Source: Escherichia coli | GTDB lineage: Bacteria > Pseudomonadota > Gammaproteobacteria > Enterobacterales > Enterobacteriaceae | Assembly (NCBI RefSeq): GCF_048403405.1 | Contig: NZ_CP183129.1 | Reading direction: 5' to 3' (one strand) | DNA: 64,000 nucleotides | In this document: piece by piece, positions 1 to 64,000 of the stretch | How the letters are laid out: each line of letters starts with the position of its first letter | Numbering within the stretch: the stretch's first letter is position 1 | Notes under the pieces: generated by a model | What the model saw: only the letters and a program-made list of their open reading frames with translations | Database searches by the model: none | What the model was told of the DNA's origin: nothing | Program-made: the position numbers and the translations under genes

Positions 1-563
1 CGAATTTGATTGGTCTGACGCGGGTCACAATCATCCCTAATAATGTTCCTCCGCATCGTCCCCAGCCGGAAGCGAACAGCGTACAGCGTAAACACATGCT
101 TGAACTGGCGATTGCCGACAAGCCATTATTTACTCTTGATGAACGCGAGCTAAAGCGCAATGCCCCCTCTTACACTGCGCAAACACTGAAAGAGTGGCGG
201 CAGGAACAAGGGCCGGACGTGCCGCTGGCGTTTATTATAGGTCAGGATTCACTGCTGACCTTTCCGACCTGGTACGAATACGAAACGATACTCGACAATG
301 CACATTTGATCGTCTGTCGGCGTCCAGGTTACCCACTTGAAATGGCGCAACCGCAATACCAGCAATGGCTGGAAGATCATTTGACACATAACCCGGAAGA
401 TCTTCACCTTCAGCCTGCCGGTAAAATTTATCTGGCTGAAACGCCGTGGTTTAACATCTCGGCGACCATTATCCGCGAACGTTTGCAAAACGGTGAATCG
501 TGTGAGGATTTATTGCCGGAACCGGTACTGACTTACATTAACCAACAAGGCTTGTATCGCTGA
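1..563 (+). CDS. nadD: Nicotinate-mononucleotide adenylyltransferase, 5'-truncated by window edge
   Basis: ORF 6..563 translation matches NadD C-terminal region; start lies upstream of window. Confidence 0.85.
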
Positions 564-586
564 TACCTGTCGTTACGGAGGGCATG

Positions 587-1198
587 ATGCGACTGTGGTT
601 AATTCGTCATGGTGAAACGCAAGCGAATATCGATGGTCTGTACAGCGGTCATGCTCCCACACCCCTGACTGCGCGCGGTATTGAGCAAGCGCAAAATCTG
701 CATACGCTGCTACATGGTGTTTCCTTTGACCTGGTTTTATGCAGTGAACTGGAACGTGCACAGCATACCGCGCGACGGGTTCTCAGTGATCGCCAGCTTC
801 CCGTGCAAATCATCCCTGAACTCAACGAAATGTTTTTTGGCGACTGGGAGATGCGACATCATCGCGACCTCATGCAAGAAGATGCCGAAAACTATAGCGC
901 GTGGTGCAATGACTGGCAGCATGCTATCCCCACGAACGGTGAAGGATTTCAGGCATTTTCACAACGAGTGGAACGGTTTATCGCAAGGCTTAGTGAATTT
1001 CAGCACTATCAGAATATTTTAGTCGTCAGCCATCAGGGTGTACTGAGTCTGTTAATCGCCCGTTTAATTGGTATGCCTGCCGAAGCTATGTGGCATTTTC
1101 GCGTTGACCAGGGGTGTTGGAGCGCCATTGATATCAACCAAAAATTCGCGACGCTACGCGTCCTCAATAGCCGTGCCATCGGGGTCGAGAATGCATGA
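587..1198 (+). CDS. cobC: Alpha-ribazole phosphatase / phosphoglycerate-mutase-family phosphatase
   Basis: ORF 584..1198; RHGET histidine-phosphatase motif; second ATG (587) chosen for GGAGGG spacing; 203 aa. Confidence 0.9.
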   Translation: MRLWLIRHGETQANIDGLYSGHAPTPLTARGIEQAQNLHTLLHGVSFDLVLCSELERAQHTARRVLSDRQLPVQIIPELNEMFFGDWEMRHHRDLMQEDAENYSAWCNDWQHAIPTNGEGFQAFSQRVERFIARLSEFQHYQNILVVSHQGVLSLLIARLIGMPAEAMWHFRVDQGCWSAIDINQKFATLRVLNSRAIGVENA

Positions 1199-1439
1199 CT
1201 TTTCTGTTTTTTTACGGGTAAGCCGCAACGACCATTGACAGCCCCGGGCAGGCTGATATTCTCCGCAGCCAGACTTTTTTCGCCAGACACGACTTTGTAG
1301 AAATTGTTTTACAAAAATGGCGATGCAATCTGCGGCGCGGGGTGGGATGATAGCCCACTTTCGAAAGCCGATTCGGCGACAATTGTCCCGAAATCGCCTC
1401 TGGTTCAGGTATACTGACAGACCATTTTTATCTATTTGA

Positions 1440-1775
<336 letters not shown>

Positions 1776-1778
1776 TGC

Positions 1779-2246
1779 GTGAAGCTGCAACTTGTCGCCG
1801 TGGGAACGAAAATGCCGGACTGGGTACAAACTGGTTTTACCGAGTACCTGCGTCGTTTTCCGAAAGATATGCCCTTCGAGCTGATTGAAATTCCGGCCGG
1901 AAAACGCGGCAAGAATGCGGACATCAAGCGCATACTCGACAAAGAGGGTGAGCAGATGTTGGCGGCCGCAGGCAAAAACCGCATTGTCACCCTCGATATT
2001 CCAGGCAAGCCCTGGGATACGCCGCAGTTAGCCGCTGAGCTGGAACGCTGGAAGCTGGATGGTCGCGACGTCAGTCTACTGATTGGCGGGCCTGAAGGGT
2101 TGTCGCCTGCCTGTAAAGCGGCGGCGGAGCAGAGCTGGTCGCTGTCGGCGCTTACCCTCCCCCATCCGTTGGTTCGCGTGCTGGTCGCAGAGAGTCTGTA
2201 CCGGGCGTGGAGCATCACCACCAACCATCCTTATCACCGTGAGTGA
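1779..2246 (+). CDS. rlmH: 23S rRNA m3-pseudouridine1915 methyltransferase
   Basis: 155-aa ORF, GTG start, SPOUT-type sequence; upstream of mrdA. Confidence 0.9.
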
Positions 2247-2276
2247 TAAGGGAGCTTTGAGTAGAAAACGCAGCGG

Positions 2277-4178
2277 ATGAAACTACAGAACTCTTTTCGC
2301 GACTATACGGCAGAGTCCGCGCTGTTTGTGCGCCGGGCGCTGGTCGCCTTTTTGGGGATTTTGCTGCTGACCGGCGTGCTTATCGCCAACCTGTATAATC
2401 TGCAAATTGTTCGCTTTACCGACTACCAGACCCGCTCTAATGAAAACCGCATTAAGCTGGTGCCTATCGCGCCCAGCCGCGGCATTATCTACGACCGTAA
2501 CGGTATCCCTCTGGCCCTCAACCGCACTATCTACCAGATAGAAATGATGCCGGAGAAAGTCGATAACGTGCAGCAAACGCTGGACGCTTTGCGCAGCGTG
2601 GTTGATCTGACCGATGACGATATTGCTGCATTCCGAAAAGAGCGCGCACGTTCACACCGTTTCACCTCCATTCCGGTGAAAACTAACCTGACCGAAGTAC
2701 AAGTAGCTCGCTTTGCCGTCAATCAGTACCGTTTTCCGGGTGTTGAAGTTAAAGGCTATAAACGTCGTTACTATCCTTACGGTTCGGCGTTGACCCACGT
2801 CATCGGCTATGTGTCGAAAATCAACGATAAAGACGTCGAACGCCTGAATAATGACGGCAAACTGGCCAACTATGCGGCAACGCATGATATCGGTAAGCTG
2901 GGCATTGAGCGTTACTATGAAGACGTGCTGCACGGTCAGACCGGTTATGAAGAGGTTGAAGTTAACAACCGTGGGCGTGTTATCCGCCAGTTAAAAGAAG
3001 TCCCACCGCAAGCCGGACACGATATTTACCTGACGCTGGATCTCAAACTCCAGCAATATATTGAAACGCTGCTGGCGGGTAGCCGCGCAGCGGTGGTAGT
3101 CACCGATCCGCGTACAGGTGGGGTGCTGGCGCTGGTTTCCACGCCTAGTTATGACCCAAACCTGTTTGTTGACGGTATCTCCAGCAAAGATTATTCCGCC
3201 TTGCTGAACGACCCGAATACACCGCTGGTGAACCGCGCTACACAGGGGGTTTATCCTCCCGCGTCTACAGTTAAACCCTATGTGGCGGTTTCGGCATTGA
3301 GCGCCGGAGTGATCACGCGCAATACGACGCTGTTTGACCCAGGCTGGTGGCAACTGCCAGGTTCGGAAAAACGTTATCGTGACTGGAAAAAATGGGGCCA
3401 CGGGCGTCTGAATGTCACAAGATCGCTGGAAGAATCTGCGGATACCTTCTTCTATCAGGTGGCCTACGATATGGGAATCGATCGCCTCTCCGAATGGATG
3501 GGTAAATTCGGTTATGGTCATTACACCGGTATCGACCTGGCGGAAGAACGTTCCGGCAACATGCCTACCCGCGAATGGAAACAGAAACGCTTTAAAAAAC
3601 CGTGGTATCAGGGTGACACCATTCCGGTTGGTATCGGTCAGGGTTACTGGACAGCGACCCCAATCCAGATGAGTAAGGCACTGATGATCCTGATTAATGA
3701 CGGTATCGTGAAGGTTCCGCATTTGCTGATGAGCACCGCCGAAGACGGCAAACAGGTGCCATGGGTACAACCGCATGAACCGCCCGTCGGCGATATTCAT
3801 TCCGGTTACTGGGAGCTGGCGAAAGACGGTATGTACGGTGTTGCTAACCGCCCTAACGGTACGGCGCATAAATACTTTGCCAGCGCACCGTACAAAATTG
3901 CGGCGAAATCCGGTACCGCTCAGGTCTTCGGTCTGAAAGCGAACGAAACCTATAATGCGCACAAAATTGCCGAGCGTTTACGTGACCACAAACTGATGAC
4001 CGCCTTTGCGCCATACAACAATCCGCAAGTCGCTGTCGCCATGATTCTGGAGAACGGCGGTGCGGGTCCGGCGGTTGGTACGCTGATGCGCCAGATCCTC
4101 GACCACATTATGCTGGGTGATAACAACACCGATCTGCCTGCGGAAAATCCAGCGGTTGCCGCAGCGGAGGACCATTAA
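2277..4178 (+). CDS. mrdA: Penicillin-binding protein 2 (elongasome transpeptidase)
   Basis: 633-aa ORF; N-terminal TM segment plus transpeptidase domain; followed by rodA. Confidence 0.95.
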
Positions 4179-4180
4179 TC

Positions 4181-5293
4181 ATGACGGATAATCCGAATAA
4201 AAAAACATTCTGGGATAAAGTCCATCTCGATCCCACAATGCTGCTGATCTTACTGGCATTGCTGGTTTACAGCGCCCTGGTTATCTGGAGCGCCAGCGGT
4301 CAGGATATTGGCATGATGGAGCGTAAAATCGGCCAAATCGCGATGGGTCTGGTCATCATGGTGGTGATGGCGCAAATTCCTCCACGCGTTTATGAAGGCT
4401 GGGCCCCCTATCTCTATATCATCTGTATTATTTTGCTGGTGGCGGTAGATGCTTTCGGTGCCATCTCTAAAGGCGCTCAACGCTGGCTGGACCTCGGTAT
4501 TGTTCGTTTTCAGCCGTCGGAAATTGCCAAAATAGCCGTACCACTGATGGTTGCGCGCTTTATCAACCGCGACGTTTGCCCGCCATCGTTGAAGAACACA
4601 GGCATCGCGCTAGTGCTGATATTTATGCCCACGCTGCTGGTGGCTGCACAGCCTGACCTGGGGACATCAATCCTCGTTGCGCTTTCCGGTCTGTTTGTAC
4701 TGTTCCTCTCTGGCCTTAGCTGGCGTCTGATTGGCGTCGCAGTAGTGCTGGTAGCGGCGTTCATTCCGATTCTGTGGTTCTTCCTGATGCATGATTACCA
4801 GCGCCAGCGCGTAATGATGCTCCTGGACCCGGAATCAGACCCACTCGGCGCGGGCTATCACATTATTCAGTCTAAAATTGCTATTGGCTCCGGCGGATTA
4901 CGCGGCAAAGGCTGGCTGCATGGCACTCAGTCACAACTTGAATTTCTCCCCGAACGCCATACCGACTTTATCTTCGCGGTACTGGCGGAAGAGCTGGGAT
5001 TAGTGGGCATTTTGATTCTGCTCGCTCTCTACATTCTGCTGATCATGCGCGGGCTGTGGATAGCCGCCAGAGCGCAAACCACCTTTGGTCGCGTCATGGC
5101 TGGCGGCTTAATGCTGATATTATTCGTTTATGTCTTCGTAAATATTGGTATGGTAAGCGGTATTCTGCCGGTTGTAGGGGTTCCGCTCCCACTGGTCAGT
5201 TATGGAGGATCGGCGCTAATTGTGCTGATGGCTGGGTTCGGGATTGTAATGTCAATCCACACCCACAGGAAAATGTTGTCGAAAAGCGTGTAA
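4181..5293 (+). CDS. mrdB: Peptidoglycan glycosyltransferase RodA (SEDS family)
   Basis: 370-aa polytopic membrane ORF immediately after mrdA. Confidence 0.95.
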
Positions 5294-5303
5294 GAGGTGC
5301 GCA

Positions 5304-6392
5304 ATGCGTAAGCAGTGGCTCGGGATCTGCATCGCGGCAGGAATGCTCGCGGCATGTACAAGCGATGATGGTCAGCAACAGACGGTAAGTGTACCGCAGC
5401 CTGCGGTATGTAACGGCCCCATAGTTGAAATTAGCGGGGCGGACCCGCGTTTCGAACCACTGAACGCGACGGCAAATCAGGATTACCAGCGCGACGGTAA
5501 AAGCTACAAAATCGTGCAGGATCCGTCTCGATTTAGCCAGGCGGGACTGGCGGCAATCTATGATGCCGAACCCGGCAGTAACCTGACGGCCTCTGGCGAA
5601 GCATTCGATCCGACACAGCTGACAGCGGCCCATCCAACGCTTCCGATCCCCAGCTACGCCAGAATCACTAACCTGGCTAACGGGCGAATGATCGTGGTGC
5701 GCATTAATGATCGCGGTCCTTACGGCAACGACCGCGTTATTTCGCTTTCTCGCGCGGCAGCTGACCGTCTTAACACGTCAAACAACACCAAAGTTCGTAT
5801 CGATCCGATTATTGTCGCCCAGGATGGTTCGCTTTCTGGTCCTGGTATGGCCTGTACCACAGTTGCCAAACAGACTTACGCCCTGCCTGCACCTCCCGAT
5901 TTAAGCGGCGGCGCGGGAACAAATTCAGTGTCTGGCCCGCAGGGTGACATTCTTCCGGTCAGTAATTCGACGCTAAAAAGCGAAGATCCGACCGGCGCGC
6001 CGGTAACCAGCAGCGGTTTCCTCGGCGCACCAACGACCTTAGCGCCTGGTGTTCTGGAAGGCAGCGAACCAACACCTGCACCACAGCCCGTTGTTACAGC
6101 TCCGGCGACAACGCCTGCAACCACGCCTGCAATGGTGACACCGCAAGCCACCTCGCAAAGCGCCAGCGGCAACTTTATGGTGCAAGTCGGAGCCGTTAGC
6201 GATCAGGCTCGTGCGCAACAGTACCAACAGCAACTGGGACAGAAGTTCGGCGTCCCCGGTCGCGTAACTCAAAATGGCGCAGTCTGGCGGATCCAGCTTG
6301 GCCCATTCGCCAGCAAAGCCGAAGCCAGTACCTTGCAGCAACGTTTGCAAACCGAAGCCCAATTACAGTCATTTATTACCACCGCGCAGTAG
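5304..6392 (+). CDS. rlpA: Rare lipoprotein A, septal lytic transglycosylase with SPOR domain
   Basis: 362-aa ORF; lipoprotein signal (LAAC), Pro/Thr/Ala-rich linker, C-terminal SPOR-like segment. Confidence 0.9.
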   Translation: MRKQWLGICIAAGMLAACTSDDGQQQTVSVPQPAVCNGPIVEISGADPRFEPLNATANQDYQRDGKSYKIVQDPSRFSQAGLAAIYDAEPGSNLTASGEAFDPTQLTAAHPTLPIPSYARITNLANGRMIVVRINDRGPYGNDRVISLSRAAADRLNTSNNTKVRIDPIIVAQDGSLSGPGMACTTVAKQTYALPAPPDLSGGAGTNSVSGPQGDILPVSNSTLKSEDPTGAPVTSSGFLGAPTTLAPGVLEGSEPTPAPQPVVTAPATTPATTPAMVTPQATSQSASGNFMVQVGAVSDQARAQQYQQQLGQKFGVPGRVTQNGAVWRIQLGPFASKAEASTLQQRLQTEAQLQSFITTAQ

Positions 6393-6531
6393 CGTAAAGC
6401 AGGCATCTGATGTGTCAATTTCTGTAAATGACGTTAACAAAGTCACGCGGAAAGTCAGATGCCTGCCGGTAGTGCATTTGCTATAGTAGGGCACTTTTTT
6501 TAATTCCATCACGGATGTCGTAGTTCAGACC

Positions 6532-7743
6532 ATGAATACCATTTTTTCCGCTCGTATCATGAAGCGCCTGGCGCTCACCACGGCTCTTTGCACAGCCTTT
6601 ATCTCTGCTGCACATGCCGATGACCTGAATATTAAAACTATGATCCCGGGTGTACCGCAGATCGATGCGGAGTCCTACATCCTGATTGACTATAACTCCG
6701 GCAAAGTGCTCGCCGAACAGAACGCAGATGTCCGCCGCGATCCTGCCAGCCTGACCAAAATGATGACCAGTTACGTTATCGGCCAGGCAATGAAAGCCGG
6801 TAAATTTAAAGAAACTGATTTAGTCACCATCGGTAACGACGCATGGGCTACCGGTAACCCGGTGTTTAAAGGTTCTTCGCTGATGTTCCTCAAACCGGGC
6901 ATGCAGGTTCCGGTTTCTCAGCTGATCCGCGGTATTAACCTGCAATCGGGTAACGATGCTTGTGTCGCCATGGCCGATTTTGCCGCTGGTAGCCAGGACG
7001 CTTTTGTTGGCTTGATGAACAGCTACGTTAACGCACTGGGACTGAAAAATACCCACTTCCAGACGGTACATGGTCTGGATGCTGATGGTCAGTACAGCTC
7101 CGCGCGAGATATGGCGCTGATCGGCCAGGCGTTGATCCGTGACGTACCGAATGAATACTCGATCTATAAAGAAAAAGAATTTACGTTTAACGGTATTCGC
7201 CAGCTGAACCGTAACGGTCTGTTATGGGATAACAGCCTGAATGTCGACGGCATCAAAACCGGACACACTGACAAAGCAGGTTACAACCTTGTTGCTTCTG
7301 CGACTGAAGGCCAGATGCGCTTGATCTCTGCGGTGATGGGCGGACGTACTTTTAAAGGCCGTGAAGCCGAAAGTAAAAAACTGCTGACCTGGGGCTTCCG
7401 TTTCTTCGAAACCGTTAACCCACTGAAAGTAGGTAAAGAGTTCGCCTCTGAACCGGTTTGGTTTGGTGATTCTGATCGCGCTTCGTTAGGTGTTGATAAA
7501 GACGTGTATCTGACCATTCCGCGTGGCCGCATGAAAGATCTGAAAGCCAGCTATGTGCTGAACAGCAGTGAATTGCATGCGCCGCTGCAAAAGAATCAGG
7601 TCGTCGGTACTATCAACTTCCAGCTTGATGGCAAAACGATCGAACAACGCCCGCTGGTTGTGCTGCAAGAAATCCCGGAAGGCAACTTCTTCGGCAAAAT
7701 CATTGATTACATTAAATTAATGTTCCATCACTGGTTTGGTTAA
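6532..7743 (+). CDS. dacA: D-alanyl-D-alanine carboxypeptidase PBP5
   Basis: 403-aa ORF with signal peptide and SxxK/SGN/KTG-type PBP motifs. Confidence 0.95.
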
Positions 7744-7852
7744 AAATCGAACACTTGAAAGTGTAATTTCCGTCCCCATATACTAAGCATCAGTAAAAAA
7801 CTCCCGCCTTCTGGCGGGAGTTGCTATTTAATTACGTTACGCCGGAGCTGAC

Positions 7853-8116
7853 ATGAAAACCAAACTTAACGAACTGCTTGAATTCCCTACTCCTTTTACT
7901 TACAAAGTTATGGGGCAGGCGTTACCTGAGCTGGTTGATCAGGTGGTTGAAGTGGTACAGCGCCATGCGCCAGGTGACTACACCCCAACGGTAAAACCAA
8001 GCAGCAAAGGCAACTACCACTCGGTATCTATCACTATCAACGCTACTCATATCGAGCAGGTTGAAACACTGTATGAAGAACTGGGCAAAATCGATATTGT
8101 CCGCATGGTTCTGTAA
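7853..8116 (+). CDS. ybeD: UPF0250 protein YbeD
   Basis: 87-aa ORF in conserved position between dacA and lipB. Confidence 0.85.
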
Positions 8117-8216
8117 CTCGCTTCTCCGTTACCCGGCTCCTGGTCGGGTAACTCCCCTCTCCTCGCTGTGATATACTTTTCCCCCACTTTTACTCATTCT
8201 CCACGGAGATGCCGTT

Positions 8217-8858
8217 TTGTATCAGGATAAAATTCTTGTCCGCCAGCTCGGTCTTCAGCCTTACGAGCCAATCTCCCAGGCTATGCATGAATTCACCGAT
8301 ACCCGCGATGAAAGTACCCTTGATGAAATCTGGCTGGTCGAGCACTATCCGGTATTTACCCAAGGGCAGGCAGGAAAAGCGGAGCACATTTTAATGCCGG
8401 GTGATATTCCGGTGATTCAGAGCGATCGCGGTGGGCAGGTGACTTATCACGGGCCGGGGCAACAGGTGATGTATGTGTTGCTTAACCTGAAACGCCGTAA
8501 ACTCGGTGTGCGTGAACTGGTGACCTTGCTTGAGCAAACAGTGGTGAATACCCTGGCTGAACTGGGTATAGAAGCGCATCCTCGGGCTGACGCGCCTGGT
8601 GTCTATGTCGGGGAAAAGAAAATTTGCTCACTGGGTTTACGTATTCGACGCGGTTGTTCATTCCACGGTCTGGCATTAAACGTCAATATGGATCTTTCAC
8701 CATTTTTACGTATTAATCCTTGTGGGTATGCCGGAATGGAAATGGCTAAAATATCACAATGGAAACCCGAAGCGACGACTAATAATATTGCACCGCGTTT
8801 ACTGGAAAATATTTTAGCGCTACTAAACAATCCTGACTTCGAATATATTACCGCTTAA
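8217..8858 (+). CDS. lipB: Octanoyltransferase (lipoyl(octanoyl) transferase)
   Basis: 213-aa ORF, TTG start; matches LipB. Confidence 0.9.
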
Positions 8859-9117
8859 TTGCATACATCAATGGCCCAATTTACACTGGGTCATTACTCA
8901 TAATACCTGCTAATGCTTTACATCTCCTTCGCGTTTGTATATTTTCTTTATCACTTGCAGAAATGCGATGCTACGCCTTGCTCCGTAACTCACCCCATTG
9001 ATTAACTTATTGAAATAGTTGATTATGGTGAGCAAAAGCGTTCCGTTCCAATTAGACATAAGATTATTGTAATTTTTTTTAATATTATTTTTCCATGAAT
9101 AAAATTGGAGTAAGTGC

Positions 9118-10071
9118 GTGGATAGTAATAATCAAATTGAAACCTGTTTAAGCAGAAAGTCGTCAGAAGATAAACCACAAATATTTACAACCTTACGAAA
9201 TATTGATCTTAACCTTCTGACTATTTTTGAAGCTGTATATGTACATAAAGGGATCGTTAATGCAGCGAAAGTGCTTAATCTGACACCCTCGGCAATCAGT
9301 CAGTCTATTCAGAAACTGCGCGTTATATTCCCTGACCCATTGTTTATTCGCAAAGGCCAGGGTGTCACTCCTACCGCATTTGCGATGCATCTACATGAGT
9401 ATATCAGTCAGGGCCTTGAGTCCATTCTTGGCGCGCTGGATATCGAAGGAAGCTATGATAAGCAACGAACGATAACCATTGCGACCACCCCCTCGGTCGG
9501 AGCCCTGGTCCTTCCTGTCATCTATCGGGCGATTAAATCTCACTATCCGCAGCTTTTACTGCGCAACCCCCCCATCAGCGACGCGGAAAACCAACTCAGT
9601 CAGTTTCAAACCGATCTCATCATCGATAACATGTTTTGCACCAATCGTACGGTGCAACATCATGTTCTGTTCACCGACAATATGGTGTTAATTTGCCGCG
9701 AGGGAAATCCACTACTCTCTTTAGAAGATGACAGGGAGACTATCGACAACGCTGCGCATATACTCCTGTTACCGGAAGGGCAAAATTTCAGCGGTCTGCG
9801 GCAGAGAGTTCAAGAGATGTTTCCGGACCGGCAAATCAGTTTCACCAGCTACAACATTTTGACAATCGCTGCACTGGTTGCCAACAGTGACATGTTAGCG
9901 ATTATTCCCAGCCGTTTTTATAACCTGTTTAGCCGTTGCTGGCCGCTGGAAAAACTGCCTTTTCCGTCCTTAAATGAGGAGCAAATAGATTTCTCTATCC
10001 ACTACAACAAATTCAGCCTGCGTGATCCCATCCTGCACGGGGTAATAGATGTTATCCGTAATGCATTTTGA
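9118..10071 (+). CDS. ybeF: LysR-family transcriptional regulator
   Basis: 317-aa ORF with N-terminal HTH (LysR type); AT-rich gene and upstream region. Confidence 0.8.
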   Translation: MDSNNQIETCLSRKSSEDKPQIFTTLRNIDLNLLTIFEAVYVHKGIVNAAKVLNLTPSAISQSIQKLRVIFPDPLFIRKGQGVTPTAFAMHLHEYISQGLESILGALDIEGSYDKQRTITIATTPSVGALVLPVIYRAIKSHYPQLLLRNPPISDAENQLSQFQTDLIIDNMFCTNRTVQHHVLFTDNMVLICREGNPLLSLEDDRETIDNAAHILLLPEGQNFSGLRQRVQEMFPDRQISFTSYNILTIAALVANSDMLAIIPSRFYNLFSRCWPLEKLPFPSLNEEQIDFSIHYNKFSLRDPILHGVIDVIRNAF

Positions 10072-10279
10072 AAAAGTATTGTTACAGCCAGATCACAGCG
10101 AAGAACGAAAAAATGGCACAATCCAACAACAATTTTACATTTTCGCGACCGCTTTGGCTGCTTTCAGGTCCGTTTCAATGATATACTGCCAGTCGTTAAT
10201 TCAAAAATAGTTGATAATTACAACAATCTATTGAATTGAAACGCTTTCCTTCGTAATTCGCAACTGGAACACGCACGCT

Positions 10280-11245
10280 ATGAGTAAACCCATTGTGATG
10301 GAACGCGGTGTTAAATACCGCGATGCCGATAAGATGGCCCTTATCCCGGTTAAAAACGTGGCAACAGAGCGCGAAGCCCTGCTGCGCAAGCCGGAATGGA
10401 TGAAAATCAAGCTTCCAGCGGACTCTACACGTATCCAGGGCATCAAAGCCGCAATGCGCAAAAATGGCCTGCATTCTGTCTGCGAGGAAGCCTCCTGCCC
10501 TAACCTGGCGGAATGCTTCAACCACGGCACAGCAACGTTTATGATCCTCGGCGCTATTTGTACCCGCCGTTGTCCGTTCTGTGACGTTGCCCACGGTCGC
10601 CCGGTAGCTCCGGATGCCAATGAACCAGTGAAACTGGCGCAGACCATTGCCGATATGGCGCTGCGTTATGTGGTTATCACCTCCGTTGACCGTGATGACC
10701 TGCGCGATGGCGGTGCCCAACACTTTGCGGATTGCATTACTGCCATTCGGGAAAAAAGCCCGCAAATCAAAATTGAAACTCTGGTGCCGGATTTCCGCGG
10801 TCGTATGGATCGTGCTCTGGATATTCTGACCGCCACACCACCAGATGTATTCAACCATAACCTGGAAAACGTACCGCGTATTTACCGTCAGGTACGGCCT
10901 GGTGCGGATTACAACTGGTCGCTGAAGCTGCTGGAACGCTTTAAAGAAGCGCATCCGGAAATCCCGACCAAGTCTGGTCTGATGGTGGGTCTGGGTGAAA
11001 CCAATGAAGAAATTATTGAGGTAATGCGCGACCTGCGCCGTCATGGTGTGACGATGCTAACGCTGGGGCAATATTTGCAGCCAAGCCGCCATCACCTGCC
11101 GGTTCAACGTTACGTTAGCCCGGATGAGTTCGACGAAATGAAAGCCGAAGCGCTGGCGATGGGCTTTACCCATGCTGCATGCGGTCCGTTTGTCCGCTCG
11201 TCTTACCACGCCGATTTGCAGGCGAAAGGGATGGAAGTTAAGTAA
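10280..11245 (+). CDS. lipA: Lipoyl synthase (radical SAM)
   Basis: 321-aa ORF with CxxxCxxC radical-SAM motif (CTRRCPFC) and second Cys cluster. Confidence 0.95.
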
Positions 11246-11274
11246 TCCTGTAATAATTACTTACATCTATCTGA

Positions 11275-11307
11275 TAAAAAACCCGCTTTTTGAAGCGGGT
11301 TTTTTTG
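11275..11307. terminator. Bidirectional rho-independent terminator between lipA and tatE
   Basis: AAAAAACCCGCTTTTTGAAGCGGGTTTTTTT: GC stem flanked by A-run and T-run. Confidence 0.8.
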
Positions 11308-11346
11308 TATCGAACAAGATATTGAGGGAGCGTCCTGCTCGCCACG

Positions 11347-11550
11347 TCACTCTTTATGAGAGAGCTTTTCAGCCTGAAGATCAACGTCTGCGCCTTTTTT
11401 CGCCGCAGCATCGTCATCATTCATCGCCTTCTTGAACCCTTTAATGGCCGCTCCAAGGTCTCCGCCCAGCGTACGTAACTTCTTAGTCCCAAACAGCAGA
11501 ACGACCAGCGCCGCAACTACCAGCAGTTTGGTAATACTAATCTCACCCAT
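11347..11550 (-). CDS. tatE: Twin-arginine translocase subunit TatE
   Basis: 67-aa ORF, single TM helix plus amphipathic region, TatA/E family. Confidence 0.9.
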
Positions 11551-11678
11551 AGATACCTTCTTGACATATAACCGGCAACAGAACGCGCCTTAAAAACCAG
11601 AGAATATTAACGGTCATTCGACGCGCGCACACAATAGCAATCTGTAACAAGGTGAATCAAGCGCCGAGTAAAAAAACA

Positions 11679-12467
11679 TCATAATAATTGCGGCGGCGCA
11701 AAGCGACGGTTGTTTAAAACGGGAAGTTGCGCGCGCACCTGACGCACACGTTCGGGCGTCACTTCCGCCATAATGAGTGCAGGCATTTCTGACGCTGCCG
11801 CAATGGTGACGCCAAAGGGATCTATAATCCGGCTTTGCCCGATATTTTTGTTCCCGCACTCCCCCGCCGCCACCATATAACAGGTGGTATCCAGCGCACG
11901 AGCGGCAAGCAACGTTGACCAGTGATGCTCTTTGAGCGGCCCACGAACCCAGGCGGCAGGAAGTACCAGGATTTCAGCTCCCTGTAATGCCTGTGCCAGC
12001 GCCAGCTCTGGAAAGCGTAAGTCATAACAGGTCATCAGACCGACCTTCATCCCTTCCACCTCCAGTAACGGAGCTATTTCATTACCAGCATCAACATGGC
12101 GTGATTCCTGAATGGCAAATGCATCATAGAGATGCAGTTTGGCATAACGGGCGACGATGTTTCCTGCCTGTAGCGCCACCAGCATATTCCATGCGCGCCC
12201 CGGCGTTGAAGGAACATGAATCGTCAGAATTGTCGTCATCATGTTACGTTTACTTTCTCGCCGTAAACGTCCGAGGAATTCGCCTTCCAGCAGCTGTGCT
12301 GATTTAACCGATAGATCTGCATCATGATCATCGCGCGCCAGCAATGCTTCCGGCAGGACAAACAGCGATACGTCGTTTTCCGCCGCCTGCGCCATCAACG
12401 AGGCACAAATCTCAGCGTTCTTTTCCCACACAGATGTAACAGCAAACTGTCCTGCGGCAACCAGCAT
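11679..12467 (-). CDS. ybeM: Carbon-nitrogen hydrolase (nitrilase superfamily) protein, apparently intact
   Basis: Uninterrupted frame of about 262 codons; ATG at 12467 with GGAGGAGG upstream (ORF track starts at GTG 12473); CN-hydrolase-like sequence. Confidence 0.75.
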
Positions 12468-12562
12468 TGCCACCTCCTCCTGTCAGAGTCGTAAAATTCG
12501 CCAACGGCGATTATTCGGCGTTACACTTATCACTCATACAAATCAAATAGCAGGATTTTGCA

Positions 12563-12946
12563 GTGTTACAACTTCTTTTAGCAGTTTTTATTGGCGGTGG
12601 TACGGGAAGCGTGGCGAGATGGCTGTTAAGTATGCGATTTAACCCGCTGCATCAAGCGATTCCGTTGGGGACGCTGGCTGCAAACCTGATTGGGGCATTC
12701 ATCATAGGAATGGGATTCGCCTGGTTTAGCAGGATGACGAACATTGATCCAGTGTGGAAAGTATTAATCACCACCGGATTTTGTGGCGGTCTAACAACCT
12801 TCTCAACATTTTCGGCAGAAGTGGTGTTTTTGTTACAAGAGGGCCGCTTTGGCTGGGCGTTACTGAACGTTTTCGTCAACCTTTTGGGGTCTTTTGCCAT
12901 GACCGCACTGGCTTTCTGGCTGTTTTCCGCCTCAACCGCACACTAA
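12563..12946 (+). CDS. crcB: Fluoride channel CrcB/FluC
   Basis: 127-aa four-TM ORF, GTG start. Confidence 0.9.
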
Positions 12947-12952
12947 AGACCA

Positions 12953-12980
12953 AAAAAAACCCGCTGATTAAGCGGGTTTT
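12953..12980. terminator. Bidirectional terminator between crcB and cspE
   Basis: AAAAAAAACCCGCTGATTAAGCGGGTTTT hairpin between convergent genes. Confidence 0.8.
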
Positions 12981-12999
12981 GAATTCTTGCTGACGTATC

Positions 13000-13209
13000 T
13001 TACAGAGCGATTACGTTTGCAGCAGAAGGGCCTTTGGCACCGTTAGTGATTTCGAACTCTACGCGCTGACCTTCAGCAAGAGTTTTAAAACCATTAGTCT
13101 GGATTGCAGAGAAGTGTACGAACACGTCTTTGCTGCCGTCTTCCGGAGTAATGAAACCGAATCCTTTGGACTCATTAAACCACTTAACGTTACCTTTAAT
13201 CTTAGACAT
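13000..13209 (-). CDS. cspE: Cold-shock-domain protein CspE
   Basis: 69-aa CSD protein ([20 protein letters not shown]...); ORF-track N-terminal extension rejected. Confidence 0.95.
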
Positions 13210-13383
13210 CAAAATTACCTTTACATGAAAAATAGACACAAATGCTGTGTCGGTTACCAGTACACCAATTGTGGTACGCTTTGTCCAGTGCAACTTTACT
13301 AAAAAGTGATAAAAGTCGCGTTATTTTTGATGTTACTTATTTTAGTTATTGATTTTAAAGAAGTTACTAAAACTTCATTTGTC

Positions 13384-13944
13384 TCAAAACTGAAAGCGCA
13401 TCCAGGCAAAGTACACATTGCCATTGTTGTAGGTACCCGGAATGTAGGTCATCTGAAAAGTCACTGGGCCATAACCCACGGAGGCCAATGGCAGTAGAAC
13501 CGGGAGAGGGATGTAATTCCAGTTATCGCGTGCCGTTACGCCAGCGGTGAATCCCAGACCTAAATGAAAATTTTCATCCGCCAGCGGTCGCCAGGTACTT
13601 TCCCATCCGTATCCGGCAATCGGTTCCCATTTGTTCCACGAGTCCTTAAATGCCATGGCATACAGGCCATGCCAGTTTCCTTTTTCATCCCAACGCGACT
13701 GACCAAAACCGCCACCCCACGGTCGCTCGTTATAGCGATCGGTTTTTTCTTTGTCGTAAGCGAAACGTGCATGCCAGGTGATGGCAGGAATATATAAATC
13801 ATAATGTTCAGGCTGTTGCCAGGTTTGTGCAATATTTTCTCTAAACGTTGTCATCCACTCATCTGCGTTAGCAAAAACTTTACCAACGCTGATTAACTGA
13901 ATAAAAACAAAGGAAAAGATAGCGACATATTGACTCACGTTCAT
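13384..13944 (-). CDS. pagP: Lipid A palmitoyltransferase PagP
   Basis: 186 aa from MNVS...; outer-membrane beta-barrel acyltransferase; 8-codon ORF-track extension rejected. Confidence 0.9.
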
Positions 13945-14429
13945 TTGTGACCATAAAACATTTATCAAAAATCTACTACTAGCATAGCAAAGCTACAATT
14001 AACATAACCTTAATAGCCCCAACATGAAGAATAATCTGAATAGCTGCTCTATTTATTTCCGCTTGTTCAAGATAAATATTTCCGCGCATCGATTAAAGAT
14101 GATTCGTCGTTTTCTGCGATGGGAATAGTCAAAAAAGAAAAACCAAGTATTTTTTGATGACAAAATGCAACCAAGGAAAAATTTCTTTATTTTTTAATTG
14201 GATACAAAAATCACCTTAACGAAGAATATAATATATATCGTCAACCCATGCTCATGGCAGATTATTTTCTGAGCACGCAACCGCAGCTAACACCATTGCT
14301 ATTAACAAATTTGCATCAATCCGCCATCAATTTACACACATTATTATGTGGTAATTGCCAAACGCTAAATATGCGTTTTGTTATCTATGTATAAAAACAG
14401 CAACTTCAATGTCTTAATGGCAGTTTTTC

Positions 14430-14443
14430 TTGATTTTAATCAG
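14430..14443. promoter_or_regulatory. Candidate FNR-type site (TTGAT-N4-ATCAG) upstream of dcuC
   Basis: TTGATTTTAATCAG about 95 bp upstream of the dcuC ATG; dcuC is an anaerobic C4-dicarboxylate carrier. Confidence 0.35.
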
Positions 14444-14532
14444 CATTCACCGCCAATTTATTGGGCATATTTTTTCCTTAAGTTTTAGGAATTTTTTATT
14501 ATTTACTTTGGGGCCTGGAGACAGGAAAAATT

Positions 14533-15918
14533 ATGCTGACATTCATTGAACTCCTTATTGGGGTTGTGGTTATTGTGGGTGTAGCTCGCTACATCATTAA
14601 AGGGTATTCCGCCACTGGCGTGTTATTTGTCGGTGGCCTGTTATTGCTGATTATCAGTGCCATTATGGGGCACAAAGTGTTACCGTCCAGCCAGGCTTCA
14701 ACAGGCTACAGCGCCACGGATATCGTTGAATACGTTAAAATATTGCTAATGAGCCGCGGCGGCGACCTCGGCATGATGATTATGATGCTGTGTGGCTTTG
14801 CCGCTTACATGACCCATATCGGCGCGAATGATATGGTGGTCAAGCTGGCGTCAAAACCATTGCAGTATATTAACTCCCCTTACCTGCTGATGATTGCCGC
14901 CTATTTTGTCGCCTGTCTGATGTCTCTGGCCGTCTCTTCCGCGACCGGTCTGGGTGTTTTGCTGATGGCAACCCTGTTTCCGGTGATGGTAAACGTTGGT
15001 ATCAGCCGTGGTGCAGCTGCTGCTATTTGTGCCTCCCCGGCGGCGATTATTCTCGCACCGACTTCAGGGGATGTGGTGCTGGCGGCGCAGGCTTCCGAAA
15101 TGTCGCTGATTGACTTCGCCTTCAAAACGACGCTGCCTATCTCAATTGCTGCAATTATCGGCATGGCGATCGCCCACTTCTTCTGGCAACGTTATCTGGA
15201 TAAAAAAGAGCACATCTCTCATGAAATGTTAGATGTCAGTGAAATCACCACCACTGCTCCTGCGTTTTATGCCATTTTGCCGTTCACGCCGATCATCGGA
15301 GTGCTGATTTTTGACGGCAAATGGGGTCCGCAATTACACATCATCACTATTCTGGTGATTTGTATGCTGATTGCCTCCATTCTGGAGTTCATCCGCAGCT
15401 TTAATACCCAGAAAGTTTTCTCTGGTCTGGAAGTGGCTTATCGCGGGATGGCAGATGCGTTTGCTAACGTGGTGATGCTGCTGGTTGCCGCTGGGGTATT
15501 CGCTCAGGGGCTTAGCACCATCGGCTTTATTCAAAGTCTGATTTCTATCGCCACCTCGTTTGGTTCGGCGAGTATCATCCTGATGCTGGTATTAGTGATC
15601 CTGACAATGCTGGCGGCAGTCACGACCGGTTCAGGCAATGCGCCGTTTTATGCGTTTGTTGAGATGATCCCGAAACTGGCGCACTCTTCCGGCATTAACC
15701 CGGCGTATTTGACTATCCCAATGCTGCAGGCGTCAAACCTCGGTCGTACCCTGTCACCCGTTTCTGGCGTAGTCGTTGCGGTTGCCGGGATGGCGAAAAT
15801 CTCACCATTTGAAGTCGTAAAACGCACCTCGGTGCCGGTGCTTGTTGGTTTGGTGATTGTTATCGTTGCTACAGAGCTGATGGTGCCAGGAACGGCAGCC
15901 GCGGTCACAGGCAAGTAA
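14533..15918 (+). CDS. dcuC: Anaerobic C4-dicarboxylate transporter DcuC
   Basis: 461-aa polytopic membrane ORF. Confidence 0.9.
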   Translation: MLTFIELLIGVVVIVGVARYIIKGYSATGVLFVGGLLLLIISAIMGHKVLPSSQASTGYSATDIVEYVKILLMSRGGDLGMMIMMLCGFAAYMTHIGANDMVVKLASKPLQYINSPYLLMIAAYFVACLMSLAVSSATGLGVLLMATLFPVMVNVGISRGAAAAICASPAAIILAPTSGDVVLAAQASEMSLIDFAFKTTLPISIAAIIGMAIAHFFWQRYLDKKEHISHEMLDVSEITTTAPAFYAILPFTPIIGVLIFDGKWGPQLHIITILVICMLIASILEFIRSFNTQKVFSGLEVAYRGMADAFANVVMLLVAAGVFAQGLSTIGFIQSLISIATSFGSASIILMLVLVILTMLAAVTTGSGNAPFYAFVEMIPKLAHSSGINPAYLTIPMLQASNLGRTLSPVSGVVVAVAGMAKISPFEVVKRTSVPVLVGLVIVIVATELMVPGTAAAVTGK

Positions 15919-15926
15919 ATAGTCAT

Positions 15927-15953
15927 GCCGGAGGCAAGTTTCCTCCGGCTTTA
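15927..15953. terminator. Bidirectional terminator between dcuC and dpiA
   Basis: GCCGGAGGCAAGTTTCCTCCGGC hairpin followed by TTTA. Confidence 0.7.
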
Positions 15954-15958
15954 TCATG

Positions 15959-16639
15959 TCACCCACTGTGGTATATGCGTTGCGGTCTGCCAACTTTGCC
16001 GTGAACAATTTCAGCAATAATCAGATGGCGGCTGGCGCAATATTCAAGATAACGTCTGGCAGTGGTGCGGCTGATAGTCAGTGCCTGCGCCACCGTTTCT
16101 GCCGTATGTTGCACACCAGGCTCTTTAAACAGTTTTCGCACTGCGTTTAGCGTCAAGGGGTCAATGCCGGTCGGCAGTTCGTCTTTGGGTTCACCGCGAG
16201 CATAGGCATTAAACATCTCATCAATTTGCTTCTGGCTGGCGCTATCAATACTTTCCAGCATATGTTTACGCTGGCGGAAACGGGTTAGCGTTTGCCCCAG
16301 ACGTTCATAGGCAATTGGCTTAATGAGATAATCAAATACACCACAACGTACGGCTTCAGACACCGTTTCCATATCACTGGCTGCAGTGGTAAACACCACG
16401 TCGCCGGGATAATGCGCCTGCACCAGTTCATGCAGTAAATTAATCCCTCTACCGTCAGGAAGATAGTTATCGAGCAAGATTAGCCCCGGCTTAAAACGCT
16501 CGATCATCATTCGGGCCTGCGCCAGGTTTCCCGCCAGTAATATCTGACTGAATCCGGGAATGTGACGAATATATTCCGCATGCATCTCTGCCAGCGGCGT
16601 TTCGTCCTCAACGATCAATAGGGTTAATGGAGCTGTCAT
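15959..16639 (-). CDS. dpiA: Two-component response regulator DpiA (CitB)
   Basis: 226-aa ORF, receiver domain (LIVEDE...D) plus C-terminal HTH. Confidence 0.9.
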   Translation of the reverse strand: MTAPLTLLIVEDETPLAEMHAEYIRHIPGFSQILLAGNLAQARMMIERFKPGLILLDNYLPDGRGINLLHELVQAHYPGDVVFTTAASDMETVSEAVRCGVFDYLIKPIAYERLGQTLTRFRQRKHMLESIDSASQKQIDEMFNAYARGEPKDELPTGIDPLTLNAVRKLFKEPGVQHTAETVAQALTISRTTARRYLEYCASRHLIIAEIVHGKVGRPQRIYHSG

Positions 16640-18266
16640 TAGGTTTCACTTTCGGAATATAGATTGAAAATAAGGTACCGCAGGGATCATTATCTTCGAG
16701 AGTGATAACACCACCGCAGCGCGTTACGTAGCTGGCAATCAAGTACAACCCAATGCCATGTTCACCGGGCTCGTCAGCACGCGTACTGACACCCTGCTCA
16801 AATATTTTGTCTCGTAGAGACTCTGGAACGCCGCAGCCCTGATCGGCGACTTCAATCACCACATCATCGCCTTCATCGCTGAGGAATAATTCAACGATCT
16901 TGTTTCCTTCATCGCTACGTAGGCTGGCTTCGAAGGCGTTATCAAGTAAATTGCCAACAATGGCTGCAAACTCGGTGCTGTCCAGTCCTGGCGGCAGTTG
17001 CGAAAGCTGACTTCCGGGGACGATGACCATTTTTAGCCCCAGTTCGCGGGCGCGCTGCACTTTACCAAAAAGCAGCCCCGCCACCTGGCGATCGGCAAAC
17101 GCCTCGCGCAGGCTATCAATAAGCTGTTGCTGGGCCTGAGACTCCCCCTGCACCATCGCCAACACGCGATCATACTCTTTCATCTGCAACAGACCATTGA
17201 GCGTCGACATCCAATTGAGATGCTCGTGTCGCAATGTGCGCAGGCTCTCGACGTATTGTTTAATTTGCGTCAGTTGCGCATTGAGGGTGGATATTTCGTC
17301 TTTACTACGAAAGCTGATAATGGCCCCCAGCAAATCATCACCAGAACGAATAGCTTCCCGGTTGGCAATAACGCTCAGACCGTTAAAGTTCGCCACCACA
17401 TCCTGTCGTTTTTCATCAATCTGTTCGGTAAAGAAATCGGCGGGCCTGACCACTTCAGCAATGGGTTTACCCAACCATTGCCGTCCGGGGGAGCTCAGCC
17501 CCAGCATCTTTCTTGCGTTACGATTGATGGCGGTAATGTAACCGTGCGGATCCACCGCAATGAGCCCTTCATAAACCGAACTAAACAGCGCCTCTTGCTG
17601 ACGGACCACGCGTGCGATTTGCTTTGGCTCCATGCCCATCATCTGCCGACGGATATGCGCGGCCAGGAACCACGACAGCAACATCAGAATCCCTAACAGC
17701 ACGACAAACACGCCAGCCATCGGTAATAAAAACTCAGCCCGCCAGCTATCGATTTTACTCACCAGGTAGCCAATCGACACCACGCCGATGACTTTTCCAT
17801 CGTCATCAAAGATTGGCGTTTTGGCACGCATCGCCATGCCAATTGACCCTTTCCCGGTGATGAAGTAGCTCTCCCCTTTCTCCAGCGCGCCCGGTTTGGT
17901 GAACTGCATAGGATAACCAATTTTCTCCGGATTAGGATGGTAAAGACGAATCGAGTGCCGATCGCCAATCACCACATAATCGAAATCAGTATCTCTTTGT
18001 AATTTGTCAGCGATGGTCGCCAGCCTCTTGTAGTCACGCGTTTTCACTGCGCTGATGATACTGTCATTAGAAGCAATAATTTTTGCCTGATTCATTGCCA
18101 TGTCGCGCACATGAAGCGTTAAATAGTCCTCAAAACTGGCCGTAAAATATTGCGCCAGGGCTGCAATGACAAATATTGAGAACACCAGAATCAGCAAAAA
18201 GATACGCAGCGGAAATGCCAGTCTTTGGAAAAATGCAAACTGTTTATTCTCGTTAAGCTGCAACAT
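16608..18266 (-). CDS. dpiB: Sensor histidine kinase DpiB (CitA), citrate sensing
   Basis: 552 aa from MLQLNENKQ...; two TM segments, PAS and HATPase regions; overlaps dpiA by 32 bp. Confidence 0.9.
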   Translation of the reverse strand: MLQLNENKQFAFFQRLAFPLRIFLLILVFSIFVIAALAQYFTASFEDYLTLHVRDMAMNQAKIIASNDSIISAVKTRDYKRLATIADKLQRDTDFDYVVIGDRHSIRLYHPNPEKIGYPMQFTKPGALEKGESYFITGKGSIGMAMRAKTPIFDDDGKVIGVVSIGYLVSKIDSWRAEFLLPMAGVFVVLLGILMLLSWFLAAHIRRQMMGMEPKQIARVVRQQEALFSSVYEGLIAVDPHGYITAINRNARKMLGLSSPGRQWLGKPIAEVVRPADFFTEQIDEKRQDVVANFNGLSVIANREAIRSGDDLLGAIISFRSKDEISTLNAQLTQIKQYVESLRTLRHEHLNWMSTLNGLLQMKEYDRVLAMVQGESQAQQQLIDSLREAFADRQVAGLLFGKVQRARELGLKMVIVPGSQLSQLPPGLDSTEFAAIVGNLLDNAFEASLRSDEGNKIVELFLSDEGDDVVIEVADQGCGVPESLRDKIFEQGVSTRADEPGEHGIGLYLIASYVTRCGGVITLEDNDPCGTLFSIYIPKVKPNDSSINPIDR

Positions 18267-18644
18267 TGTTTTCCTTGCGGGTTGTCCCGAGCCTCTTTGA
18301 CGAATGTAATTAAAATGTTGAATCAAAATACATAGATATTAAATATAATCGTGGCAAATTTTATTCATTAAATCAATTAAATCACTTAAACCTGCGGGTC
18401 ACTTCGTAATTACATTAATTAAAAAACTTAAAACCATTAAATAAATAAAAAACCACTAACTCTATGTGAAATAAATCAAAATTTCACGCTGCAATACTCC
18501 TTAGGATGTATAGCGAAAGGAGAAAAAGATATACCTCGATCGCCCCCTTTCTCCCAAGTGAAAATAAAAGGTTATCAGTTTGCAACATCGAACAACATTT
18601 GTTGCAAATCGATAACAACATGCACCTTCAGGATACTATTTATT

Positions 18645-19703
18645 ATGTTCGGCAATGATATTTTCACCCGTGTAAAACGTTCAGAAAATAAAAAAATGGC
18701 GGAAATCGCCCAATTCCTGCATGAAAATGATTTGAGCGTTGACACCACAGTCGAAGTATTTATTACCGTAACCCGCGATGAAAAGCTTATCGCGTGCGGT
18801 GGAATTGCCGGAAATATTATTAAATGCGTTGCTATCAGTGAATCCGTTCGCGGTGAAGGACTGGCGCTGACATTAGCCACCGAGCTAATTAACCTCGCCT
18901 ATGAGCGGCACAGCACGCATCTGTTTATTTATACCAAAACCGAATACGAGGCGCTGTTCCGCCAGTGCGGTTTTTCCACGCTGACCAGTGTACCCGGCGT
19001 GATGGTGCTGATGGAAAACAGCGCCACGCGACTGAAACGCTATGCCGAATCGCTGAAAAAATTTCGTCATCCAGGGAACAAGATTGGCTGCATTGTGATG
19101 AACGCCAATCCCTTTACGAATGGTCACCGTTATCTGATTCAACAAGCTGCGGCACAGTGCGACTGGTTGCATCTGTTTTTAGTTAAAGAAGATTCTTCAC
19201 GCTTTCCCTATGAAGACCGGCTGGATCTGGTGTTAAAAGGCACCGCCGATATTCCACGCCTGACTGTGCATCGCGGCTCCGAATACATCATCTCCCGCGC
19301 TACGTTCCCTTGCTACTTCATTAAAGAACAGAGCGTCATTAACCATTGTTACACCGAAATTGATCTGAAGATTTTCCGTCAGTACCTCGCTCCCGCGCTG
19401 GGTGTAACTCACCGCTTTGTCGGTACTGAACCCTTTTGTCGCGTTACCGCCCAGTACAACCAGGATATGCGCTACTGGCTGGAAACGCCGACTATCTCCG
19501 CACCGCCCATCGAACTGGTTGAAATTGAGCGGCTGCGTTACCAGGAGATGCCGATATCCGCTTCCCGGGTACGTCAACTGCTGGCGAAAAACGATCTCAC
19601 GGCTATCGCGCCGCTGGTCCCTGCAGTCACGCTGCATTATTTGCAGAACCTGCTTGAGCACTCCCGCCAGGACGCGGCAGCTCGTCAAAAGACCCCCGCA
19701 TGA
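18645..19703 (+). CDS. citC: [Citrate (pro-3S)-lyase] ligase
   Basis: 352 aa from MFGNDIF...; ORF-track 29-aa N-terminal extension rejected. Confidence 0.85.
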   Translation: MFGNDIFTRVKRSENKKMAEIAQFLHENDLSVDTTVEVFITVTRDEKLIACGGIAGNIIKCVAISESVRGEGLALTLATELINLAYERHSTHLFIYTKTEYEALFRQCGFSTLTSVPGVMVLMENSATRLKRYAESLKKFRHPGNKIGCIVMNANPFTNGHRYLIQQAAAQCDWLHLFLVKEDSSRFPYEDRLDLVLKGTADIPRLTVHRGSEYIISRATFPCYFIKEQSVINHCYTEIDLKIFRQYLAPALGVTHRFVGTEPFCRVTAQYNQDMRYWLETPTISAPPIELVEIERLRYQEMPISASRVRQLLAKNDLTAIAPLVPAVTLHYLQNLLEHSRQDAAARQKTPA

Positions 19704-19717
19704 GAAACAGGTGAAAA

Positions 19718-20014
19718 ATGAAAATAAACCAGCCCGCCGTTGCAGGCACCCTTGAGTCTGGGGATGTGATGATACGCATCGCCCCACTCGATACGCAGGA
19801 TATCGACCTGCAAATCAACAGCAGCGTTGAGAAACAGTTTGGCGATGCAATTCGCACCACCATTCTGGACGTTCTCGCCCGCTACAACGTGCGCGGCGTA
19901 CAGCTGAATGTCGATGATAAAGGCGCACTGGACTGCATTTTACGTGCACGACTGGAAGCCCTGCTGGCACGCGCCAGCGGTATCCCGGCTCTGCCATGGG
20001 AGGATTGCCAATGA
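19718..20014 (+). CDS. citD: Citrate lyase acyl carrier protein (gamma subunit)
   Basis: 98-aa ORF. Confidence 0.9.
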
Positions 20015-20919
20015 TTTCCGCTTCGCTGCAACAACGTAAAACTCGCACCCGCCGCAGCATGTTGTTTGTGCCTGGTGCCAATGCCGCGATGGTCAGCAAC
20101 TCCTTCATCTACCCGGCTGATGCCCTGATGTTTGACCTCGAAGACTCCGTGGCATTACGTGAAAAAGACACCGCCCGCCGCATGGTTTACCACGCGCTGC
20201 AACATCCGCTGTATCGCGATATTGAAACCATTGTGCGTGTCAACGCGCTGGATTCCGAATGGGGTGTCAACGACCTGGAAGCCGTCGTTCGCGGTGGTGC
20301 GGACGTTGTGCGTCTGCCGAAAACCGATACCGCTCAGGATGTTCTGGATATCGAAAAAGAGATCCTGCGTATCGAAAAAGCCTGTGGTCGTGAACCCGGC
20401 AGCACCGGCTTGCTGGCGGCGATTGAATCTCCGCTGGGCATTACCCGCGCAGTGGAAATCGCTCACGCTTCCGAGCGTTTGATCGGTATCGCCCTCGGTG
20501 CAGAAGACTATGTGCGCAACCTGCGTACAGAACGCTCCCCGGAAGGAACTGAACTGCTGTTCGCACGCTGCTCCATTTTGCAGGCCGCGCGCTCTGCGGG
20601 TATTCAGGCGTTCGATACCGTCTATTCCGACGCTAACAACGAAGCCGGATTCCTGCAAGAAGCCGCCCACATCAAACAGCTGGGCTTTGACGGCAAATCG
20701 CTGATCAACCCGCGTCAGATTGATCTGCTGCACAACCTCTACGCACCGACCCAGAAAGAAGTGGATCACGCCCGCCGCGTCGTAGAAGCCGCTGAAGCCG
20801 CCGCTCGCGAAGGCCTCGGCGTGGTTTCCCTGAATGGCAAGATGGTGGACGGTCCGGTTATCGATCGCGCCCGTCTGGTGCTCTCCCGCGCAGAACTTTC
20901 CGGCATCCGCGAAGAATAA
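20011..20919 (+). CDS. citE: Citrate lyase beta subunit (citryl-CoA lyase)
   Basis: 302 aa from MISASLQQ...; ATGA overlap with citD stop. Confidence 0.9.
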
Positions 20920-20929
20920 GGCAATCAAA

Positions 20930-22462
20930 ATGACGCAGAAAATTGAACAATCTCAACGACAAGAACGGGTAGCGGCCTGGAATCGTCGCGCTGAATGCGA
21001 TCTTGCCACTTTCCAAAACTCACCAAAGCAAACCTACCAGGCTGAAAAAGCGCGCGATCGCAAACTGTGCGCCAACCTGGAAGAAGCGATTCGTCGCTCG
21101 GGTTTACAGGACGGCATGACGGTTTCCTTCCATCACGCTTTCCGTGGCGGTGACCTGACCGTCAATATGGTGATGGACGTCATCGCGAAGATGGGCTTTA
21201 AAAACCTGACTCTGGCCTCCAGCTCCCTGAGTGATTGCCATGCGCCGCTGGTAGAACACATTCGCCAGGGCGTGGTTACCCGCATTTATACCTCTGGCCT
21301 GCGCGGTCCACTGGCGGAAGAAATCTCCCGTGGTCTGCTGGCGGAACCGGTGCAAATCCACTCTCACGGCGGACGTGTGCATCTGGTACAGAGCGGCGAA
21401 CTGAATATAGACGTGGCTTTCCTCGGCGTCCCGTCCTGTGATGAATTCGGTAATGCCAACGGCTACACCGGTAAAGCCTGCTGCGGCTCCCTCGGCTATG
21501 CAATGGTTGATGCCGACAACGCGAAACAGGTTGTGATGCTCACTGAAGAACTGCTGCCTTATCCGCATAATCCGGCAAGCATTGAGCAAGATCAGGTTGA
21601 TCTGATCGTCAAAGTTGATCGCGTTGGCGATGCCGCGAAAATCGGCGCTGGCGCGACCCGTATGACCACTAACCCGCGCGAACTGCTTATTGCCCGTAGC
21701 GCTGCGGATGTGATTGTCAACTCTGGCTACTTCAAAGAAGGTTTCTCCATGCAGACCGGCACCGGCGGCGCATCGCTGGCGGTAACCCGTTTCCTGGAAG
21801 ACAAAATGCGTAGCCGCGATATTCGCGCCGACTTCGCCCTTGGCGGTATTACCGCGACGATGGTTGACCTGCACGAAAAAGGTCTGATCCGCAAACTGCT
21901 GGATGTGCAGAGCTTTGACAGCCACGCTGCGCAATCGCTGGCCCGTAACCCCAATCACATCGAAATCAGCGCCAACCAGTACGCTAACTGGGGGTCGAAA
22001 GGTGCATCGGTTGATCGTCTCGACGTGGTGGTACTAAGCGCGCTGGAAATTGACACCCAGTTCAACGTTAACGTGCTGACCGGCTCTGACGGCGTACTGC
22101 GTGGTGCTTCCGGTGGTCACTGCGATACCGCGATTGCCTCTGCGCTTTCCATCATCGTCGCGCCGCTGGTACGCGGTCGTATTCCGACTCTGGTGGATAA
22201 CGTGCTGACCTGCATCACCCCGGGCTCCAGTGTCGATATTCTGGTCACAGACCACGGTATCGCAGTTAACCCGGCACGTCCGGAACTGGCAGAACGTCTG
22301 CAGGAAGCGGGCATTAAAGTGGTTTCCATTGAGTGGCTGCGTGAACGTGCGCGTCTGCTGACCGGTGAACCACAGCCGATTGAATTCACCGACCGCGTCG
22401 TTGCCGTTGTGCGTTACCGCGATGGCTCGGTGATCGATGTTGTGCATCAGGTGAAGGAATAA
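20930..22462 (+). CDS. citF: Citrate lyase alpha subunit (citrate CoA-transferase)
   Basis: 510 aa from MTQKIEQ...; ORF-track extension overlaps citE and was rejected. Confidence 0.9.
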   Translation: MTQKIEQSQRQERVAAWNRRAECDLATFQNSPKQTYQAEKARDRKLCANLEEAIRRSGLQDGMTVSFHHAFRGGDLTVNMVMDVIAKMGFKNLTLASSSLSDCHAPLVEHIRQGVVTRIYTSGLRGPLAEEISRGLLAEPVQIHSHGGRVHLVQSGELNIDVAFLGVPSCDEFGNANGYTGKACCGSLGYAMVDADNAKQVVMLTEELLPYPHNPASIEQDQVDLIVKVDRVGDAAKIGAGATRMTTNPRELLIARSAADVIVNSGYFKEGFSMQTGTGGASLAVTRFLEDKMRSRDIRADFALGGITATMVDLHEKGLIRKLLDVQSFDSHAAQSLARNPNHIEISANQYANWGSKGASVDRLDVVVLSALEIDTQFNVNVLTGSDGVLRGASGGHCDTAIASALSIIVAPLVRGRIPTLVDNVLTCITPGSSVDILVTDHGIAVNPARPELAERLQEAGIKVVSIEWLRERARLLTGEPQPIEFTDRVVAVVRYRDGSVIDVVHQVKE

Positions 22463-22465
22463 GCC

Positions 22466-23870
<1,405 letters not shown>

Positions 23871-23919
23871 TTATTTAAGCACTTGATAAAATTGGAATAT
23901 TAATTGTCGGAGAACCCGT

Positions 23920-25383
23920 ATGTCTTTAGCAAAAGATAATATATGGAAATTATTGGCGCCCCTGGTGGTGATGGGTGTCATGTTTCTTATCCCTGTACCT
24001 GACGGTATGCCGCCGCAGGCGTGGCATTACTTTGCAGTGTTTGTGGCAATGATTGTCGGCATGATCCTCGAGCCAATTCCGGCAACGGCGATCAGTTTTA
24101 TTGCGGTTACTATTTGCGTTATTGGCAGTAATTACCTGCTCTTTGATGCCAAAGAATTAGCTGACCCAGCGTTTAATGCGCAAAAACAGGCGCTGAAATG
24201 GGGTCTGGCTGGTTTTTCCAGCACCACGGTATGGCTGGTATTTGGCGCATTTATTTTTGCATTAGGGTATGAAGTTTCCGGGTTAGGTCGTCGCATTGCC
24301 CTTTTCCTGGTGAAATTCATGGGCAAACGCACGCTGACGTTGGGTTATGCGATTGTCATTATCGACATTCTGCTGGCACCGTTTACACCGTCCAACACCG
24401 CGCGTACCGGGGGTACGGTTTTTCCGGTCATTAAAAACCTGCCGCCGCTGTTTAAATCATTCCCGAACGATCCGTCCGCGCGTCGTATTGGCGGCTATTT
24501 GATGTGGATGATGGTCATTAGTACCAGTCTGAGTTCGTCCATGTTTGTCACCGGTGCGGCACCAAACGTACTGGGTCTGGAGTTCGTCAGCAAAATTGCC
24601 GGTATCCAGATTAGCTGGTTGCAGTGGTTCCTCTGCTTCCTGCCGGTTGGGGTTATCTTGCTTATCATTGCGCCGTGGCTTTCCTACGTGCTGTACAAAC
24701 CGGAAATCACACACAGTGAAGAAGTGGCAACCTGGGCGGGTGATGAACTAAAAACCATGGGTGCGCTGACACGCAGAGAGTGGACGCTGATTGGTCTTGT
24801 ATTGCTCAGCTTAGGTTTGTGGGTATTTGGCAGTGAAGTCATTAATGCTACTGCGGTAGGTCTGCTGGCAGTTTCGCTAATGCTGGCCCTGCACGTTGTG
24901 CCGTGGAAAGACATTACCCGCTATAACAGCGCATGGAACACACTGGTCAACCTGGCAACTCTGGTTGTGATGGCTAATGGCCTGACTCGTTCTGGTTTTA
25001 TTGACTGGTTCGCCGGTACCATGAGTACGCACCTGGAAGGATTCTCACCAAACGCAACGGTGATTGTACTGGTTCTGGTGTTCTACTTTGCACACTACCT
25101 GTTTGCTAGCCTGTCTGCGCACACCGCAACCATGCTGCCGGTTATTCTGGCCGTCGGTAAAGGTATTCCGGGCGTACCAATGGAACAACTGTGTATCCTG
25201 CTGGTGCTGTCTATCGGTATCATGGGCTGTCTGACGCCGTATGCAACCGGTCCTGGGGTGATTATTTACGGCTGTGGCTATGTGAAATCAAAAGATTACT
25301 GGCGACTTGGTGCAATCTTCGGGGTGATTTACATCTCTATGCTGCTGTTGGTTGGCTGGCCGATTCTCGCCATGTGGAACTAA
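23920..25383 (+). CDS. citT: Citrate:succinate antiporter
   Basis: 487-aa polytopic membrane ORF (DASS family). Confidence 0.9.
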   Translation: MSLAKDNIWKLLAPLVVMGVMFLIPVPDGMPPQAWHYFAVFVAMIVGMILEPIPATAISFIAVTICVIGSNYLLFDAKELADPAFNAQKQALKWGLAGFSSTTVWLVFGAFIFALGYEVSGLGRRIALFLVKFMGKRTLTLGYAIVIIDILLAPFTPSNTARTGGTVFPVIKNLPPLFKSFPNDPSARRIGGYLMWMMVISTSLSSSMFVTGAAPNVLGLEFVSKIAGIQISWLQWFLCFLPVGVILLIIAPWLSYVLYKPEITHSEEVATWAGDELKTMGALTRREWTLIGLVLLSLGLWVFGSEVINATAVGLLAVSLMLALHVVPWKDITRYNSAWNTLVNLATLVVMANGLTRSGFIDWFAGTMSTHLEGFSPNATVIVLVLVFYFAHYLFASLSAHTATMLPVILAVGKGIPGVPMEQLCILLVLSIGIMGCLTPYATGPGVIIYGCGYVKSKDYWRLGAIFGVIYISMLLLVGWPILAMWN

Positions 25384-25414
25384 TACGTTCGCCAAACGCT
25401 GAATAAATCATCAC

Positions 25415-25448
25415 GCCCGCCAGGTAAGCCCACCTGGCGGGCTTTTTT
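25415..25448 (+). terminator. Rho-independent terminator after citT
   Basis: CCCGCCAGGTAAGCCCACCTGGCGGG followed by CTTTTTTAT. Confidence 0.8.
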
Positions 25449-25496
25449 ATGATTTAATAGATAGTATTCAGTGTATGTATGAGTTCCACACCCATT

Positions 25497-26303
25497 ATGA
25501 AAGCATTCTGGCGTAACGCCGCGTTGCTCGCGGTTTCTCTGCTTCCCTTCTCTTCTGCCAACGCCGTAGCGTTGCAGGCAAAACAGTATGGCGATTTTGA
25601 TCGCTATGTCCTGGCCCTCTCATGGCAAACCGGATTTTGCCAGAGTCAACACGATCGAAATCGTAACGAACGAGATGAATGTCGCCTGCAAACCGAAACG
25701 ACCAACAAAGCTGATTTTCTGACCGTACATGGTCTGTGGCCAGGATTGCCTAAATCGGTTGCTGCCCGTGGTGTTGATGAACGCCGCTGGATGCGCTTCG
25801 GTTGCGCTACTCGCCCAATCCCGAATCTGCCAGAAGCACGCGCCAGCCGGATGTGTTCATCGCCGGAAACTGGGTTATCACTGGAAACGGCAGCTAAACT
25901 AAGTGAAGTCATGCCAGGAGCTGGCGGACGTTCCTGCCTGGAACGCTACGAATATGCCAAACACGGTGCCTGCTTTGGTTTTGATCCGGACGCATACTTC
26001 GGTACGATGGTACGCCTGAATCAAGAAATTAAAGAGAGCGAAGCCGGAAAATTCCTTGCGGATAATTACGGTAAAACAGTGAGCCGCCGTGACTTTGACG
26101 CCGCCTTTGCCAAAAGCTGGGGAAAAGAGAACGTGAAAGCAGTTAAGCTAACGTGCCAGGGTAACCCTGCGTATTTGACTGAAATTCAGATCTCGATCAA
26201 AGCTGACGCCATCAACGCTCCGCTTTCTGCCAACTCATTCTTGCCACAACCACACCCAGGCAACTGTGGCAAAACCTTTGTGATTGATAAAGCAGGTTAT
26301 TAA
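25497..26303 (+). CDS. rna: Periplasmic ribonuclease I (RNase T2 family)
   Basis: 268 aa from MKAFWRNAALL...; signal peptide; HGLWP catalytic motif. Confidence 0.9.
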   Translation: MKAFWRNAALLAVSLLPFSSANAVALQAKQYGDFDRYVLALSWQTGFCQSQHDRNRNERDECRLQTETTNKADFLTVHGLWPGLPKSVAARGVDERRWMRFGCATRPIPNLPEARASRMCSSPETGLSLETAAKLSEVMPGAGGRSCLERYEYAKHGACFGFDPDAYFGTMVRLNQEIKESEAGKFLADNYGKTVSRRDFDAAFAKSWGKENVKAVKLTCQGNPAYLTEIQISIKADAINAPLSANSFLPQPHPGNCGKTFVIDKAGY

Positions 26304-26449
26304 TCCTCTGATTTACAAAACACGCTAATTCGTCTTCCATAAACCATGACGATTAAGATTTATACATAATGCGCTACATTGAGGAATTCCCTGAATGTGA
26401 CGCAAATCACTTCAAAGAGTGAGCAACAGTCAGTATCATCATGTGAGTT

Positions 26450-26484
26450 AAACCCTCGCCGCCTGACGGTGAGGGTTTTCTTTT
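26450..26484 (+). terminator. Rho-independent terminator after rna
   Basis: AAACCCTCGCCGCCTGACGGTGAGGGTTTTCTTTT. Confidence 0.8.
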
Positions 26485-26532
26485 GGGTATGTTTATCTGC
26501 GACACTCGCAGTACCGACGACATGGAGTAAAA

Positions 26533-26943
26533 ATGTCCAGACCAACTATCATCATTAACGACCTGGATGCCGAACGCATCGATATTCTGCTGGAGCAACC
26601 CGCCTATGCTGGTTTGCCAATCGCCGACGCGTTAAACGCAGAGTTGGATCGCGCCCAAATGTGTTCGCCAGAAGAGATGCCACACGACGTGGTGACAATG
26701 AACAGCCGGGTTAAATTCCGCAATCTTAGCGATGGCGAAGTGCGTGTGCGCACGCTGGTGTATCCGGCAAAAATGACCGACAGCAATACTCAGCTTTCCG
26801 TTATGGCTCCGGTAGGTGCTGCACTGCTGGGGCTGCGCGTTGGCGATTCCATTCACTGGGAACTTCCGGGCGGCGTTGCAACTCACCTTGAAGTGCTGGA
26901 ACTCGAATACCAGCCAGAAGCTGCTGGCGACTACCTGCTTTAA
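26533..26943 (+). CDS. rnk: Regulator of nucleoside diphosphate kinase (GreA/GreB-like)
   Basis: 136-aa ORF. Confidence 0.9.
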
Positions 26944-26976
26944 TCCCATCTGCACAAGCGATAACTCGCTTTGCCC

Positions 26977-27003
26977 AGAGGATGCACTCGCATCCTCTTT
27001 CCG
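26977..27003 (+). terminator. Probable terminator after rnk
   Basis: AGAGGATGCACTCGCATCCTCT hairpin followed by TTTCC. Confidence 0.6.
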
Positions 27004-27298
27004 CTCAAATATCAACCAGATTTATCATTTTGCTCTTAAGCGCAGCATTCTAATCTGAACTGGTTATTCATCTGCGGAACCTCATATGAGCGAAGCTCTC
27101 GGTATCACTGCATTTTATATATTCATAGCAGCAATTATTGTTGCTGCAGTGCTATACCTTGAACAACGCTGGTAGCGCCTGGTTTTATTTATTTTCCAGC
27201 TCAATAGCAAATTCAGATCAAATCAGCCTCGCAAATCATAGATTCATAACCAATAATGTGCTGTTATGTATACATGCAAAAACAAGGAGAGAATGCTT

Positions 27299-27727
27299 AT
27301 GTACAAAACAATCATCATGCCAGTGGATGTTTTCGAAATGGAATTGAGCGACAAAGCGGTTCGCCACGCTGAATTCCTCGCCCAGGATGACGGAGTTATT
27401 CATCTACTTCACGTACTACCGGGGTCAGCCAGCCTGAGCCTGCACCGTTTTGCCGCTGATGTGCGTCGTTTTGAAGAGCATCTGCAACATGAAGCAGAAG
27501 AACGTCTGCAAACGATGGTCAGCCACTTCACCATCGATCCTTCCCGCATTAAGCAACATGTCCGTTTTGGTAGCGTGCGGGATGAAGTCAATGAGTTGGC
27601 AGAAGAACTGGGGGCTGATGTTGTAGTTATCGGTTCTCGCAACCCATCGATTTCGACCCATCTGTTAGGTTCTAACGCCTCGAGCGTGATCCGCCACGCC
27701 AATCTGCCGGTGCTGGTTGTGCGTTAA
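27299..27727 (+). CDS. uspG: Universal stress protein G
   Basis: 142 aa from MYKTIIMPV...; AAGGAGAG RBS upstream; UspA fold. Confidence 0.9.
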
Positions 27728-27743
27728 TTGCCAGAATAAATAT

Positions 27744-27780
27744 CCCGCCCTGCCCGGAGCCATCCCGGCGGGGCTTTTTA
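27744..27780 (+). terminator. Probable terminator after uspG
   Basis: CCCGCC...GGCGGGG stem followed by CTTTTTA. Confidence 0.6.
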
Positions 27781-27786
27781 TTGCCA

Positions 27787-27816
27787 TAAAAAAGCCGCCA
27801 GGTTTGACCCCGGCGG
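27787..27816 (-). terminator. Rho-independent terminator after ahpF (minus strand)
   Basis: Reverse complement reads GCCGCCGGGGTCAAACCTGGCGGC then TTTTTT. Confidence 0.7.
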
Positions 27817-27847
27817 CTAAGCAATTGCAGGTGAATCTTACTTCTTC

Positions 27848-29413
27848 TTATGCTGTTTTGGTGCGAATCAGGTAGTCAAAAGCACTCAGAGAGGCTTTGG
27901 CACCTTCGCCAGTGGCGATGATGATCTGCTTGTACGGAACCGTTGTACAGTCACCCGCTGCGAACACGCCTTTCACGTTGGTTTCGCATTTCGCATCAAT
28001 GATAATCTCACCCATGCGGTTACGTTCGACTGCGCCTTCCAGCCAGTTGGTGTTCGGCAGCAGACCAATCTGGACGAAAATACCGGCCAGTTCGATGTTG
28101 TGAATATCGCCGCTGACACGATCGCGATATTCCAGACCAACGACTTTGCTGCCGTCGCCTTTCACTTCCGTGGTTTGCGCATTCAGAATAATTTCGACGT
28201 TTTTCAGGCTGCGCAGTTTGTCCTGCAGAACCTGGTCGGCTTTCATTTCTGGCGCAAATTCCAGCAGCGTTACGTGCTCAACGATACCCGCCAGGTCGAT
28301 TGCCGCTTCCACGCCGGAGTTACCGCCGCCGATAACCGCTACGCGTTTGCCTTTAAACAGCGGGCCGTCGCAGTGCGGGCAGTAGGTCACGCCTTTGGTG
28401 CGATACTGATCTTCGCCCGGAACGTTCATGTTGCGCCATTTTGCACCGGTCGCCACGATAATGCTGCGTGCTTTCAGTACCGCGCCAGAAGCTGTTTCAA
28501 TCTGATGCAGGCCGCCTTCAACCGCTGCCGGGATCAGTTTGCTGGCGCTCTGGCTGTCGATCACATCAACGTCGTATTCATCAACGTGAACTTTCAGCGC
28601 ACCTGCCAGTTTCTGGCCTTCGGTCTTCGGTACAGAAATGTAGTTTTCGATATCAACGGTATCGAGGATCTGACCACCAAAACGTTCGCCCATCAGACCG
28701 GTACGGATGCCTTTACGTGCGGAGTAAATTGCTGCCGCTGCGCCCGCCGGGCCGGAACCGACGATTAATACGTCATAAGCATCACGCTTGTTCAGCTCTT
28801 CTGCCGCACGTTTTTCCGCGCCAGTATCAATTTTGGCGACGATTTCAGTCAACGTCATGCGACCCTGACCAAACTCTTTCCCGTTTACGAACACTGCCGG
28901 AACGCCCATCACGTTGCGATCGGTGATTTCGTTCTGGAAGGTGCCGCCGTCAATTGCAGTGTGCTTGATGCGCGGGTTCAGTACGCTCATCAGGTTCAGC
29001 GCCTGCACCACATCCGGGCAGTTGTGGCAAGAGAGCGAGTAATAGGTTTCGAATTCAAAATCACCGTCAATATGGCGAATCTGCTCCAGCAGAGACTGCG
29101 CTTCTTTCGACGGATGACCACCTGTCCACAGCAACGCCAGTACCAGCGAGGTAAACTCGTGGCCCAGCGGGGAGCCTGCAAAACGTGGCCCCTGGTTGGA
29201 ACCTGGGTTGGTGATCAGGAAAGACGGCTTACGCACTGGCAAGCTGTTATCTTCTTTAAAGGTGACTTTGTCTGACAGTTCTGCGATTTCAGCCAACAGT
29301 TCCTTGATTTCTGCCGATTTAGCGCTGTCATCCAGCGTGGCAATTAACTCAACAGGCTTGGTCAATTTCTCAAGGTAAGCCTTGAGTTGAGTTTTCATAT
29401 TTGTGTCGAGCAT
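27848..29413 (-). CDS. ahpF: Alkyl hydroperoxide reductase subunit F
   Basis: 521 aa from MLDTNMK...; CxxC (CHNC and CPHC) and FAD/NAD-binding motifs. Confidence 0.95.
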
Positions 29414-29583
29414 GTTTATCTCCTGGGCTTTAAACATCATCATGCAAGCGGCCTCTGCGGCTACCTGGATGCAGCTTGCATCATGGTGCGGGGAAGAAAA
29501 TCGGGTGCCGTAGCACCCGAAGAATTAGGTGAATTTCCGAAGTATTTCGCGCCGGAGTTGGTAGCGCGAAAGACGAAGGAAAT

Positions 29584-30147
29584 TTAGATTTTACCAACCA
29601 GGTCCAGAGACGGAGCCAGAGTTGCTTCACCTTCTTTCCATTTAGCCGGGCAAACTTCACCTGGGTGAGAAGCTACGTACTGTGCTGCTTTGATTTTACG
29701 CAGCAGGTCAGACGCGTCACGGCCAATGCCTTCAGCGGTAACTTCGATTGCCTGGATGATACCCTGCGGGTCAACAACGAAGGTCGCACGGTCAGCCAGA
29801 CCTTCATCTTCACGCATGTTGTCGAAGTTACGGGTCAGGGCGCCAGTCGGGTCGCCGATCATCGCATATTTGATTTTAGCGATGGTTTCAGAGCTGCTGT
29901 GCCATGCTTTGTGGGTGAAGTGAGTATCGGTAGATACTGCGTATACGTCTACGCCCAGTTTCTGCAGTTCTTCGTAGTGGTCAGCAACGTCACCCAGTTC
30001 GGTCGGGCATACGAAAGTAAAGTCAGCCGGGTAGAAAAAGAAGACGCTCCAGCGGCCTTCGGTATCTTTTTCGGTGATTTCGATGAATTCGCCGTTTTTG
30101 AATGCCTGGTTTTTAAAAGGTTTAATTTTGGTGTTAATCAAGGACAT
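29584..30147 (-). CDS. ahpC: Alkyl hydroperoxide reductase subunit C (2-Cys peroxiredoxin)
   Basis: 187-aa ORF with FTFVCPTEL peroxidatic-Cys motif. Confidence 0.95.
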
Positions 30148-30518
30148 CTATACTTCCTCCGTGTTTTCGATGAGATGTAAGGTAACCAATTTTTGCCGAT
30201 TCGGCTAATGCGTTTCCATTATCAAATCGATAAGTTTTACCTTACAACCTTCGTAAGACAACTTTGTGAACTTTGCACCGCCAGCGGCGATAAAAAGTAA
30301 AATGGCCCCCTTTCCAGGTGACCGTGTAATCTGAACTACCCTTTGGTATCTTCAGCGCCTGCCTGCAGGCTGAGGTGTTGCCCTTACAAATGCAACAACG
30401 ACATGGATTACAACACCCTCATAAACAAAGGGCAATCACCTGATCTAAGCTCTTACCTATGACAGTGATAGGTTATGCCTTTTACCCGACTTTTGCACTG
30501 ACTGAAAAGGACAAATTA
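30148..30518. promoter_or_regulatory. Divergent ahpC / dsbG promoter region, expected to carry OxyR-dependent control
   Basis: 371-bp intergenic region between divergent genes; contains palindrome CCTATGACAGTGATAGG about 60 bp upstream of dsbG; exact OxyR site not resolved. Confidence 0.45.
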
Positions 30519-31265
30519 ATGTTAAAAAAGATACTTTTACTGGCTCTGCTTCCTGCAATCGCCTTCGCAGAGGAACTTCCTGATCCAGTAAAAGCGATTG
30601 AAAAACAGGGTATTACGATCATCAAAACATTCGATGCTCCCGGAGGAATGAAAGGTTATCTCGGAAAGTATCAGGATATGGGCGTCACCATCTACCTAAC
30701 TCCAGATGGTAAGCACGCTATCTCCGGTTACATGTACAACGAGAAAGGTGAAAACCTGAGTAACACACTTATCGAAAAAGAAATTTACGCACCAGCCGGA
30801 CGCGAAATGTGGCAACGGATGGAACAATCCCACTGGCTCCTCGACGGTAAAAAAGACGCGCCGGTCATTGTCTACGTCTTCGCCGATCCGTTCTGCCCAT
30901 ATTGTAAACAGTTCTGGCAGCAGGCTCGCCCGTGGGTTGATTCTGGCAAAGTGCAATTAAGAACATTGTTGGTTGGCGTTATCAAGCCAGAAAGCCCGGC
31001 GACAGCAGCGGCAATTCTTGCCTCCAAAGATCCCGCAAAAACCTGGCAAGAATATGAAGCCTCTGGTGGCAAGCTTAAGCTAAACGTGCCTGCAAACGTA
31101 AGTACAGAGCAAATGAAAGTGTTAAGCGACAACGAAAAACTCATGGACAATCTGGGGGCAAATGTCACACCAGCTATCTACTACATGAGTAAGGAAAATA
31201 CGCTGCAACAGGCCGTGGGGTTGCCCGATCAGAAAACGCTTAATATCATTATGGGGAATAAATAA
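30519..31265 (+). CDS. dsbG: Periplasmic thiol:disulfide interchange protein DsbG
   Basis: 248 aa from MLKKILLL...; signal peptide; CPYC active site. Confidence 0.9.
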
Positions 31266-31472
31266 AAGATAATTCATGGATGGTTGAAATATATCCCTGT
31301 TTTTCAACCATCCTAAAAAAGCATGAATTGCTCGCTCTGCCCTAAGTGGCTGTGCTATTTTAGAAAAACTTAACTCTGAGTTAAGCAAAAAAACATAATA
31401 CAAATAAATACAACAGCAACATTATTGAACAAATGAATGATTTATAGAAGAGATAATATAACGGAGTATGTT

Positions 31473-32375
31473 ATGGCGAATCTTTATGACCTAAAAAAAT
31501 TTGATCTGAATTTACTGGTCATATTTGAGTGCATTTATCAACACCTCAGCATTAGCAAAGCAGCAGAATCATTATATATAACGCCATCTGCCGTTAGTCA
31601 GTCGTTACAACGTTTACGTGCGCAATTTAATGACCCGTTATTCATTCGCTCAGGGAAAGGTATCGCGCCGACTACGACAGGGTTAAATCTGCATCATCAT
31701 CTTGAGAAAAATCTCAGAGGCATTGAACAAACGATCAATATTGTTAATAAGTCTGAGCTAAAGAAAAATTTTATTATCTACGGCCCTCAGCTTATTTCTT
31801 GTACTAATAACAACATGCTAATCCGCTGTCTTAGACAAGATACTTCAATCGATATAGAATGCCATGACATACTGCTTTCAGCTGAAAATGCCGAAGAACT
31901 GTTGGTTCAACGCAAAACTGACCTGGCAATTACACTACAACCAGTAATTAGCCGCTCTGTCATCTGCATGCCGTTACATACTATTCGCAATTCTCTTATA
32001 TGTAGCAATAAACATCCTCGTATTACCGATACCAGTAACTATGAACAAATTATCGCCGAAGAATTCACCTTGTTGATATCTAAATCAGCAGGGATTGACG
32101 AAATTCAAATGGACATAGATGAACGTTTTATGAACCGTAAAGTTTCATTTCGCAGTTCTTCTTTGTTGACGATAATTAATAGTATTTCTGTTACTGACTT
32201 ATTGGGCATTGTGCCCACCGAACTGTACGATTTACATCGTGATTTTTTGAAGTTACAAGAGATAAAACTGGAACGACCACTTCCTGCGGTTAAACTTTAT
32301 ATTTCCTATAACAAGGCTTCGTTGAACAACCTTGTCTTCTCACGATTCATAGATCGTTTAAATGATAGCTTCTGA
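31473..32375 (+). CDS. ybdO: LysR-family transcriptional regulator YbdO
   Basis: 300 aa from MANLYDLKKFDLNLL...; HTH N-terminus; AT-rich gene. Confidence 0.8.
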   Translation: MANLYDLKKFDLNLLVIFECIYQHLSISKAAESLYITPSAVSQSLQRLRAQFNDPLFIRSGKGIAPTTTGLNLHHHLEKNLRGIEQTINIVNKSELKKNFIIYGPQLISCTNNNMLIRCLRQDTSIDIECHDILLSAENAEELLVQRKTDLAITLQPVISRSVICMPLHTIRNSLICSNKHPRITDTSNYEQIIAEEFTLLISKSAGIDEIQMDIDERFMNRKVSFRSSSLLTIINSISVTDLLGIVPTELYDLHRDFLKLQEIKLERPLPAVKLYISYNKASLNNLVFSRFIDRLNDSF

Positions 32376-32521
32376 TTTATTACCACTGATAAATGTTATA
32401 TTACGCATCAATTGATTCATTGTGTGAATATAAAATAATGTGCTCTATCTTGCTTCGTTTACCCTATAATTAGCGGATTCATCTCACGAGTCACCCCGTA
32501 ACGTTCAGAGAGCGTTTTCAG

Positions 32522-33742
32522 ATGTCTATTTATAAAATCCCGCTTCCACTGAATATTCTGGAAGCTGCAAAAGAACGTATTACCTGGACACTTAACACCC
32601 TACCCCGCGTCTGCGTTTCTTTTTCGGGTGGTAAAGATTCCGGATTAATGCTGCATCTGACCGCCGAACTTGCCCGACAAATGGGCAAAAAAATTTGTGT
32701 TTTATTTATCGACTGGGAAGCTCAGTTCTCTTGCACCATTAACTATATTCAGTCCCTGCGCGAGTTGTACACCGATGTCATCGAAGAGTTTTACTGGGTT
32801 GCGCTCCCGCTTACAACGCAAAATTCCCTATCACAATACCAACCCGAATGGCAGTGCTGGGAACCTGATGTCGAATGGGTACGTCAGCCCCCGCAAGATG
32901 CGATAACCGATCCTGACTTTTTCTCCTTTTACCAGCCTGGCATGACCTTCGAACAATTTGTGCGTGAGTTTGCCGAATGGTTTTCGCAAAAACGTCCGGC
33001 GGCGATGATGATCGGCATCCGTGCGGATGAGTCCTACAACCGTTTTGTCGCCATCGCCAGTTTAAATAAACAACGTTTTGCCGATGATAAGCCCTGGACT
33101 ACTGCCGCACCAGGCGGTCATAGCTGGTACATTTACCCCATCTACGACTGGAAAGTCGCTGATATCTGGACCTGGTATGCAAATCATCAAAGTCTCTGCA
33201 ACCCACTGTATAACCTAATGTATCAGGCAGGCGTTCCTCTGCGTCATATGCGAATTTGCGAACCTTTTGGTCCGGAACAACGGCAAGGATTATGGCTCTA
33301 TCACGTTATCGAACCGGATCGCTGGGCTGCTATGTGCGCACGAGTCAGCGGGGTAAAAAGTGGCGGCATTTACGCCGGACATGACAACCATTTTTATGGT
33401 CATCGGAAAATCCTCAAGCCCGAACATTTAGACTGGCAGGAGTATGCATTATTGCTACTCAACAGCATGCCGGAGAAAACAGCTGAGCATTATCGCAATA
33501 AAATCGCCATTTATTTGCACTGGTATCAGAAAAAAGGCATCGAGGTTCCACAAACCCAGCAAGGGGACATTGGCGCGAAAGATATCCCCTCCTGGCGGCG
33601 AATATGCAAAGTTTTACTCAATAACGATTACTGGTGTCGGGCATTATCATTTAGCCCGACCAAAGCGAAGAACTATCAGCGTTATAACGAACGAATAAAA
33701 GGAAAACGTCAGGAATGGGGGATACTATGCAACAACGATTAA
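32522..33742 (+). CDS. ybdN: PAPS-reductase-like (PP-loop ATP pyrophosphatase) family protein YbdN
   Basis: 406-aa ORF with N-terminal SFSGGKDS PP-loop motif. Confidence 0.85.
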   Translation: MSIYKIPLPLNILEAAKERITWTLNTLPRVCVSFSGGKDSGLMLHLTAELARQMGKKICVLFIDWEAQFSCTINYIQSLRELYTDVIEEFYWVALPLTTQNSLSQYQPEWQCWEPDVEWVRQPPQDAITDPDFFSFYQPGMTFEQFVREFAEWFSQKRPAAMMIGIRADESYNRFVAIASLNKQRFADDKPWTTAAPGGHSWYIYPIYDWKVADIWTWYANHQSLCNPLYNLMYQAGVPLRHMRICEPFGPEQRQGLWLYHVIEPDRWAAMCARVSGVKSGGIYAGHDNHFYGHRKILKPEHLDWQEYALLLLNSMPEKTAEHYRNKIAIYLHWYQKKGIEVPQTQQGDIGAKDIPSWRRICKVLLNNDYWCRALSFSPTKAKNYQRYNERIKGKRQEWGILCNND

Positions 33743-34344
33743 CGCAGGATTTAACCCAATTTCTCGCCAGCTTGCCGGAAGACGATCGCATCAAAGCGAT
33801 TAATGAAATCCGCATGGCGATCCATCAGGTTAGCCCCTTTCGAGAAGAGCCAGTGGATTGCGTTCTGTGGGTTAAAAACAGCCAACTTATGCCTAATGAT
33901 TACAACCCAAACAACGTGGCACCACCCGAAAAAAAACTGCTGAAAAAATCCATTGAAATAGATGGTTTTACCCAACCCATTGTGGTCACGCATACGGATA
34001 AAAATGCCCTGGAAATCGTGGATGGTTTTCACCGCCATGAAATTGGTAAAGGCTCATCATCGTTAAAATTACGCTTAAAAGGTTATTTGCCGGTGACCTG
34101 TCTGGAAGGTACGCGTAATCAACGCATCGCCGCGACTATTCGTCATAACCGCGCTCGTGGACGTCACCAAATCACTGCCATGTCAGAAATCGTCCGTGAA
34201 CTCAGCCAGTTGGGATGGGACGATAATAAAATTGGCAAAGAGCTGGGAATGGACAGCGACGAAGTGCTACGCCTGAAGCAAATTAACGGCCTGCAAGAGT
34301 TGTTTGCCGACCGTCAATATTCCCGCGCCTGGACGGTTAAATAG
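33715..34344 (+). CDS. ybdM: ParB/sulfiredoxin-fold domain protein YbdM
   Basis: 209-aa ORF overlapping ybdN by 28 bp; ParB-like N-terminal region. Confidence 0.85.
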   Translation: MGDTMQQRLTQDLTQFLASLPEDDRIKAINEIRMAIHQVSPFREEPVDCVLWVKNSQLMPNDYNPNNVAPPEKKLLKKSIEIDGFTQPIVVTHTDKNALEIVDGFHRHEIGKGSSSLKLRLKGYLPVTCLEGTRNQRIAATIRHNRARGRHQITAMSEIVRELSQLGWDDNKIGKELGMDSDEVLRLKQINGLQELFADRQYSRAWTVK

Positions 34345-35505
34345 CTAAAGCTGGCGCAGGCGTTCAGCTGCTGCCAGCAACGTCGATTCCTTCTTGGCAA
34401 AACAGAGACGAATCAGTTTATGTGGGAAGGGATCGGCGCAAAACACCGATAGCGGAATCGCCGCTACGCCGTGCTCCTGCGTCAGCCACTGGCAAAACTC
34501 AACGTCATCCAGGGTAGATACGGCGCTGTAATCCACCAGCAAAAAGTATGTACCTTCGCACGGTAAAATCTCCAGCCGGCTTTCATTTAAGGCATTCACC
34601 AGAATATCGCGCTTCTGGCGATAAAAGTCCGGTAACGCAAGATAATGCTCAGGTTCTGCACGTAGCATATCGGCAAGCGCCAGCTGTGCCGGGGTATTCA
34701 CCGAAAAGGTCAGATACTGATGTACCTTGCGAATTTCGGCACTGATGGGCGCTGGCGCAACGCAATAACCCACTTTCCAGCCGGTCATATGATAGGTCTT
34801 GCCAAACGATGACACCGCCACCGCCCGCTCACGCAGCTGCGGATGCGCCTGCACGCTGGCATGGCCCTGTTGTGAAAAGTTGATGTGCTCGTAAACTTCA
34901 TCGCTAATGACAAAAATCTCGTGCCCGGCAATTGCCTGCCACAAAGCGGCGAAATCAGCCTGCTGCCAGACAGTTGCACTGGGGTTATGCGGGGTGTTGA
35001 GGATCACCAGTCGGGTGCGCTCGCTTAACAATGCGGCAAATTCCTGCCAGTCCACGCGAAAATGCGGTGGTTGCAGTGCAATACGTTTCACTATTCCCCC
35101 CGAAAGCGCGATGGCGGGCGCGTAACTGTCATAGCTGGGATCAAAGCAGATCACTTCATCACCATTGCGCACCAATGCGGTAATCGCTGCATATAACGCT
35201 TCCGTCGCCCCTGCCGTTACGGTGATATCACTATCGGCATCCGGTTGATAGCCATACAGACGTTCCGTTTTCTGAGCAATCGCCTCGCGCAAGGCCTGCA
35301 CGCCAGTCATAGGCGCGTATTGGTTTGCCCCCTGGTCAACATGGTACGCCAGCCGCTCCTGCAAATAGCGCGGACCATCAAAATCAGGAAAGCCTTGCGA
35401 AAGGTTAATCGCCTGGTGTTGCTGCGCCAGCGCGCTCATCTGGGTGAAAATAGTGGTGCCAAGTTGTGGAAGTTTGCTTTGTGGAATCAGAGGGTTATTT
35501 GTCAT
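34345..35505 (-). CDS. ybdL: Methionine-oxo-acid aminotransferase (PLP-dependent, class I)
   Basis: 386-aa ORF; aminotransferase class I features. Confidence 0.9.
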   Translation of the reverse strand: MTNNPLIPQSKLPQLGTTIFTQMSALAQQHQAINLSQGFPDFDGPRYLQERLAYHVDQGANQYAPMTGVQALREAIAQKTERLYGYQPDADSDITVTAGATEALYAAITALVRNGDEVICFDPSYDSYAPAIALSGGIVKRIALQPPHFRVDWQEFAALLSERTRLVILNTPHNPSATVWQQADFAALWQAIAGHEIFVISDEVYEHINFSQQGHASVQAHPQLRERAVAVSSFGKTYHMTGWKVGYCVAPAPISAEIRKVHQYLTFSVNTPAQLALADMLRAEPEHYLALPDFYRQKRDILVNALNESRLEILPCEGTYFLLVDYSAVSTLDDVEFCQWLTQEHGVAAIPLSVFCADPFPHKLIRLCFAKKESTLLAAAERLRQL

Positions 35506-35612
35506 TTTTTATTGTGCCTGACGAAGTTGTGTTGAAGGCACTATAACACGATGCTAGCATTTGGCAATCAAGACGTTTAGATGTCTAAATAAAACAATAA
35601 GGACAACACAAC

Positions 35613-36701
35613 ATGCCTCACAATCCTATCCGCGTGGTCGTCGGCCCGGCTAACTACTTTTCACATCCCGGCAGTCTCAATCACCTGCACGATTTTTTCA
35701 CTGATGAACAACTTTCTCGCGCGGTGTGGATCTACGGCGAACGCGCCATTGCTGCGGCGCAAACAAAACTTCCGCCAGCGTTTGAACTGCCAGGGGCAAA
35801 GCATATTTTGTTTCGCGGCCATTGCAGCGAAAGCGATGTACAACAACTGGCGGCTGAGTCCGGTGACGATCGCAGCGTGGTGATTGGCGTCGGCGGCGGC
35901 GCACTGCTCGACACCGCGAAAGCCCTCGCCCGCCGTCTCGGTCTGCCGTTTGTTGCCGTTCCGACGATCGCCGCCACCTGCGCCGCCTGGACACCGCTCT
36001 CCGTCTGGTATAACGATGCCGGACAGGCGCTGCATTATGAGATTTTCGACGACGCCAATTTTATGGTGCTGGTGGAGCCAGAGATTATCCTCAATGCGCC
36101 GCAAGAATATCTGCTGGCGGGGATCGGTGACACGCTGGCGAAATGGTATGAAGCGGTGGTGCTGGCCCCGCAACCAGAAACGTTGCCGCTAACCGTGCGA
36201 CTGGGGATCAATAATGCGCAGGCCATTCGCGACGTCTTGTTAAACAGTAGCGAACAGGCGCTTGCCGATCAGCAAAATCACCAGTTAACGCAATCATTTT
36301 GCGATGTGGTGGATGCGATTATCGCCGGAGGTGGAATGGTCGGTGGTCTGGGCGATCGTTTTACGCGTGTGGCGGCGGCCCATGCCGTGCATAACGGTCT
36401 GACCGTTTTGCCGCAAACCGAGAAGTTTCTCCACGGCACCAAAGTCGCCTACGGAATTCTGGTGCAAAGCGCCTTGCTGGGTCAGGATGATGTGCTGGCG
36501 CAATTAACTGGAGCGTATCAGCGTTTTCATCTGCCGACTACGCTGGCGGAGCTGGAAGTGGATATCAATAATCAGGCGGAGATCGACAAAGTGATTGCCC
36601 ACACCTTGCGTCCGGTGGAATCCATTCATTACCTGCCGGTCACGCTGACACCGGATACGTTGCGTGCAGCGTTCGAAAAAGTGGAATCGTTTAAAGCCTG
36701 A
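35613..36701 (+). CDS. ybdH: Iron-containing alcohol dehydrogenase family (hydroxycarboxylate dehydrogenase)
   Basis: 362-aa ORF; glycerol-dehydrogenase-like GGGxxxD motif. Confidence 0.85.
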   Translation: MPHNPIRVVVGPANYFSHPGSLNHLHDFFTDEQLSRAVWIYGERAIAAAQTKLPPAFELPGAKHILFRGHCSESDVQQLAAESGDDRSVVIGVGGGALLDTAKALARRLGLPFVAVPTIAATCAAWTPLSVWYNDAGQALHYEIFDDANFMVLVEPEIILNAPQEYLLAGIGDTLAKWYEAVVLAPQPETLPLTVRLGINNAQAIRDVLLNSSEQALADQQNHQLTQSFCDVVDAIIAGGGMVGGLGDRFTRVAAAHAVHNGLTVLPQTEKFLHGTKVAYGILVQSALLGQDDVLAQLTGAYQRFHLPTTLAELEVDINNQAEIDKVIAHTLRPVESIHYLPVTLTPDTLRAAFEKVESFKA

Positions 36702-36710
36702 CGTACATAT

Positions 36711-36908
36711 TTAGCAGCAGCGCGCGCCGCCTTTTCCACCGTAGCGCGCGTCCTGCCGCTCACGGAAAAACTCCTCGTAGGTCATCGGCGTTTGATCGGG
36801 ATGGTTAACCCGCATATGTTCGACATAGTTGTCGTAATCAGGCATACCAATCATCAGTTTCGCCGCCTGACCTAAATATTTTCCGGCTTTTGCCAGTGAA
36901 TCAAACAT
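36711..36908 (-). CDS. ybdD: Small protein YbdD (DUF466), cotranscribed partner of cstA
   Basis: 65-aa ORF immediately downstream of cstA on the same strand. Confidence 0.8.
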
Positions 36909-37020
36909 CTAAACCTCCGGTAATACAAATGCCCTCCTGAATTAAGAGGGCTTAATTGCTATCAACACGCTCGGGCTGAGAGTAAGGGGAACGCTCAGCA
37001 CATCCCCCCTCACTCTGACT

Positions 37021-39126
37021 TTAGTGCGCGCCTTTCGCCTGCGCCACGATCTCTTCGACATTTTCCGGCATCGGCTCATATGGCGTTTCTTTCGCCGTTG
37101 GCTTCGGCTCTTTCAATGCCGCCAGTGCCGTCTTAATCGAGAACAGCGCCAGAACCACCACGACCACCATAAAGAAGATGGTTAACCCGGCATCAAGACG
37201 GTTGTTGAATACCAGTTGCGCCAGCTGTGACTCAGTATACTGCGACGGAATATTGCCGCTGTCGATCATTGCCTGGAACTTATTAGCAATCGCCAGGAAG
37301 CCGACTTTCGCATCCGGGCTAAACGCTTTCTGCCAGCCTGCGGTCAGGGTACAAATCAGCAGCCAGGCCGTTGGTACCAGCGCCACCCAGGCGTAACGTT
37401 GACGTTTCATTTTGAACAGCACCACAGCACAGAGCATCAGCGCCATCCCTGCCAGCATCTGGTTGGCAATACCAAACAGCGGCCACAAGGTGTTAATACC
37501 GCCCAGCGGATCGACCACACCCTGATGGAGGAAGTAGCCCCACGCCAGTACGCACAGCGCCGTTGCCAGCAGGTTAGCAGGCAGTGAATCGGTCCGTTTC
37601 AGGCCCGGAGACACCACGCCCAGCAGATCCTGCAACATAAAGCGCGCAGCACGCGTACCTGCATCCACCGCCGTCAGAATAAACAGTGCTTCAAACAAAA
37701 TGGCGAAGTGATACCAGAACGCCACATCCATCATGCCGCCCAGCGCGCCGTGCAGAATGTAGGCCATCCCCACCGCCAGCGTCGGCGCACCGCCCGCACG
37801 GGAAATGATCGACTGTTCACCCACTTCGCTGGCAATCTGGTTGAGCGTATCTGGTGTAATGCTAAATCCCCAGCTACTCACCACCTGCGCGGCAGAAGCA
37901 ACCACATCCGCCGTACCTGCCGGAGCCAGCACCGCCATCGGGCTGTTCATAGCGAAGTACACACCCGGATCGATGATACAGGCGGAAACCAGCGCCATAA
38001 TCGCCACGAAGGATTCCATCAACATCCCACCGTAGCCGATAAAGCACGCCTGCCCTTCGTTCGCCAGCATCTTCGGTGTAGTGCCGGAAGAGATCAGTGC
38101 ATGGAAGCCAGACACCGCGCCACAGGCGATGGTGATAAACAGGAACGGGAACAGGTTACCGGTCCATACCGGGCCAGTGCCATCGACAAATTTAGTTAGC
38201 GCAGGCATGGTCAGCGTCGGGCGCATAATCAAAATGCCCACCGCCAGACCGACGATAGTCCCGATTTTCAGGAAGGTAGAGAGGTAGTCACGCGGAGCCA
38301 GCAGCAACCACACCGGCAGCACCGCCGCCACAAAACCGTAACCCACCAGCATCCAGGTCAGCTGCACGCCGGTAAAGTCAAAGTACGGTGCCCAGGTCGG
38401 ACTTTCTGCCACCCAGCCGCCAGAGATAATGGCGAAAATCAGGAATACCAGACCGATGACCGACACTTCACCAATACGCCCCGGACGCAGATAGCGCAGG
38501 TAGATCCCCATAAACAGCGCCAGCGGAATGGTGAACGCAACGGTATACGTTCCCCACGGGCTATGAGTCAGGGCTTTCACCACGATCATCGCCAGTACGG
38601 CAAGGATAATGACCATGATCATAAAGCAGGCCACCAGCGCTATCACCCCGGCGGTTGGCCCCATCTCTTCTTTGACCAGCTCACCCAGCGAGCGACCGTC
38701 ACGGCGCGTAGAAACAAACAGCACCATGAAATCCTGCACCGCACCGGCGAGAACCACCCCGGCGAGCAGCCAGATCATCCCCGGCAGGTAGCCCATTTGC
38801 GCTGCCAGCACCGGCCCAACCAGCGGACCTGCTCCGGCAATGGCCGCAAAATGGTGACCGAACAGCACTTTCTTGTCCGTCGGCACATAGTCCAGCCCGT
38901 CGTTATGGCGCACCGCTGGCGTCATACGCGTCGGGTCAACCGCCAGCACATTTTTGGCGATATACAGACCATAAAAACGGTAAGCGATCAGATAGATACA
39001 GACCGACGCCACCACAATCCACAGCGCGTTGATCTGTTCCCCACGATTTAAAGCAATGTATCCCAGAGCAAATGCTCCCATTACAGAGAGCACTGTCCAG
39101 ACGAGGTATTTCCCTGATTTGTTCAT
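37021..39126 (-). CDS. cstA: Carbon starvation protein A (peptide/pyruvate transporter)
   Basis: 701-aa polytopic membrane ORF. Confidence 0.9.
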   Translation of the reverse strand: MNKSGKYLVWTVLSVMGAFALGYIALNRGEQINALWIVVASVCIYLIAYRFYGLYIAKNVLAVDPTRMTPAVRHNDGLDYVPTDKKVLFGHHFAAIAGAGPLVGPVLAAQMGYLPGMIWLLAGVVLAGAVQDFMVLFVSTRRDGRSLGELVKEEMGPTAGVIALVACFMIMVIILAVLAMIVVKALTHSPWGTYTVAFTIPLALFMGIYLRYLRPGRIGEVSVIGLVFLIFAIISGGWVAESPTWAPYFDFTGVQLTWMLVGYGFVAAVLPVWLLLAPRDYLSTFLKIGTIVGLAVGILIMRPTLTMPALTKFVDGTGPVWTGNLFPFLFITIACGAVSGFHALISSGTTPKMLANEGQACFIGYGGMLMESFVAIMALVSACIIDPGVYFAMNSPMAVLAPAGTADVVASAAQVVSSWGFSITPDTLNQIASEVGEQSIISRAGGAPTLAVGMAYILHGALGGMMDVAFWYHFAILFEALFILTAVDAGTRAARFMLQDLLGVVSPGLKRTDSLPANLLATALCVLAWGYFLHQGVVDPLGGINTLWPLFGIANQMLAGMALMLCAVVLFKMKRQRYAWVALVPTAWLLICTLTAGWQKAFSPDAKVGFLAIANKFQAMIDSGNIPSQYTESQLAQLVFNNRLDAGLTIFFMVVVVVLALFSIKTALAALKEPKPTAKETPYEPMPENVEEIVAQAKGAH

Positions 39127-39306
39127 AGTTGTTATCCGTGTGCGTGTCCATAGAGATGTTACATTTTGTTTCTATAACATCTTTGTACAATTTAACAACA
39201 CAGCAACCATGTAAATCGGAGTTGAAACCAATATTTAACTTAACAATGTTAACTCGATCACTCCGTTAACCGAGTTTTCCTGCAATCTCATTTAATTCTG
39301 TCGGGC

Positions 39307-40468
<1,162 letters not shown>

Positions 40469-40469
<1 letters not shown>

Positions 40470-41326
40470 TATTTCACCTCGCGGGAAAGTAGCTTCCACC
40501 AGGCGTCGATGGTCGGGTTTTTCGCCAGCATGACAAAGTCGATATCGCCATGCACTTTGCGCCAGCGCGCCGCCAGCGCCATCATGCGCACCGAATCCAG
40601 ACCGTAGTCGATCAGGTTGTCGTCATCGAACGGTTCATCGGACTCGTCCAGCAACGGCAGGATCACCTCACGCAGCGCCGCTTTGCTGGCGGGGATAGGT
40701 GCTGGCAGTAATTCTTCGGTCATCACCACCCGGCCAGAACGTCCGGCCACATATTTCAGCGACATCAAATGCTCGTCACGGCTGAAATCGGCCAGCGCAT
40801 CTGCCACCATAAACGGTTTAATATCGCGCATAAATGCGTCGGTTGCGGTGGTCATACAGCCAATGTGGGCATATACCCCGGTAATAATCAGCTGGTTACG
40901 TCCACTCTCTTTCAGCATTTGCTCCAGCGGGGAACGATGAAACGCGCTGTAGCGCCACTTCACCAGCACCGTGTCGTCGGCATCTGGCGTCAGGCTATCC
41001 ACCACCTTTTGCTGTTCCGGCGAACGGGTCAGGCCAGGCCCCCACATATCATTCAACAGCGCCCGATCTTCATCGCTCTGCTCTTTCGGCTGGGCGGTGT
41101 AATAAACCGGGATATTGTGCTGTTTGCAGTAGTCGCGTAGTGCCGCAATATTCGCGATCACCTGCTCCATCATCGGGCAGTTCTCGCCCCAGAAGCTGAC
41201 AAAATAGTCCTGCATATCATGGATTAACAACGCGGCACGTTGCGGTTCAAAGGCCCAGTCGACTTTATTCTGCGGAATATCGTGAGACTCCGGCAGTGCG
41301 TAAGCCTGTAATTTTGGAATAGCCAT
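40469..41326 (-). CDS. entB: Isochorismatase / aryl carrier protein EntB
   Basis: 285-aa ORF; isochorismatase domain plus C-terminal carrier domain (GLDSV). Confidence 0.95.
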
Positions 41327-41339
41327 CGTGTTCTCTCCT

Positions 41340-42950
41340 TCAGGCTGATGCGCGTGACGCCAGCCACTGACGTAATTGTTTTTTATCGACTTTCCCGACC
41401 GCCGTCAGCGGAAGTGAATCCACACACTCCACGCGATCCGGTAATTTAAATTCGGCAATACCCTGTTCACGCAGGAAACGACGCACCTGCACCGCGCGTA
41501 GAGGCTCTTTTACCACCAGATAAGCACAGCTTTTTTCGCCCATCAGCTCATCTTCCATGCTCACCAGTGCGGCGTAGATCACCGCCGGATGGCGCAGCAG
41601 CAGGTTTTCGATCTCTTCGGCAGCGATCTTCTCGCCGCCACGGTTGATCTGATCTTTCTCGCGCCCCTGCACGGTGATGTACCCCTCTGGATCAATAGAG
41701 ATCAGATCACCAGAACAGTAAAAACCGTTGGCATCAAAGGCGCTGGCATTGTGCTGCGGGCTTTTGTAATAGCCGCGGAAGGTGTACGGACCGCGCGTCA
41801 TCAGGCGTCCGACTTCCCCTTGCGGCAGTGGATTTCCTTCGGCATCGGCAACCCACACTTCATCGTCCGGACACATTGGATAGCCCTGGGTATGGATTAT
41901 TTTCTCCGCGCTATCATCAAGTCGGGTGTAGTTCACCAGTCCTTCCGCCATGCCGAATACCTGCTGTAACTGGCAGCCAATCTCTGCGGGAATACGCGCC
42001 GCAAGCGTGGCAGAAAGACGTGCACCACCGACCTGTAACAGTTTCAGCGAGGCAAGCTGCGCCCGGCTTTCGCCTTCGGTCAGCGCCTGTAACCACAGGC
42101 TGACTGCGGGTGGCACCAGCGCGGTGACGTTCACCTGATGTTTTTCAATCAATGGGAAGCAGAGCGTGGCGCTGGGGTCGGCAGCCAGAACGACAGTGCC
42201 GCCAGCGAGAAATACGCCCAGCGATCCTGGCGAACTCATGGCGTAGTTATGAGCCGCCGGGATCGCGCACAGGTAGCGTGTCTGTTGTGTGAACTGACAA
42301 ATCTCGACGCTACGACGCACGCTGTAGTAGTAGTCGTTATGAGTGCGCGGGATCAGTTTCGGTGTGCCGGTGGTGCCGCCGGAAAGCTGGAAATAGGCCA
42401 CTTCATCAGCAGGTGACGGCGTGGCAGTAAAATCCTCAGCCGGATGGTTAATCGCATCCTGCAAGTTATGCTCACCGCTGTCGTTGTGCAGTTGCACCAC
42501 GCGAATGGAGGAATGCTCTGCAACAAATGTATTGAGGAAATCATCTCCGCTAAACAGCGCATGCTGGCGATCGGCAATCAGTAACGCCGGTTCAATCTGG
42601 CTGGCATAGGCGTTCAGTTCACTACGCTGATGGCTGAACAGCGCCAGCACCGGCGCAACGCCCAGTTTCAGCAGTGCGAAAAAGGTAATGTAAAGTTCAG
42701 CGACGTTACCCAGTTGTACCAGCGCGGTTTCACCAGGTTTAATGCCCTGACGGCGTAAACTACACGCGAGGTTATCCGCCGCCTGATTCAGCTCTCGGTA
42801 ACTCAACTGCCGCTCGCCGTCGATAACCGCGATGCTGTCACTCGCAGCGTGGCGGGTCAGAATATCGGTCAGTGGCAAATCCTGCCAGTAGCCTTTTTCC
42901 CGATAGCGACGGGAAAACTCTTCCGGCCAGCGGGTGAATGGAATGCTCAT
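41340..42950 (-). CDS. entE: 2,3-dihydroxybenzoate-AMP ligase
   Basis: 536 aa from [12 protein letters not shown]...; adenylation-domain motifs. Confidence 0.95.
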
Positions 42951-42959
42951 CCTCACTCC

Positions 42960-44135
<1,176 letters not shown>

Positions 44136-44149
44136 ATCATCCTCCACAA

Positions 44150-44184
44150 AATGATAAAGGCTTTAATAATGATTATCATTTATA
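44150..44184. promoter_or_regulatory. Fur box(es) in divergent entC / fepB promoter
   Basis: AATGATAAAGGCTTTAATAATGATTATCATTTAT: GATAAT-type iron-box repeats. Confidence 0.7.
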
Positions 44185-44276
44185 TTTTCGGTCGCTAACC
44201 TAAAAGCAAACGCGCACTATGTCAACTCTTGAGGTAACGCAATCTGCAACTCGGGGTTGCATCTGGTTGTGGTTAC

Positions 44277-44299
44277 AATGAAAATGAGAAGCATTAACT
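44277..44299. promoter_or_regulatory. Second Fur-box-like element upstream of fepB
   Basis: CAATGAAAATGAGAAGCATTAAC resembles iron-box consensus. Confidence 0.5.
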
Positions 44300-44323
44300 T
44301 CATTAATAACAGGAAGCTGATTT

Positions 44324-45280
44324 GTGAGACTCGCCTCGCTCTACCGCAACGCCCTTCTATTAACAGGACTTTTGCTTTCAGGAATAGTCGCAGTTCAGGC
44401 CGCCGACTGGCCGCGTCAGATTACTGACAGCCGGGGCACTCATACCCTGGAAAGCCAGCCGCAGCGTATTGTTTCCACCAGCGTCACCCTGACTGGCTCA
44501 CTGCTGGCGATTGATGCTCCGGTGATTGCCAGCGGCGCGACCACGCCGAATAACCGCGTCGCGGATGACCAGGGCTTTTTACGCCAGTGGAGCAAGGTGG
44601 CGAAAGAACGCAAACTGCAACGGCTCTATATCGGCGAACCGAGCGCCGAAGCCGTTGCCGCGCAAATGCCGGATTTGATTTTAATTAGCGCAACCGGCGG
44701 GGATTCGGCGCTGGCGCTGTATGATCAGCTTTCCACCATCGCCCCGACATTAATCATCAATTACGACGACAAAAGCTGGCAGGCGCTGTTAACGCAACTT
44801 GGCGAAATTACCGGGCATGAGAAACAAGCGGCAGAGCGGATTGCACAGTTTGATAAGCAACTGGCGGCGGCGAAAGAGCAAATCAAATTACCGCCGCAGC
44901 CGGTCACTGCCATTGTCTATACCGCCGCCGCGCACAGTGCCAATCTCTGGACGCAGGAATCAGCACAAGGACAGATGCTGGAACAACTCGGCTTTACGCT
45001 GGCGAAGTTACCCGCAGGGTTAAACGCCAGCCAAAGCCAGGGCAAACGCCATGACATCATTCAGCTTGGTGGGGAAAATCTGGCTGCAGGGTTAAATGGC
45101 GAGTCACTATTCCTGTTCGCCGGTGATCAGAAAGATGCCGATGCGATTTATGCTAATCCACTGCTCGCGCACCTGCCTGCAGTACAAAACAAGCAAGTTT
45201 ATGCGCTGGGAACCGAGACGTTCCGTCTGGATTACTACAGCGCCATGCAAGTGCTGGAACGACTTAAGGCGCTGTTTTAA
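44324..45280 (+). CDS. fepB: Periplasmic ferric-enterobactin binding protein
   Basis: 318-aa ORF, GTG start, signal peptide. Confidence 0.9.
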
Positions 45281-45283
45281 GCA

Positions 45284-46534
45284 TTAACTGTCGGACGCTG
45301 TCACCTGCGGCGGCGTCTGGCGAAAACGCCGCAACTCCACCAGCACCAGCAACAACAACACGCCGATAATCAACAAACCAAAACCGCTCGCGCTTGCGGA
45401 AGCAACCGGTGTCATCATCGCTCCCAGACCGCCTAACAGCGCCGCACCTATGGCATCGCCCGTCACGTTTTGCGCCGTCCACAAACCGTTAATCCGCCCT
45501 AACATCGCTTCCGGGGTTTGCGTTTGCAGCATTGTATATTGCAGCAACGAACTAACCGCGCTCAGCCAGCCGAACAGCGCCAGACAAACCACGCCTAAAA
45601 TCCACATCGGCATCAAGCCAAACAGCCCAATGGCGAGGAACGATCCCAGCGTGGAGAGCAGCATCAATAACCCTGGTCGCGCGCTATGTGCCAGCTTCCC
45701 GCTGGTTAACGCGCCAATAGCCGCGCCGAGCGGGATCGCCGCATAGAGAAAACCAATCTGTGCCGCCGACATCTGCCAGTTGTCAGCCAGCGCCGGATAC
45801 AGTACCCGCACCGCGCTCGCCATCGTCAATAAACCACCCAGCAGCGCAATCCCTCCCACCAGCGGGCTGGCGAGCAGAAAACGAAATCCTGCCAGTAATG
45901 ATTTCAACGGATGCTCACGCGGCTGCGGTGGCGGTGGCAACGCCGGAAGGCTTAACAACGGTAGCAAGGTAATAAACGTGCCCGCCGCCGCCAGCCCGTA
46001 GTTCCAGGCTACGCCGCCGGTCGCCAGCAATAAACCGCCAATCATAGGCGAAATCACCGACCCCAGACGCACGGTCAACATGGTGATCGCCCCGGCCTGC
46101 ATTAAGTTTTCACGCCCTACCAGTGCAGGTGTCGCCGCCAGTAGCGCCGTAACGCCAAGCGATGCGAAAAAACCATCCCATAAACCGAGTAAATAGATTG
46201 CCAATAGAGATGGCTCCGGCAGCAGTGCATTAAGGCACAGTCCAATGAAGCCAATGCCACAGGTGCCGCGCGCCAGCAAAATCACTTTTTTGCGTTCATA
46301 GCGATCCGCCAGCACACCGCCGACCATCAGGCCAACAAACATCGCGCCGCCGGTCAGCGTCACCGAAAGCCCCACCTGCCAGGTAGAATGCGTCATCATC
46401 TGGATCTGCACCGGTACCGCGACGCCGAGCAAACCCAGAGACACAATTGAGATAAAACGAGCGAGGAATACTGCGCGAAACGCCGGGTGCGTTTTCAACA
46501 GGCTGAGGTTAAGCAGCCAGGATTGTTTATTCAT
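45284..46534 (-). CDS. entS: Enterobactin exporter (MFS)
   Basis: 416-aa 12-TM ORF. Confidence 0.9.
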
Positions 46535-46606
46535 TACAATGCCTTGCCATCAAATATTTTAAATACCTATTCTTAGGCTGCACATGCTAACATATCAAAA
46601 TAAGAT

Positions 46607-46634
46607 CGATAACGATAATTAATTTCATTATCAT
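46607..46634. promoter_or_regulatory. Fur box in divergent entS / fepD promoter
   Basis: GATAACGATAATTAATTTCATTATCATG. Confidence 0.7.
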
Positions 46635-46644
46635 GGAAGTTCGT

Positions 46645-47649
46645 ATGTCTGGTTCTGTTGCCGTGACACGCGCCATTGCCGTGCCCGGATTGCTGTTATT
46701 ACTGATTATCGCGACGGCATTAAGCCTGCTCATTGGGGCAAAATCACTCCCCGCTTCCGTAGTGCTGGAGGCCCTCTCCGGCACCTGCCAGAGCGCCGAC
46801 TGCACCATCGTGCTCGACGCGCGGCTGCCGCGCACCCTTGCCGGTTTACTGGCAGGCGGCGCGCTTGGGCTTGCCGGGGCGTTAATGCAAACCCTCACCC
46901 GAAACCCACTTGCCGACCCCGGCTTGCTTGGCGTGAACGCCGGAGCCAGCTTTGCCATTGTGCTGGGTGCGGCGCTGTTTGGTTACTCTTCCGCACAGGA
47001 ACAACTGGCGATGGCCTTCGCCGGGGCGCTGGTGGCCTCGTTGATTGTTGCCTTTACCGGCAGCCAGGGCGGCGGGCAGTTAAGTCCGGTGCGTTTAACC
47101 CTGGCGGGCGTGGCGCTGGCGGCGGTGCTGGAAGGGCTGACCAGCGGCATCGCCCTGCTTAATCCTGACGTCTACGATCAACTGCGTTTCTGGCAAGCCG
47201 GTTCGCTGGATATTCGCAATCTACATACCTTAAAAGTTGTGCTGATCCCGGTGCTGATCGCCGGAGCAACCGCGCTATTACTGAGCCGCGCGCTGAACAG
47301 TTTAAGCCTCGGCAGTGACACCGCGACGGCGCTGGGTAGTCGCGTGGCGCGCACACAGTTGATTGGTCTGCTGGCGATTACCGTGCTTTGTGGTAGTGCG
47401 ACGGCGGTAGTTGGCCCGATTGCCTTTATTGGCCTGATGATGCCGCATATGGCACGTTGGTTGGTGGGTGCCGATCATCGCTGGTCGCTGCCCGTCACAC
47501 TGCTTGCTACCCCTGCCCTGCTGCTGTTTGCCGATATCATCGGGCGGGTGATTGTGCCCGGCGAACTGCGCGTTTCTGTAGTCAGTGCCTTTATTGGCGC
47601 ACCGGTGCTGATCTTCCTCGTGCGACGTAAAACGCGAGGTGGCGCATGA
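46645..47649 (+). CDS. fepD: Ferric-enterobactin ABC permease FepD
   Basis: 334 aa from MSGSV...; ATG at 46633 overlaps the Fur box and was not used. Confidence 0.9.
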   Translation: MSGSVAVTRAIAVPGLLLLLIIATALSLLIGAKSLPASVVLEALSGTCQSADCTIVLDARLPRTLAGLLAGGALGLAGALMQTLTRNPLADPGLLGVNAGASFAIVLGAALFGYSSAQEQLAMAFAGALVASLIVAFTGSQGGGQLSPVRLTLAGVALAAVLEGLTSGIALLNPDVYDQLRFWQAGSLDIRNLHTLKVVLIPVLIAGATALLLSRALNSLSLGSDTATALGSRVARTQLIGLLAITVLCGSATAVVGPIAFIGLMMPHMARWLVGADHRWSLPVTLLATPALLLFADIIGRVIVPGELRVSVVSAFIGAPVLIFLVRRKTRGGA

Positions 47650-48638
47650 TTTACGTCTCTCGCCGATTAATCATCACCTGTTTGCTGCTAATTACCGCCT
47701 GTGTGGTTGCAGGTATCTGGGGATTACGCAGCGGTACCGTCACGCTGGAAACCTCGCAGGTATTCGCCGCGCTGATGGGCGATGCGCCGCGCAGTATGAC
47801 GATGGTGGTCACCGAATGGCGTTTACCACGCGTGCTGATGGCGCTGTTGATTGGCGCGGCACTGGGCGTCAGCGGCGCGATTTTTCAGTCGCTGATGCGT
47901 AACCCGCTCGGCAGCCCTGACGTAATGGGCTTTAACACCGGGGCGTGGAGCGGCGTGCTGGTGGCGATGGTGCTGTTTGGTCAGGACCTGACGGCTATCG
48001 CCCTGGCAGCAATGGTGGGCGGCATTGTCACCTCGCTGCTGGTCTGGCTGCTCGCCTGGCGTAACGGCATCGACACCTTTCGGTTGATTATTATCGGCAT
48101 CGGCGTTCGCGCCATGCTGGTGGCCTTTAATACCTGGCTGTTGCTGAAAGCGTCTTTAGAAACGGCGCTAACAGCAGGTTTGTGGAATGCCGGATCGCTC
48201 AACGGCCTGACGTGGGCAAAAACCTCGCCTTCCGCACCCATCATTATATTGATGCTCATTGCCGCCGCCTTACTGGTACGCCGGATGCGCTTGCTGGAAA
48301 TGGGCGATGATACCGCGTGTGCGTTGGGCGTCAGCGTCGAACGTTCGCGGCTGTTAATGATGCTGGTGGCAGTGGTGCTCACCGCTGCGGCAACGGCGCT
48401 TGCCGGGCCGATTTCCTTTATTGCTTTAGTCGCGCCGCACATTGCCCGACGCATTAGCGGCACCGCTCGCTGGGGGCTGACCCAGGCGGCGCTGTGCGGG
48501 GCGCTGTTACTGCTGGCGGCCGATCTCTGCGCCCAACAACTGTTTATGCCGTATCAACTTCCGGTTGGCGTCGTTACCGTCAGCCTCGGCGGTATTTACC
48601 TTATCGTCTTGTTAATTCAGGAGTCTCGCAAAAAATGA
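47646..48638 (+). CDS. fepG: Ferric-enterobactin ABC permease FepG
   Basis: 330-aa ORF; ATGA overlaps with fepD and fepC. Confidence 0.9.
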   Translation: MIYVSRRLIITCLLLITACVVAGIWGLRSGTVTLETSQVFAALMGDAPRSMTMVVTEWRLPRVLMALLIGAALGVSGAIFQSLMRNPLGSPDVMGFNTGAWSGVLVAMVLFGQDLTAIALAAMVGGIVTSLLVWLLAWRNGIDTFRLIIIGIGVRAMLVAFNTWLLLKASLETALTAGLWNAGSLNGLTWAKTSPSAPIIILMLIAAALLVRRMRLLEMGDDTACALGVSVERSRLLMMLVAVVLTAAATALAGPISFIALVAPHIARRISGTARWGLTQAALCGALLLLAADLCAQQLFMPYQLPVGVVTVSLGGIYLIVLLIQESRKK

Positions 48639-49450
48639 CCGAATCAGTAGCCCGTTTGCGTGGCGAACAGTTAACCCTCGGATATGGCAAATATACCGTT
48701 GCGGAAAATCTGACTGTAGAAATTCCTGATGGTCACTTCACGGCAATTATCGGGCCAAATGGCTGCGGTAAATCCACGTTACTGCGTACCTTAAGCCGCC
48801 TGATGACGCCTGCTCACGGGCATGTCTGGCTGGATGGCGAGCACATTCAACATTACGCCAGTAAAGAGGTTGCACGCCGGATTGGCCTGTTGGCGCAAAA
48901 CGCCACAACGCCGGGAGATATCACCGTGCAGGAGCTGGTGGCGCGTGGGCGTTACCCGCATCAACCGCTGTTTACTCGCTGGCGCAAAGAAGATGAAGAA
49001 GCGGTAACGAAAGCGATGCAGGCCACGGGAATCACTCATCTGGCAGATCAAAGCGTGGATACCCTTTCTGGCGGACAACGCCAGCGAGCGTGGATAGCAA
49101 TGGTGCTGGCCCAGGAAACGGCAATTATGCTGCTCGATGAACCAACGACCTGGCTGGATATCAGTCATCAGATTGATCTCCTGGAACTGTTAAGCGAACT
49201 GAACCGCGAGAAAGGCTATACCCTGGCGGCGGTGCTGCACGATCTTAATCAGGCCTGTCGTTACGCCAGCCATTTGATTGCATTGCGGGAAGGGAAAATT
49301 GTTGCTCAGGGAGCGCCGAAGGAGATTGTCACTGCTGAATTGATCGAGCGCATTTATGGTCTGCGCTGCATGATTATTGACGATCCGGTAGCCGGAACTC
49401 CGCTCGTGGTGCCGCTCGGACGAACGGCACCTTCAACTGCCAAGATTTAA
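48635..49450 (+). CDS. fepC: Ferric-enterobactin ABC ATPase FepC
   Basis: 271 aa from MTESVARL...; Walker A GPNGCGKST; longer ORF-track start inside fepG rejected. Confidence 0.9.
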   Translation: MTESVARLRGEQLTLGYGKYTVAENLTVEIPDGHFTAIIGPNGCGKSTLLRTLSRLMTPAHGHVWLDGEHIQHYASKEVARRIGLLAQNATTPGDITVQELVARGRYPHQPLFTRWRKEDEEAVTKAMQATGITHLADQSVDTLSGGQRQRAWIAMVLAQETAIMLLDEPTTWLDISHQIDLLELLSELNREKGYTLAAVLHDLNQACRYASHLIALREGKIVAQGAPKEIVTAELIERIYGLRCMIIDDPVAGTPLVVPLGRTAPSTAKI

Positions 49451-50580
49451 ACTAAGTGCTCTTCCATCACGGCATCCTGTTTTCTGGATGCCATCGCATA
49501 GCGCAACAGCACGCCACCACAAGCCACCATCCCGCCGATCATCGCAGAAAGGATCACAATAATCGCCTTACCCGGACCGTCTTTTTTCACTGGCAATGAC
49601 GGGCTTAACTGATATTTAAACGGCGTAAAATTCACATCGTTGATATTTGCTTTTGTTAATTGCTCGACAAGATACTGACGATTACGTAATTCACCGTTCA
49701 GTTCCGCAACGTCAGTAACCGCTTTTTCAATTTCCAGTTTGCGTTCAATACCGTCTGCGCCGAGAGAAATAGAGAAATCGGGGTCATCTTTAACGGCCTG
49801 ACCATTACTGTAAACGGGCTTTTTAATTCCTGCCGCGTTGGCAATGTCGAGTGAATAATTGAGGCGCTGAATGTTTGCATCAAGTTGATTTTTCATTTTA
49901 ATGCGGTCCTGAGCCAGTTTTTCTTTTTCAAACTGGGTTTTAAGCTCCAGTCTATTGCGCTCATTTTCTATCGACTCTTTCACCACCAGAGCAGAGATAT
50001 AATCGATATACCCGCTCAAAACGGTTTGCGCCTCTTCATTGGTTGGCGCGGTAAAACTTAGCGTCCAGGAGGTATAAAGTGACGGTTCATCTTTTTTCTT
50101 ACTGGCATTGTCATCAACCGCTTTCATTTTTTCGCTCAATGCGACAATTGCGCGATGCAAATCCAGTTCGTCGATTTTCGCCTCTTTTAATTGGTCCATC
50201 ACATAAGGTGTTGAGCGCAGGTACTCTTCCAGCAAGCTAACCGACTGAAACTTCTTGATAAACAGGTTAAATGCTTCTGTACGATCAATTTTGATATCCA
50301 GATCCAGCACTCGAAGCTTAGTGAATGTTTTCTCCAGCTCTTGCCACTGAACAGGTTCTGGAGGCGTGACAACCGCCGCGCTGGTCCATTTTTGCGGCAG
50401 GATGAAAGAGATCAGCAAGCCTGCGCAGGCAAACGCAAAAATGACCGCCATGACCGTTTTTTTGGCCCGCCATAAAACTGCGATTAGATTAAGTAAATCA
50501 ATTTCATTATTACTGGGCGACGCCAGAGGATACTCAGGAAAATGAGCGTCACTTCCCTGTTTAATATTCAGTGATGACAT
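49447..50580 (-). CDS. fepE: Polysaccharide co-polymerase family protein FepE (O-antigen very-long-chain regulator)
   Basis: 377 aa from MSSLNIKQG... Confidence 0.85.
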   Translation of the reverse strand: MSSLNIKQGSDAHFPEYPLASPSNNEIDLLNLIAVLWRAKKTVMAVIFAFACAGLLISFILPQKWTSAAVVTPPEPVQWQELEKTFTKLRVLDLDIKIDRTEAFNLFIKKFQSVSLLEEYLRSTPYVMDQLKEAKIDELDLHRAIVALSEKMKAVDDNASKKKDEPSLYTSWTLSFTAPTNEEAQTVLSGYIDYISALVVKESIENERNRLELKTQFEKEKLAQDRIKMKNQLDANIQRLNYSLDIANAAGIKKPVYSNGQAVKDDPDFSISLGADGIERKLEIEKAVTDVAELNGELRNRQYLVEQLTKANINDVNFTPFKYQLSPSLPVKKDGPGKAIIVILSAMIGGMVACGGVLLRYAMASRKQDAVMEEHLV

Positions 50581-50740
50581 GGGGTATAACCTGAAAATGA
50601 GTCCAATAGGGGAAATCTCCACGGCGCTCACTTTACCAGTTGGTGATAATTATTCGAAGCTGAAGTTTGTAAATTCCTTCCACTGAATGCAACATTCACT
50701 CTATTTAAGAGAAATATTCATCAAACCTATAAATCAAACA

Positions 50741-50778
50741 AATAAAAAACCCATAATTATTTTCTGTAATTATGGGTT
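50741..50778 (-). terminator. Rho-independent terminator after entF (minus strand)
   Basis: AACCCATAATTA...TAATTATGGGTT hairpin, with A-run on plus strand giving a T-run on the transcript. Confidence 0.7.
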
Positions 50779-50794
50779 TATAGATAATGTTAAT

Positions 50795-53700
50795 TTATCT
50801 GTTTAGCGTTGCGCGAATAATCGGCCCAATTTTTTCAAATGCCCCTGGAGAGATAATATCCACATGCGCACAATCCTGACGATAGATATCCAGCTCGGCT
50901 ATCCACGGCGACCAGACGCGTTCGGGATTCATACCTTCCTGAAGCGTGCGTTCAGCAACAAACAGCGTCGCTTTACCGTCAAACGGTACGCTATGAGCAG
51001 TCGTCAGCAGGCGCACAGCATCAGCGTAGTTGCCTTCAATGGTGGTAAACAACTCCGTTGAAGTACTTCCCTGCTGTGCCGCCAGGAAGGCCTCGCGCTC
51101 GCGGTTAATCTCCGCCAGCACTTCCGGGTCCAGGCCATTAGCCTCTTTTTCCTGCCAGTTTTGCGTTTCTGGCGGCCAGGTATCCAGCAAGCCAAGAAAT
51201 GCCACCTGTTCGCCACGGGCACGCAGCCGCGCCGCAATACCCTGCGCCAGCGTACCGCCCAGCGAATAACCCAGCAGGTAATAAGGGCCGTGCGGTTGAT
51301 GCTCAAGTAACGTTGCCAGATGCGCTTCGCAGACTTCATCCAGATTTGCCGCGGTCTGCATGGGGCCATTGGGGCGCGGCGACTGAATGCCGATAATCGA
51401 CCATTGTGGATCGAGATAACGCGAGAGCACGCTGAACTGCCAGGCAAAACCGGACGCAGGATGGAAACAAAACAGCGTCGGGCCATTACCTTCACGCAAC
51501 GGCAGAATGGTTTCGAATCCCATGCGCCGGGAGCTGTCTTCTTCACCATCAATAATCGTTGCCAGTTTGGCGACAGTTGACGCGACCATCACCTGCCCCG
51601 GCGTCACCTGGCGGGTAAACTGCCGACTTAACTGCGCAGCCAGTTTCATTGCCAGTAGCGAATGACCGCCAAGCGCGAAGAAATCAGCATCGGCATCCTG
51701 CACGTCACAACCCAGCAACGACGAGAATGCCGCGGCGATAATCGTTTCACTGCCCGCTTTCGGCGCACGCCCCGGCGCTTGTGCCTTCAGTTCAGGCAAC
51801 GGTAAGGCTTTGCGATCCAGCTTGCCGTTGGCGCTAAGCGGCAACTGCGGAAGTTGCAGCAGAACCACGGGCACCATATGCGGTGGCAATGTTTCGCGCA
51901 ACTGCGCCTGCAATGCAGTGGTATCCAACGGCAGGCCTGATTGCGACACCAGATACCCAACCAACTGACGCGCATCGCCTCCCGTTGCGGCAGCCTGGTT
52001 AATAACGCAGGCGTGGGTCACGGCCTGTTCAACGTCCGGCAGCGCCTGCATCACGCGATCGATTTCGCCCAGTTCGATACGCTGCCCGCGAATTTTTAGC
52101 TGATCGTCACTGCGCCCGAGGTACTCCACCGCGCCGTTATCCAGCCAGCGGGCAACGTCTCCGGTACGGTACATCCGTTCGCCAGGGGCAAAAGGATTGG
52201 CAATAAAGCGGCTGGCGGTCAGATCGGGTCGTCCGAGATAGCCCTGCGCCAGTTGTATGCCAGTGAGATAGAGATCTCCCGCCACACCCGGCGGCACCGG
52301 ATGCATCATCGCATCAAGAATACGCAGGCCCGTATTCCACACCGGATAACCAATCGGCACACTGCTGCCGCGCACCTGAGCCAGTTCCTCGCCAAAAGCC
52401 GGATACCAGCTGACATCTACCGCCGCTTCCGTCGGGCCATATAGATTATGCAACGGCACGCTGGTTAACTGTTGCCATTCGCGGCATAAATCAGCGGGTA
52501 AGGCCTCACCACTACAGAAAACCTGTTTCAACGTCGCGCAATTCTGGCGAGCGGTTTGCGGCGTCAGCGATGCAACAAATGCCGCCAGCATCGACGGCAC
52601 AAAGTGCGTAGTCGTTACGCCATATTCGGCAAAGAATTGCTGCATAGCGAGCGGATCGCGGTGCGCTTCCGGTTCAGCCATCACCAGTTTAGCCCCGGCA
52701 ATAAACGGCCAGAAAAACTCCCACACCGAGACATCAAAACTGCACGGCGTTTTTTGGGCAACGACATCTTCGCCTGTAAGCGGGTAGTGGTTTTGCATCC
52801 AAAGCAGGCGGTTAACGATAGCCGTCTGCCCGACCATTACCCCTTTCGGCCTGCCGGTGGAGCCAGAGGTAAAGATGATATAAGCCGTGTGGTGCGGTTG
52901 TGAAAGTTTCAGCGGCGCACTGCCCTGCGGTGTAAGCGGGGCGTTATAGCAAAGGCGGGTTAAATCTGGAACATCGGCAAAGCGCGGCAGTTGATCGTCG
53001 GTGGTGATTAACAGCGACGGACGCGCATCTTCCAGCATCATTTTCAGGCGATCGTCCGGATAGCCGGTATCCAGCGGTAACCAGGCCGCACCAGCCTCAA
53101 CAATTGCATGTAGCGCCAGAGTCAAAAAGACCGAGCGCGGTAGCGCCACCGCCACGCTGTCGCCTGGTTTAACGCCGCGCTCACGCAGCAGATTCGCCAG
53201 CGCCACCACCTGCTCGCGCATTTCCCGATAGCTAAACTGGTAACTCGCATCAACCAGCGCCGGAGCATGCGGTGTTTTTGCCGCCTGTTCCGCCACCAGC
53301 GCGCTCAGCGTGGTTTCTGGAATCTCAACCTGAGTGGCGTTGATCTGCGCCAGCTGCACATATTCACCTGGCAGCATAATATCGACATCGCCGCACAACA
53401 GCGCCGGATCCGCGGCGAACTGGGCAATCAGCATTTTCAGGCGTTCAGCGTGTTGAATTAACGTTGGCTCATCGTAACGCTGTTTATTGGCGAGGATCTC
53501 AATACTCAAATCACCGTGTTCATCCGGGAACAGTGCCAGTTCAAGGTCATTAACCGGACCGGTTGCCAGGGTATGGGTTTGCGCCTGAACACCAGGAATA
53601 TCCAGTTGGTAATCAAATACCTTGATATTGAGTACCGGACCAAACAGCGGTTCATCACCTGCCGCTCGCCCGCTGTCACGGACAATTTGTTCGGCATCGT

Positions 53701-54676
53701 AACGTTGATGACGACGCATTTTTTTCAGTTGTGCTGCCAGTCGGGTTGCCAGTTGCGGCAGCGTTTCTTGCGCCTCAATATGAATACCCAACGGCAAAAC
53801 GTTGAGCACGGGTCCGGTAGCCGTCAGCGCCGCCGAGCCCAGTCGACGCATAAAGATAAATCCGGCGGCGTAGTCCATGCGATTGCACAATCGCCCCAGC
53901 CATAAGGCCACCAGCGCAAGGGCTAAATCGGTACGCTGCACACCTGAAAGTTGCGTAGCCAGCTGGCGGAATTCCCCGTCAGTAAATTCCAGTTTCAGGC
54001 GAAGAATATCTGCCGAAGCGCTGCGCCCCGGTAAAGGTGCCGGAGAAAGTGACGCGGGCGGCGGCAATTGACGACGCTGTTCCGCCCAGAATGCCGCATC
54101 ACGCTGCCAGGCTTCGCTTTCGCGGTATTGCTGGTACTCTTCCACTACATCAGCGAAAGGCGTAAACGGCGAAGCAGGCGTTGGTTCGCCACGCAGCCAT
54201 GCGCAGTAAATATTGGCGATCTGGCGGGTAATGGCCGGGAAACTGAAGCCATCGACCAGCAAATGGTGATAACGCTGATACCAGTACCAGCGGTTATCCG
54301 CCACCTGTATCAACTGATGAAAGACCAGTGGTTTACCGCTATCGACGCGCAAATCTTGTTGCAAATCCGCCTGCATTAATGCCCGCGCAGTACCGTGCGG
54401 ATCAATGTTGGTTCGCAGGTCGATAATTTCTGGCAATTCGAACGTCTGCGCATCATCGACCCACTGCCAGACTTCGCCGTTATCTTCCGTAAAACGCATC
54501 CGCAGCGTATCTGCTTGCGCTAATCCGGCAACCACCGCGCGGGCCAGTAATGGCGCATCAACCTCTCCGGTTAACTCAACGTAATGCGCCACGCTCCAGG
54601 CGGAGGGTAAATCCGACAGTTTTTCTGCCATCCAGATGCCGGGCTGTGCGGCGACCAAAGGTAAATGCTGGCTCAT
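50795..54676 (-). CDS. entF: Enterobactin synthase NRPS component F (C-A-T-TE)
   Basis: 1293 aa from MSQHLPLVAAQPGIW...; 46-codon upstream extension in ORF track not used. Confidence 0.95.
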   Translation of the reverse strand: MSQHLPLVAAQPGIWMAEKLSDLPSAWSVAHYVELTGEVDAPLLARAVVAGLAQADTLRMRFTEDNGEVWQWVDDAQTFELPEIIDLRTNIDPHGTARALMQADLQQDLRVDSGKPLVFHQLIQVADNRWYWYQRYHHLLVDGFSFPAITRQIANIYCAWLRGEPTPASPFTPFADVVEEYQQYRESEAWQRDAAFWAEQRRQLPPPASLSPAPLPGRSASADILRLKLEFTDGEFRQLATQLSGVQRTDLALALVALWLGRLCNRMDYAAGFIFMRRLGSAALTATGPVLNVLPLGIHIEAQETLPQLATRLAAQLKKMRRHQRYDAEQIVRDSGRAAGDEPLFGPVLNIKVFDYQLDIPGVQAQTHTLATGPVNDLELALFPDEHGDLSIEILANKQRYDEPTLIQHAERLKMLIAQFAADPALLCGDVDIMLPGEYVQLAQINATQVEIPETTLSALVAEQAAKTPHAPALVDASYQFSYREMREQVVALANLLRERGVKPGDSVAVALPRSVFLTLALHAIVEAGAAWLPLDTGYPDDRLKMMLEDARPSLLITTDDQLPRFADVPDLTRLCYNAPLTPQGSAPLKLSQPHHTAYIIFTSGSTGRPKGVMVGQTAIVNRLLWMQNHYPLTGEDVVAQKTPCSFDVSVWEFFWPFIAGAKLVMAEPEAHRDPLAMQQFFAEYGVTTTHFVPSMLAAFVASLTPQTARQNCATLKQVFCSGEALPADLCREWQQLTSVPLHNLYGPTEAAVDVSWYPAFGEELAQVRGSSVPIGYPVWNTGLRILDAMMHPVPPGVAGDLYLTGIQLAQGYLGRPDLTASRFIANPFAPGERMYRTGDVARWLDNGAVEYLGRSDDQLKIRGQRIELGEIDRVMQALPDVEQAVTHACVINQAAATGGDARQLVGYLVSQSGLPLDTTALQAQLRETLPPHMVPVVLLQLPQLPLSANGKLDRKALPLPELKAQAPGRAPKAGSETIIAAAFSSLLGCDVQDADADFFALGGHSLLAMKLAAQLSRQFTRQVTPGQVMVASTVAKLATIIDGEEDSSRRMGFETILPLREGNGPTLFCFHPASGFAWQFSVLSRYLDPQWSIIGIQSPRPNGPMQTAANLDEVCEAHLATLLEHQPHGPYYLLGYSLGGTLAQGIAARLRARGEQVAFLGLLDTWPPETQNWQEKEANGLDPEVLAEINREREAFLAAQQGSTSTELFTTIEGNYADAVRLLTTAHSVPFDGKATLFVAERTLQEGMNPERVWSPWIAELDIYRQDCAHVDIISPGAFEKIGPIIRATLNR

Positions 54677-54891
54677 TGTGCCTCCTGCAACTGGGTGAAA
54701 TTCGTCGGTGTCAGAGTACGCCAGTGGGCTTCCAGCCACTGCTGGCAGGACGCCTGTGACTGCGGCTGACACACAACGTCCCAGCCTGCCGGTAAGGCGC
54801 ATTGTTGCGGCCACAGACTGAATTGCCCCTGCGCATTGCGCAAAATGTAAAACGCTCCCTGCGGATCATCGAAGGGATTACTGAATGCCAT
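54673..54891 (-). CDS. ybdZ: MbtH-like protein, partner of the EntF adenylation domain
   Basis: 72 aa from MAFSNPFDDPQGAFYIL...; TGA overlaps the entF ATG. Confidence 0.85.
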   Translation of the reverse strand: MAFSNPFDDPQGAFYILRNAQGQFSLWPQQCALPAGWDVVCQPQSQASCQQWLEAHWRTLTPTNFTQLQEAQ

Positions 54892-54893
54892 AT

Positions 54894-56096
54894 TCAACTC
54901 CTGTCATGGAAAAGTGGTTGCCAGAGGTCGATTAGCCCCTGCATCAAGCCACCGCGCCAACAAAGCGCATCATGTCCGCCGTCAACCTGACGCCAGAAAA
55001 TGGATTCTTTTATGGGGTGTAATTGCGCATACAGCGCCTGATTGGCCCGCATGATCATCGGCTCGCGAATACCCGCTTCCAGCACAATGCGCAGACCTTC
55101 GGCGCTAACTTCACCAGTTTTTAGCTGTTCAAGTAACACGCCCTCTTGCTGCCCGCCTCGATGCGGCCACCAGTATGATCCTGACTGGCTTAATACACAG
55201 CCAAAGCGTTCAGGCCAGTTTAGTCCGGCATACAGCGCGGAAAGCCCACCAAAACTCTGCCCGGCGACCACGGTGCGATCGGCGCGATCGCTAAAAGGGG
55301 CAATAGCTTTCACCAGGGGTAATAACTCTTGCTGTACTGCCAGCCAGAAATCCGCATTACACGGCAGTTCGTGGGCGCGGTGCGTGGTGTCGATAGCGTC
55401 GATCAACACATACACGGCGGGAGGAAGTTGCTGACGATGGGTCAGCGAAGTCAGCACAGGCCAGACGGGCATACTTTGCGCCCAAAATTCGCCATCGAGC
55501 AAAACTGCCAGCGGGCGTTCTTCTGCTGTTACATCGCCGGTGGTAAAAATCCATACACGACGTGAATTTTTCAACCATTCACTTTTCCAGATAATTTCTT
55601 TGGCAGGTGTTTCTGGCGCTTGCGGACAATCCCAACCCGGTTGCAGGGGCGCTTGCGGCATTTCGAGTGCAGAAACAGCGTGCCCTCGCCCGCCTTTCCA
55701 GCTTTGTGGATTCAGCGGATCGGCTATCGCCTGGGGCAATAGTTTTCGCCAGCCTTCACGTAATTCGAGGCGATCGGGGGATGGTGCAGAAAAAATGTCA
55801 TCGCGTTCGGTGGGAATAAAACAGTAGCTGCCGCGCCAGTTGGCATTAAGTTGTGTCGTCCACTGCCAGACGTTGGTACCTGCAATTCGCTGCATCGACT
55901 GGGGCTGGCTGTTCTGATGGTGATCGGTCACACCAGTGATGTAGACCCATACGCGCTTTATCGTCGAGTATTCTTCAGAACCCTGGGGATCACGCCACCA
56001 GAAAGTGACCTCAAACATTTCGTCATTCAGACGCTGCCATTCCGGGCCATGTTTCGACTGCCACCAGCTCTCACTTCCTACTTTTAACGCCGTCAC
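54894..56096 (-). CDS. fes: Enterobactin/ferric-enterobactin esterase
   Basis: 400-aa ORF; esterase GxSxG (AGQSFGG). Confidence 0.9.
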   Translation of the reverse strand: MTALKVGSESWWQSKHGPEWQRLNDEMFEVTFWWRDPQGSEEYSTIKRVWVYITGVTDHHQNSQPQSMQRIAGTNVWQWTTQLNANWRGSYCFIPTERDDIFSAPSPDRLELREGWRKLLPQAIADPLNPQSWKGGRGHAVSALEMPQAPLQPGWDCPQAPETPAKEIIWKSEWLKNSRRVWIFTTGDVTAEERPLAVLLDGEFWAQSMPVWPVLTSLTHRQQLPPAVYVLIDAIDTTHRAHELPCNADFWLAVQQELLPLVKAIAPFSDRADRTVVAGQSFGGLSALYAGLNWPERFGCVLSQSGSYWWPHRGGQQEGVLLEQLKTGEVSAEGLRIVLEAGIREPMIMRANQALYAQLHPIKESIFWRQVDGGHDALCWRGGLMQGLIDLWQPLFHDRS

Positions 56097-56147
56097 ACCA
56101 TAACCCCATGTTTACTGTGAAATTTTTCATTGATTGCAGAAATATAT

Positions 56148-56184
56148 TGATAATATTATTGATAACTATTTGCATTTGCAATAG
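56148..56184. promoter_or_regulatory. Fur box in divergent fes / fepA promoter
   Basis: TGATAATATTATTGATAACTATTTGCATTTGCAATAG. Confidence 0.7.
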
Positions 56185-56338
56185 CGTAATGGCGCGCCGT
56201 GGGAAGCGCGGACATTAATTAACCAACTGCACTGCGTGTCTTTCAGGATCAAAGGTTTTCGCGGTAGCGGGATGCGTCGTGTTGATGACGACCATGCCCG
56301 ACAGTTGCAATTCGTGGCAAAAATGCAGGAATAAAACA

Positions 56339-58579
56339 ATGAACAAGAAGATTCATTCCCTGGCCTTGTTGGTCAATCTGGGGATTTATGGGGTAGCACA
56401 GGCACAAGAGCCAACCGATACTCCTGTTTCACATGACGATACCATTGTCGTTACCGCCGCCGAGCAGAACTTGCAGGCACCTGGCGTTTCGACCATCACC
56501 GCAGATGAAATCCGCAAAAACCCGGTTGCCCGCGATGTGTCGGAGATCATCCGTACCATGCCAGGCGTTAACCTGACCGGTAACTCCACCAGTGGTCAGC
56601 GTGGGAATAACCGACAGATTGATATTCGCGGCATGGGTCCGGAAAACACGCTGATTTTGATTGACGGCAAGCCGGTAAGCAGCCGTAACTCGGTGCGTCA
56701 GGGCTGGCGTGGCGAGCGCGATACCCGTGGTGATACCTCCTGGGTGCCACCTGAAATGATTGAACGTATTGAAGTTCTGCGTGGTCCGGCAGCTGCGCGT
56801 TATGGCAACGGCGCGGCGGGCGGCGTGGTTAACATCATTACCAAAAAAGGCAGTGGTGAGTGGCACGGCTCGTGGGACGCATATTTCAATGCGCCAGAAC
56901 ATAAAGAGGAAGGTGCCACCAAACGCACTAACTTTAGCCTCACCGGTCCGCTGGGCGACGAATTCAGCTTCCGCTTGTATGGCAACCTCGACAAAACTCA
57001 GGCTGACGCGTGGGATATCAACCAGGGCCATCAGTCCGCGCGTGCCGGAACGTATGCCACGACGTTACCAGCCGGGCGCGAAGGGGTGATCAATAAAGAT
57101 ATTAACGGCGTGGTGCGCTGGGACTTCGCACCATTACAATCGCTGGAACTGGAAGCAGGTTACAGCCGCCAGGGTAACCTGTATGCGGGCGATACCCAGA
57201 ACACCAACTCTGACTCCTATACCCGCTCGAAATATGGCGATGAAACCAACCGTCTGTATCGCCAGAACTACTCGCTGACCTGGAACGGCGGCTGGGATAA
57301 CGGCGTGACCACCAGCAACTGGGTGCAGTACGAACACACCCGTAACTCGCGTATTCCGGAAGGTCTGGCGGGCGGTACCGAAGGGAAATTTAACGAAAAA
57401 GCGACACAGGATTTCGTCGATATCGATCTCGATGACGTGATGCTGCACAGCGAAGTTAACCTGCCGATTGATTTCCTCATTAACCAGACGCTGACGCTGG
57501 GTACGGAGTGGAATCAGCAGCGGATGAAGGACTTGAGTTCCAACACCCAGGCGCTCACCGGGACGAATACCGGCGGCGCTATTGATGGCGTGAGTGCCAC
57601 CGACCGTAGCCCGTATTCAAAAGCAGAAATTTTCTCGCTGTTTGCCGAAAACAATATGGAGCTGACTGACAGCACCATCGTAACGCCGGGGCTGCGTTTC
57701 GATCATCACAGCATTGTTGGCAATAACTGGAGTCCGGCTCTAAACATATCGCAAGGTTTAGGCGATGACTTCACGCTGAAAATGGGCATTGCCCGTGCTT
57801 ATAAAGCGCCGAGTCTGTACCAGACTAACCCAAACTACATTCTCTACAGTAAAGGTCAGGGCTGCTATGCCAGCGCGGGCGGCTGCTATCTGCAAGGTAA
57901 TGATGACCTGAAAGCGGAAACCAGCATCAACAAAGAGATTGGTCTGGAGTTCAAACGCGACGGCTGGCTGGCGGGTGTGACCTGGTTCCGTAACGATTAT
58001 CGCAATAAGATTGAAGCGGGCTATGTGGCTGTAGGGCAAAACGCAGTCGGCACCGATCTCTATCAGTGGGATAACGTACCGAAAGCGGTGGTTGAAGGTC
58101 TGGAAGGATCGTTAAACGTACCGGTTAGCGAAACGGTGATGTGGACCAATAACATCACTTATATGCTGAAGAGTGAAAACAAAACCACGGGCGACCGTTT
58201 GTCGATCATCCCGGAGTATACGTTGAACTCAACGCTGAGCTGGCAGGCACGGGAAGATTTGTCGATGCAAACAACCTTCACCTGGTACGGCAAGCAGCAG
58301 CCGAAGAAGTACAACTATAAAGGTCAGCCAGCGGTTGGACCGGAAACCAAAGAAATCAGTCCGTACAGCATTGTGGGTCTGAGCGCGACCTGGGATGTGA
58401 CGAAGAATGTCAGTCTGACCGGCGGCGTGGACAACCTGTTCGACAAACGTTTGTGGCGTGCAGGTAATGCCCAGACCACGGGCGATCTGGCAGGAGCCAA
58501 CTATATCGCCGGTGCCGGGGCGTATACCTATAACGAGCCGGGACGTACGTGGTATATGAGCATTAATACTCACTTCTGA
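56339..58579 (+). CDS. fepA: Ferric-enterobactin TonB-dependent outer membrane receptor
   Basis: 746 aa from MNKKIHSLALL...; TonB box DTIVVTA; C-terminal ...NTHF. Confidence 0.95.
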   Translation: MNKKIHSLALLVNLGIYGVAQAQEPTDTPVSHDDTIVVTAAEQNLQAPGVSTITADEIRKNPVARDVSEIIRTMPGVNLTGNSTSGQRGNNRQIDIRGMGPENTLILIDGKPVSSRNSVRQGWRGERDTRGDTSWVPPEMIERIEVLRGPAAARYGNGAAGGVVNIITKKGSGEWHGSWDAYFNAPEHKEEGATKRTNFSLTGPLGDEFSFRLYGNLDKTQADAWDINQGHQSARAGTYATTLPAGREGVINKDINGVVRWDFAPLQSLELEAGYSRQGNLYAGDTQNTNSDSYTRSKYGDETNRLYRQNYSLTWNGGWDNGVTTSNWVQYEHTRNSRIPEGLAGGTEGKFNEKATQDFVDIDLDDVMLHSEVNLPIDFLINQTLTLGTEWNQQRMKDLSSNTQALTGTNTGGAIDGVSATDRSPYSKAEIFSLFAENNMELTDSTIVTPGLRFDHHSIVGNNWSPALNISQGLGDDFTLKMGIARAYKAPSLYQTNPNYILYSKGQGCYASAGGCYLQGNDDLKAETSINKEIGLEFKRDGWLAGVTWFRNDYRNKIEAGYVAVGQNAVGTDLYQWDNVPKAVVEGLEGSLNVPVSETVMWTNNITYMLKSENKTTGDRLSIIPEYTLNSTLSWQAREDLSMQTTFTWYGKQQPKKYNYKGQPAVGPETKEISPYSIVGLSATWDVTKNVSLTGGVDNLFDKRLWRAGNAQTTGDLAGANYIAGAGAYTYNEPGRTWYMSINTHF

Positions 58580-58618
58580 TGCTAACGTCAGATTGTTGAC
58601 AAAGTGCGCGTAGTTCAT

Positions 58619-58716
58619 GCCGGATGCGGCGTGAACGCCTTATCCGGCCTACAAAAATCTTGCCAATTCAATATATTGCAGGACCACGTAGGCCTGATAA
58701 GCGTAGCGCATCAGGC
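58619..58716. repeat. REP / BIME element (two inverted REP units) in fepA-entD spacer
   Basis: GCCGGATGCGGCGTGAACGCCTTATCCGGCCTAC and inverted GTAGGCCTGATAAGCGTAGCGCATCAGGC. Confidence 0.7.
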
Positions 58717-58753
58717 AGTTTTGCGTTTGTCATCAGTCTCTAATATGGTCGAC

Positions 58754-59374
58754 ATGAAAACTACGCATACCGCCCTCCCCTTTGCCGGAAATACGCTGCA
58801 TTTTGTTAAGTTCGATCCGGCGAGTTTTTGTGAGCAGGATTTACTCTGGCTGCCACACTACGCGCAACTGCAACACGCTGGACGTAAACGTAAAACAGAG
58901 CATTTAGCCGGACGGATCGCTGCAGTTTATGCGCTGCGGGAATATGGCTATAAATGTGTGCCCGCAATCGGCGAGCTACGCCAACCTGTGTGGCCTGCGG
59001 GGGTATACGGCAGTATTAGCCACTGTGGGGCTACGGCATTAGCCGTGGTATCTCGTCAACCGATTGGCATTGATATTGAAGAAATTTTTTCTGCGCAAAC
59101 AGCGGCAGAATTGACAGACAACATTATTACACCAGCAGAACACGAGCGACTCGCAGAATGCGGTTTAACCTTTTCTCTGGCGCTGACACTGGCATTTTCC
59201 GCCAAAGAGAGCGCATTTAAGGCAAGCAAGATACAGGCCGCTCAAGGTTTTCTGGATTATCAGATAATTAGCTGGAATAAACAGCAGATCATCATTCGAC
59301 TAGAGGATGAGCAGTTTGCTGTGCACTGGCAGATAAAAGAAAAAATAGTCATAACGCTGTGCCAACACGATTAA
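58754..59374 (+). CDS. entD: 4'-phosphopantetheinyl transferase EntD
   Basis: 206 aa from MKTTHTALPF...; upstream part of the 256-aa ORF overlaps the REP region. Confidence 0.85.
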   Translation: MKTTHTALPFAGNTLHFVKFDPASFCEQDLLWLPHYAQLQHAGRKRKTEHLAGRIAAVYALREYGYKCVPAIGELRQPVWPAGVYGSISHCGATALAVVSRQPIGIDIEEIFSAQTAAELTDNIITPAEHERLAECGLTFSLALTLAFSAKESAFKASKIQAAQGFLDYQIISWNKQQIIIRLEDEQFAVHWQIKEKIVITLCQHD

Positions 59375-59495
59375 TTGACAACATCTGGTACGATTCGCCC
59401 GCAGCCATTACTGACCGCGGGCGAAAGTGTAAAGCAGGTGCCTTACCATCCTGACCTGACAACCGGATATGCGGGGATTGCTCCCCGCACAACGG

Positions 59496-59648
59496 CTACT
59501 TCTTCGGTTCGTAAGCGAGAACAGCCTTAAACTCAATATTACGTTCCTTCACCGTAAACTCACACAGCGAGTCGCGGACCAGAAGCGTAAATCCCAGCAC
59601 CGTTAAACACAGCACTATGACTGCCACAAGGGCATATTTCGTCAGCAT
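59496..59648 (-). CDS. hokE: Hok-family type I toxin (HokE)
   Basis: 50 aa [31 protein letters not shown]...AYEPKK; GGAGG RBS; Hok-family TM plus conserved Cys. Confidence 0.75.
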
Positions 59649-59745
59649 GTTTATATTGCCTCCATGCGAAGAAGGGACTACCATCCGAGTTGTTCAGGTT
59701 TGGGTAGGTAGCCCCAGGGTGTACTGACCCCAAAAAGTTGGACAG

Positions 59746-60597
59746 TTAAACACGAGGCATATAGGTCTGATTCCGATATTCAATTGGAGTCAGACCTTTT
59801 AATTTCAGGCTAATTCTTCTGCTGTTGTAGTATTCAATATATTCCGTAACAGCATCCTTCAGTTCGCTTATATTACTGAACTCATCAAGATAAAAACACT
59901 CCGACTTTAAGGTTCCAAAGAAACACTCCACCACAGCATTATCCAGACAATTGCCTTTTCTGGACATGCTTTGTTTAATACCATGTTCTTTAAGGATATT
60001 TTGATATCTTCTCATACGATACTGCCATCCCTGGTCAGAGTGCAGAACAGGATGCTCGTGAGGATTAAGCTTTTTGAATGCCTGATCGAGCATATTCTCA
60101 ACCATGTTCATCACTGGTCTTTCCGAAAGGCTGTAAGAAATAACTTCGTTGTTGAAGAGATCTATTACTGGAGACAAATACAGCTTGCGCCCATTGACTA
60201 CAAATTCAGTAACATCGGTAACCCACTTCTCGTTTGGCCGCGTAGCCTTGAAATCTCTTTGGAGAACATTAGGGGCGGTTTGCCCTACCTCTCCTCTGTA
60301 AGAGCGGTATCGCTTGACCTTAATCGCTGCTTTAAGTGAGAGGGTTCCCATCAGGCGCTGAACAGCTTTATGGTTAATCTGTTTCCCTTCTCGATGAAGA
60401 GACAGCGTTACCCTACGGTATCCGTATCGGCCTCTATTCTCGTGATAAATCTCACCAATACGCTTTTTAACGTCCGCATACTTGTCAGGCTTGCTGAGAG
60501 CCTTTAGATGGTAATAAAACGTACTGCGCGGTATCTCCGCAGCCCTGAGAAGCTCATCAAGAGGATAAAACTGCCTTAGCTCGTTGAGTACTTTTAC
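59746..60597 (-). CDS. insK: IS150 orfB (DDE integrase/transposase catalytic part, InsK), expressed by -1 frameshift fusion to orfA
   Basis: Open frame continuous from about 60651 to stop at 59746; no ATG before MGTLSLK (60351); upstream in-frame residues read ...[32 protein letters not shown]...; 5' boundary approximate. Confidence 0.8.
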
Positions 60598-61115
60598 TTT
60601 TTCGTGGGATGAGCTAAGGCTTTCAGCTTTTTTAGATACATAAGCCGCGTTTCAAGAAATCGAACTTGCCTTTCAAGATCCTCAATGCGTCGGTCTTTTG
60701 ACAGCTCCAATGCTGATGCCGCTTTTTCTGGATCAACTGATATTGCAATGTTTCTTTTGGTGCCAATCTTGAGCGCGCGTAAACCAGCTTCTCCGCGCTC
60801 TTCATAGACCTTCAGCCACCTGGCTACAGAACCACTACCAGCAAGCATAAAGTGAGCAGCAGCCTGATTAAGGGACATGTGCTGCTCGATCACAGCTTTC
60901 ACGACCTTAATACGCAACTCTGGATCAGCACTAACGCCTTTAGGTTTGGGAATTAAACCTTTTTCTCCATGTTTTTCATAGAGGGCAACCCATGTCCTGA
61001 CCTGGGTTCGGGGGACACCAAAACGTGCCGAGATGATCCTGTAACCATCATCAGTTGTGAAGTAGTGATTCACGACTTCAAGGCGCTTTTCAAAAGGGTA
61101 TTTTGGCTTTGACAT
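60594..61115 (-). CDS. insJ: IS150 orfA protein (HTH DNA-binding, InsJ)
   Basis: 173-aa ORF ending ...ALAHPTKK. Confidence 0.9.
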   Translation of the reverse strand: MSKPKYPFEKRLEVVNHYFTTDDGYRIISARFGVPRTQVRTWVALYEKHGEKGLIPKPKGVSADPELRIKVVKAVIEQHMSLNQAAAHFMLAGSGSVARWLKVYEERGEAGLRALKIGTKRNIAISVDPEKAASALELSKDRRIEDLERQVRFLETRLMYLKKLKALAHPTKK

Positions 61116-61526
61116 ATTAGGGGCTATTCCATTTCATCGTCCAACAAAATGGGTGCAGTACAGGGTTGATAGAAATATCTCCTGGGGCTTCATCTTTCCA
61201 GACCTCAGAGTAAACCTGAAACCGGAAAGCTTCAGGCACCCGCCGTTATCTTACCCTTCCTCAGCAAAATAGCTGTTTATTTATACAGTGAGTCCTGTTT
61301 CGGACTTCTCACTCCTAATTTGATCAACTGAAGCTGAACCCGTTTTTTTCTGCATGCCTCAATCGTCAAAATTCTTCGCCACCAGCCAGCTCTGCCATAA
61401 CTTGTCACATTGCAAAAGTAGCCAAATTGCTTCAGTCACCATCACCAAAAAAAAGAAACATTCCAGAACTTCCGCATCTCGCCCAGCCGCTCCGACTTCT
61501 ATACTGAATAGAAAACGCCAACATAA

Positions 61527-62654
<1,128 letters not shown>

Positions 62655-62719
62655 GCCGGGAATTGCCTTACAGAAGAATATCCCTGACAATGGTGTTTTA
62701 ACTTACATTTAACAATGTT

Positions 62720-62968
62720 ATGAAACACCCTTTAGAAACCTTGACCACCGCAGCAGGCATTTTGCTGATGGCTTTCCTTTCTTGCCTGCTGCTGCCCGCC
62801 CCCGCACTGGGGCTGACGCTGGCACAAAAACTGGTGACCATGTTCCATCTGATGGATCTTAGCCAGCTTTACACTTTATTGTTTTGTCTGTGGTTTTTAG
62901 TGCTGGGCGCTATTGAGTATTTTGTTCTGCGCTTTATCTGGCGACGCTGGTTCTCGCTGGCGGATTAA
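62720..62968 (+). CDS. ybdJ: Small membrane protein YbdJ
   Basis: 82-aa ORF with two hydrophobic segments. Confidence 0.8.
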
Positions 62969-63032
62969 ACGTCGATTATCGCCGAACTTCGCGGCATACT
63001 TTGCTTATTCTCCTTCGCCTAAAGGAACGTTT

Positions 63033-63401
63033 ATGGATAAGCAATCACTGCACGAAACGGCGAAACGCCTGGCCCTTGAGTTACCCTTTGTCGAGCTTTG
63101 CTGGCCTTTTGGCCCGGAGTTCGATGTTTTTAAAATTGGCGGCAAGATTTTTATGCTGTCGTCGGAGCTGCGCGGCGTCCCCTTTATCAATCTGAAGTCC
63201 GATCCACAAAAATCCCTGTTAAATCAGCAGATATACCCGAGCATTAAACCAGGATATCACATGAATAAAAAGCACTGGATTTCGGTTTATCCCGGCGAGG
63301 AAATCTCCGAAGCGTTACTTAGCGATCTGATCAACGATTCGTGGAATCTGGTGGTTGATGGTCTGGCTAAACGCGATCAAAAAAGAGTGCGTCCAGGCTA
63401 A
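63033..63401 (+). CDS. ybdF: Uncharacterised protein YbdF
   Basis: 122 aa from [13 protein letters not shown]...; longer ORF-track start overlaps ybdJ and was rejected. Confidence 0.8.
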
Positions 63402-63494
63402 AGCGGAAATCTATAGCGCATTTTTCTCGCTTACCATTTCTCGTTGAACCTTGTAATCTGCTGGCACGCAAAATTACTTTCACATGGAGTCTTT

Positions 63495-64000
63495 ATGGAT
63501 ATCATTTCTGTCGCCTTAAAGCGTCATTCCACTAAGGCATTTGATGCCAGCAAAAAACTTACCCCGGAACAGGCCGAGCAGATCAAAACGCTACTGCAAT
63601 ACAGCCCATCCAGCACTAACTCCCAGCCGTGGCATTTTATTGTTGCCAGCACGGAAGAAGGTAAAGCGCGTGTTGCCAAATCCGCTGCCGGTAATTACGT
63701 GTTCAACGAGCGTAAAATACTTGATGCCTCGCACGTCGTGGTGTTCTGTGCAAAAACCGCGATGGACGATGCCTGGCTGAAGCTGGTTGTTGACCAGGAA
63801 GATGCCGATGGCCGCTTTGCCACGCCGGAAGCGAAAGCCGCGAACGATAAAGGTCGCAAGTTCTTCGCCGATATGCACCGTAAAGATCTGCATGATGATG
63901 CGCAGTGGATGGCAAAACAGGTTTATCTCAACGTCGGTAACTTCCTGCTCGGCGTGGCGGCGCTGGGTCTGGACGCGGTGCCCATCGAAGGTTTTGACGC
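63495..64000 (+). CDS. nfsB: Oxygen-insensitive NAD(P)H nitroreductase, 3'-truncated by window edge
   Basis: ATG at 63495; translation [50 protein letters not shown]... runs to the window end. Confidence 0.85.

Follow-up and report, generated by a model that had tools for sequence, protein, structure and literature searches.

A complete BIME-1 repeat in the fepA–entD intercistronic spacer of Escherichia coli

The spacer between fepA and entD of Escherichia coli contains what is, with near certainty, one complete BIME-1 (RIP/RIB), a unit of ~150 nt that occupies most of the 174 nt separating the two genes. By analogy with characterized REP elements and on the strength of an RNA 3′ end mapped inside it, we favour the reading that this element stabilizes the upstream message and attenuates the downstream one, with a probability of roughly 0.6. 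A short GC hairpin stood at the site before the BIME, which took its place and probably also its role. Elements of this kind are well known and the biology is of the ordinary textbook type; what is new, and mildly so, is only that an ancestral hairpin was replaced exactly and that both alleles still segregate. Throughout, the window is the whole 64,000-nt stretch of E. coli DNA that was analysed, and coordinates are positions in it.

Anatomy of the fepA–entD spacer

In the enterobactin locus of E. coli, fes lies on the minus strand and fepA and entD on the plus strand, with hokE and IS150 downstream of entD. The coordinates of fepA (56339..58579, plus strand; 746 aa, stop TGA at 58577-58579) come from the open reading frame list and from the RefSeq annotation of a genome with an identical stretch, with the start codon checked; entD (58754..59374, plus strand) encodes a phosphopantetheinyl transferase of 206 aa that starts MKTT. 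The intercistronic spacer (58580..58753, plus strand) is 174 nt long, equal in length to its MG1655 counterpart at 610080..610253. E. coli strain 7/2 is 100% identical to the window over 58400-58900, and its RefSeq record places fepA and a 621-nt entD 174 nt apart, the same spacing as in MG1655.

Several other features were recorded in the window. hokE occupies 59496..59684 on the minus strand, and just past it lies IS150 of the IS3 family (59700..61250), with orfA at 60594..61115 and orfB at 59746..60351, both on the minus strand; a match to a sok-type antisense RNA (61086..61241) adjoins IS150. The same hokE/IS150/sok-type arrangement is found in 502 complete E. coli genomes and is absent from strain 7/2, whose fepA–entD junction is identical and which has two hokE copies in that place. 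Unrelated Rfam matches above threshold are an rnk leader (26379..26487), a cspA-type thermoregulator (12952..13394) and STnc70 (30292..30385). An antisense open reading frame of 129 aa (58229..58618, minus strand) begins at an ATG within the BIME’s left motif and extends back across the 3′ end of fepA; it is most likely spurious.

Two REP (palindromic) units lie in the spacer in opposite orientation, at positions that the sequence-only reading had given exactly to the base. The downstream unit, of the z1 type (58688..58716, plus strand, 29 nt; GTAGGCCTGATAAGCGTAGCGCATCAGGC), starts with GTAG, is the reverse complement of GCCTGATGCGCTACGCTTATCAGGCCTAC and matches exactly what we take to be the consensus of z1, the short Z unit. 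The upstream unit, of the y type (58619..58652, plus strand; GCCGGATGCGGCGTGAACGCCTTATCCGGCCTAC), ends in CTAC and agrees at 34 of 34 positions with the opening 34 nt of the REP consensus published for E. coli, GCCGGATGCGGCGTGAACGCCTTATCCGGCCTACGA, which 224 of the 356 REP elements annotated in E. coli have in common; the tail of the z1 unit conforms to the consensus originally given by Stern, CTTATC(c/a)GGCCTAC (both from PMC12306157). The identity of the repeats, which the earlier reading had left to hinge on an alignment to the REP consensus, is thus settled decisively. The two units are mutually inverted, their arms at 58639-58652 and 58688-58701 being 93% complementary. Each unit occurs once in the window at 0 mismatches, where shuffled sequences lead one to expect 0, and no further REP copies were found in the 64-kb window. 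Per E. coli genome, the median number of matching places is at least 34 with a query centred on the linker and at least 40 with a 501-nt query.

That two REP units sit in the spacer, as had been claimed, is correct but incomplete, because they belong to a full BIME-1 of ~150 nt with a linker and flanking motifs. Alignment with two further copies, in the mscK–rsmS and gloC–aspC intervals, delimits the complete unit to 58590..58740 (no strand assigned), composed in order of a left motif, the y REP, an L linker, the z1 REP and a right motif. The left flanking motif (58590..58617, plus strand; GATTnnTnnCAAAGTGCGCnTnGTTCAT) and the right flanking motif (58717..58740, plus strand; AGTTTTGCGTTTGTCATCAGTCTC), presumably those named A and B, are common to the paralogous copies, as are the units and the linker core; the outer part of the left motif, 58590-58603, and the segment 58726-58739 form a 14-nt inverted repeat. 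The L linker measures 35 nt (58653..58687, plus strand), is covered by a match to the Rfam family ES036 at 58654..58695, and contains an IHF-consensus-like core at 58666..58678 (plus strand; ATTCAATATATTG) with 1 mismatch to the IHF consensus. Within its core stretch, AATTCAATATATTG, the sequence AATTCAATATATTGCA is invariant in all orthologues and in the mscK–rsmS paralogue and has one base altered in the gloC–aspC copy, unlike the ends of the linker, which vary among the aligned copies.

BIME-1 elements are defined as a z1 and a y unit, in single copy, with a long and conserved L linker between them in which an IHF site is frequent (PMC3333891). The spacer element has the inverted y and z1 units and the long conserved L linker, forms one extragenic unit and has many copies in the genome.

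RNA structure, mapped 3′ end and expression

The predicted fold of the spacer RNA has a free energy of −71.1 kcal/mol, for which comparison with shuffled sequences gives z = −5.6. The 3′-end mapping of the fepA transcript that the sequence-only reading had proposed as a check turns out to be in print already: the curated Term-seq list of Adams et al. (eLife 2021, PMC7815308) holds a 3′ end on the minus strand of MG1655 at 610126, with entD starting 47 nt further downstream; the flanking sequence printed with it is the locus-specific linker. This end appears in the M63 glucose sheet only, one of three conditions, with an average count of 31462, and the Rho data of the same study were taken in LB only, a condition in which fepA is repressed (PMC7815308). 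Its equivalent in the window is 58707 (plus strand), inside the element. When the segment 58580-58707 is folded, two hairpins result, the second of which pairs 58639-58652 with 58688-58701 and carries the linker on top. In terms of these K-12 orthologue data, 58707 is 6 nt downstream of the inter-unit stem predicted between the y 3′ arm and the z1 5′ arm, an offset in line with the expected trimming distance. Trimming of 3′ ends back to a protective stem has been described for Rho-dependent transcripts (PMC6061677), and by analogy the end at 58707, which may have arisen by termination, trimming or cleavage, gives the picture expected of a 3′ end trimmed to such a stem.

Two pairings are available to this RNA. 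The end position favours the inter-unit stem; a compensatory change in E. albertii, G58692A with C58716T, falls within the z1 unit’s own stem and favours that one, in a comparison of within-unit and inter-unit covariation that draws on few substitutions.

No intrinsic terminator, that is, a GC hairpin with a U-tract, is predicted in 58300-59000, and the sequence that follows the stems, AGUUUUGCG or AGCGUAG, has no U run. A promoter scan predicted no sigma-70-like promoter in the spacer; the left flanking motif does contain a perfect TTGACA hexamer at 58596-58601, with no −10 partner at 16–18 nt. Control of translation through ribosome stalling reportedly requires, according to Liang, Rudd and Deutscher in 2015, a REP within ~15 nt of the upstream stop, and here the y unit starts 39 nt past the stop of fepA. 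Downstream of the mapped end, the stretch 58710-58820 is richer in C than in G (0.29 versus 0.18), and the 24 nt ahead of entD contain no Shine–Dalgarno motif; a C-rich stretch of this kind that lacks a Shine–Dalgarno motif would allow Rho to load.

In the literature, fepA and entD form one Fur-regulated operon (PMC4676285, PMC10763504, PMC4145685). RNA-seq of iron-replete K-12 gives DESeq baseMean values of 347.6 for fepA and 67.0 for entD, a difference of ~1.4-fold per nucleotide, and in the same set the two genes shift in parallel. A published response has a log2 fold change of −3.37 for fepA, a 10-fold fall, versus −0.98 for entD, a 2-fold and thus weaker response (PMC8910356). These differences in expression suggest a polarity that looks modest.

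The mechanism that we favour would run as follows. The BIME-1 would be transcribed within the Fur-regulated fepA–entD operon, and its RNA would adopt a very stable structure that lacks a U-tract and hence would not serve as an intrinsic terminator. Transcripts that end or are cut downstream, possibly with a contribution from Rho, would be trimmed by 3′-to-5′ exonucleases until these are blocked, as we infer, at the stem of the y 3′ arm and the z1 5′ arm, leaving a protected fepA mRNA with its 3′ end near 58707. entD would be carried solely by transcripts that pass through the element and survive, and with no Shine–Dalgarno motif of its own it would be expressed at a low level, partly uncoupled from that of FepA. 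To go by the expression data, the attenuation of entD would be modest.

Allele history of the site

Among 5426 complete E. coli genomes, 5345 carry the BIME between fepA and entD and 59 carry a hairpin allele instead, which together make up the 5404 genomes with an intact fepA–entD junction. Comparison of the alleles places the 153-nt segment 58588..58740 exactly where the others have a 28-nt, 12-bp GC hairpin, CTTCCTCCCCCGATATTTGGGGGAGGAA, between flanks common to both, TGATGCTAACG on one side and TAATAT(G/A)GT(C/T)GACATG on the other; the spacer of the hairpin allele is 49 nt long. The hairpin allele occurs, for example, in strains GF131, 2016C-3878 and SCU-172; GF131 and strain 7/2, the latter with the BIME, share an identical FepA protein accession. 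Since the 59 genomes lack the BIME, it is dispensable.

Beyond E. coli, the BIME is present at the site in representatives of E. albertii, E. whittamii and two more Escherichia species. A genome labelled E. fergusonii has a spacer of 49 nt, and three Citrobacter species and one Klebsiella have spacers of ~50–70 nt; an EntD peptide-pattern search returned Escherichia only, and Citrobacter and Klebsiella were reached by protein search and their contigs. Each of these BIME-less spacers folds into a GC hairpin of 10–14 bp at −23 to −32 kcal/mol, and at 5 of the 12 consensus pairs both partners have changed with pairing preserved. On this outgroup comparison the hairpin is ancestral and the BIME derived. 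To judge from the spacers compared, a stem-loop between fepA and entD goes back to the ancestor, and its presence at the site in every case is the strongest comparative argument that structure there matters.

One record complicates the timing. CP086604.1, labelled E. fergusonii, is 96.9% identical to the window over the 3′ kilobase of fepA, as near as K-12; either there was an exchange of the ent locus with E. coli or the species label is wrong, and this closeness weakens a species-tree reading of when the BIME arrived.

The BIME-less hairpins share further features. In all the spacers concerned (L009:1449-1503, which is the CP086604.1 record, and those of L010, L011, L012, L013 and L016), the 5′ arm is pyrimidine-rich, as in CUUCCUCCCCC, which resembles an anti-Shine–Dalgarno sequence; the 3′ arm of the ancestral hairpin is purine-rich and contains GGAGG, at least ~15 nt upstream of the entD start. 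Such a hairpin may sequester a ribosome-binding-like sequence. In C. amalonaticus, a T-rich run follows the hairpin in terminator-like fashion.

The spacer is better conserved across Escherichia species than either of the genes that adjoin it. Between the window and E. albertii, it differs at 8 of 174 positions, while entD is 85% identical and the 3′ end of fepA ~91%; the K-12 orthologue differs at 4 spacer positions. This conservation could reflect selection at the site or gene conversion among copies of the repeat. Within E. coli, entD itself (58754..59374) is unusually divergent, the window sharing 93.4% identity with K-12 and as little as ~90% with other strains, compared with 97–99% for the 3′ kilobase of fepA (57580..58579).

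We tentatively propose, at somewhat less than even odds, that in the BIME-1 the site acquired a functional substitute for an intercistronic hairpin that is ancestral and shared across genera, with the two alleles now at ~99% BIME and ~1% hairpin in E. coli. If this is true, the site offers a natural allelic pair in which a selfish repeat was co-opted for the job of a dedicated RNA stem-loop, and a ready-made system for measuring what REP elements do to adjoining genes. With hairpin and BIME alleles at one site, what REP sequences do, a matter of long debate, could be tested cleanly.

Alternative roles and known systems

The main rivals to a stabilizer and attenuator are a neutral passenger and an IHF site that works at the DNA level. 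A passenger would be a selfish repeat mobilized by RAYT (TnpA-REP), its effects on RNA incidental and unselected, and the idea has a foundation: REP/BIME sequences have been proposed to be non-autonomous mobile elements that are cut and recombined by a REP-associated transposase (PMC3333891, PMC2817692), the site is polymorphic in E. coli with 59 hairpin genomes, and the inserted segment is the whole repeat unit, terminal inverted repeat included. We nevertheless consider it unlikely: the BIME is near fixation (5345 of 5404 intact junctions), and E. albertii, E. whittamii and further Escherichia lineages have kept it while their flanking genes changed more. It also came in place of a structured element and not in addition to one, and a real RNA 3′ end maps to its interior. 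A main role in DNA, with IHF on the linker and gyrase or Pol I on the REP units making the site one that structures the nucleoid or insulates supercoils, would account for the invariance of the core AATTCAATATATTGCA in the orthologues and one of the two aligned paralogues next to variable linker ends. It also draws on the 1-mismatch IHF match at 58666-58678 and on the binding of IHF to BIME-1 linkers reported by Boccard and Prentki in 1993, as relayed by the papers that cite them. The consensus match, however, is by itself no better than chance (64 such matches in the window versus 54 expected), so that the IHF binding that we infer for this linker follows from its membership of the BIME-1 family and not from the consensus scan. 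With a model REP having had no effect on chromosome compaction in a recent study, and with the ancestral hairpin alleles lacking any IHF-type site, a primarily DNA-level role is improbable.

Two further readings would make the element a gene or part of one. The ES036 model scores 42.2 bits on the linker, above its gathering score of 37.6, and the region of the y unit partially matches naRNA4, the Rfam family derived from REP325, so the element might be taken to encode a trans-acting small RNA, either ES036/CssrF or an HU-binding RNA like the naRNAs. But ES036 amounts to the linker of BIME-1 together with the beginning of the REP unit that follows, and it also matches the gloC–aspC copy of BIME-1; naRNA4 scores 38.2, under its threshold of 59.5; the spacer has no predicted promoter; and the model of chromosome compaction by HU and naRNAs was not reproduced in a recent study. 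Reads of this kind are more simply decay intermediates, and we regard a small RNA gene as very improbable.

The remaining possibility, to which we give next to no credence, is that the repeat encodes an extension at the N terminus of EntD. An open reading frame does run from a GTG at 58604 to 59374 and would yield 256 aa versus the annotated 206, exactly 50 codons more (58604..58753, plus strand), and automated callers have produced 247-aa versions of EntD, as in cluster P0001 with its 2481 member sequences. Against this, all EntD orthologues from Escherichia, Citrobacter and Klebsiella start at the methionine equivalent to that of MKTT and are 206–207 aa long; the Pfam domains of the 256-aa frame start no earlier than residue 87; and in the hairpin alleles, with their 49-nt spacer, the other in-frame ATG, at 58745, is ATA. 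The extension peptide, AGCGVNALSGLQ...VGLISVAHQA, is the repeat’s own open frame, published as RU-3 (PMC2759123) and seen also in intergenic copies of the repeat. The earlier judgement that the 50-codon extension is an artefact of reading through the repeat is therefore borne out by the orthologue starts, the Pfam boundaries and the RU-3 frame, and the extension is spurious. Public EntD entries are often 236–260 aa long (clusters P0001, P0009, P0014, P0031 and P0032), their starts having been called inside the BIME. Annotation of EntD should begin at 58754, since gene callers repeatedly extend it through the repeat.

The first sequencing of entD, in 1989 (Armstrong et al.; Coderre and Earhart), reportedly already revealed REP sequences at this site. 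Our literature search found nothing on REP in the fepA–entD spacer specifically, and a search for ES036 by name brought up unrelated papers only. The element in the spacer shows no structural difference from the BIME-1, RIP or RIB elements of Gilson, Bachellier and Hofnung, of Boccard and Prentki (1993) and of Oppenheim (1993): it has the inverted y and z1 units, the L linker with an IHF-type core, the single copy, the extragenic position and the shared flanking motifs. RU-3 (Delihas 2007, PMC2759123) has a 103-nt core of y, linker and z1 with the same frame, AGCGVNALSGLQ...VGLIS.AHQA, and differs in having been described as a new repeat; on these sequence features, RU-3 would appear to be BIME-1. 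Rfam RF02751, ES036 (CssrF), is filed as a small RNA gene. Its model, 43 nt long, exceeds the gathering score at 58654..58695; at fepA–entD, what it recognizes is the linker of a repeat, with no sign that this is transcribed independently.

In function, the closest relatives would be the elements of malE–malF, hisJ–hisQ and REP325 (yjdM–yjdN), which likewise lie between co-transcribed genes of which the upstream product is needed more. The fepA–entD element also resembles known REP stabilizers and attenuators in its stable RNA structure without a U-tract and in the 3′ end mapped there. According to a 2026 preprint, REP325 stabilizes its upstream gene and attenuates its downstream gene, and 146 tandem gene pairs that contain REP are biased towards the upstream gene, results that match the stabilizer and attenuator model already put forward in the sequence-only reading. 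The textbook view, in which REP and BIME sequences between co-transcribed genes shape mRNA 3′ ends, is mostly confirmed here, with a difference of scale: REP325 is a 12-hairpin array of the BIME-2 type with a ~35-fold ratio of upstream to downstream expression, whereas fepA–entD has a single BIME-1 and an apparently modest polarity.

Follow-up and report, generated by a model that had tools for sequence, protein, structure and literature searches.

The region between entD and IS150 in the DNA analysed here very probably belongs to a chromosomal type I toxin-antitoxin locus, hokE/sokE, split by a complete IS150, and makes up the two-thirds of it distal to the promoter. We put the probability of this reading at close to nine in ten. 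The whole stretch of DNA is called the window below. It is 64,000 nucleotides of Escherichia coli (NCBI RefSeq assembly GCF_048403405.1, contig NZ_CP183129.1), and the region runs from 59375, the first base past the entD stop codon, to 59719, the final base before IS150. IS150 divides the leader of the hokE mRNA and also interrupts the gene for the SokE antitoxin. This is the decisive feature, and it is absent from the original prediction, which took no account of a severed leader (the tac/ucb 5' part) or a split sokE. The 3' half of the locus is complete with its post-stop hairpin, fbi box and terminal hairpin, and the 5' end is displaced. The window locus is best described as an IS-disrupted hok/sok locus (Table 1).

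Table 1. Features of the split hokE/sokE locus in window coordinates, with strand and the evidence for each
Feature	Position	Strand	Evidence
Terminal 14-bp hairpin, hokE transcript 3' end	59394..59425	-	folds
fbi (fold-back inhibition) box AGGCACCU	59436..59443	-	MFE fold of IS-free reconstruction
Conserved GC-rich hairpin past the stop codon, intact (the stem of the original prediction)	59469..59490	-	alignment, folds
hokE toxin CDS	59496..59648	-	ORF list, Pfam HOK_GEF, RefSeq annotation of an identical genome
Predicted sokE promoter, intact, facing IS150	59656..59684	+	read by eye, anchored on K-12 sokE 5' end
hokE Shine-Dalgarno GGAGG	59659..59663	-	direct sequence reading
Sok-target hairpin of the hokE leader (GGGGCUACC...GGUAGUCCC), retained beside hokE	59674..59715	-	Rfam, folds
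In-frame upstream ATG, start of 62-codon ORF	59682..59684	-	ORF list, 8-allele comparison
sokE 5' fragment, ~28 of 60 nt	59692..59719	+	K-12 sokE coordinates mapped
CCC target-site duplication, hokE-proximal copy	59717..59719	.	sequence
Complete IS150	59720..61162	-	inverted repeats, target-site duplication, K-12 alignment, Pfam, RefSeq
Terminator-like 15-bp hairpin and T-run inside IS150, antisense to insK	59763..59807	+	terminator scan, fold
CCC target-site duplication, distal copy	61163..61165	.	sequence
Displaced 5' part of the hokE mRNA leader	61163..61241	-	RF01794, K-12 mapping, fold

The insertion and the split locus

The element is 1443 bp long and its edge is 71 nt upstream of the hokE ATG. 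Its right end (...GGGGTCAGTACA) ends at 59720 and its left end (TGTACTGCACCC...) begins at 61162. The length, the terminal inverted repeats that start TGTACTG, the 3-bp target-site duplication and orfA/orfB with the A6G frameshift site identify it as IS150 of the IS3 family. There are 4 mismatches to the K-12 IS150 (99.7% identity), and orfA is intact. The transposase has the Pfam HTH_28 and rve domains, its programmed frameshift is annotated by RefSeq, and its genes have the same orientation as hokE. The insertion point is ...ATCAACCC^TGGGGC..., within a stem that is the SokE terminator on one strand and belongs to the hokE leader on the other.

The leader can be followed with Rfam RF01794 (hok-leader/sok), a 157-nt model that spans +1 to the hok start and has a gathering score of 59. 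Beyond IS150 the sequence reads GGGTGCCTGAAGC... from 61241 downward, and the model matches there from its position 1. Positions ~1-80 of the model match 61241..61163, and positions ~80-157 match 59730..59640. The second match reaches 20.5 bits only against the gathering score of 59, so a contiguous hok leader does not adjoin the toxin ORF. On the same model the uninterrupted hokE leaders of strain 7/2 reach 76 and 84 bits. Since the two halves of the model match on either side of IS150, a single 157-nt leader element has been cut in two. The displaced part begins at +1 with GGGUGCCU (tac, 61241..61234), 1.4 kb away.

The antitoxin gene is broken at the same place. Mapped onto the window, K-12 sokE (b4835) begins at 59692 (+ strand) and ends at 61197, which means that IS150 cuts sokE after ~28 nt. 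What remains on the far side is a 35-nt 3' fragment with the SokE terminator (61163..61197, +), including most of the terminator hairpin and the U-tail. A complete sok gene, with promoter, ~60 nt and terminator hairpin, is not found; its halves lie on either side of IS150. The predicted sokE promoter consists of TTGCCT (59656..59661), a 17-nt spacer and TACCAT (59679..59684), and it is a call made by eye that falls below the threshold of the consensus scan. Its -35 box overlaps the complement of the hokE Shine-Dalgarno sequence. In the Sok-target hairpin the differences between hokE alleles in the two arms preserve pairing.

An IS-free reconstruction was made by removing IS150 and one CCC, which gives a 406-nt RNA. 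Its MFE structure has an energy of -176.3 kcal/mol (z = -7.9), and in it the 5' GGGUGCCU pairs with the 3' AGGCACCU, the tac-fbi fold-back pairing that locks full-length hok mRNAs. Both boxes are present in the window, where they are 1.8 kb apart. Since the reconstruction folds with this pairing, the ancestral locus was a canonical hok/sok.

The toxin frame and the 3' elements

An intact hokE frame of 50 codons with a good ribosome binding site had been predicted, and both points hold. The ORF on the minus strand (59648..59496) has 50 codons and a TAG stop (59498..59496) and is listed without interruption. Its product matches Pfam HOK_GEF (PF01848) with E = 6.3e-10 and 39 bits against a gathering cut-off of 22. 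An ORF of ~50 aa above that score and the RefSeq name hokE place it in the Hok/Gef family; the RefSeq entry is WP_000956470.1, in genomes that are 100% identical over 59300..59800. Strains 746 and ST2747 are among those with full identity across the region. The minus strand reads ...GGAGGCAATATAAAC ATG CTG ACG... at the start, and the 10-nt spacer CAATATAAAC separates GGAGG from the ATG. This allele differs from K-12 HokE by A8V and G25R.

Codon 46 of hokE is TAC (Tyr46, 59511..59513, -) and the next base is G, so that the UACG context is kept in the window. In K-12 the hokE mRNA is reported to be A-to-I edited at the Tyr46 position (~40%), which changes Tyr to Cys.

The original prediction also described a GC-rich stem 3' of the stop codon and read it as part of the fold-back and terminator region. 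The stem exists: GUGCGGGGA-GCAA-UCCCCGCAU (GCGGGGATTGCTCCCCGC) forms 9 bp at 59490..59469 in both MFE folds. It does not fill the whole of 59375..59495, and it is neither the fold-back element nor the terminator. Those parts are the fbi box and the terminal hairpin, and the latter lies just beyond the convergent entD stop codon.

Comparison with other hok loci

The window and K-12 MG1655 hokE/sokE (b4415/b4835) share the ybdK-entD locus, the leader, the toxin frame and the post-stop hairpin. K-12 sokE (607733..607792) is on the strand opposite hokE (607836..607988), and IS186B starts 19 nt past the hokE stop codon, in the post-stop hairpin. K-12 thus keeps its 5' leader and sokE intact and has lost the 3' part to IS186, which is the opposite of the pattern in the window. 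IS186 also lies within the post-stop hairpin in hokC; the junction inside this hairpin reads gtgcggggagtaatcc|cataagcgc. IS186 prefers G-rich...C-rich targets. The K-12-type junction of hokE with IS186/IS421 is found in 1741 of the 5426 complete E. coli genomes.

The hok/sok system of plasmid R1 has a Hok/Gef toxin, tac-fbi pairing, a Sok-target hairpin and an antisense promoter over the hok Shine-Dalgarno sequence, and all of these are in the IS-free reconstruction. The window differs from it in being chromosomal, in having no conserved out-of-frame mok, and in the interruption of both leader and antitoxin gene.

The K-12 hokA/mokA/sokA locus is a parallel for the broken antitoxin. IS150 splits sok there as well and leaves a 35-nt sok 3' fragment, equal in length to the displaced sokE fragment. 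One of its IS150 junctions matches the homologous position, 21 nt after GCCCC, to within 1 nt. However, IS150 in K-12 hokA is in the opposite orientation relative to hok and has no target duplication, whereas in the window it has the same orientation as hokE and a CCC/CCC duplication. K-12 hokA also lacks 39 nt of leader relative to the intact hokA of EDL933. With this deletion and no target duplication the original target site in K-12 hokA is ambiguous.

Many E. coli strains have two tandem hokE copies ~504 bp apart between ybdK and entD, each with a leader. The window has one, and its allele is that of the entD-proximal copy (WP_000956470.1) of strain 7/2.

Frequency and recurrence of the insertion

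A 161-nt query centred on the IS150-hokE junction was matched at a coverage of at least 80% in 551 of the 5426 complete E. coli genomes (~10%). A 175-nt reconstructed query for the uninterrupted leader was found in 4954 of the 5426. In strain E07 IS150 sits at the same site in the second, tandem hokE copy, and the duplication is TCC/TCC, not CCC/CCC. The variant base is in both copies of the duplication, so the TCC variant predates the insertion. In strains MLI023K2 and EC28 IS150 is in a K-12-type hokE allele that also has IS186/IS421 downstream, and hokE is boxed in. Judged from these target-site and allele sequences, the insertion at hokE is one that arose more than once. The IS150-struck copy of E07 is adjoined by SDR oxidoreductase genes and not by entD.

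The allele has been published as sokE::IS150 (Nucleic Acids Res 2024, PMC11551753). According to that paper, IS150 lies within sokE upstream of hokE in the laboratory strain XL1-Blue, as it does in the window, and "exactly" the same disruption is shared by more than 400 natural isolates as well as some Shigella flexneri. Base-for-base identity of the junctions is here a matter of the paper's wording together with our alignment of natural isolates. XL1-Blue is a K-12 strain and also carries IS186 just past the hokE stop codon. Both ends of its locus are struck, whereas the 3' end in the window is intact, and its HokE allele differs from that of the window at A8V and G25R. The paper describes reversion to sokE+. 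It also reports from P1 transduction that sokE::IS150 determines the RecA-dependence of certain strains with engineered antisense transcription, with the mechanism left aside.

More generally, hok/sok homologues are listed as hotspots of mobile-element insertion (bioRxiv 10.1101/527788), and de novo IS150 insertions next to hokC, hokE and mokB are described in evolved REL606 lines (PMC5419217). The REL606 hokC insertion site, 16,972, maps cleanly into the sokC hairpin (NC_012967.1). Two others, "insA-7/hokE 582,237" and "trg/mokB 1,272,468", were set aside since they fall in cusA and chaB in NC_012967.1. That insertion elements lie beside chromosomal hok genes has been textbook matter since 1999. 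With the allele published, the gene annotated and the hotspots reported, the feature was already known, and its value as a discovery is small.

The one less ordinary point is that IS150 enters the Sok-terminator stem precisely and repeatedly in several hok paralogues, and that the antisense pair may have been rewired. IS150 is at the same position in this stem, or 1-2 nt from it (...TCAACCC^ / ...TCAAAGT^), in hokE, in hokC and possibly in K-12 hokA. The hokE cases are natural isolates and XL1-Blue, and the hokC cases are three evolved REL606 lines at 16,972. Within hokE, independent insertions share one nucleotide: they comprise CCC and TCC duplications, a laboratory event in K-12 and two allele backgrounds. 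The insertion target CAACCC-TGGGG is loosely like the IS150 right end CAACTTTTTGGGG. One can imagine that IS150 recognises the Sok-terminator stem of hok loci by a specific sequence or by its structure, and that insertion rewires the system. A chimeric Sok'-IS150 RNA, made from the sokE promoter and ended by a terminator within IS150, would then be antisense to hokE read-through as well as to the transposase mRNA at its 3' end, and transcription from the displaced hokE promoter would run into the transposase genes. We regard this scenario as speculative and rather unlikely.

The upstream ATG and mokE

The mokE frame had been left unsettled, in agreement with the K-12 MG1655 annotation, which has sokE and hokE; mokE was looked for there as a reference frame and none is annotated. 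The original prediction expected mok to overlap hok in a different frame. This is true of mokB, which is out of frame in the K-12 annotation, but not of mokC or the mokA pseudogene. K-12 mokC (70 codons) ends at the hokC stop codon and lengthens hokC by 19 codons in frame, and the end of the mokA pseudogene is common with that of hokA. An in-frame ORF at hokE therefore has a precedent. Identifying Mok frames is "not trivial" according to a recent Hok survey (bioRxiv 10.1101/2025.08.07.668861), and our literature search found nothing useful on mokE or on hokB with IS150.

The in-frame ATG that had been predicted is present at 59684..59682, 12 codons upstream of the hokE start, and gives a 62-codon ORF (59684..59496). 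The leader is 146, 147 or 148 nt long among 8 hokE alleles, and with this variation the other upstream starts hold no frame. A GTG at -145/-144 and an ATG at -99/-100 shift frame or lose the codon between alleles, and a TTG at -40 is absent in the window allele and in copy B of 7/2. No out-of-frame mok-like ORF with a start codon is conserved among the 8 alleles. Two other candidates were rejected. The frame-1 ORF from a GTG at +3 (77 codons in the reconstruction) is shifted by 1-nt indels among alleles, and the TTG-initiated 57-codon ORF at 59733..59560 has its start codon within IS150.

This leaves the ATG at -36, and one could argue that the 62-codon ORF is the true mokE, extending hokE in frame into the leader as mokC does for hokC, or that it gives a longer form of HokE. 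It is the sole upstream start that is invariant in the 8 alleles, even though neighbouring bases vary; the K-12 annotation has mokC and hokC in one frame; and SokE complementarity stops 8 nt upstream of the ATG, within the range of a ribosome footprint. However, there is no Shine-Dalgarno sequence 5' of this ATG (AACAACUCGGAUG). Its bases belong to the 3' arm of the target hairpin, and on the other strand they read as the CAT of the predicted sokE -10 box TACCAT; these two roles would conserve the ATG anyway, so its conservation is not evidence of initiation. Both mokC and mokB start at an ATG in the 5' arm of the target hairpin, hokE has no ATG at the homologous position, and K-12 and PGAP annotate the 50-codon product only. 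We consider either role of the 62-codon ORF unlikely.

Transcription of hokE

Transcription of the toxin gene from an IS150 outward promoter had been suggested. This finds no support in the consensus scan, in which the right end of IS150 showed no sigma-70-like promoter directed at hokE. A hybrid promoter with its -35 in the IS150 right end and its -10 in the flank was also considered and rejected: nothing passes the scan, and the best -10 by eye, TACCTA, is poor. The scan, which does not reach Rho-dependent termination, also gave no terminator-like site for minus-strand transcription from 61241 to hokE. Since the transposase promoter and the displaced hokE promoter both face hokE, read-through into hokE from inside or upstream of IS150 is possible. 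In the MFE fold of such a read-through RNA, the hokE Shine-Dalgarno sequence is predicted to pair with GCCUC of IS150.

The hairpin inside IS150 at 59763..59807 is followed by TTTTAATTT and lies on the antisense strand at the 3' end of the transposase gene. Its form suggests a terminator that would act on transcripts entering IS150 from the right end.

The insertion has kept the hokE ORF, Shine-Dalgarno sequence, Sok-target hairpin, post-stop hairpin, fbi box and 3' hairpin together and intact. It has placed the start of hokE transcription 1443 bp upstream, along with the tac 5' end and what else belongs to the 5' leader, and sokE, cut after ~28 nt, has lost its terminator. For transcription we argue for the following scenario. 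hokE would now be transcribed only as the tail of RNAs begun inside IS150 or upstream of it, at the weak transposase promoter or at the displaced hokE promoter. The intact sokE promoter would fire into IS150, and its transcript probably ends at the IS150-internal hairpin as a chimeric antisense RNA of ~115 nt. Such a Sok'-IS150 RNA would be fully complementary to any hokE read-through transcript. If hokE is found only as a read-through tail and meets an antisense RNA complementary to it, then HokE output is probably low and the allele tolerated. The promoter scan, the antisense complementarity, the predicted pairing of the Shine-Dalgarno sequence and the allele frequency together make low output the likeliest state.

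Alternative explanations

Since sokE is broken, one can imagine that hokE has been freed from SokE control and is a live toxin gene transcribed from IS150, either from an outward promoter or by transposase read-through. The ORF and Shine-Dalgarno sequence are intact, IS150 is oriented as hokE, no minus-strand terminator-like site was found from the transposase stop (59746) to hokE, and K-12 HokE is reported to be toxic when over-expressed (bioRxiv 10.1101/2025.08.07.668861). According to PMC11551753, the phenotype of K-12 sokE::IS150 also differs from that of sokE+. This shows that the allele is not always neutral, and the phenotype would also be in keeping with some expression of HokE or with lost SokE function. 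Against this, the scan found no sigma-70-like outward promoter in the IS150 right end, and the predicted sokE promoter is intact with a transcript complementary to any read-through RNA. The Shine-Dalgarno sequence is paired in the predicted fold of the chimeric RNA. The allele is also present in ~10% of complete genomes without obvious cost. A 2025 preprint reports that IS-free chromosomal hokA, hokB and hokC were unable to mediate post-segregational killing (bioRxiv 10.1101/2025.08.07.668861). We find a live, uncontrolled hokE quite improbable.

The other extreme is that the segment is a functionless, decaying remnant that owes its intact ORF only to how recently IS150 inserted. The near identity of this IS150 to the K-12 copy (99.7%) is what a recent insertion would look like, and independent insertions recur at the site. 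The IS186/IS421 hits on hokE counted above, in 1741 of 5426 genomes, point the same way, and the literature calls chromosomal hok loci putatively inactivated. Yet hokE is annotated intact in every IS150-bearing genome examined, and these include alleles that are only 95-98% identical. The reported A-to-I editing of its mRNA means that the K-12 hokE allele is at least transcribed, which also disagrees with a dead remnant. This explanation is plausible, but we give it clearly less than even odds.

Annotation of the locus

The practical value of the split locus is in annotation. With Rfam at its gathering threshold, a "sok" RNA is called at 61086..61241 (-), and half of it is IS150. This RF01794 match has 63.7 bits and passes the gathering score only by running 77 nt into IS150; it is a trap made of ~79 nt of leader (61241..61163) and 77 nt of IS150 left end. 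Automatic annotation also lists hokE as an ordinary toxin of a toxin-antitoxin pair and does not mention the broken antitoxin gene. The RecA-dependence phenotype in K-12 is reported but unexplained, so a map of the regulatory parts on each side of IS150 should be useful for follow-up.

PGAP annotates a "hypothetical protein" of ~89 aa (WP_071526521.1) antisense to the hokE leader, at 59617..59727 (+). It is a frameshifted pseudogene in most genomes, and IS150 truncates its ORF in the window. The annotated frame is probably a false ORF laid across the sokE region. Further along, at the fepA-entD junction, Rfam ES036 (CssrF) matches an sRNA at 58654..58695 (+) with 42.2 bits against a gathering score of 37.6. 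The match falls within the 5' end of the long entD ORF, which starts at a GTG, and the RefSeq entD is shorter (621 nt).

Follow-up and report, generated by a model that had tools for sequence, protein, structure and literature searches.

IS150 in the Escherichia coli hokE/sokE locus lies at the arm of the SokE hairpin, a recurrent and probably preferred landing site

Insertion of IS150 into sokE has been described before: according to the text of PMC11551753 (Nucleic Acids Res 2024), sokE::IS150 occurs in over 400 natural isolates as well as in XL1-Blue, a K-12 laboratory derivative that acquired the same insertion, and a revertant to sokE+ was recovered. In the same account disruption of sokE had a phenotypic effect in a single engineered background, where RecA dependence was altered; the allele may hence not be simply silent, and may be an unnoticed difference among laboratory strains. 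IS150 has also been seen to insert repeatedly upstream of mokB, hokC, and hokE when E. coli B was evolved experimentally (PMC5289635, PMC5419217, PMC4301190, PMC3576414), and IS150 inserted between trg and mokB ten times in mutation-accumulation lines (PMC5289635). As far as we searched the literature, such hot spots have been reported locus by locus, and a shared nucleotide site, an orientation rule, the mirror-site pattern, and the extent across genera and plasmids have not. A paper on IS elements in the LTEE (PMC7881107) mentions neither hok/sok nor target sites; the text of PMC11551753, its supplementary table aside, does not take up where in the hairpin the IS lies, its biased orientation, or the parallels in sokB, sokC, and plasmid sok genes.

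The locus considered here is part of a 64,000-nucleotide stretch of E. coli DNA, hereafter denoted the window, and its features are collected in Table 1. A complete IS150, 1443 bp in length, appears to have transposed into this type I toxin-antitoxin locus, duplicating GGG; re-reading of the sequence bore out every coordinate that the earlier note had assigned to the element and its duplication. The ends of the IS (TGTACTGACCCC... and ...GGGTGCAGTACA) are those of the K-12 IS150 annotated at 3720633-3722075, and the terminal inverted repeats, which start TGTACTG, are imperfect (TGTACTGACCCCAAAAAGTTGG and TGTACTGCACCCATTTTGTTGG (reverse complement)). A programmed -1 frameshift links the overlapping orfA and orfB reading frames into one DDE transposase, as in the joined RefSeq CDS of the identical locus in strain 746, where the identical copy is annotated 'IS3-like element IS150 family transposase, programmed frameshift'; the window copy is apparently active. 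Strain MS 69-1 likewise matches the window exactly at this locus. Target duplications of IS150-group elements elsewhere are GTT, GGT, TGT, and TCC or, where 4 bp long, GGGT and TGGG.

Table 1. Features of the IS150-interrupted hokE/sokE locus, in window coordinates.
Feature	Position	Strand	Basis and remarks
Candidate 3′ fold-back (fbi) element AGGCACC	59437..59443	-	read from sequence, after the published hok mRNA model
hokE toxin ORF, 50 aa, intact	59496..59648	-	ORF list; RefSeq hokE, identical locus, strain 746
mokE-like in-frame upstream extension of hokE, 62 aa (putative)	59496..59684	-	ORF list
Candidate sokE promoter TTGCCT, 17 nt, TACCAT	59656..59684	+	intact, directed toward the IS; read from sequence
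sokE 5′ part, 28 nt: single-stranded tail and hairpin 5′ arm	59692..59719	+	alignment to b4835
Target-site duplication copy 1, GGG	59717..59719	.	
IS150	59720..61162	-	IRR at 59720, IRL at 61162; transposase co-directional with hokE
IS150 orfA and orfB	59746..61115	-	orfA 60594-61115, 173 aa; orfB to 59746; ORF list
Terminator-like hairpin within IS150, inward from IRR, then TTTAATTT	59763..59797	+	terminator scan; putative function
Target-site duplication copy 2, GGG	61163..61165	.	
sokE 3′ part: bulge, upper stem, GAAA loop, 3′ arm CCTGGGGC, U-rich tail	61166..61197	+	alignment to K-12 sokE
Displaced hokE mRNA 5′ leader, starts GGGUGCCUGAAGC, tac region	61166..61241	-	RF01794 match begins 61241; contiguous in K-12

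When the IS and one GGG are removed, the flanks join as GCCCCAGG-GTTGATAGAAATATCT-CCTGGGGC, followed by TTCATCTTTCC. Aligned to the K-12 ncRNA sokE (b4835; 60 nt), a comparison that the earlier note had proposed, the rejoined sequence is identical at 56 of 60 nt; all four mismatches are located in the 5′ tail, and the hairpin and 3′ tail match exactly. The hairpin and its T-rich tail are the SokE terminator stem-loop according to the K-12 annotation, as had been suspected of the T-rich stretch. The rejoined SokE is predicted to fold as a tail and a hairpin (-23.8 kcal/mol), as befits an antisense Sok RNA of about 60 nt that overlaps the region of the mok start; for the hairpin alone, the value is -21.0 kcal/mol (z = -4.2), and none of 200 shuffles fold as well. 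In the minimum-energy fold, a lower stem of 10 bp, one of them a G.U pair (AGCCCCAGGG/UCCUGGGGCU), leads through a UU bulge to an upper stem of 4 bp (GAUA/UAUC) that is closed by a GAAA tetraloop. The duplicated GGG thus makes up the uppermost three pairs of the lower stem, and on this predicted fold the IS is positioned at the stem/bulge boundary, where the 10-bp stem ends, and not within an open loop. Of the original description, the perfect stem flanking the IS stands, since it is contiguous in K-12, whereas the 16-nt open loop does not, since this region folds further. That the inverted repeat is a chance palindrome or a part of the IS, with no RNA gene behind it, has nothing in its favour beyond being possible a priori; this reading has practically no chance of being correct and is already refuted, because the hairpin is contiguous in the IS-free alleles of K-12 and some 4,900 complete genomes, is annotated as sokE in K-12, and forms part of the Rfam RF01794 consensus structure.

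The candidate sokE promoter is located 7 nt upstream of the annotated sokE 5′ end of K-12. A promoter scan called neither a sokE nor a hokE promoter, the sokE candidate being below threshold, so the promoters given here are inferences from homology with the K-12 annotation.

On the opposite strand, the hokE ORF has the conserved SLCE motif of the small hydrophobic Hok toxins. With its ATG at 59648, the insertion point is 71 bp upstream, in agreement with the previous estimate of about 70 bp. The ATG of the mokE-like ORF is 35 nt from the IS; its assignment is by analogy with mokC and mokA of K-12, which share the stop codons of hokC and hokA. The candidate fbi element, which is complementary to the mRNA 5′ end GGUGCCU, is intact in the window because no IS186 is present. 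Beyond the IS, a TAAGAT at 61249-61254, just upstream of the displaced leader, is probably the -10 hexamer, the hokE promoter being assigned by homology with hokC. Rfam RF01794, which extends from the 5′ end of the hok mRNA to the start codon, gives one contiguous match on the intact K-12 locus (84.4 bits); in the window it falls into two parts, of 63.7 bits (61086-61241) and 20.5 bits (59640-59730). Related RefSeq records have 'hypothetical protein' calls across 61114-61331, which are probably spurious.

IS150 cuts sokE after nt 28 of 60 and, on the other strand, cuts mokE/hokE off from the presumed promoter and the initial ~76 nt of the hokE leader. This anatomy, together with the split RF01794 match, supports the proposal of the earlier note that the insertion would uncouple hokE from its promoter and/or truncate sokE. 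The insertion point is where the 5′ arm of the SokE hairpin meets the bulge, with IRR abutting the hok-proximal arm. The sokE promoter would now read into the IS, and the resulting chimeric SokE′-IS150 RNA of ~115 nt (59692 to about 59805) would probably end at the IS-internal hairpin, with no 60-nt SokE expected; the calculated fold of the chimeric RNA has an energy of -42.8 kcal/mol (z = -4.7). The hokE promoter would have been moved 1.44 kb away from mokE/hokE, together with the 5′ end of the leader (tac) and one half of the stem-loop targeted by Sok, and hokE would then be predicted to be transcribed solely by read-through from IS150. In terms of the Gerdes model of hok mRNA activation, both normal toxin expression and antisense control are predicted to be dismantled, whilst the toxin ORF is left intact, and normal control by Sok of post-segregational or stress-induced killing would be lost; we infer these regulatory consequences (native promoter loss and a truncated SokE) from the sequence.

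The same left junction is present in 497 of 5,426 complete E. coli genomes, with the site uninterrupted in 4,887, and sokE::IS150 is found at this site on at least five backgrounds, indicating that the insertion arose repeatedly. A single ancient insertion, followed by spread through descent and homologous recombination, would be consistent with most of the 497 carriers falling into few haplotype classes, within each of which the insertion was probably inherited. As an account of the whole set, it is very unlikely. The haplotype of the window and strain 746 differs from the K-12-like haplotype at seven positions in the 40 nt beside the IS, the nearest only 10 nt from the junction; the IS150 copies of other backgrounds differ from the window copy at 4-11 sites; and the duplication is GGGT (4 bp) in strain ET846 as opposed to GGG. 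The contexts also differ (with or without IS186, with IS421 in either orientation, or with tandem hokE), 343 carriers having the K-12 haplotype together with IS186, and K-12 laboratory strains gained the insertion de novo, as the text of PMC11551753 describes. Repeated insertion is consequently preferred, with the proviso that many E. coli genomes, and the 997 plasmid records described below, share the insertion by descent, so that the counts overstate the number of events.

In sokE, the ratio of IS150 copies co-directional with hok to those in the opposite orientation is 497:3. The one full-length opposite copy examined (strain USML2) occupies the mirror position in the hairpin, and here too it is IRR that abuts GCCCCAGG. 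Analogous junctions are found in the paralogs, CTCGGTT-IS-GTTGATAG in sokB (572 genomes) and CTCGGGT-IS-GGTTGATGG in sokC (273 genomes), both with the orientation seen in sokE. An insertion found in sokC in the laboratory (REL606-type coordinate 16,972) falls on the same GGT of the hairpin arm; this was the only such coordinate usable for site mapping, as those published for REL4536 (hokE 582,237 and mokB 1,272,468) fall in cusA and chaB on REL606 and are possibly offset. hokE (+ strand) and hokB and hokC (- strand) lie in the same replichore, and the prevailing IS orientation is always co-directional with hok. Since the IS follows the hok strand within one replichore, its orientation is set locally; replication direction as the cause of the bias was rejected, as co-directionality holds on both strands.

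In other genera, 11 of 13 enterobacterial matches to the IS150 IRR tip are located in hok/sok loci; nine of these abut the Sok 5′ arm, and for eight of the nine a complete Hok ORF starts 64-75 nt away. The arrangement recurs in six other enterobacterial genera, in some cases with elements that carry cargo genes. BLAST identified some of these loci as containing relatives from the IS150 family, in which the cargo follows about nt 40, and others as holding a partial IS150 copy; the rest match over the terminal 26-41 nt only. An ungapped comparison had indicated that the loci lack IS150 beyond the tip, a view overruled by BLAST for part of them. The cargo relatives are 65-69% identical and carry arsRBC and a CDF transporter in Kluyvera, and an esterase and a LysR regulator in Buttiauxella. 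On plasmids, 997 records contain an R1-type hok with IS150 or ISKpn8 at the same site and in the same orientation; the two plasmid junctions that were read have the target duplications TGT and TGGG.

This pattern of recurrence, the sole potentially novel angle of the present analysis, points to targeting of the Sok hairpin arm. IS150-group elements appear to have landed repeatedly and independently in the same window of a few nucleotides in sokE, sokB, sokC, R1-type plasmid sok, and the loci of other genera, and we are fairly confident that the position of IS150 at the SokE arm/bulge of hokE/sokE, its recurrence, and its mostly single orientation reflect a preference for the Sok hairpin arm. 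The transposition complex most likely prefers an arm with the consensus GCC[C/T]C-N-[G/T]G-N, with IRR abutting it, and selection for hok silencing probably helps the insertions to persist. Resemblance of the target to the IS150 inverted repeats (a shared CCCCA, and partial complementarity between the SokE tail and IRR in the chimeric fold) was considered, but the similarity was judged too weak to support a claim. In evolution experiments IS150 is also found at many unrelated sites (pykF, nadR, cycA, and others), so the Sok arm is a hot spot and not a strict specificity.

Selection could generate the same picture without any target preference, if insertion were near-random and only those insertions that silence hok/sok, at this point and in this orientation, survived or spread. 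In the long-term evolution experiment, IS150 insertions at mokB and ldrC do increase in parallel, frequently to fixation (PMC4301190; PMC5419217), and Durrant et al. suggest that hok/sok disruption is adaptive; insertion in the opposite orientation could be toxic, and selection against it may underlie the 497:3 ratio. We nonetheless consider it unlikely that selection replaces target preference. Silencing should be possible anywhere in the ~150-bp leader or in the ORF, yet the insertions lie within a 5-nt window; the hot spot is also seen in mutation-accumulation lines, where selection is minimal (PMC5289635); and cargo-carrying relatives in other genera occupy the same site. In addition, the rare opposite copy uses the mirror-image site and again has this IS end on the same arm sequence, a pattern predicted by sequence recognition but not by selection.

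Preference for the Sok arm would explain the frequently broken state of chromosomal and plasmid hok/sok systems, and the parallel 'adaptive' IS150 hits at mokB, hokC, and hokE probably represent a strong mutational hot spot plus selection. It would also provide a short, concrete DNA target for dissecting target choice by IS3-family transposases. There is perhaps an even chance that, for IS150-group transposases including those of ISKpn8 and the cargo relatives, the Sok arm functions more generally as a quasi-specific, oriented attachment site, i.e. as a safe landing pad and a route onto plasmids. Enterobacterial chromosomes and conjugative plasmids commonly carry hok/sok loci. If so used, the pad would spare essential genes, it would offer a systematic route onto plasmids, and IS150-group elements would be the main agents of hok/sok decay.

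For the window itself, the result is mainly one of annotation, i.e. an IS-split hokE/sokE locus of an already catalogued kind. The sokE::IS150 of PMC11551753 agrees with that of the window in gene and IS and, as its authors describe it, in the insertion itself; nothing essential differs in that description, and the finding in the window is thus not new. The IS-inactivated hok/sok loci of K-12 (Pedersen and Gerdes 1999) are like the window in having the IS near, and not inside, the toxin ORF. K-12 has IS150 at hokA/sokA and IS186 3′ of hokC and hokE, whereas the IS150 of the window is 5′ of hokE, in sokE and the leader. The earlier note placed an IS186 on the 3′ side of hokE in K-12, and the annotation agrees: IS186B starts 18 nt 3′ of hokE and sokE is without an IS, so the window represents a different IS event at the same locus, an independent disruption as was proposed. 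The two insertions are not mutually exclusive, as IS186/IS421 3′ of hokE and IS150 in sokE occur together in 343 genomes. The sokA copy of IS150 in K-12 is in the opposite orientation and lacks a duplication, whilst that of the window is co-directional with hok and flanked by duplicated GGG; the sokA copy falls outside the rule because an adjacent deletion has obscured its history. The E. coli B hot spots are new laboratory events in one strain background, termed 'intergenic', whereas the window carries a natural allele. Among other elements, IS911 of the IS3 family inserts next to sequences resembling its inverted repeats, and some IS elements target REP palindromes. Like IS150, these elements make oriented insertions beside a short sequence or palindrome, which resembles a preferred docking site, and the likeness between the IR-like target of IS911 and the IS150 case may provide a lead.

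The earlier note had placed an IS150 copy with a GGG target duplication at this position, which is borne out by the ends of the element and by a GGG on either side of it (see the table below); without the IS and one copy of GGG, the flanking sequence reads GCCCCAGGGTTGATAGAAATATCTCCTGGGGC then TTCATCTTTCC, exactly as that note gave it. The locus is 100% identical in strain 746, and the RefSeq annotation agrees. RefSeq records of identical loci also contain a frameshifted 'hypothetical protein' pseudogene covering the left (IRL) end of IS150 and the displaced hokE leader; in all likelihood, non-coding RNA sequence was miscalled there as an ORF.

Features of the hokE/sokE locus and its IS150 copy, in window coordinates
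Feature	Position	Strand	Remarks
fepA		+	first in the gene order of the locus
entD	ends 59374	+	
Candidate 3′ fold-back element	59437-59443		
G4-N6-C4 palindrome	59466-59486		GCGGGGATTGCTCCCCGC; just 3′ of hokE; unoccupied
hokE	59496-59648	-	
RF01794 match, split	59640-59730; 61086-61241		
sokE promoter, as read	59656-59684		TTGCCT-17-TACCAT; ends 7 nt ahead of annotated start
Duplicated GGG	59717-59719; 61163-61165		
IS150	59720-61162		1443 bp; orfA and orfB on minus strand, programmed frameshift; ends TGTACTGACCCC... (59720, IRR) and ...GGGTGCAGTACA (61162, IRL)
Terminator-like hairpin inside IS150	59763-59797	+	15-bp, then TTTAATTT (T-run); would stop transcription entering from the IRR side
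'Hypothetical protein' pseudogene	about 61114-61331	+	
First ~76 nt of hokE leader	61166-61241		
ybdK	from 61536	+	

In K-12 MG1655, sokE (b4835) is annotated as a 60-nt ncRNA antisense to the hokE leader (GTTCGGGTTTGGAGTGGCAGCCCCAGGGTTGATAGAAATATCTCCTGGGGCTTCATCTTT). Four positions, all of them in the 5′ tail, distinguish it from the rejoined window sequence, which makes the window hairpin the SokE terminator stem-loop; sokE is cut by IS150 after nt 28. On the opposite strand, the Rfam model RF01794, despite its name 'sok', covers the leader of the hok mRNA, beginning at the 5′ end (GGGUGC) and running as far as the start codon; with intact K-12 sequence it gives one contiguous match (84.4 bits), and its match in the window is split in two. 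Uninterrupted sokE sequence is present in about 4,887 of 5,426 complete E. coli genomes, so IS-free alleles carry the contiguous hairpin expected of them and the original observation stands. The SokE fold (−23.8 kcal/mol; −21.0 kcal/mol for the hairpin alone, z = −4.2) has a lower stem of 10 bp, then a UU bulge, then an upper stem of 4 bp capped by a GAAA tetraloop. Since the three duplicated G residues are the uppermost part of the lower stem, the description of IS150 as being 'in the loop' is only approximately right.

The earlier note's statement that K-12 instead carries IS186 on the 3′ side of hokE proved correct: IS186B begins 18 nt past the hokE stop codon, and sokE is without an IS. 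The two insertions are not mutually exclusive, as 343 genomes of the K-12 haplotype have IS186/IS421 3′ of hokE plus IS150 in sokE. IS186/IS421 occurs there in both orientations, depending on the strain (comparison loci L010, 672-1784, and L012, 983-2095). This points to a further IS hot spot, independent of the first, on the opposite flank of the toxin gene. The palindrome in the window fits the GC-rich type of target used by IS186.

The left junction of the window (CCCCAGGG/IS/GGGTTGATAG, duplication GGG) recurs identically in 497 genomes. Six carrier sequences were read, namely the window and five fetched loci. Strain 746 has the same flanks and an identical IS150; relative to the window copy, IS150 has 11 differences in LHM10-1 (with IS421 in + orientation 3′ of hokE), five in MNCRE44 (tandem hokE, with a 1-nt indel in the right arm), four in 300709 (K-12-like haplotype with IS186/IS421), and five in ET846 (K-12-like haplotype). 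The duplication is GGG in each, except in ET846, where it is GGGT (4 bp). Between the window haplotype and the K-12-like one there are 7 differences across the 40 nt beside the IS, the nearest being 10 nt from the junction. These differences in haplotype, IS150 copy, and duplication, together with a de novo event in XL1-Blue, mean that IS150 has entered sokE repeatedly and independently at the same nucleotide, rather than as one spreading allele. IS150 lies beside hokE in the opposite orientation in only three genomes; in the one that was read (USML2), it occupies the mirror-image site within the hairpin (...ATATCTCC/IS/TCCTGGGGC), and IRR, the right end, again adjoins GCCCCAGG, on the other strand. 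In many E. coli genomes the hokE locus is duplicated in tandem (about 503 bp), so that two hokE ORFs are present; MNCRE44 (L011, 1475-2129) has IS150 in the copy nearer to ybdK, and two SDR oxidoreductase genes take the place of the entD side.

Natural E. coli genomes also carry IS150 at the homologous place, and in the same orientation, in the paralogous loci sokB (GGCCTCGGTT/IS/GTTGATAG, duplication GTT; 572 genomes within range of the junction) and sokC (GGCCTCGGGT/IS/GGTTGATGG, duplication GGT; 273 genomes). A laboratory sokC insertion (coordinate 16,972) maps onto the same GGT as the natural ones, and a second (16,989) onto the other side of the hairpin; the revised genotype of JM109, which has two IS150 copies versus one in MG1655, includes sokC. 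Since hokE is on the + strand and hokB and hokC on the - strand of one replichore, and the IS is always co-directional with hok, its orientation at these loci is set locally. K-12 sokA is the exception, with IS150 in the opposite orientation, without duplication, and beside a deletion extending to 33 nt from the hokA ATG. In some genomes, including that of the laboratory derivative K-12 substr. HMS174, the distance of IS150 from hokB exceeds that of the usual hairpin site in sokB by about 69 bp, which points to another site of insertion within the hokB leader.

A scan of one genome per species with the 26-nt IRR tip gave 13 enterobacterial matches, 11 of them within hok/sok loci. Nine adjoin a Sok-type 5′ arm (GGCCTCGGT/, GGCCTCAGGT/, AGCCTCGGGT/, GGCCTCGTGT/, and similar), and in eight of these a complete Hok-family ORF begins 64-75 nt away. 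The loci are from Kluyvera (2), Buttiauxella (2), Lelliottia, Superficieibacter, 'Enterobacteriaceae bacterium 89' (2), and [Erwinia] mediterraneensis (2). Several of the elements are IS150 relatives (65-69% identity) with cargo between IRR and transposase, among them L037 5691-10607 (Buttiauxella agrestis) and L040 1640-7728, L032, and L034 (Kluyvera spp. and 'Enterobacteriaceae bacterium 89'). The B. agrestis unit (4.9 kb; esterase/lipase and LysR regulator) lies in a Sok hairpin, is bounded on both sides by IS150-like inverted repeats with a GGT duplication, and is followed directly past IRL by the remaining half of the hairpin and the 5′ end of the hok mRNA. The Kluyvera cargo comprises arsRBC, a CDF transporter, a rhodanese-domain protein, and an ArsR-type regulator. 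To our knowledge, cargo in IS3-family elements is unusual.

On plasmids, a chimeric query joining the 5′ part of R1-type hok/sok to the IRR end of IS150 matched 997 PLSDB records at ≥80% coverage in the orientation of the window, mostly conjugative plasmids of Klebsiella, Enterobacter, and Escherichia. The two junctions read are GGCCTCGTGT/ISKpn8/TGTGGTTGGTTAATG... (duplication TGT) and GGCCTCGTGGG/IS150/TGGGTTAATG... (duplication TGGG). The 997 records, for example L049 (NZ_CP097678.1) and L050 (NZ_CP060422.1), have IS150 or ISKpn8 in the R1-type sok hairpin beside hok, so that the plasmid addiction module is commonly IS-split; many of them surely have the insertion by common descent.

In the Alistipes sp. 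MAG RGIG2147 (goat colon; L019-L026), a multi-copy element with a tip identical to the 26 nt of IRR breaks many contigs and, in six of nine junctions, directly follows the same hairpin of about 38 nt (GGAGGTGACTAAAAAGTTAATTAGCCACCTCC + GTTT). This hairpin could be a palindromic target present in repeated copies, or it could belong to a larger element. Its arm (CCACCTCCGTTT/) is similar to that of sok (CCTCGGTT/); the MAG may be contaminated.

The anatomy of the locus supports the proposal that IS150 uncouples hokE from its promoter and/or truncates sokE. The intact sokE promoter would now fire into IRR, and the hairpin within IS150 would terminate a chimeric RNA of about 115 nt, retaining the SokE 5′ tail and lacking SokE's own stem-loop; the IS150 hairpin may shield the transposase gene from external promoters, including that of sokE. 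The hokE promoter and leader start are shifted away by 1.44 kb, with mokE/hokE (the putative mokE being the in-frame upstream extension) and the candidate fold-back element still intact. In the hok mRNA model of the Gerdes laboratory, two steps depend on the 5′ tac element: the fold-back onto the 3′ end that keeps the mRNA inactive, and the activation that follows 3′ processing; given this requirement, leader-less hokE should not undergo normal activation, its transcription being possible only as read-through from the co-directional IS150. The allele is not necessarily silent, since sokE::IS150 versus sokE+ alters RecA dependence in engineered strains (PMC11551753).

Four lines of evidence favour the view that the transposition complex preferentially targets the arm of the Sok hairpin, through its sequence and/or structure: insertions are precise to the nucleotide, the orientation rule holds at the mirror site too, the hot spot appears in mutation-accumulation lines, and diverged and cargo-bearing relatives reuse the site across genera and plasmids. 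The Sok target bears only a weak resemblance to the IS150 inverted repeats. Selection for hok silencing probably helps the insertions to persist.

The sokE::IS150 finding itself is already known, as earlier papers describe such insertions at hok/sok. The allele has been described from over 400 natural isolates and from XL1-Blue (PMC11551753). A revertant to sokE+ and a likewise IS150-disrupted sokA in MG1655 have been described (PMC11551753), as have new IS150 insertions in evolved E. coli B at hokC/nhaA, insA-7/hokE, and trg/mokB (PMC5419217); mutation-accumulation lines gave 10 IS150 events at trg/mokB, which is named a hot spot for this element (PMC5289635), and mokB shows structural-variant parallelism in the long-term evolution experiment (PMC4301190). 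According to Durrant et al., hok/sok is one of the hot spots for insertion of mobile elements in E. coli and K. pneumoniae, and ISKpn8 and ISKpn28 are inserted upstream of hokG on IncHI5 plasmids (PMC6339943). The part worth following up is the generalisation, perhaps absent so far from the literature searched, that IS150-group elements and their cargo-carrying derivatives may use Sok hairpins, those of plasmid loci included, as docking sites that are oriented and quasi-specific.

Follow-up and report, generated by a model that had tools for sequence, protein, structure and literature searches.

An IS150 copy in the hokE leader of Escherichia coli with a canonical A_AAA_AAG heptamer in its orfA/orfB overlap and a predicted downstream hairpin

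Introduction

Since 1991 the programmed -1 frameshift of IS150 on the heptamer A_AAA_AAG, which is followed by a stem-loop, has counted as a textbook example. The study of Vogele et al. from that year (Nucleic Acids Res 1991, 19:4377) is said to have placed the signals, A AAA AAG and a potential stem-loop, on an 83-bp fragment; approximately one third of ribosomes reportedly shift frame there, a mutation of the stem reportedly lowers shifting by ~80%, and frameshifting is said to be involved in the synthesis of InsB as well. Published frameshifting and transposition experiments on IS150 have made use of the K-12 allele. In IS911 and in E. coli dnaX a Shine-Dalgarno-like stimulator upstream of the heptamer is present in addition to the hairpin downstream. 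As far as the downstream structure is concerned, IS150 has a simple hairpin with a large loop of 28 nt, whereas IS3 has a pseudoknot.

What IS150 shares with dnaX, IS911 and IS3 is a tandem slip of tRNA-Lys on A_AAA_AAG, an RNA structure 4-10 nt downstream that stimulates the slip, and thereby a set ratio between two proteins translated from a single mRNA (PMC4066793). According to Sharma et al. 2014 (PMC4066793), A_AAA_AAG ranks with the top three E. coli heptamers in efficiency, and 72% of the scored heptamer sites in elements of the IS1 and IS3 families are either A_AAA_AAG or A_AAA_AAA; we read the A_AAA_AAG cluster of that work as IS150. Synthesis of the IS150 transposase requires programmed frameshifting (PMC8254509), and a list of features that define the subgroup around IS150 is available (PMC5771124).

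Here we describe a copy of IS150 from E. coli for which, judging from its sequence, we estimate a probability of roughly 0.93 that OrfAB is made through a programmed -1 frameshift at the heptamer A_AAA_AAG, ahead of a hairpin. Both reading frames, orfA and orfB at -1 to it, would be carried by a single mRNA. During translation of orfA, ribosomes would be slowed at the heptamer by a 10-bp hairpin starting 6 nt further on, and a fraction of them would slip back by one base, with two tRNA-Lys re-pairing on AAA AAA. Slipped ribosomes would then go on in the orfB frame to complete a 456-aa OrfAB (InsAB) transposase with the junction ...RLMYLKK, and those that do not slip would melt the hairpin, translate ten further codons and terminate at a TAA within the loop, yielding the 173-aa OrfA. 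Both the slippage at the heptamer and its stimulation by the hairpin we infer from published work on IS150 and on the IS3 family. The frameshift cassette of this copy is real, canonical and part of biology that is already known, and its relevance is small beyond the correct annotation of the transposase.

Results and Discussion

Identity and Boundaries of the Element

The features discussed in what follows are collected in Table 1, with positions given in the window, that is, the whole stretch of 64,000 nucleotides that was analysed. That the element is IS150, as proposed in the initial annotation, is borne out by the complete identity of its 1443 nucleotides (1443/1443, 100%) to copies, found across many complete genomes of E. 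coli, that RefSeq annotates as 'IS3-like element IS150 family transposase'. Matches to the element are present in 2864 of 5426 genomes. Alignment with the IS150 copy of K-12 MG1655 (mobile element NC_000913.3 3720633-3722075, insJ/insK) gives 1439 identical bases out of 1443 (99.7%), with 4 substitutions, 0 indels and 0 new stops. A stop or a frameshift within orfA or orfB had been named as the finding that would speak for a non-autonomous copy; the four substitutions create no premature stop.

Table 1. Positions of the IS150 element, its reading frames, its frameshift cassette and its differences from the K-12 copy
Feature	Coordinates	Strand	Basis
Complete IS150 insertion sequence, 1443 bp	59720..61162	(-)	Sequence identity to annotated copies and K-12 alignment
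Left terminal inverted repeat (IRL), starts 5'-TGTACTG	61132..61162	(-)	Inverted-repeat pair
Right terminal inverted repeat (IRR), ends CAGTACA-3'	59720..59750	(-)	Inverted-repeat pair
3-bp target-site duplication, left copy, CCC on transposase strand	61163..61165	(-)	Flank comparison, empty site
3-bp target-site duplication, right copy	59717..59719	(-)	Flank comparison, empty site
[quoted passage not shown]
orfB in the -1 frame of orfA; 301 codons without a stop; DDE (rve) catalytic domain	59746..60651	(-)	ORF list, Pfam
In-frame AUG, orfA M159, two codons before heptamer	60639..60641	(-)	Sequence
Slippery heptamer A_AAA_AAG; read in the zero frame as K162 (AAA) and K163 (AAG); putative -1 frameshift site	60627..60633	(-)	Motif search
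6-nt spacer CUGAAA, heptamer to stem	60621..60626	(-)	Folding
Stem 5' arm GCCUUAGCUC of putative stimulator	60611..60620	(-)	Folding
Hairpin loop, 28 nt; holds G_AAA_AAG (60603-60597), orfA stop TAA (60596-60594) and variant base 60595	60583..60610	(-)	
Stem 3' arm GAGCUAAGGC, perfect complement of 5' arm	60573..60582	(-)	Folding
A here, G in K-12; orfA stop TAA vs TGA; orfB-frame GTA vs GTG, both Val	60595		
C here, T in K-12; synonymous, TAC vs TAT	60511		
G here, A in K-12; Gly here, Ser in K-12	60456		
T here, C in K-12; Val here, Ala in K-12	60200		

The ends of the element form a 31-nt pair of imperfect inverted repeats (71% complementary) with the 5'-TG start and CA-3' end that are characteristic of the IS3 family (PMC6211511), and the short target duplication of the family is present as well, with the length of 3 bp that applies to IS150. 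Read on the transposase strand, the flanks are ...CAACCC, then IS150, then CCCTGGGG. The empty site, when rebuilt, is found as a single piece in 4886 genomes, and in strain 7/2 there is only one GGG at the junction; a lone GGG at the empty site and CCC on both flanks of the element establish that the insertion is clean and precisely bounded. It is the leader of the hokE/sokE toxin-antitoxin locus, in the ybdK-hokE context, that this copy interrupts, and this leader is already known as a recurrent target of IS150. The K-12 copy, also 1443 bp long, agrees with the window copy in its inverted repeats, in its ORF layout, in OrfA and in the heptamer, 6-nt spacer and 10-bp stem, but it sits in the hokA leader and lacks a target duplication, whereas the window copy sits in the hokE leader and has one of 3 bp.

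Copies that are 100% identical occur in at least three unrelated contexts, ybdK-hokE (the window, and also strain TUM14771), glyS-hokA (strain CFSAN061763) and plasmid CP088650.1, and the presence of identical copies at unrelated sites, a plasmid included, implies recent transposition of exactly this allele. The locus is an intact IS150 copy (IS3 family, IS150 subgroup) that is probably mobile and autonomous.

Reading Frames and Predicted Proteins

The orfA protein is exactly InsJ_ECOLI and is found on at least 1000 contigs. Its reading frame, on the minus strand from 61115 to 60594, ends ...CAT CCC ACG AAA AAG TAA just as the initial annotation had it, and the -1 frame is indeed open past this junction into the catalytic domain, from 60651 to the stop at 59746; the peptides quoted there are right as well. 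Pfam matches in the latter frame are to rve (98.6 bits), rve_2 and HTH_21. Over the scanned stretch 60651-60404 of the orfB frame no ATG, GTG or TTG is present, the first listed start being the ATG of MGTLSLK at 60351, in agreement with the earlier observation that there is no ATG before MGTLSLK; with no start codon of its own in the window copy, orfB is reachable only through a -1 frameshift from orfA, as had also been stated. Two overlapping ORFs (here by 58 nt, 60651-60594), with orfB at -1 and lacking its own start, are the arrangement of the IS3 family.

Fusion of the two frames by a tandem slip on the heptamer gives a protein of 456 aa with Pfam matches to HTH_28, HTH_21, rve, rve_2 and rve_3 and a score of 413 bits against the NCBIfam model NF033516 'IS3 family transposase' (cutoff 160). 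Its DDE triad consists of D301, D361 and E397, and K404 lies seven residues past the Glu. The features described for the subgroup, an N-terminal HTH, a C-terminal DDE (rve) domain, the spacing D(57-60)D(35)E and a Lys seven residues after the Glu (PMC5771124), are all found in this protein. It should be kept in mind that 456 aa results from any -1 shift inside the overlap, so that the length of the product cannot locate the slip site.

The in-frame AUG just before the heptamer is replaced by GUG in some IS150 copies and by ACG in ISKpn8. A short InsB-type product, which would need the frameshift too, may begin at this AUG, a role suggested by what Vogele et al. 1991 reportedly found.

Slippery Heptamer and Hairpin

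The initial annotation regarded the full A-AAA-AAG heptamer as missing and saw in this a departure from what is expected of IS3-family elements. The heptamer is present, at 60633..60627 and inside the interval 60590-60655 that had been singled out, and it is followed by the expected stem-loop, so that the cassette is the canonical one. The concern about a non-canonical site arose because the orfA stop had been inspected and not the sequence 30 nt upstream of the slippery element proposed there.

The phase of the heptamer relative to orfA is 2, corresponding to the X_XXY_YYZ arrangement, and it lies within the 58-nt overlap. An AnG slippery motif, in this case A_AAA_AAG, located in the overlap is among the features by which such elements are recognized (PMC5771124, PMC4066793). 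For the 10-bp stem, in which 10/10 pairs are formed, an energy of -14.9 kcal/mol is predicted for the hairpin alone, and the predicted fold of an 81-nt region comes to -18.3 kcal/mol, with z = -3.15 relative to shuffled sequences. Stimulators in the IS3 family begin 4-10 nt past the motif and have an unfolding energy of at least 7.6 kcal/mol (PMC4066793), values with which both the spacer of 6 nt and the predicted energy of the stem are in accord. The bare motif AAAAAAG is not rare, occurring 20 times in the 64-kb window as compared with 14 +/- 4 expected. What is non-random is not the motif alone but its phase, its position inside the overlap, a spacing of 6 nt to a perfect stem of 10 bp, and conservation in diverged relatives.

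The heptamer includes a homopolymeric run of six A's, and it could be supposed that RNA polymerase slips on this run, with an A lost or gained in some transcripts and no ribosomal frameshift involved. Documented cases of slippage by RNA polymerase concern runs longer than six A's, and A6 is short for efficient slippage by the E. coli enzyme. In addition, a conserved hairpin at the correct spacing and a strict X_XXY_YYZ phase are traits of ribosomal frameshifting and not of transcriptional slippage. Some IS3-family elements do make use of the latter, as documented for IS1447 with +1 slippage (PMC6211511), but the expression of IS150 has been ascribed to ribosomal frameshifting in published work (PMC4066793, PMC8254509), and we find a transcriptional origin of OrfAB in the present copy very unlikely.

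No Shine-Dalgarno-like sequence could be recognized by eye upstream of the IS150 heptamer, and a scan for sigma-70 promoters and terminators gave nothing above expectation. A search of Rfam returned no match on the frameshift cassette, which means that no family model covers it; a mir-15 match at 60841-60900, scoring 20.5 bits where the gathering score is 57.3, is due to chance. A pseudoknot between loop and downstream sequence (GUAAAA with UUUUAU just 3' of the stem) was considered by eye and set aside, the pairing being A-U-rich and the loop unconserved in relatives.

Conservation of the Cassette

The heptamer, the spacer and both arms of the stem are unchanged in 7/7 of the IS150 and ISKpn8 copies sampled. 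ISKpn8, a member of the IS150 subgroup of the IS3 family carried on Klebsiella and Enterobacter plasmids, has 94.7% DNA identity to the window copy over its full length and resembles it in the heptamer, spacer and stem arms and in having G_AAA_AAG and a stop in the loop; it differs in its orfA stop, TGA, in the ACG that takes the place of the in-frame AUG and in one more substitution in the loop.

A more distant comparison is afforded by four members of the IS3 family (L005-L008) that are carried on plasmids of Klebsiella and Pantoea and show 64-67% DNA identity. The best-conserved stretch of the region in these relatives is the block CTAAAAAAGCTGAAAGCCTTAG (in codons, from TAT CTA AAA AAG through CTG AAA GCC to TTA G). 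The heptamer is kept in three of the four, at ~65% identity, and in the remaining one, L006, A_AAG_AAG is found where the others have the heptamer, which is therefore not universal in the subgroup. Pairing of the stem is complete across 7 sequences (70/70 cells, 100%) and falls to 16-51% when the partner columns are slid. Covariation in the stem consists of one compensatory change of a C-G to a U-A pair and one change of U-A to U-G and, with 50/500 shuffles reaching the observed score and 7 sequences available, offers thin support for the structure.

These comparisons also bear on the element that the initial annotation had taken to be slippery, G-AAA-AAG, which is present as stated (60603..60597) just before the orfA stop. 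Ribosomes could in principle shift there by a single tRNA-Lys slip on A_AAG, perhaps aided by the stop codon, with G_AAA_AAG serving either as the main site or as a minor second one. It is in the right phase and within the overlap, it is kept among IS150 and ISKpn8 copies, and the A_AAG that it contains is the most shift-prone of the E. coli tetramers, with shifting of up to 5.6% when a strong stimulator is present (PMC4066793). However, the tetramer alone is ~10-fold weaker than the best heptamers (PMC4066793), and a full heptamer with a well-spaced hairpin is available 30 nt upstream. A ribosome at G_AAA_AAG sits in the loop and has already melted the 5' arm, so that the hairpin cannot act on it, and the sequence downstream of this position is predicted to fold with only -7.4 kcal/mol (z = -0.06), an energy that 76/200 shuffles attain as well. 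The four relatives at ~65% identity are without G_AAA_AAG, their orfA ending earlier, just past the 5' arm, and a product joined at this position is absent from a collection of ~15 billion proteins. We conclude that G_AAA_AAG is loop sequence and not a programmed site, and consider slippage there very unlikely; the heptamer upstream remains the preferred site of the shift.

Junctions in Database Proteins

Loci that are identical to the window copy in DNA are annotated with a CDS in two pieces, of 1370 nt, labelled 'programmed frameshift'. The RefSeq-style product, ...MYPKKAESL... with the substitutions of the window copy, is found on 433 contigs, and the product of a tandem slip, ...MYLKKAESL..., is on record as well. 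The Pro in the former comes from the annotation pipeline, in which the C immediately 5' of the heptamer is read a second time (TAT C|CT AAA AAA GCT); ...MYLKKAESL... is the expected biological product. Both database forms, with Pro or with Leu, put the junction at the heptamer. The transposase is best annotated as a single 456-aa product joined at 60627, where the 3' G of the heptamer is read twice, and not at the orfA stop.

Differences from the K-12 Allele

The initial annotation had raised the question of whether the frameshift window matches the reference exactly. In the slippery site and the two arms of the stem there is no difference from K-12, but the match is not exact: base 60595, in the loop, is the sole difference within the frameshift window, and it is silent in OrfAB. 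Among the seven IS150 and ISKpn8 copies sampled an A at this position occurs only in the window copy, the other six having G.

Such a change might be taken to indicate a non-autonomous relic, in which the G-to-A substitution at 60595 or one of the other three would impair expression to the point that OrfAB is not made in a useful amount. The A does weaken the hairpin, whose predicted energy goes from -17.0 kcal/mol to -14.9 kcal/mol through loss of a 3-bp inner helix, it abolishes the GTG at which the K-12 insK CDS annotation starts, and the 91-nt cassette allele is a minority form, the best match in 149/3395 matching records from a search with 5843 matching places. Against an impaired copy, the substitution is synonymous in OrfAB (GUG to GUA), its sole effect on orfA is a different stop codon, both frames are without stop or indel, and none of the substitutions falls in the heptamer, the spacer or the arms of the stem. 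The element moreover has its two inverted repeats and a clean duplication of 3 bp, and the 100%-identical copies at no fewer than three unrelated sites, one of them on a plasmid, are hard to reconcile with a relic, which we judge to be highly improbable.

A subtler consequence can be imagined. Because the A at 60595 changes the stop codon, the GTG and the inner helix together, it might shift the InsA : InsB : InsAB ratio and hence the rate of transposition or cointegration in this lineage; alternatively, the A_AAG next to the stop might act as a low-level second slip site, giving rise to an isoform of InsAB in which the 10-residue linker is different. We think such effects unlikely. Nearly all of the cassette records other than those of the window allele are one or two mismatches away from it.

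Results and Discussion

The IS150 copy in the window divides the hokE/sokE leader in two, with one part of the leader on either side of the element, while the hokE/mokE open reading frame remains intact. An Rfam search recovers the upstream part of the leader as a match to RF01794 ('sok') that lies above the gathering score, at 63.7 bits, and that extends weakly into the end of IS150; the model continues on the far side of the element as far as the hokE start codon (see the table). In a set of 5426 E. coli genomes the leader locus is found without interruption in 4886 and in the IS150-interrupted arrangement in 474.

Features of the split leader and of the IS150 copy (window coordinates)
Feature	Position	Strand	Remark
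Leader part, upstream	61163-61241	minus	RF01794 model positions 1 to ~85 (61241-61163)
Leader part, downstream	59640-59719	minus	RF01794 model positions ~86 to 157 (59719-59640)
hokE/mokE ORF	59496-59684		Intact; separated from upstream leader by IS150
Stretch compared with CFSAN061763	59717-61165		Counterpart is 2998-4446 of its glyS-hokA locus; IS150 copies 100% identical
Junction modelled by RefSeq/PGAP	60627-60636	minus	C upstream of heptamer read twice
Allelic base	60595	minus	In orfA stop, orfB frame and hairpin loop

In strain CFSAN061763 the identical IS150 lies in the paralogous hokA leader, at the alignment column homologous to the insertion point in the hokE leader; it is oriented like the window copy and is flanked by an AAG target duplication. 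The hokA IS150 of K-12 lies ~2 nt or less from this insertion position but differs from the CFSAN061763 copy in being oppositely oriented and in having no target duplication. New IS150 insertions adjoining hokC, hokE and mokB have been found recurrently in evolved REL4536 lines (PMC5419217), which, taken together with the hokA-leader copies, suggests that hok leaders are a documented hot spot for IS150. In strain 7/2 (NZ_CP023820.1, 647577-648775), where the site is empty, the hokE locus is duplicated in tandem, with two hokE genes annotated ~350 bp from each other, and 'hokE (x2)' is annotated under the match in several further strains.

The RefSeq IS150 transposase reads MY-P-KKAESL at the frameshift junction, where MY-L-KKAESL is expected. 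No slippage on A_AAA_AAG would yield Pro; the residue appears because RefSeq/PGAP models the -1 shift in IS150-family transposases by re-reading the C 5' of the heptamer. A look-up in the protein collection returned the Pro form from 433 contigs and the Leu form from 2. One IS3-family relative of ~65% identity, on Klebsiella michiganensis plasmid p8BG, has A_AAG_AAG (at about 670-690 of the compared locus) where the other relatives have A_AAA_AAG, with the spacer and stem kept; this element is either a decayed copy or a user of a weaker A_AAG-type slip.

The orfA stop is TAA in the window copy and TGA in K-12, ISKpn8 and 4 other sampled copies. The same allelic base gives GTA in the orfB frame, as opposed to the GTG of K-12 that is annotated as the insK start, and removes a predicted 3-bp CAC/GUG helix from the hairpin loop, the predicted hairpin energy being -17.0 kcal/mol with this helix and -14.9 kcal/mol in the window copy. 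Of 3395 records, only 149 have precisely this allele as their best match.
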